A DNA stretch of 55,322 nt, filler included, from Squatina squatina (Eukaryota): the NCBI GenBank assembly GCA_031763465.1. It is 3 parts of 3 records of this genome, joined end to end, with 100 filler letters (N's around TTAATTAATTAA, not from the genome) between each part and the next. Parts side by side here need not be neighbours in the genome. Positions count along the whole stretch, not along the records: positions 41,139 to 55,322 come from JARFOE010000192.1; 2 more parts are not named here. One strand, written 5' to 3'. The position numbers were made by a program, and so were the translations under genes. The notes beneath the pieces are model-generated. The model was not told the DNA's origin. It ran no database searches and was given only the letters and a program-made list of their open reading frames with translations. Shown piece by piece: positions 1-55,322 of the stretch (position 1 is its first letter; every line of letters starts with the position of its first letter).

Positions 1-3000
1 GCGCTGAGCTCTGAAATTGTACCACTGGTGTCAAAACAGCATTGCATGACGTCACAATCAGTCGACTGTGCACCATCCCCAAGATAATGTCTGACATGAC
101 CTGCACCAGAGGTATGCGCAGCGCTGCGGACGTCATATTGGAACCAAAATGGCACCCATAGTATCCAAACAACGGGCGCTATAGAGCTGAACTTTTCACC
201 TTTTGCATTTTAATTAACGGTGAATAATGATAGATTAGCTACAAAACATCCAACAGCCTTTATTGCCTAGCAAACAGCGGAAATGCTTTCAGGTTAGCCA
301 TGCGCACCTGCCAAATCTGTCTATCCTACTAAATTGGGGATGGTTGTTTGGAGTTATGCTGAAGTAACCTGAACAAATTAGCAGGGCAGAGGCAGCAGAA
401 TCCACACCTGGTCTATGGTGAATTGGCACACGAGTGGGCAAGCAAAGGAATTACAAGACAAGAAATTCTGGTCCCATGTGCAATATTTTAGTACTTCTAA
501 AAATACTGACAGATCTGACAGTATTGTGCAACATAAGTCATAAGATACTTTGTGTTATAATGATTAGGGAACTATACCGTGTAATATACAATGGGCTGGA
601 TCTTGCTGGAAAAATAACATGTTAACGATGCATGCCATTATTAATGTGCAAATCGGCCAGTAAATTCAGGAGAAAAGAGATACGCCATGAGTTACGAATC
701 TTCAGAACTTGCTGGTTGCTTTCACATTTTTTTTTTAAGAACTTGCTGGATTTGCACATTAATTGCCCATTAAATTCACCACAGAAAGGTAACTCTGGTA
801 ATTAACAGTGTAAATAACTATTTAACAATGTGATAATTGTTAATGACTGTCAATCAACCACGCTGGCCCAGAAATTGAACAATTTAAACTGTGGAGTTTC
901 ATTCCTTCAGGTGGTAATTTGTTCTTCGAGATTTTAAAAATGTCTAGGGTGCCCAATTCATAGTTTTATTTAGGCGTTAAAATGACATTAAATGGGCGCA
1001 AAGTGCTTAATGCCAACTTATAGTGTTAAGCATTTTGGCGTGAAATTCATCTACCCATTAATGCCGGCGCTAAACGGGCTTTGGCCACAATTGCGAGTTT
1101 TGGTGCTAGAGAGTCCCGATGAAGTCATCAGTGGATGCAACGCCCAAATAAGACTAATGCCCTGGAATTAAACAAGCCCATAAGGTCTTAACTTTGGCAT
1201 TGTCAATGCCCCATTTTTTGGGCGTTGACACACATATACCATGAACTTTTAGCATTGTAGAAAGCTCTGGAACTGGGCTTCATTGTAACTTTGTCTCCNN
1301 NNNNNNNNNNNNNNNNNNNNNNNNNNNNNNNNNNNNNNNNNNNNNNNNNNNNNNNNNNNNNNNNNNNNNNNNNNNNNNNNNNNNNNNNNNNNNNNNNNTA
1401 ATGCTGCAATTCACATCGGGCCTGGTGTGAAGAATAGTTTGTTGCACTGCAGTGCTAAAAATGGATTATAATATTATTCTAGTTGCCGTGGGAATTGAAT
1501 GTTTGTGCTTCTCTATCAATATTTAAATGGCACCATGCCACACTGCTGTATTTTGTCTAAAGGTGTTGGAGACGTAGCTGAAATCACTGGGTGTTAAAAT
1601 TGTTTTACTGGCCAATTGTGAACTAAATTTGTGCTGGTAAATAGCCAATAAGTGTATCTTATGAGTGGTAGCGAGGCAATACCACCATTCTGTGCTATCA
1701 TTGGCACTGAGTGGGAGCACACTCAGGATATAATAATATTTTAGTAAAAAATTCCAGACACCATTTGAGCCATGGGGTTAATAGGTATCACCTGCCCTTG
1801 ACCAGAAATCAGTGCTGGTACTAATAGGATGAAAGTATCTCACTAAATAGCATTAACATTGATGTACTGGTGCCATTTGATGGCAGCACAGCAGTAGTAA
1901 AAATCTCACAGTACTTTAATACTGTATTAGATATTTAAATGAACGAACCTCATTTTCGAATGACTTAACTTTGCTGAGTCCGAACACAACGTGTTTGTAA
2001 ATGTTCTATAACCAGTAATTATTACAAATGAGTCCCCTTTTCTTTATCAAATATGTGTTAATTACTTCTGGTAGTGTCAGTATAGCCCATTTTTTCAGTA
2101 CAACGTTGTTAGACTTTACTAGTTTATATCACAAGCTAGTTGTTTGAAAGTTTGTACACGCCCATTTCCAATTCAAAGTTAAGATGGCAGATTCTAATCC
2201 AGAGTTCAAAAGAATGTTTGAACCAAAGTTCAAAGTGGTTCACTTCAATAACTGATGAAGGGAAATTGTGAAAGATGTTTGACAGCTTCGCAGATGAGTT
2301 TGTATAATGTGCTGTCTGGATCATTTGAATGCCTGTGAAGTTATCAATCACATTGCTGAGTTATAATCTTGCAATGTAGACCTTGGTTTTAACCCCCACC
2401 CCAACCCTCACCCAGTGAGTATGATGTGTGGGAGAGGTTAAAATTAGGCCAAGTTAACTGAGGTCGCTCGGTTCCTGTCCTGTGTTATTTCTTCTTTGCC
2501 AGCTTTCAAGTTGAATGAGGCTCCCGCTACAAGGTGGTGGGGTGGGGGGGCCTATTTTACATCCAAAAGTCATGGCCCGATGATATCATCACTGCTGTGA
2601 TATCACCTTAACAAAACATCAGGGGGAGTCGCGCACTCTCTGGAGCCCGATAGGTAGTGGATCTGTTGAGTGTGGGGTGGGATTGATTTATGAAAATAAG
2701 GCCCGGCTGTTCAGATCGCAGGCACTCACTCCACGCCCCCGGACTCTCCGCTGCGCCGCCCCCATTGGGGCGCGCGCTCATGTTTNNNNNNNNNNCCCGC
2801 CCTCCCTTTTAAAATCAGGGCCGCAGTGTCTAGATGGACAGAAAATCTATTTGCAAGCATCCCAAAAACAATGTTGCTTGATGATGAGACACTATTCGCT
2901 CCTGGAGGGAAAGATTTCCCAGCAGGTTTAAAAACTGGAATGCTGTTCAGCTTTGCAGTCCACTTGAGTTCCAAGATTGGGCCCAATGAAAGGATTCTAT

Positions 3001-6000
3001 GAAGGGAGGCTTACAGTACATACACAATCATTCAATTCCATTCAACTCCAAGACGCAAGAGCATGCCCAATTTGGATAGAATTTGCGAATCTGAAGATAG
3101 TCAAATAATATTATTAAGTTAAGGCTAATTATCTCATTATAGTATTGTGGATTGTAATACCCAAAACTGTAAACTAAAGGGTAGAAGTTCCACTTGGTGT
3201 AGTTATTGTTGTGTGCATCATTAGCCTGTTTATTTTAAATGGTTTAATGCATGTGTAATAGTACACACAGGAACACTTGAGGAATTTATATATAATCTTC
3301 ACTAATCTGGCATGTGACCTGCTCGTCAGCACTTTGTGCACTAATTCACACCACTGGGTGACTGACAGCTCTGATTTAAGTGGCTTTTGGAATGTAAGTA
3401 CAAGGGAATTCACCCATTCGGGTGGGAAGATTTTTGTGGGGCCATGGCATTTCTCCTGAACATCCCTGCTGGCCCCACAAAAATTGTTTTTTTTGAAAAA
3501 GCGTTGCTGGATCATTTTCCAAGCATTCTCCACCGGTCCCTTTAAGACTTGACACACCACCCTCCTAGTCTGACAATCTTTGGCCGGAATGTTTGGCCTC
3601 TCCTGTAGATGGGTGTCTTAAATGCGCCTTCCATTGGCAAGTAAGTCAGAGAACCTGCCCCTGACCTGGACAATCTATTGCGGTTATCGGTGGAGGCTTT
3701 TGGTGGGCATATCTTATTACTTATACCAAGAAGTGCCCAATCGCAGATTTTCAATCTGATGTTTTTAACCCTTTGCAGGCCAACTCAAGTGTTGACTGGA
3801 TGATCTAACGTTATCTGTGACTGCCCTTTGGACAAACTGCCTTGTATAGCCTGGTCTACCTTGGGTAAAACCTCCTGAGTGCCTCTGAAACCTGCTGTCT
3901 CTGTGCGAACAAAAGACATTTATTANNNNNNNNNNNNNNNNNNNNNNNNNNNNNNNNNNNNNNNNNNNNNNNNNNNNNNNNNNNNNNNNNNNNNNNNNNN
4001 NNNNNNNNNNNNNNNNNNNNNNNNNGTGTACTTAGTGCATTTTCTATTTTTATCTCCCAATCAGGTTGTTACATGGGACCTGTAGTTGCACTCTTGGGCA
4101 CTAAGCATCAAAAAAAAGCTTCATTTGATGGTAATACTGAACCCACTTTAATCCAAACCTATTGATGTGTCAAAGCATGTCAGTAACTTGTATTTAAGGA
4201 GCGTGAAGATGCTTAATTGGCCTACTATTAAGTGACTGACACAGGCTTGAATGTCCAGTAAAATCGAGCTGCTATCCCTCTTGAACTGAAGAAATGAGAT
4301 TATAATGAAATGGTAATGGTGTTGAAATGAACCTGCTTTTAGAATTCTCCACAGGTAAGCTTTGGAAATAAGCTAAATTTAAAAGAGACTTGCTGGCATT
4401 TACATATTGCACAGTTGGTGGGAATGAACAATCTCCAGAGAAAGAAAATAAATGAAATAAAATGACCTGATATCAAGAATAGGTTGAAAAGTGTCAGACT
4501 TAAGAAACTTAGTTATACAAGCTCTCCCCCCTCAGAGAAACAAAAACCTGTCACATTTTGAGATACATCAAGACTTCTGCAGTTACCTGCAGAGCAAAAT
4601 ATTACCAAATGTTAGAAGGTGTCGTAGACAGTGCTATCAAGTGACACTTGCTCACCAATAACCTGCGCACCGATGCCCAGGGTAGGTTCCACAAGGACCA
4701 CTCAGCCCCCGACCTCATTACAGCCTNNNNNNNNNNNNNNNNNNNNNNNNNNNNNNNNNNNNNNNNNNNNNNNNNNNNNNNNNNNNNNNNNNNNNNNNNN
4801 NNNNNNNNNNNNNNNNNNNNNNNNNNTTAAAAACCATCGCTCGAGCAACTGGCCCTGCCCACAAAGCTGGCCATGTCAACAGATCGAACTAATCACGTGT
4901 GAATTTCTGCTATTGGCGCCCATTTGTGGGCCTTCAAGGAGATTTGTAAAATTAAGATTTTCTTTTACACGCAAGGACACTAATTTTTAAAAGCTTCTGA
5001 ATATAATTTTTTTTAATGTACTAAGAAACTGACTACTGTACACCAATATAATTAGCAAATGGTTCTGTATACACTGTGACCCCGCTGTAGCATGGCTCAA
5101 TATAGCGCGGAACTCGTTTTAAGGACCCACGTTAAATCGGCACTTTAAAACGACCCCACTATAATGTGGTTTTATCTATAACATAGTCTGGCGATATCTA
5201 GTTTTGTAAAGTCATTTTCAGTTATTTAAAATCAGGTTACTCACAGGTGGTGGACTAGTTTGAGCAGAAACGTAAGGAAAAAAAACTTCTCAAAACTGAG
5301 TAACTTTTGACACAATTTACAGCAGGATCACCAGGACAATTGTGGGGTTTTTGCTGTTGTTAAATTTTTGTATTATTCATTGTTTTTGTTGTCAAATTCA
5401 TGCAAGTAAACTGCAAAAATATGTTTCCTGTCACATATGGTCTCCTCACCCTTCACACTGTTCAGATTTTCACAGCTCCTGATCTTAGTAACAGGTTTCA
5501 GGAATGATTTAAGGACTTGGCATCCTGAGCAGCGAGAGGAGCTTTTTTTTAAAAAAACAAACAAACCTGCAGTTTAGACCTCTCACACACCTAAAGCCGT
5601 GAATGTTATCTCAGTATCTTCTTGCTTCCAAATCCGGAAAGGTCTACCAAGAAAAAAAACCCTGGAATCTATTTGATCAGAACCATTACACTGGACCTCA
5701 TTCAGGGTATCTTTGTAGGATATTAACAAGGAAAGCAAAAAGGCAAAATGAATTCACTCAACCAACACTTTTTTAAAATTGCAGCTTCAAGAGTTTATAT
5801 TCAGAATATATATTTTGTGGAACTGTGACATATTTTGATTAAGTGCATGCTTGAATAGACATTCTTTCATCTTTAGTCTCCAACCTCTCTCCATTACAGT
5901 GGTGTTTATACCACAAATAATGTGGACATTTATAATTTGACTTTTGTTCTTTCTGCTTGGAAATTAGCCTGTGTTTGCCCTGTACCTAAGAAAAGTTTAT

Positions 6001-6089
6001 CCTTTCTAACGACAGTGAGACCTATAAGTTACGGGCACCTTAGAGACTGGGACCAGCTGGCTTTTATTTTTGCAAGAGTCCTAATTTTC

Positions 6090-6624
6090 AATGGGTCCAA
6101 AATTCATAAGTACCCCATATGGGGCGGGAACCGGCACTTCTCGCGCCGGCTCCCTTCCCGCTCTGCCCGCCACAGAGTTAGTTGTTTCGGGATGGGAGCG
6201 AGCTGCAGCGGTGTTGGCCTCGCTGGCGGGCGTAAATGGGGCGGCCGGCCTGGAATGTCGCTGGCATAGCTTCAGCGCCACGCCAGCGATGTCAGTTGCG
6301 CCGTGTCAGCGCGCTGTGTGCTGACGTCATGAGCACTGCCAGGGCTCCCTTAAAGGGGAGGGCCGCTGGCCATCCTGATGCCACCAGGGCCAGCCTGGCT
6401 CTCCAGTCGGCGTGCCAGGCGAGGAGATGGTGGCCCGAAATTAAGATGGCGACCGCAGGCGCACAGGCCCTCCCCTTTAAAAGGGCCTGTGCAGTGATAG
6501 GTTTCGCTGTCGCTGCAACCACCTGGCGTGGTGGCCGCGGGTGAATTTCGCCCGCGGAACGCAAATGGGCCGCAAAGGGGGTTGTGGCTGCGCAGTGTGG
6601 GTCAGCGCGCATCTTTATGATGTC
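6090..6624. repeat. GC/CpG-rich MITE-like repeat fragment
   Basis: Abrupt switch from AT-rich to GC-rich at aatgggtccaaaattc (same start as 30805); internal inverted motifs ccttaaaggggaggg / ccctcccctttaaaagg; runs into a gap. Confidence 0.55.
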
Positions 6625-8304
6625 NNNNNNNNNNNNNNNNNNNNNNNNNNNNNNNNNNNNNNNNNNNNNNNNNNNNNNNNNNNNNNNNNNNNNNNNNNNN
6701 NNNNNNNNNNNNNNNNNNNNNNNNTATTAAAATCCGGCATTGGCCATTCCCTGTCAGTGAAACATATAGTTGGCAGACTATTTTTCACATAATGACCAAT
6801 AATTAGTTTTTCATGTTAAAAAAATAACATTCTTTGCATTGAATGTTTTTTTTTGAAACCACCCTGTTTTGTTAGATATTGGGAAATTTCCAGTCCCGTC
6901 TGCTAGGCTGTTGTAAGAGAGCAAAGCGAGAATTCAGCGTCCGCCTGGCATATAAATTGCAGATGGCCTGTTGTGGTAATGATTTTATAGTCTTGTAAGG
7001 TGTATAGTATAATTTTACACCCCATCAATATGACAAGCTGGAATGTTCATATTTATTCAAAGCAGACTGTTAGCTCACAGGCTGCTATGGAAATTCAGCA
7101 ATCAAAGTCTTAGCAGCACAGATAGAAATGAAAGTGCAGACCTGAGCTGCATTGAATATTTGCACTCTGGTATTTATACTTGGGCCACTTCTCTCAAACT
7201 GTCGCCATGGTGCTCAAACACACAGTGTGTAGATACCAGAGTGTGAATAACTCTGAATGTGGGTTATGTGCTTTTTAAAAATTTTAATTGAGCTCCAGCC
7301 CTTTTTTTGCCACACCTCTAGATCGCTGAAGCAAAATTGAATTCATGTCACTACAGTCAGTGCTGTGAATTCTCCATTGATTAGCTCTGCATGATGCCAC
7401 TTTCGCCCGGGCAGCTTTCACAGTGATGGAAGATGGTGGTGCTTCTTCCAACAGCAATTTCCCTTTTACTGCTATCACCGTGACATCTGTAACTCCCCTT
7501 TTATGTGCCAAAACCTTCAAGTCATTTATGAAGTAGGTTCACAATATATCCTTGAATGTGCCAGCGGCAGCTTCATGTCACCTCTGAGTTGATAGATGGT
7601 GAAAATGAAGCAGCAGACAGCATTTCTGTGTTACATTTTCTCCAGTGAAATGCATCAAAAATTAGAAGGGTAACCAGAAGTTCAAATGAAGCTAATAGCT
7701 TGGTAGTAGATGAGAAATAGACTGACACCCTTTTGAGGCCAGGATTAAGACGGGAATGCTAAAAGCATAATGCTAGTCGATGGCAGTTCTAATTTACTAG
7801 TTATGTCTANNNNNNNNNNNNNNNNNNNNNNNNNNNNNNNNNNNNNNNNNNNNNNNNNNNNNNNNNNNNNNNNNNNNNNNNNNNNNNNNNNNNNNNNNNN
7901 NNNNNNNNNGGAAACCCAGCACTGATGGCTGACTTTTCCCCCAGTGCTCCAACAGAGCACCCAACAGGCGCAGTGTACATGCAGACATCATTATAGTGTT
8001 TCAGTTCTCAGTTTTACTACTTCAGAGGAGTTCCACATTAAGAGTACCAGTCCCCATTTAAATAATTGAATATTGTTGATTATTAAAAAAAAATCATTAT
8101 CTGACTTTCCAGAAGCTAAAATTAATTTTTAACTGTAATTTCTCTTGGGTTTTGTTTTGAAATTAATTATCTGTATGTGGAATTACTTTGAAGCTGTAAA
8201 ACTAAAAATTAAAACCTCATCATAGCTGTATATGCATGAAATGAAGAGCTATCAAAATTAGCAACCGGAATTATTTTCTTGGTTGTACGTGGCCAAGGCA
8301 TATG

Positions 8305-8509
8305 ACATAAGAACATAAGAAATAGGAGCAGGAGTAGGCCATTTGCCCCCTCGAGCCTGCTCCGCCATTTAATGAGATTATGGCTGATCTGATTCTGACC
8401 TTACCTCCACTTTCCTGCCTGATCCTCATAACCCCTAACTCCCCTGTTGCTCAAAAATCTGTCCATCTCAGCCTTGAATATAATCAATGACTCAGCTTCC
8501 ACAGCTCTC
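8305..8509 (-). mobile_element. CR1/HER1-like LINE 3' end
   Basis: cataagaacataagaaataggagcaggagtaggccatt is the reverse complement of the tail at 52350-52398; RAVEA.SL.IFK.E.D.FL. Confidence 0.85.
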
Positions 8510-8609
8510 NNNNNNNNNNNNNNNNNNNNNNNNNNNNNNNNNNNNNNNNNNNNNNNNNNNNNNNNNNNNNNNNNNNNNNNNNNNNNNNNNNNNNNNNNNN
8601 NNNNNNNNN

Positions 8610-8690
8610 CATGGATTAAATCTCTGGAGTGGGACTTGAATCCATAACCTTCTGACTGATGGGCAAGGGTTCTACTGCTGAGCCATAGCT
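8610..8690 (-). mobile_element. tRNA-derived SINE head
   Basis: Minus strand tggctcagcagtagaacc...tcagaaggttatggattcaagtcccactccagaga, with box A-like and box B-like motifs but no intact cloverleaf. Confidence 0.65.
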
Positions 8691-10408
8691 TGAAAAGTAG
8701 GCATGGTGGGTGCATCAAATCCTTTGGACTGCAGCCATCACTAATAAGGGATATGTGTACAGTTTAATAGTTTTCTTCATTTTTGTTGTGAAATTATTGT
8801 GAGAGGCTCCCCTTGATGGGCTTTTGAGTAAATTAATTCTGTTATGTGGCCCTGAGCCACCGTGAAACCAGGAAAGGCCCACGTTTGGGCTCTGCCCAAT
8901 ACTGAGCCAGTGGAAAGGATGCTGGGAACACAGCAGTTTACTTCAGGAAAGTTCTAGTTAGACAAGGTTATAAAAAAAAATCCAGCTGTTCCAACTCTTG
9001 GTCATCATCCACTGATCCATGCTGAAAAAATGGGTCTGTATTGGCATTGAAAAATAACAAATTTGCCCTTGTTTGTGATGTCCGCTACCTCCCTATCACC
9101 TGCCAACAGCTCCCACTCTTTGAGGCAGAATGCCAATCTCATGAAGAACAGCCACCAGTGTGAGATACTGCAGGGCTGGCTACATCAGCATTCCTTTCAG
9201 GAAAAAAAGGGAAAGATGCTTGGAAAAAGGAAATGCCACTGAGTATGTTCAGGAATGTTACATAATTTTGGTGGTCTATGCAAACCACTTGAGAATGATT
9301 CTCAGGGTTTGTAATGTTATTGGATCCCTTTCTATTTCTTCATACCCTGTCAGATACCCAGACATTACTTTCCGTGTAACCATATGTTTTAGCATTAATT
9401 CCACGTCAGTTTAGCAGTCTTCAGTTGATTCTAAGTACTTCCCCATCCCAAATATCAATCCATGCGCAAAACATACCACAGCTATGGCTTGGTTTCCAGC
9501 ACATTGGAATTCTAATTCTACATTTCACATTCTGGATCCTAATCAGCAGAATTGCAATTAACTAGAAATTAGATTTGTGCAATTTAACCGGAGGAGATTA
9601 ATTTAAAATCACTATTTCGCCCTAAATTAAATAGTTATTTTTTTGAAAGTTTAAATGCACTTAAACGGTGGTGTGGTGTCCTGCATGTTTTTATAGATGT
9701 GTGTTCACAATGGGGTTGGATGTAACTGATTTCAACATCCAAATCTGTTGTCAGTGATTATATCTGCGTTGCTCAATAAAAAGTGATAAGAATGGTGAGC
9801 TATGCTTTTGCAAAGAGATATCGCTCATTTTTTAAAAAAAGTCATAAAAACTTTGCAGCAGTAAAAGAGTAACGACTCAACAATTATCCAAACCTAAACA
9901 AGACCAGGTTAAACCATAAACAGCTGGAAACAGTCAAGGGACATATTCAGCCAATCGTCAAAATGTCCTCAGGATCAATATACAGCATGCTTGGAGAATA
10001 AAGAATACCACAAAACACAGCAGGTGTGAGAAAGGTTTTGGAAACCTAGGGAAGGATCTCAAAAGATGAACAAAATGGGGAAAATAAAGTACCAAGGAAA
10101 AGGAATCACAACCAAAAACCTCGACTGCTTGGAGGGAGGGCCGGATAGGGCAGATCAGGGCAAGGTAAGGCCAAAAGGCAAACAGAGAAACTAAAGGACG
10201 GGAAGCCTGCAGAAGTGAAGCAACAAACAAAAGGATATCAACACCCCTTCCAAGGGACTTGCATCAAGAAAGAAAGAATGTAGGAAACGTGGCAGCCTAT
10301 TTGCGCACNNNNNNNNNNNNNNNNNNNNNNNNNNNNNNNNNNNNNNNNNNNNNNNNNNNNNNNNNNNNNNNNNNNNNNNNNNNNNNNNNNNNNNNNNNNN
10401 NNNNNNNN

Positions 10409-10672
10409 GCCAGTGTTTTTGCCCGGAGCTGCTGCAGGGGACGGAAGCGAATTTCAGGGCTGGGGTGCTAACAGGGCGATGCGTGTGGCGATGACCTCAC
10501 GATCTCGGGGCGCAGGAAATCGGGGCGCAAAGGCGTAGCACTGCCGCTAAACCCCCGCACAATACGGTGGGGGTCGTTGCCAGCGTTGTGCTCGGGCTGT
10601 AAGGTATTAGCGCCCCGTTTGCACCCCCGGGGGCACTAACGGGAGATGCAAGTGCACTAAAATTCTAGCCCC
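10409..10672. repeat. Right end of a GC-rich MITE-like element; related left end at 30805-30913
   Basis: Reverse complement ggggctagaatt...cccgttagtgcccccgggggtgcaaacggggcg aligns with tgggtccgaaat...cctgttagcacctccggggggcgctaacagggcg. Confidence 0.6.
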
Positions 10673-11518
10673 AAGAATATTGAAGTATAAATCTTTGAAA
10701 ACACTGTAGTCTGTCAGAATCATTTTTAACAATTGTGAAAGAATCACTTTTGAAGTGTTATGATGCCAGCACTGCCTATATTGAAATGGAATGCAATAAA
10801 ACTAAAATTTGTTCAAAGTCAATTCATCAGAGCAAGGGCTTTTGAATTTTATATTTATTGCACTTTCCTTTTTGATGAGAAGGTGAGTAAGCTTCCACAT
10901 TTTATCAGGCAGTGTCTCCTTTTATTAGCAGAATTATCTGAGACTAAGGCTACCTTTCTTCAAACTTATCTCAGTTTCCCACATTACAACAGTGGCTACA
11001 CTTCGAAAGTACTTCATTAGCTGTAAAGCGCTTTGCGATAGTCTCAGGTCGTGAAAAACGCTGTATAAATGCAAATCTTTCTTTTCCTTTCTCTTCATAT
11101 ATCTATATTACTCTTTTTCTACACCACTTCCTTTTATTAGGGACATAACCCATTTCTAACTAATTAAAACATCTGACAACAGTGTGATTTATATCATAAA
11201 TGGGCTCTCTTTTAATTCTGCAAATGCATTAGAAACTGGTCATTTTATTTCCTCTTTGTTTGGCTTACTCCATATCTTTGGCTCTGTCTATGAATGTCTT
11301 TCTGTTCCAATGCCATTAATAAAAGGTTCACAGCTAGTAGTGTTCTCTGTCCTTGCTGTGCACCCTGCAGCTATTTGCTGAGACTGTAGTTGCTTATCTC
11401 CCCATTGACATTTTTTGCTGGCAGCCTGTGTTTTGCTCAAGTAACTTACTGTGCCTCCAGCAAACAAGACATTCCCTCTCCCTATCCCTTTGAATCAGTC
11501 AGTTCTCATATACAATAA

Positions 11519-11585
11519 TAAAAGCAGAAAATGCTGGAAATACTCAGCAGGTCAGGCAGCATCTGTGGAGAGAGAAACAGAGTTA
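11519..11585 (+). repeat. Dispersed repeat, possibly a Penelope-like terminus; other copies at 35313-35407 (+), 11977-12017 (-), ~13860-13955 (-)
   Basis: cagaaaatg(c/t)tggaaatactcagcaggtcaggcagcatctgtggagagagaaa is shared with one mismatch between 11525 and 35355. Confidence 0.8.
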
Positions 11586-13122
11586 GGTTGCCCAATTAGA
11601 CCTCCCTGCGTTACTGGCACTAATGGAGGAATTGTTGAGTGCAAAGTTCCAGTTTCGGCGCTGTCCCTTAAAGCCCTGCAATGTGGGACATAGAAAAAAA
11701 AATTCTGGCAGCTTTAAAAAACATCCTAATTTCAGCGCTAAAGGGCTCCTAGTTAGTGCTGATTATCTTAGTTTCTTTCAGCAGGCCAATTGTGCAACGG
11801 ATCTAAGGAGCTGCTATCAAGTGTCAGGCCACCTCAGCCCTTAAAGGGGATCATTCTGGAGACACAAGCACTGCTTNNNNNNNNNNNNNNNNNNNNNNNN
11901 NNNNNNNNNNNNNNNNNNNNNNNNNNNNNNNNNNNNNNNNNNNNNNNNNNNNNNNNNNNNNNNNNNNNNNNNNNNNTAGATGCTGCCTGACCTGTTGAGT
12001 TTTTCCAGCATTTTCTGTGGCTACCGAAATGCAAGTTCTTTCTCTTTCTTTCTTTAAGGTTTTTGTTTCCCCAATATAATAAAAATAAATTTGTCCCGTG
12101 TAGTTACTGGCTTTCACTGCCATATATTCAGGGTTGTTCTTGAATTGTCAGCTTTTATGGGCTTGTGTTAGCTTTTATGAAGCTGTTAGTCAGCTTTTGT
12201 TAGTATTCTAGGTTGGCTTGTATGTTTAAGAGCCCTCGCCACTCTCATCTAGGAATGGGAGTGGGACCTGTTTTGCATACCACAATATTGAATTACTGAG
12301 ACAGATTTCCAATTTTACCTCATCCAAATATGGACATTAAACAGCTCTGTCTGGGCCTCAGTGACAGAGCCTGGATTGGTGATGCTCCAAATTCGCTTTC
12401 TTTTTTGGCTGGTGAATTGGCTGATGGAGTGAAACTGGCTTCATGTGTACCATTAATCAAAAACTTGGTTCACTGCGTTTTTGCTAAATGATCACAATCT
12501 AAACCATTTGAGGTGAAATCCAGGTATTGTACACTGGCAGAATTGCTTGCTGCTGCTTCCTGCGAATTTCTCAGCAGTAATACATGCTAATGTAGAAAGC
12601 CCATATGGTACATGCCAAAACAAGTTTAGTTTCGAGACTAGAAGCACCAGGCCCCACAAAGACGTTGGGCCACTGCCACTCCAGGCCCCCTTGGTCCTCA
12701 GAAATTGGAGTTGTGGGGTGGGGAAGGGCAGCGATCGCAGCTTGGAAGGGGTGGTGGGAGACAGACAACAGCTGGTTGGAGAGTGGCCGGCGATCAGGAG
12801 GGGAAGGCCCAAGGCTTCCTTGAGGGTCTTTGGGGAAGCACTCCTGCTCATCCTGGCTGACAAGGAGTGCTTCAAAAGGCACTTACCTTATGGAGCAGTC
12901 AACTCCCGCCTCCCTCTTACTGCTGGGTTTTCTACCCTGGGCAGCTGCGGTTAATTTTAAATCAGGCTCCCGATTGCACTGTGGGAGCTCGATTTAAATA
13001 TGTCAATGAAGTGTCCCGCCTCTCCACGACCGGACACTTGGACACCACGTAACCTGCCACTGTAGAAACAGCAATAGGTACGTGCATGGTGGTCGCGTTT
13101 CGCGCATTTGGCAGTTAACTCG

Positions 13123-13366
13123 GGTGACCAGACATCCCCGTCTTGCTGGGACAACCCCAGTTTTTCAGGACACAGTCCGGTGTCTCGACACTTACCTTCA
13201 AATTGTTCAAAAGTTCCGGTTTCTAGGCGCGAGAGACAGAGTCCTGACTGCACATGTGCAGTTGCTACGGGAGCTGTGACTGCGCATGCACAGTCTCGAC
13301 GAAAACAGTGACTGCGCATGCGCAGACTGATTTGTCCCGGTTTGGGACTCTTCAGATCTGGTCACC
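13123..13366. mobile_element. 244-bp non-autonomous hAT-type DNA transposon (MITE)
   Basis: Perfect TIRs GGTGACCAGA (13123-13132) / TCTGGTCACC (13357-13366), flanked by 8-bp direct repeat TTAACTCG (13115-13122 and 13367-13374). Confidence 0.8.
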
Positions 13367-13568
13367 TTAACTCGGTCAGTGTGAAAATTCACACTGCCGT
13401 TCAGGCCCCTTCCTGTCTCTTGTGTGAGTGGTGGTGGTTCTGATTTCCTGTTTGGCTTGCCTTCAATCNNNNNNNNNNNNNNNNNNNNNNNNNNNNNNNN
13501 NNNNNNNNNNNNNNNNNNNNNNNNNNNNNNNNNNNNNNNNNNNNNNNNNNNNNNNNNNNNNNNNNNNN

Positions 13569-13775
13569 CCCAGAGAGTGTTGAGAATGTGGAACTCGCTA
13601 CCACATGCATTTAAGGGGAAGTTAGATAAACACAAAACGGAGAAAGGAAGAGAAGGTTAGATAGACGGGCTTAGATGAAGAAGGGTGAGAGGAGGCTTGT
13701 GTGGAGCATAAACATCGGCATGGACGAGTAGGGCCAAATGGCTTGTTTCTCTGCTGTAAATTCTGAGTCTATGTA
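13569..13775 (+). mobile_element. CR1-clade LINE 3' end
   Basis: QRVLRMWNSLP...FKGKLDKH, then gggccaaatggcttgtttctctgctgtaaattct tail. Confidence 0.7.
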
Positions 13776-42035: not shown

Positions 42036-42532
42036 TAAGGGACATCTCTATACAAAGAGAAACATTTTAATCTCATTTCCTCTTGTCAGAGACAAGCAGG
42101 CGGATCGAGCACAAAGGTTTGCATGGATTGCAGGCTTCCCCACGGCGCAGGGTGCCGTTGACTGCACGCACATTGCCTTGGGTGCGCCTTGTGTGAACTT
42201 GGCCATTTTCATGAACCAAAAGGGATTTCACTCCCTCAATGTGCAACTGGTGTGCAACGACAGTCAGTGCATCATGCAGGTGAATGCCCGTTATCCTGGC
42301 AGTAGTTTTGATTCCTTCATTCTGCAGCAGTCTTCTGTGCCACCAGTATTTGACCCACCACAGCAAGTCAAAGACTGACTACTGAGTAACAAGGACTATC
42401 CACTCATGACATAGCTCATGACTCCAGTCAGGAACTCACACACACATGCACAGCAGGCCTGCAATGACAGTCTTGCTGCCACAAGGAACATTATAGAGCA
42501 CACCATCAGCGTCCTCAAGCAATGCTTCTGCT
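42036..42532 (+). mobile_element. Decayed PIF/Harbinger (HARBI1-like) DDE transposase fragment
   Basis: FAWIAGFP..QGAVDCTHI...FMNQKGFHSLNVQLVC...VNARYPGS.FDSFIL...*LLSNKDYPL..*LMTP...ATRNIIEHTISVLKQ. In-frame stops, and the second catalytic Asp is changed. Confidence 0.9.
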
Positions 42533-44320
42533 ACCAGCACCTGCGAGGAGACTCTTGGTCTCTCTACCAGGAAACATCAAGACTTGTTTGACGAGAACGA
42601 CCATGTGATTCAGGAGCTGCTAAACCGCAAACGCAAGGCATCCCTGGACTGGAAGCACCGTCAAAGCTCGAGGGAAAGAAAACAGGTCTACAGACAAGCG
42701 AAGGCTGAGGTCCAACAAAAATCTCAGGACCTAAAGAATAGATGGTGGGTCGAAAGAGCGCAGGAGATCCAGCAACTCGCTGACAACAACGACATGCATG
42801 TATTCTTCAGCGCAGTCACCCAAGGACCTACCCCACTGAGAGCTAAGAACAGAGACCTGCTCATCAAGGACAGAGGGGCAGTCAGCGCCTGCTGGAAGGT
42901 GCACTTCGAGAAACTCCCCAACCAAAGCTCGGTGCTCGACGTCTGAGCCCTCAATTTCATCCCACAACACCCGACCCGCCACCACCTCAACACAATCCCT
43001 GCCATACACAAGGTCATAAAGGCCATCAGGCACCTGAAAAACAAGGCCTCCGGCGCAGACAGAATCCCTGCCGAAATACTCAAATACAGCGGTGAGGCAC
43101 TCCTGGCACAAATCCATGACCTTATCTCCCTCATTTGGGAGGAGGAGAGCATGCCAGGAGATCTCAGGGATGCCATAATCGTGACCATCTTCAAGAAAGG
43201 AGACAAGTCGGATTGCGGAAACTGCAGAGGGGTCTCCATGCTGTCCGCCACAGGGAAGGTCATCGCAAGACCCCTCCTCAATCGTCTCCTGCCAGTGGCT
43301 GAAGAGCTCCTCCCTGAGTCACAATGCAGTTTCCGCCCATCTAGGGGTACAAGGGACGTGATCTTCAGTGCACGCCAAATCCAAGAAAAGTGCAGGGAGC
43401 AGCATCAACCTCCATACATAGCCTTCTTTGACCTTACGAAGGCCTTCGACTCTGTCAACTGGGAGAGATTATGGAGTGTTTGGCTGCCCCCTAAAATTTG
43501 TCACCATCCTCCGCCTGCTTCAGGACGACATGCAAGCAGTGATTCTCACCAACGGCTCAACCACAGACCCAATTCAAGTGCATACTGGGTCAAGCAAGGC
43601 TGTGTCATCACACCAGTGCACTTCTCTATCTTCCTCTCTGCAACACTCCATCCCATTTCCATGAAGCTCCCCACTGGAGTTGAGCTAATCTACAGGACAA
43701 GTGGGAAACTCTTCAACCTCCGCCGCCTCCAGTCCAAATCCAAGATCACCCCGACCTCTGTCATTGAGCTGCAATATGCAGACAATGCCTGCGTGTGCGC
43801 ACACTAGGAGGCTGAGCTCCAATCCATCGTCAATTTATTCACTGAGGCTGGGCCTCACACTGAGCATCTGCAAGACAAAGGTCCTACACCAGCTTGCCCC
43901 AGCCACACACCACCAACTCTCAAATATCAAGATCCACGGCAAGCCCCTGGACAACATGGAACACTTCCCATATCTTAGGAGCCCACTCTCAGCAAGGGCA
44001 GACATAGATGACGAAATCCAACACTGTCTCCAGTGTGCCAGCACAGCCTTCGGTCGCCTGAGGAAGAAAGCGTTTGAAGACAATGACCTCAGACCCGGCA
44101 ACAAGCTCATGGTCAAAAGGGCAGCCGTGATACCTGCCCTCCTGTATGCATCGGAGACATGGTCACTGTACAGCAGACACCTCAAAGCACCGGAGAAATA
44201 CCACCAACGCTGCCTCTGCAAAATCGTGCAGATAAATGCCAATGTCAGCATCCTCTCTCAGGCCAACATCCCCAGCATCGAGGCACTGGTCACGCTCAAC
44301 CAACTGCGATGGGTGGGTCA
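42533..44320 (+). mobile_element. 5'-truncated, degenerate RTE-clade LINE reverse-transcriptase ORF (3' end in gap)
   Basis: KHQDLFDEND, RDAIIVTIFKKGDKSDCGNCRGVS, LPESQCSFR..RGTRD.IF..RQIQEKCREQ, AFFDLTKAFDSV, VKQGCV, LQYADN, FPYLRS, ALLYASETW, QLRWVG. Stops and frameshifts present. Confidence 0.93.
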
Positions 44321-46097
44321 NNNNNNNNNNNNNNNNNNNNNNNNNNNNNNNNNNNNNNNNNNNNNNNNNNNNNNNNNNNNNNNNNNNNNNNNNNNNNNNN
44401 NNNNNNNNNNNNNNNNNNNNATGTCTAAATCAAAGCACACAAGGGACCATTAATACATCTTTTAATGCTAAACAAATCTTTACTTGAAAATGTCTCACTT
44501 AAGAAATATTATACTGCCATCAAATTGTTACATAAATTTATCAAATTATTAATTTACAGGTAACTAATTAGACAATTATTATTTTCCTACCTATATGTGC
44601 ATTACTCATAGTGGTCACGTATATTTATGTATGAGGGTGTATGAGACTTTATGTGAGTATGCCTGTTCTGAAATTTGTGTATACTCAGGGGTTGATGTGA
44701 TAAAAGCAGAAGTATAACCAGAATCCCCAGGTCTTATCTGAACACAATACCACCTGACATCCCATGAAGTATTAATGTACTCTTTTTATTTTTGAAAAGA
44801 AAAGGCAGATCCGTAGGAAAAGAAATACCAAAATATGTTACCGTTGTGTAATATAAATTGAGCACATAATGCTAAGCACTGCCATCTCACACTGGAGCAA
44901 GACCATCATAAGCTGCTTTCCAACTGTCTCACTCATGAGTTTTTAAGCTGTTGCTTACTCATGGGATAAATGCAATAACATGACATCCTGTATGTGTTTT
45001 ACATCTGTAAGAACAGGAGTCTTGATTTGTAATTGTGTGTCCATTATTTAAAGATATATGTTTAGTATATATGATTTTATTTTTTTCTTGGTTTCTTTAC
45101 AGCTAATATTGAAAACCATTAATGTACATAACAAGCAGCTACCAAACCCCTTAGCCTTTCCTGCTCTCCCAGGAAAACCCACATGACAATATTAACTAGT
45201 GCAATACGACCATGAGAAAACAAGGCATGATTTAGTACAAATAAGGATACCTATTAAGAAGTGTATATCCAAACCTGTGAGCTCAGGAACAATTCCAAAA
45301 GGCATTTAGACAATGACTGTTTGTTTTTGTTTGAATTGTAACCTCATAATCTCCAGCAGTTAATGACAACCCTCATTCTAAAGCAGCAGGACTGCACAAT
45401 CACTGTTTGATTGATCACGACTGACTGAAATTGGCCTAGAAAAGCACACATGTCTGCATTTTTTCTCCTTGCATGCTGACTGTGATTCTTTGTAGCTTGC
45501 TTTGGACTGTACATGTAAGTCTGATTTCCTTCTAATTTGATTTTAGTAGCAACTGCCAAGTTTGCAGATAGAAAACTTGTGTGGAGGGTAAACTGGTTCG
45601 GCCAAATGGCCCGTTTCCATGTTGTAACTTCTATGTATTCCTATGGATTTTGAAAGCAGACAGAAATGTTCTAATAATTACCTGATTAGCACTTCTGTCT
45701 TGTTGATAGAATAGGTAAACATTCTAATTAATACTACCTGTCAGTCAGAGAATTTCCTCACCTTTATTTCAGTTATATTTTCAAATTAAGAAACAAATGA
45801 GTTGAATTTTGAAAGCATACAGCGAAACTGTAATTATCACTACTGTTCTGTTGATAGTAATTAGAATGTTTACATTTTCTTGCAATGAGAGAGAGACCGA
45901 AATATGCCTCCAGGAAGCAGGAATAAAGTGTGTGTACACATGTGGCAGTGTACAAGGCTGTGAGCGTGCTTTTGAGGCAGTGTGGGTGCGTAAATGTGGC
46001 AGTAAACGGTCAGAACAGGTATTGGAACAGGCTATCAGTACAGGTACTGGTGCGTTTCACTCACTCATTTCTTTCTGTATTTGTGTTAATTTGTCGG

Positions 46098-46228
46098 GAA
46101 ATGAGGCAGCAGAAAAAGACACTGAAGAAAACTCGTAAGTTTATGGTAGATGGTGTCGAGGTAAAAGTGACGACGTCAAAAATCGTTACCGATAATGACA
46201 AAAACAATGAAGAAATGAGGTACCTCAG
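46098..46228 (+). CDS. SLK: Internal exon of STE20-like kinase SLK (SLK/STK10 family), start of the C-terminal coiled-coil region; 5' boundary uncertain
   Basis: [44 protein letters not shown] closely matches [30 protein letters not shown]. Donor AG|gtaaga at 46229. Confidence 0.88.
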
Positions 46229-46991
46229 GTAAGAGACCGATCTCTGCTCATTTTTGCTGAATGCTAATAGTGACTTGTGCCAGTTTTGGGAAGTGTTTCA
46301 TAGGAGTCAATTTTGTGTTTGGAGCAAATGACTTTCTGATGAATTTCTAATCCTGGATTGGAATTATCCCTCCGTGAGGGTCAACATGAAATGGTGTTTG
46401 TGGCAGCATTTGAATTTCTAGTATTTTTATAACCTAGTGATTTCACTGTGGCTCCCATGAGCAAGCTTATCCACCGATATCAGGAAATTGTACCGTCCAA
46501 TAATCTGCCATTGCAGGCTTGTGTGACCTGAAGATTAATAATTTATTTCATTACTTCCAGAAATTTACTTCCTAGATTAAGGAAAGACCTGTGTTTAAAG
46601 AGCACCTCATCACCTCTCAGACGGGTTTCAGTGTTTCATGTACAGTGAACTAGTTTGAATTGTGGTGACCTTTCATTTACATAAATGCAATCTTATACTT
46701 ACAATGGATATTAAACTCAGACTGGAATTTTTCAAACTACAACTAATATCATTATAATGTAGTAAAAACTTAAGTCAAAAAAGTTATAAAAATACTGAGA
46801 GTACAGCATATTAGACAAAAATACAACAAGAAGCTCTAATGGGCCTGTTGCCCTTTTGTAAGAATATCCTCTGACATAAAAAGAGAGTTTCTGATACTTG
46901 TTGGAAAGAGTTCTACCTCTGAATAGCAAATGCTACCTGTTTTTATCTGCTCTCACTAGTTTCAGAACTGGCATATTGATTTGAAGCATAG

Positions 46992-47064
46992 AGAATTGGT
47001 TGGCAGACAGGAAGCAAAGAGTAGGAATAAACGGGTCCTTTTCAGAGTGGCAGGCAGTGACTAG
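46992..47064 (+). mobile_element. CR1 RT fragment at contig end
   Basis: NWLADRKQRVGINGSFSEWQAVTS. Confidence 0.75.
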
Positions 47065-47164
47065 NNNNNNNNNNNNNNNNNNNNNNNNNNNNNNNNNNNN
47101 NNNNNNNNNNNNNNNNNNNNNNNNNNNNNNNNNNNNNNNNNNNNNNNNNNNNNNNNNNNNNNNN

Positions 47165-47510
47165 CTGCTATTATCTGTTTACTACATTTCCAAGCTTTGT
47201 GACATCTGTAAACTTTGAAATCATGCTCTGTACACCCAAGTCCAGGTTATTAATATACATCAAAAAGAGCAGTGGTTCCAACCCCTGGGGAACCCCACTG
47301 TGCACTTCCTTCCAGTTTGAATAAAAACATTCACCACTAATATCTGCTTTCTGTCCCTCTGCCAATTTTGTATTCATGCTGACTCTGACAATTTAATCCC
47401 ATGGGTTTCAAATTTGCTCACAATTCTATTATGTGGTACTTTATCAAACACCTTTTGAAGGTCTATATACAAAACATTAACTGCACTATCCTCATCCACC
47501 CTCTCCGTTA
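47165..47510 (-). mobile_element. CR1 RT fragment
   Basis: VYIDLQKVFDKVPH upstream, and WKEVHSGVPQG.EPLLFL.YINNLD.GV...ISKFTD.TKLG. Confidence 0.8.
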
Positions 47511-47528
47511 TTTTAATCGACAAGCTCA

Positions 47529-47786
<258 letters not shown>

Positions 47787-47991
47787 TCAATGGACAAGCT
47801 CACAGCACAACATCTTTCAAGGAGCTAGGACACTGCTGCTATTTATCGGCACAACTGTCAACAACAGAATTTACAGCTGTCTATGTAAACAAACTGCTTA
47901 AATTGCCATTTTCTCTTCCAGTTTGGTGACAAACATCGTGAACATTTTTCTCAGCTTTAATATTTTAAACCATGTGCTTTCTCTTCTGTAG

Positions 47992-50900
47992 GGCGTCTAA
48001 GTGGCGTGTTTCATTATGATCAGCGGATTCGCTATTCACTTACTTTTCCTGCTGCTAAACTGGCCTGTGAGCAAGACTTTGGAGCTGTGGTGGCAACTAG
48101 GGATCAACTTCACAGCGCCTACCTTGCTGGGCTAGAGGAATGCAGAGCAGGTTGGATTTCATCAGGAGAAGTAGCTTATCCCAGGATACACAGAAACTGG
48201 AAATGTGGCCAAAACAGAATCGGCATTATATCATATGGAGTCAAAAAGAACCTGCTAGAAAAATGGGATGTGTATTGTTATAAAGTTGATGATGACTGCT
48301 CTGCTTATAATAAATCACTACAGTTGGAAGATAAAACTTCTAGCAGCAAATCAGTGAATCTGTTATTGGGCACAATACTACCTTCCTCATCGAAGAATGT
48401 TTCCAAGGAACAAGAAGTTGCTGAACCAGGTCTGACCCGGNNNNNNNNNNNNNNNNNNNNNNNNNNNNNNNNNNNNNNNNNNNNNNNNNNNNNNNNNNNN
48501 NNNNNNNNNNNNNNNNNNNNNNNNNNNNNNNNNNNNNNNNNNNNNNNNNNNNNNNNNNNNNNNNNNNNNNNNNNNNNNNNNNNNNNNNNNNNNNNNNNNN
48601 NNNNNNNNNNNNNNNNNNNNNNNNNNNNNNNNNNNNNNNNNNNNNNNNNNNNNNNNNNNNNNNNNNNNNNNNNNNNNNNNNNNNNNNNNNNNNNNNNNNN
48701 NNNNNNNNNNNNNNNNNNNNNNNNNNNNNNNNNNNNNNNNNNNNNNNNNNNNNNNNNNNNNNNNNNNNNNNNNNNNNNNNNNNNNNNNNNNNNNNNNNNN
48801 NNNNNNNNNNNNNNNNNNNNNNNNNNNNNNNNNNNNNNNNNNNNNNNNNNNNNNNNNNNNNNNNNNNNNNNNNNNNNNNNNNNNNNNNNNNNNNNNNNNN
48901 NNNNNNNNNNNNNNNNNNNNNNNNNNNNNNNNNNNNNNNNNNNNNNNNNNNNNNNNNNNNNNNNNNNNNNNNNNNNNNNNNNNNNNNNNNNNNNNNNNNN
49001 NNNNNNNNNNNNNNNNNNNNNNNNNNNNNNNNNNNNNNNNNNNNNNNNNNNNNNNNNNNNNNNNNNNNNNNNNNNNNNNNNNNNNNNNNNNNNNNNNNNN
49101 NNNNNNNNNNNNNNNNNNNNNNNNNNNNNNNNNNNNNNNNNNNNNNNNNNNNNNNNNNNNNNNNNNNNNNNNNNNNNNNNNNNNTTGACATCCACAGTAT
49201 TTACCAAGGAAATATTAAAACATTCTTCATCAGTTTTTGAAGATCAGCAGGAGTTTATTGGGGTTACTATCTCGACAGTGACTCTTGAATCTGCTAAACA
49301 TGTAGCCAACTCTGTGATTACAACTCAAACAGTGCAACCAAACATCCATTTGGTGACAAGAAAACAAATGTCTTCATCTCAAATATCACCAGTTATAGGA
49401 GTCTCAACAGAAGCTGATGATAAATTAAGAAGACCAGTGACAAATACATTTGAAACTGAGATAACTTCATCTGTCATTCACACTGTAGCACCAGGGCTAC
49501 CCTTAGAGGATGCTATTATTGACACAAAGGATCCACATCATCAATCTGCCTTAAAACTCAAAAGGAACTCTTTGAACGGATTAGGACAGTTCTCTTCATC
49601 AGATTGGAATCAGGAGTGGAAAAATGAACATGTTGATGCAGTTAACAATACACATTCAGTGTTGAACCTGGAGAAAACTGTTGCAGATATGAGAAAAAGT
49701 GACAAATCAGAATTGTCTNNNNNNNNNNGAGGAATATTATACTAAAGGGGAAGTCGGTCTACTAGATACAGTTAATACAAAAGGAACAAAGCTTTTGGGA
49801 AAGGTTGGTAAGGATAGTACAGCCCAGCAACTGACACCCACTACACATCTTCTGCCAGTTTCACGAAATATAGTGTCAATAACAGACAATGCTGCGCTGT
49901 CGGAGATGACCACTACAGGGGATAATTTTCACCCGAAGACACTTAAAATAGAGGACATTTCAAATCCAACTGGAAAGAAACAGGACCATCAAGGTACAGT
50001 TCTGCTTGATTCAACCAGGAGAGGTGATACAACCCTTTCAGGAACAGAGAATAGTTATAAAGCTGTGGCGAACTATCTGCAGTTATATGGTACAGGTCTT
50101 CCACAAAGTGTAGATACAAAAATACAGCAGGCTACATCTGGTCTGGATGAAGTAGCTTTTCTAGGGATATCCACTGCAGGCATAAATGTAGAGCTTGTTA
50201 CAGTCCAAGCAAAAGGAGTTTCACAAGCAGCAGTTTCCAGCATAGACCAACTGCAGAAAGTAAATATAAAATCAAACCTCAGTGTAAATAACAATGAAGA
50301 AGAATCATTTGGATCCAGAGTGAATGATGGGATCAAGTTACATACACCTATTAAACACAATCCAGAATCACAAGCAACAGTTAGTACAGAAAGAAATGCA
50401 CAAGTAGATGCAACCAGTGAAATAAATACAGTCCAACCAATTGCATACAGTATAGATCACACATCTGAATCAGTGCTAACAGTAGGTAGTCTAGTTCTGT
50501 CCATTATAACCACACCCTTAAGCAAATTTCAGCAATCCACAGACAGTGAAAAGATGGAATCTAGCATATCAAGTGGAGAAAGAACATTTCAACCAAACGC
50601 TTCCAGTGGAGATACAAGAAAAATGCAAGGGAATTTGGCCCATCAAAAAGAAAGCCTAAACAAAGATAGTCTTCTTCAGACACCCATACACTCCCTAGGC
50701 GACGTACAACAATATCTCACCTCTAATGCAGAAGATAAAGCTGTCAGTGTAACAACCAGTAAGAATTATTTACATATGATCAGAAACGATGGCAAAGTTC
50801 AGNNNNNNNNNNTCAGCCTTTAGTAGACAAAGGTACAAGTACACTCCAGGCAGTTACAACTATTGCTGACATCTTAGAGCCATCTTTCAGACTTGGTAAA

Positions 50901-51279
50901 AAGAGTATGGCACAGCAAATCTCTTCTGAAGATATTACTGGAGATATTTCAGGCACATCCATTGGAGCACACAGAGACCAGCCTGTAACAGGCACAGAAG
51001 GGACTTCATTACCGAAAGAGGAAACTGGCCAATATTCTGTGACACCTTTGACAGGTGTGGAGATATTTTCCTCATTGGATGTTACAAATGTTGCCAACAT
51101 CACAGATATTGTCACTGAGTTTTTGTCTTCAGCTGCATCATCCACAAGCCCTGTTTCTGTGCAAACACCTGCAGCAAATGGGTCATTAAAGTTTCATCTG
51201 CTGGACACACTATCCTCTCCTTTAATGCCACCAAAAGGAGACAATGTACTTCCATCTACTTCCTCATTTGTGACATTAG
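47992..51279 (+). CDS. Large coding exon of an unrecognised mosaic gene: Link (hyaluronan-binding-type) module (~48003-48284) followed by a long Ser/Thr-rich mucin/proteoglycan-like stalk; interrupted by N gaps
   Basis: Acceptor tgctttctcttctgtAG at 47990-47991. Translation GVFHYDQRIRYSLTFPAAKLACEQ...GLEECRAGW...VAYPR...CG...GIISYG...WDVYCYK has the four Link cysteines and CxAGW/YP/WDxYCY motifs. Open S/T-rich reading continues in every sequenced block (49185-49718, 49729-50802, 50813-51279). Donor G|gtaagt at 51280. Confidence 0.9.
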
Positions 51280-51379
51280 GTAAGTGAAGGTTTACCTAAA
51301 TATAAATAAAATCATTAAGCGTATTAGTTTTTAATTATAAAGAACCTGACCAAGGTTGGAGCAATAGATCTCACAGCAC

Positions 51380-51753
51380 ATAGAATCACAGAGGTTTATG
51401 GCATGGAAGGAGGCCATTCAACCCATTGTGTTTGTTGCCGGCCAAAAAAGAGCTATCTAGCCTAACCCACTTTCCAGCTCTTGGTCCATAGCCTTGTAGG
51501 TTATGGCAATTCAAGTGCATATCCAAATAATTTTGATATGTGATGAGAGTTTCTGCATCTAGTGCCTTTTCAGGTAGTGACTTCCAGACCCCTACCATCC
51601 TCTGGGTGAAAAATATTCTCAACTCTCCTCTAATCCTTCTACCAATTACCTCAAATCTACGCCCCCTGATTATTGACCTCTCTGCTGAGGGAAATAGGTC
51701 CTTCCTATCCATTCTATCTAGGCCCCTCATAATTTTATACACCTCAATTAAAT
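51380..51753 (-). mobile_element. CR1-clade LINE 3' end (different subfamily), intronic
   Basis: YKIMRGLDRMDRKDLFP...FFTQRMVGVWKSLP on the minus strand, ending aatggcctccttcc...tgtgattctatg. Confidence 0.85.
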
Positions 51754-51853
51754 NNNNNNNNNNNNNNNNNNNNNNNNNNNNNNNNNNNNNNNNNNNNNNN
51801 NNNNNNNNNNNNNNNNNNNNNNNNNNNNNNNNNNNNNNNNNNNNNNNNNNNNN

Positions 51854-52398
51854 TTGTGTACAATTTTGATCTCCTTACCTAAGGAAGGATATACTTGCCA
51901 TAGAGGGAGTGCAACGAAGGTTCACGAGACTGATTCCTGGGATGGGAGGGATTGTCCTATGAGGAGAGATTAGTTGTCTAGGCCTATATTCTCCAGAGTT
52001 TAGAAGAATGAGAGCTGATCTCATTGGAACCTACAGATTTCTTACAGGTAGATGCAGGGAGGATGTTTCCCTTGACTGGGGAGTCCAGAACAATGGGTCA
52101 CAGTCTCAGAATAAGGGGTTGGCCATTTAGGACTGAGATGAGAAATTTCTTCATTCAGAGGGTAGTGAATCTTTGGAATTCTCTACCCCAAAGGGCTGTG
52201 GAAGCTCGGTCGTTGAGCATATTCAAGACAGAGATCGATATATTTTTGAATATTAAGGGTATCAAGGGATATGGGAATAGTGCAGGAAAGTGGAATTGAG
52301 GTAGAAGATTAGCCATGATCTCATTGAATGGTGGAGCAGGCTTGAGGGGCCAAATGGACTACTCCTGCTCCTATTTCTTATGTTCTTATGTTCTTATG
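51854..52398 (+). mobile_element. CR1-clade (HER1-like) LINE 3' end with (TTCTTATG)n tail, intronic
   Basis: RMFPL.GESRT.GHSLRIRG.PFRTEMRNFF.QRVVNLWNSLP, followed by 3' UTR ...ctactcctgctcctatttcttatgttcttatgttcttatg. Confidence 0.9.
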
Positions 52399-52402
52399 TT
52401 AG

Positions 52403-52628
52403 ATTCATGTGGTGGCATGATGAGACAAACCAAAGGAAGATTTCAGACACCACACTATCCACAGTCCTACCCGAGTGACATGGACTGCACCTGGGAGATT
52501 GAAGCTCCTCCTGGATATCTCATCCGTTTGAATTTTACTTCTTTGTTTATCGAAGAACACAGAACATGCAAGTATGATTATGTGGTTGTTTATGATGGCA
52601 AAGGGCCCAGCAAAGTGGAAATGGGCAG
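52403..52628 (+). CDS. Mosaic gene exon: N-terminal part of CUB domain
   Basis: (D)SCGGMMRQTKGRFQTPHYPQSYPSDMDCTWEIEAPPGYLIRLNFTSLFIEEHRTCKYDYVVVYDG...MGR fits the CUB pattern CGG..F.SP.YP..YP...C.W.I...C.YDYV.VYDG. AG at 52401-52402, phase 1 matching the upstream exon (G|AT=Asp). Donor AG|gtaatt at 52629. Confidence 0.93.
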
Positions 52629-53387
52629 GTAATTATGAATTATAAACACAGAGGTCTATANNNNNNNNNNNNNNNNNNNNNNNNNNNNNNNNNNNNNNNN
52701 NNNNNNNNNNNNNNNNNNNNNNNNNNNNNNNNNNNNNNNNNNNNNNNNNNNNNNNNNNNNNNNNNNNNNNNNNNNNNNNNNNNNNNNNNNNNNNNNNNNN
52801 NNNNNNNNNNNNNNNNNNNNNNNNNNNNNNNNNNNNNNNNNNNNNNNNNNNNNNNNNNNNNNNNNNNNNNNNNNNNNNNNNNNNNNNNNNNNNNNNNNNN
52901 NNNNNNNNNNNNNNNNNNNNNNNNNNNNNNNNNNNNNNNNNNNNNNNNNNNNNNNNNNNNNNNNNNNNNNNNNNNNNNNNNNNNNNNNNNNNNNNNNNNN
53001 NNNNNNNNNNNNNNNNNNNNNNNNNNNNNNNNNNNNNNNNNNNNNNNNNNNNNNNNNNNNNNNNNNNNNNNNNNNNNNNNNNNNNNNNNNNNNNNNNNNN
53101 NNNNNNNNNNNNNNNNNNNNNNNNNNNNNNNNNNNNNNNNNNNNNNNNNNNNNNNNNNNNNNNNNNNNNNNNNNNNNNNNNNNNNNNNNNNNNNNNNNNN
53201 NNNNNNNNNNNNNNNNNNNNNNNNNNNNNNNNNNNNNNNNNNNNNNNNNNNNNNNNNNNNNNNNNNNNNNNNNNNNNNNNNNNNNNNNNNNNNNNNNNNN
53301 NNNNNNNNNNNNNNNNNNNNNNNNNNNNNNNNNNNNNNNNNNNNNNNNNNNNNNNNNNNNNNNNNNNNNNNNNNNNNNNNNNNNNNN

Positions 53388-53511
53388 GGATCTGAGATGC
53401 CACCACAGCTCCAGGGATCTTCCAATACAATGAGCATTACAATGAGGTCTGACTCCTCTATGGAACTAGAGGGATTTTCAGCTCAATTCAGCACTTTTCA
53501 AATTCCAGCAG
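53388..53511 (+). CDS. Mosaic gene exon: C-terminal part of CUB domain (5' end in gap)
   Basis: GSEMPPQLQGSSNTMSITMRSDSSMELEGFSAQF matches the CUB C-terminus (G..P....SS.N.M.I.F.SD.S....GF.A.F). Donor G|gtaaat at 53512. Confidence 0.9.
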
Positions 53512-53687
53512 GTAAATGTTATTTTCATGGACTTTAAGAAACTTTTTGTTTGTTTGTTGAAGTACAAATTGTAGAATTTGGAGGTAATCTTTTTTATCCC
53601 ATATTTAGAAGCTGCCAACTAATTTAGTGGGACCTGAAGTTGCTGACATGCTCATTTTCTTGCTCTCTCTGTCTCTACTATCTTTAG

Positions 53688-53847
53688 GTTATATCCGTCT
53701 GGTTGGAGGAAAGAATATATATAATGGTGCAATAGAAATTTTGTCTGGTGGGCACTGGGGAGGAATATGTGCTAAACGGTGGACCAATAGAGATGCCATG
53801 GTAGTGTGCCATCAGCTAGGCTTCAGTGGACCAGCTTTAGCTACAAG
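53688..53847 (+). CDS. Mosaic gene exon: first half of a scavenger-receptor cysteine-rich (SRCR) domain
   Basis: (G)YIRLVGGKNIYNGAIEILSGGHWGGICAKRWTNRDAMVVCHQLGF matches SRCR IRLVGG...G.VE...G.WG.IC...W...DA.VVC.QLG. Pyrimidine-rich acceptor ending 53687, phase 1 matching the previous exon. Donor AG|gtaaat at 53848. Confidence 0.93.
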
Positions 53848-54994
53848 GTAAATAAGATAGATGAGTGTTGAGTGCTGTGTGTGAAAGGCCTGGATCATTG
53901 TTTGCACTTGCAGAAATAATATTGTAGACCTTGCAGTGTAATGTTTGCGAGATGTTAGCTCCAAATTAGTTATTTCAGACACATATATGTTTGCTTCCAA
54001 CACACATAGGAACCAATACACCATACCACCCCTACCTTCAGAGCTGTTATCATCTCAGAAGTTTGCGGACTGAGATGGAATATATTAAAATAGATTGCAT
54101 TTTTATACCAAAGCTGAGTGGGGCCTAAATTCACCATTGTTGTGCCTGTTTTCCAGGTGTGAAACATATGCAAAGAAAACCAAATTAGCTGATCTGAACG
54201 GGCATTCAGGCCACTGCTAAATTGGTCAGAATATTTTTTAGCAGCCCTGGTGGCTGCCTAAAATGGACGCAAGCTTCGTATATTGAAATGAGGCCCCCGT
54301 CTCCATTTCAGACCTGGACTGTTAAATTTGTTTACCTCAATTGGAGCTTGCGATCCAGACTTATCAGTGGGCCNNNNNNNNNNNNNNNNNNNNNNNNNNN
54401 NNNNNNNNNNNNNNNNNNNNNNNNNNNNNNNNNNNNNNNNNNNNNNNNNNNNNNNNNNNNNNNNNNNNNNNNNAACTTATCTAGTACTTTTATGCACAAA
54501 TTTCAGTTTTGCTTTGGTCTCTATATATGATCATATCATGAGTGAAGATATATGATTTTGCAAAGTTAGTCTTAGAATGGTTCAGCAGATGAGGCCATGT
54601 ATATTAAGAGCAGCTGAAGTCTAAAGTGAAATTGACCAAACGCTGTTAAAATATCATTTTATGAAAACAGCATTGTGAGAAAAATGTACTTATTTTGTCT
54701 GTGCTGAATTTTTTGTGATGTGTGCTAGAAACAACATGTAAGGGCTTAGCACCCACTGTCTCACAAAGGATTTCTCAACAGAAAAAGGCACATGCCGGAT
54801 TGTAGAGAAAATAAGGATCACTTGCATGACTGCACCTGAGAAAATATCTCGCATAAAAACCTAAGGCATGATAATTACAAACGGACCCTACCAAACCATG
54901 AGCTGAACACTAAATTATAATGTTAGTTTATGTTTTTAGATAAAACAGTAGGATGAAAACATATTCCTCACATCTTACTTTGAACTTGTCACAG

Positions 54995-55129
54995 TTATGG
55001 AGTCCTGTGCAGTCTTAAAGAGTGCAGGCATTCTAGAGTCTGGGGTCTTCACCATAGATCCTGATGGTGTGGACGGTGGAGTAGATCCTTTCCCTGTGGA
55101 ATGTGATATGGTGTCTGATTGTGCAACAG
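54995..55129 (+). CDS. Exon encoding the start of a fibrinogen-like (CNTNAP/COLFI-type) domain, probably of the same mosaic gene; absent from the ORF track
   Basis: cttgtcacAG|TT ATG GAG... translates xMESCAVLKSAGILESGVFTIDPDGVDGGVDPFPVECDMVSDCAT(G), matching SC......G...SG.Y.IDPDG....PF.V.CDM. Donor G|gttagt at 55130. 135 bp, phase 1-1. Confidence 0.85.
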
Positions 55130-55322
55130 GTTAGTAGTCCATAGTGACCAGTTTTTATTTAATATTTTTAACTTTTGGCGGCAAGCATGTGGAGCATTCT
55201 TCAACAAAAGCATATCTTCTGTGTTTCATAAATTTTATTTAAAAGTTGTTATGCCTTGTTGAAGTGGTAAGTAGGAAACTACTCTTAGCATAGAATGAGT
55301 TTGGTGATCAGGTTAATTTTGC

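Follow-up and report, generated by a model that had tools for sequence, protein, structure and literature searches.

A spliced shark gene is present in the genome of Squatina squatina, and its orthologues encode, in order, a signal peptide, a Link module, a Ser/Thr-rich stalk, a CUB domain, an SRCR domain and two tandem C-terminal modules of ~200 residues. This order matches no named protein and adds a conserved member to the Link-module proteins. Five exons of the gene lie on the + strand of the window (the whole stretch of DNA analysed, 55,322 nucleotides), within positions 47992-55129. A preliminary description of this DNA had proposed the five exons and the order Link, stalk, CUB, SRCR, C-terminal module, and both are borne out, the order by the orthologue models. 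The gene models were already public; new are the recognition that they form one family and the account of where it occurs and how it is built.

Exons and splicing in the window

Table 1. Features of the gene in the Squatina squatina window
Feature	Position	Strand	Remarks
Large exon	47992-51279	+	phase-1/phase-1; Link module, then Ser/Thr-rich stalk; three N gaps inside
Link module	~48003-48281	+	inside exon 47992-51279; Pfam Xlink E=2e-29
Cys flanking Link module	48297-48299	+	in exon 47992-51279
Ser/Thr-rich stalk	~48300-51279	+	colinear with shark orthologues, 48-78% in stalk
CUB exon a	52403-52628	+	Pfam CUB 1-73/110; positions matching TSG-6 calcium ligands Glu183, Asp191
CUB exon b	~53381-53511	+	Pfam CUB 77-110/110; visible from 53388
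SRCR exon a	53688-53847	+	Pfam SRCR 1-45/100; first half of six-cysteine SRCR
100-N gap	54374-54473	.	likely site of missing ~140-nt SRCR exon b
Last exon in window	54995-55129	+	first exon of first (predicted) COLFI-fold, Caspr-type module

All five exons have GT donors and four of the five have AG acceptors; the acceptor of the third, together with its first ~7 bases, falls inside an N gap. In the window, Pfam recognizes the Link module with a score of 102 bits (cut-off 27), the CUB domain in two halves (E=1e-21 and 7e-4) and the first half of the SRCR domain (E=6e-12). The last exon has no Pfam match; it is 80-91% identical to module 1 of sharks and rays and 57-63% identical to module 2, and the rest of the first module and the second copy lie past the window end. 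No convincing match to exon 1 was found anywhere in the window.

The coding blocks had been described as free of stops, and the sequenced stalk (740 amino acids, 24% Ser+Thr) indeed has none. The reading frame shifts at both 10-N gaps (49719-28 and 50803-12). Orthologues align colinearly through both, and in two related species DNA contigs cross them and span the 744-N gap with 753 nt; we therefore take these gaps to be placeholders for gap length. A pseudogene is ruled out, since there are no stops and the frame changes at gaps only.

Splicing is visible in contigs of a related species, which come from two samples of one study (X4 and X6) and whose RNA nature is a guess. The predicted 51279>52403 junction was found as a GT..AG splice in one X4 and one X6 contig. 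In an X4 contig, 52628 runs on to 53391 across 10 intervening letters, and 53511 is joined to 53688 (GT..AG). One X4 contig begins its match exactly at 47992, preceded by 242 other letters, and an X4 match ends at 53848, with 78 further letters that are absent from the window. The direct junction from 53847 to 54995 that had also been predicted does not stand: it would join phase 2 to phase 1, so that an in-frame splice is impossible and an exon is required in between. Such a joint was not seen in the related-species contigs. The second half of the SRCR domain (46 amino acids, residues 1292-1337 of the orthologue P0001), said earlier to be invisible, has no match in the window; its exon probably lies in the 100-N gap.

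The window consists of 44 pieces (median 895 bases), in which stray exons of unrelated genes are present, and an assembly patchwork that happened to line up unrelated exons could be imagined. We give this next to no credence: many species show the same order, colinear with the window, in their database models, which lie on contigs of 30-1400 Mb, and it is spliced in the related-species contigs, which refute a misjoin for the first four window exons. All domains also occur together in orthologous models that lie on chromosome-scale contigs, in line with one gene rather than separate loci.

Domain order and species range

Link, CUB and SRCR are listed together for 26 of 28 database relatives, and a Pfam rescan found all three in 16 of 18, the other two having Link only. 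The Lampetra model lacks the SRCR domain. Long forms comprise ~1200-1800 residues, with stalks of 377-1031 residues (mostly 400-1000) that are 23-28% Ser+Thr, nearly Cys-free and of pLDDT <50 in the predicted model; in some database isoform models the stalk is shortened or the Link-stalk exon is dropped. An 887-residue model (pTM 0.45) is uninformative on domain packing. No membrane segment was found in any of ten proteins, in which the non-N-terminal 19-residue means were at most 1.84 (threshold 1.9) and the N-terminal hydrophobic stretches scored 1.6-2.6; the product is predicted to be secreted. The name proteoglycan, used in the preliminary description, is unsupported, because Ser-Gly pairs occur at chance level: 5 were seen in the window stalk against 5.5 expected, and among 23 orthologue stalks only that of the chimaera clearly exceeds the chance number (13 against 5.8). 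We rejected a Ser-Gly proteoglycan on this lack of enrichment.

More than 50 named species have relatives, among lampreys, cartilaginous fishes, non-teleost ray-finned fishes (sturgeons, gar, bowfin), elopomorphs (eels), coelacanth and amphibians, frogs included. The family is at least as old as the split between lampreys and jawed vertebrates. In the protein sets searched, no member was found in amniotes (mammals, birds, reptiles), Xenopus or non-elopomorph teleosts. The suggested loss in mammals agrees with this, but the apparent loss is wider than had been proposed.

This range is one argument for reading the protein as a structural part of one special extracellular gel or coat in aquatic vertebrates, be it egg jelly, the lateral-line cupula or the gelatinous tissue of larvae, in which the COLFI-like C-terminal modules would polymerise and hyaluronan binding would be secondary; a glycosylated stalk and paired C-terminal modules would suit a gel former. 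We consider it improbable. Lateral lines and egg coats also occur in zebrafish and Xenopus, neither of which yielded a member, and the range does not match electroreception, which we rejected as the underlying trait: gar, bowfin and frogs are without ampullary organs and have the gene.

All relatives bear automatic names only, and full-length orthology to a characterised gene was looked for, with no orthologue being a named gene; the protein is uncharacterised, as had been stated. Orthology to TSG-6, versican, DMBT1 or neurexin-4 was rejected, these being automatic names only. We found no paper with a published name for the gene. Searches for tissue or expression data turned up none: six gene and protein identifiers were absent from the full-text literature, LOC119966240 does not appear in the supplements of PMC13188829 or PMC13200729 that were readable, and the family words do not appear in those of PMC10982350.

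The apparent absence of the gene from mouse, chick, zebrafish and Xenopus would explain the missing name. Counts of vertebrate Link-module proteins are usually based on mammals. Knock-out and localisation work is feasible, because the gene is present in axolotl, sterlet, catshark and lamprey.

Link, CUB and C-terminal modules

Hyaluronan binding by the Link module is predicted from the TSG-6 contact residues (PMC3937638). The preliminary description had proposed a hyaluronan-binding protein; in 32 of 32 orthologues Tyr12, Tyr59 and Tyr78 are kept, Lys11 is Arg and Arg81 is Arg or Lys. His45 is replaced (by Glu in 30 of the 32), Phe70 is kept in only two and the Lys63 position is variable; because these three are not kept, the affinity for hyaluronan may be low, or the ligand may be another glycosaminoglycan. 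The cysteines for the two disulfides of a Link domain are in place: the pair Cys47-Cys68 and Cys92 are present in all 32, and the first Cys is also seen. A Cys pair flanks the module in 25 of 32 orthologues, both Cys being missing in chimaera and lamprey; it might form the extra disulfide that closes the extended Link of CD44 and LYVE-1, and the Link model aligns with LYVE-1 including the flanks (residues 22-131, Z 11.4). The best single match among solved Link structures is TSG-6 (76 bits), followed by CD44 (50) and aggrecan link 1 (49).

All 30 orthologous CUB domains carry equivalents of the TSG-6 calcium ligands Glu183, Asp191 and Asp232 (PMC4661386), identically spaced; two of the 32 models have no CUB. 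The TSG-6 CUB is first in the fold list (Z 17.7), with neuropilin-1 and PCPE-1 within 1. By sequence it is the last of 33 matches for CUB exon a, and the best 150 matches of that exon among 50% representatives are multi-CUB proteins, none above 44% identity, an uninformative result.

These likenesses raise the reading of a TSG-6-like inflammation or ovulation factor, in which Link and calcium-type CUB would interact with the heavy chains of inter-alpha-inhibitor and modify hyaluronan. The Link match, the fold rank of the CUB, the kept Glu183 and Tyr47 (= Tyr12) positions and the nearest Atlas clusters, which are TSG-6 at 0.77 (under the 0.9 bar), all point that way. Nevertheless, we hold it to be quite unlikely. 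Ser28 of TSG-6 forms the heavy-chain ester (PMC4661386), and its equivalent (8 residues before the Link start, by ungapped offset) is Ser in none of 32 orthologues; Link and CUB are separated by mostly 400-1000 residues; and the TSG-6 CUB ranks low by sequence.

The C-terminal module is of the Caspr type and, by its predicted structure, has the fold of the fibrillar-collagen C-propeptide (COLFI). The predicted model of the coelacanth orthologue (single-module pLDDT 94) aligns with COLFI over 179 of 201 residues (Z 14.6, rmsd 4.0; Foldseek E 5e-7), against 95 residues for fibrinogen beta (Z 5.4). Identity to COLFI is ~15-18%, with 12 Cys per module. Pfam COLFI (PF01410) does not match the coelacanth module, Pfam Fibrinogen_C matches only over profile positions ~2-54 of 221, and in profile searches only the first ~50 module residues match collagen and fibrinogen chains. 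A single-sequence search of the tandem module against solved structures gave no match. The match to 5k31 begins at residue 37, so the module is without the coiled-coil stalk of the procollagen C-propeptide, which has a role in trimer formation. Three copies of the coelacanth module, folded as a complex without an alignment, scored 0.00, which says nothing either way. The fold by itself shows no function; Caspr proteins bear the same module type. The Caspr-type 'fibrinogen-like' module is hereby placed in the COLFI fold, and the soluble tandem form could be expressed and solved.

The single fibrinogen-type recognition module of the preliminary description accordingly becomes two COLFI-like copies, and a ficolin-like recognition domain was rejected, as fold and Pfam coverage show no full fibrinogen C-terminal domain. 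This bears on the innate-immune role proposed earlier, that of a pattern-recognition protein secreted at mucosae or into plasma (DMBT1/ficolin-like) whose SRCR and fibrinogen-type modules would bind microbes while Link anchors it in mucus. The protein does have one SRCR and one CUB and a stalk of mucin-like composition, and the module family is much expanded, beside Ig domains, in unnamed and coral proteins. We regard this role as unlikely, with nothing in its favour beyond the one SRCR, which the Lampetra model lacks. Recognition families are typically expanded and fast-changing, whereas here the orthologue set is conserved: the C-terminal modules are ~60% or more identical from shark to frog, and they form one family clade (94/99) whose copy-1 and copy-2 subclades broadly track species.

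Proposed function and comparison with known systems

We propose, with somewhat better than even confidence and by analogy with the lecticans, that the predicted secreted protein is a two-ended tether between hyaluronan and matrix. The Link groove would bind hyaluronan as in TSG-6; the stalk would be a disordered, O- and N-glycosylated spacer of freely varying length; and calcium-type CUB, SRCR and the pair of COLFI-like modules would together make up a head able to dock on matrix proteins or on further copies of the protein. In favour of this reading, the C-terminal module stands after a collagen helix and Ig domains in coral proteins. The outcome would be hyaluronan chains connected to a protein network but held at a distance from it, which lecticans achieve with G1, spacer and G3 and this protein would achieve with other parts. 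A shorter stalk, as in some isoform models, would adjust the tether, and loss of the Link-stalk exon would abolish it. We speculate further, giving it a small chance of being right, that the protein is an ancestral vertebrate hyaluronan cross-linker whose COLFI-like modules assemble a multivalent scaffold that builds the watery, hyaluronan-rich gels of aquatic vertebrates, and that it disappeared in separate losses from amniotes, most teleosts and Xenopus. If so, it would be a third way to organise hyaluronan, beside lecticans and TSG-6/heavy chains.

TSG-6 (TNFAIP6) shares one Link followed by one calcium-type CUB, the closest solved Link by sequence, the five contact positions and the three calcium ligands. 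It differs in size (~270 residues against ~1200-1800 in the long forms here), in its Ser28, His45 and Phe70, in having no long stalk to separate Link from CUB, and in lacking an SRCR and the two COLFI-like modules. CD44 and LYVE-1 (type B hyaluronan-binding domains) likewise have Link and stalk, and the stretches 'CR.G' and 'PRIH' are common to CD44 and this family; in contrast to both, the protein has no transmembrane segment and carries C-terminal domains after the stalk.

The 'fibrinogen-like' module of Caspr/CNTNAP and neurexin IV is 31-39% identical to the modules here (predicted TM 0.91 to the neurexin-4 cluster), but it falls in a separate clade of the module tree, and this family has two tandem C-terminal copies and no F5/8, LamG, EGF or membrane segment. 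Split database models are automatically named 'neurexin-4-like'. Fibrillar collagens share the COLFI fold at the C-terminus, as predicted from orthologue models; the orthologues have no triple helix (Gly-X-Y) or collagen repeat family. DMBT1 combines an SRCR array with a C-terminal ZP domain. It resembles the present protein, predicted to be secreted, in having SRCR and CUB; here a single SRCR follows the CUB, ZP is absent from the proteins scanned and Link is present. One database entry is automatically named DMBT1. The full fibrinogen C-terminal domain of ficolins, angiopoietins and tenascins is absent.

The lecticans (aggrecan, versican, neurocan, brevican) have a G1 of Ig and tandem Links, a G3 of EGF, C-type lectin and CCP, and spacers enriched in Ser-Gly attachment sites. 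Some database models of the present family are automatically named 'versican core protein-like'. Unlike lecticans, the family has one Link stretch, no Ig, EGF, C-type lectin or CCP domain (18 of 18 proteins, Pfam), a far end of CUB, SRCR and two COLFI-like modules, and no Ser-Gly enrichment. What both share is the layout of a secreted protein: Link at one end, then a long spacer rich in Ser/Thr that a single large exon encodes, and a globular part at the other end.

Exon structure and continuity of the gene

The window DNA is that of a shark, judged by similarity. In the protein search, identity to the Link exon is 80-89% for shark proteins, 70-73% for those of rays and chimaera, and 55-68% for those of bony vertebrates. 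The window is assembled as a draft with many gaps, in 44 pieces with a median of 895 bases. The five canonically spliced exons on one strand, described earlier, are borne out (see table), with GT at all donors and AG at the acceptors wherever these are sequenced. The reading frame shifts solely at two 10-N gaps, and the coding blocks, previously reported as free of stops, are so for the stalk, which has no stop codon across 740 sequenced residues.

Exons of the gene, with Pfam matches found in the window
Exon	Position	Strand	Splice sites	Pfam match
Link and stalk	47992-51279	+	GT donor, AG acceptor	Xlink
CUB, half a	52403-52628	+	GT donor, AG acceptor	CUB
CUB, half b	~53381-53511	+	GT donor	CUB
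SRCR, first half	53688-53847	+	GT donor, AG acceptor	SRCR
Start of first C-terminal module	54995-55129	+	GT donor, AG acceptor	

A search with the Link exon yielded 28 longer proteins out of 548 candidates, 26 of which list Link, CUB and SRCR together; the orthologous proteins are colinear with the window, with the domains in the same order. DNA contigs of two related species cover 47940-51435 or more unbroken, and replace the 744-N gap with 753 bases. The preliminary description had proposed a transcript check of two junctions: 51279 to 52403 is joined in contigs of both X4 and X6 (runs from one study, on a species other than that of the window, and RNA by a tool's guess), and no contig joining 53847 to 54995 was seen. 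A single X4 contig joins 52628 to ~53381 and 53511 to 53688, and one X4 contig has 242 other letters and then begins to match at precisely 47992, as expected of a spliced first exon. Judged by phase, 53847 cannot be spliced straight to 54995; the incompatible phases would require an intervening exon of ~140 bases, encoding the 46 SRCR residues of orthologue P0001 that have no match in the window, where this second SRCR exon is absent. A misjoin was rejected on the basis of the 26 orthologue models, the colinearity, the spanning contigs and the spliced junctions, and it is extremely improbable that the exons were simply brought together by assembly. The domains thus belong to a single gene, in the order first noted.

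A spliced-looking exon of a MAP7-family coiled coil (47586-47769, minus strand; ensconsin match, E=1e-7) lies ~220 bases before the Link exon. Since 47500-47907 and 47940 onward lie on separate contigs in two related species, each continuing into other sequence, this proximity may reflect either a chimeric join or a deletion near 47908-47939. An isolated exon at 39353-39565 (minus strand) has a weak Alg9-like mannosyltransferase match (E=4e-4) and resembles PIGZ; another at ~46098-46229 (plus strand), with a GT donor at its end and no Pfam or PDB match, resembles the coiled-coil region of SLK/STK10 kinases. Together, the three exons point to a patchwork scaffold on the upstream side of the gene. 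Three stretches, 51390-52400, 42730-44450 and 38100-38900, stand out for a high-copy repeat of very high depth, in the intron that follows the stalk exon, and for reading frames that resemble fragments of LINE reverse transcriptase.

Names and taxonomic range

The gene is a genuine vertebrate one with a Link module; it has no name, and its domain order is unseen in named proteins. Database names are all automatic and conflicting (uncharacterized, versican-like, neurexin-4-like, TSG6, DMBT1), and the literature searched (freely readable journals and a few of their supplements) holds no description of the family, in agreement with the earlier claim of an uncharacterised protein. The gene models are already public, and function is predicted only.

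Protein searches place named members in more than 50 species of lampreys, sharks, rays, chimaera, bichirs, sturgeons and paddlefish, gars, bowfins, elopomorph teleosts, coelacanth, salamanders and frogs. No member from amniotes, Xenopus, caecilians, lungfish, hagfish, osteoglossomorphs or other teleosts occurs among the 28 and 61 matches or the 120 listed of 747; two teleost or unnamed rows were Caspr-like and were rejected. The range was checked separately by term searches in the supplement of PMC12383584, with ~3,600 aligned non-redundant Link domains and a source table that includes zebrafish, chicken, Xenopus, human, caecilian and arowana entries. Within that alignment, 13 sequences carry at least one of two signature motifs, each of which occurs 12 times; the 11 sequences identified all come from known member groups. 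Looser motifs gave no further member among the first 8 places for each. Because the range searches were word-based and on annotated proteins, gene loss from the groups without members, amniotes included, is graded as likely only. Two fused models, P0033 and P0233, combine the C-terminal part of the gene with a FASTKD3-like protein (bichir) and an OTULIN-named protein (sterlet), and are a lead for synteny.

Predicted fold and history of the C-terminal modules

In orthologues, a signal peptide, Link, stalk, CUB and SRCR are followed by two modules of ~200 residues, which are 55% identical (111/201) and have 12 Cys each. The last domain had been called fibrinogen-like, an assignment that the predicted structure does not uphold. 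The model of a coelacanth copy (76-row alignment, pLDDT 94) matches the procollagen C-propeptide (COLFI) fold, with a Foldseek E of 5e-7 versus 1e-3 for fibrinogen. The procollagen C-propeptide (Z 14.6, rmsd 4.0, 179 aligned) is the sole chain at Z 8 or more among 48,161, versus Z 5.4 for fibrinogen beta. Likeness to Fibrinogen_C is confined to the first ~50 residues.

Caspr/neurexin IV carries the same type of module (P0056, P0060-P0064; 31-39% identity), and its 'fibrinogen-like' module therefore probably has the COLFI fold too; PDB searches matched no Caspr chain. Coral and unnamed proteins have the module at about 50% identity, beside Ig domains and in some after a collagen helix; P0270-P0367 and P0038-P0040 form a large unnamed family of this kind from corals and environmental assemblies. 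A tree built from 63 modules of 39 chosen proteins unites all 28 family copies in one clade (94/99), separate from the Caspr clade; this family clade divides into copy 1 (97/99) and copy 2 (99/92). The lone module of the Lampetra model, which lacks SRCR and copy 1, falls with copy 2; hence the duplication may predate lampreys, or the model may be incomplete.

Predicted binding residues and proposed role

TSG-6 contacts hyaluronan through Lys11, Tyr12, His45, Tyr59, Lys63, Tyr78, Arg81, Cys47-Cys68 and Phe70, according to PMC3937638. In our alignment, all 32 orthologues keep positions 11 (Arg), 12, 59, 78, 81 (Arg/Lys), 47 and 68; none has His45 (Glu in 30/32), position 63 varies, and Phe70 is present in two of 32. 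A Cys pair flanking Link, compatible by analogy with an extra disulfide like that of CD44 and LYVE-1, is found in 25/32; chimaera and lamprey have neither, and a single one is present in five models whose ends are odd or cut. In the CUB domain, the positions of the TSG-6 calcium ligands (Glu183, Asp191, Asp232; PMC4661386) are conserved in 30/30 orthologues, and Ser is found in 0/32 at the position of Ser28, the ester residue in the same source. Heavy-chain transfer in the manner of TSG-6 is distinctly unlikely.

No membrane segment was found in the 10 orthologues scanned. The stalk (23-28% Ser+Thr; 377-1031 residues in long forms) has abundant N-glycosylation sequons in most species, and Ser-Gly at chance level, chimaera excepted. 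Predicted isoform models have a shortened stalk (P0005) or lack the entire Link-stalk exon (P0226). The literature and supplements searched gave no tissue of expression. A role in immune recognition, which the preliminary description had entertained, is unlikely, and to a similar degree so is that of a component of a special gel or coat.

The protein is laid out like a two-ended tether. At the near end, a Link module with an intact-looking groove is predicted to contact hyaluronan; a long disordered stretch would act as spacer, and the calcium-type CUB, SRCR and two COLFI-like modules would form a head at the far end. We infer all functional steps, and lean slightly towards a protein that joins hyaluronan to matrix proteins or to itself. 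Such tethering would be lectican-like, yet the protein falls outside the lectican family.
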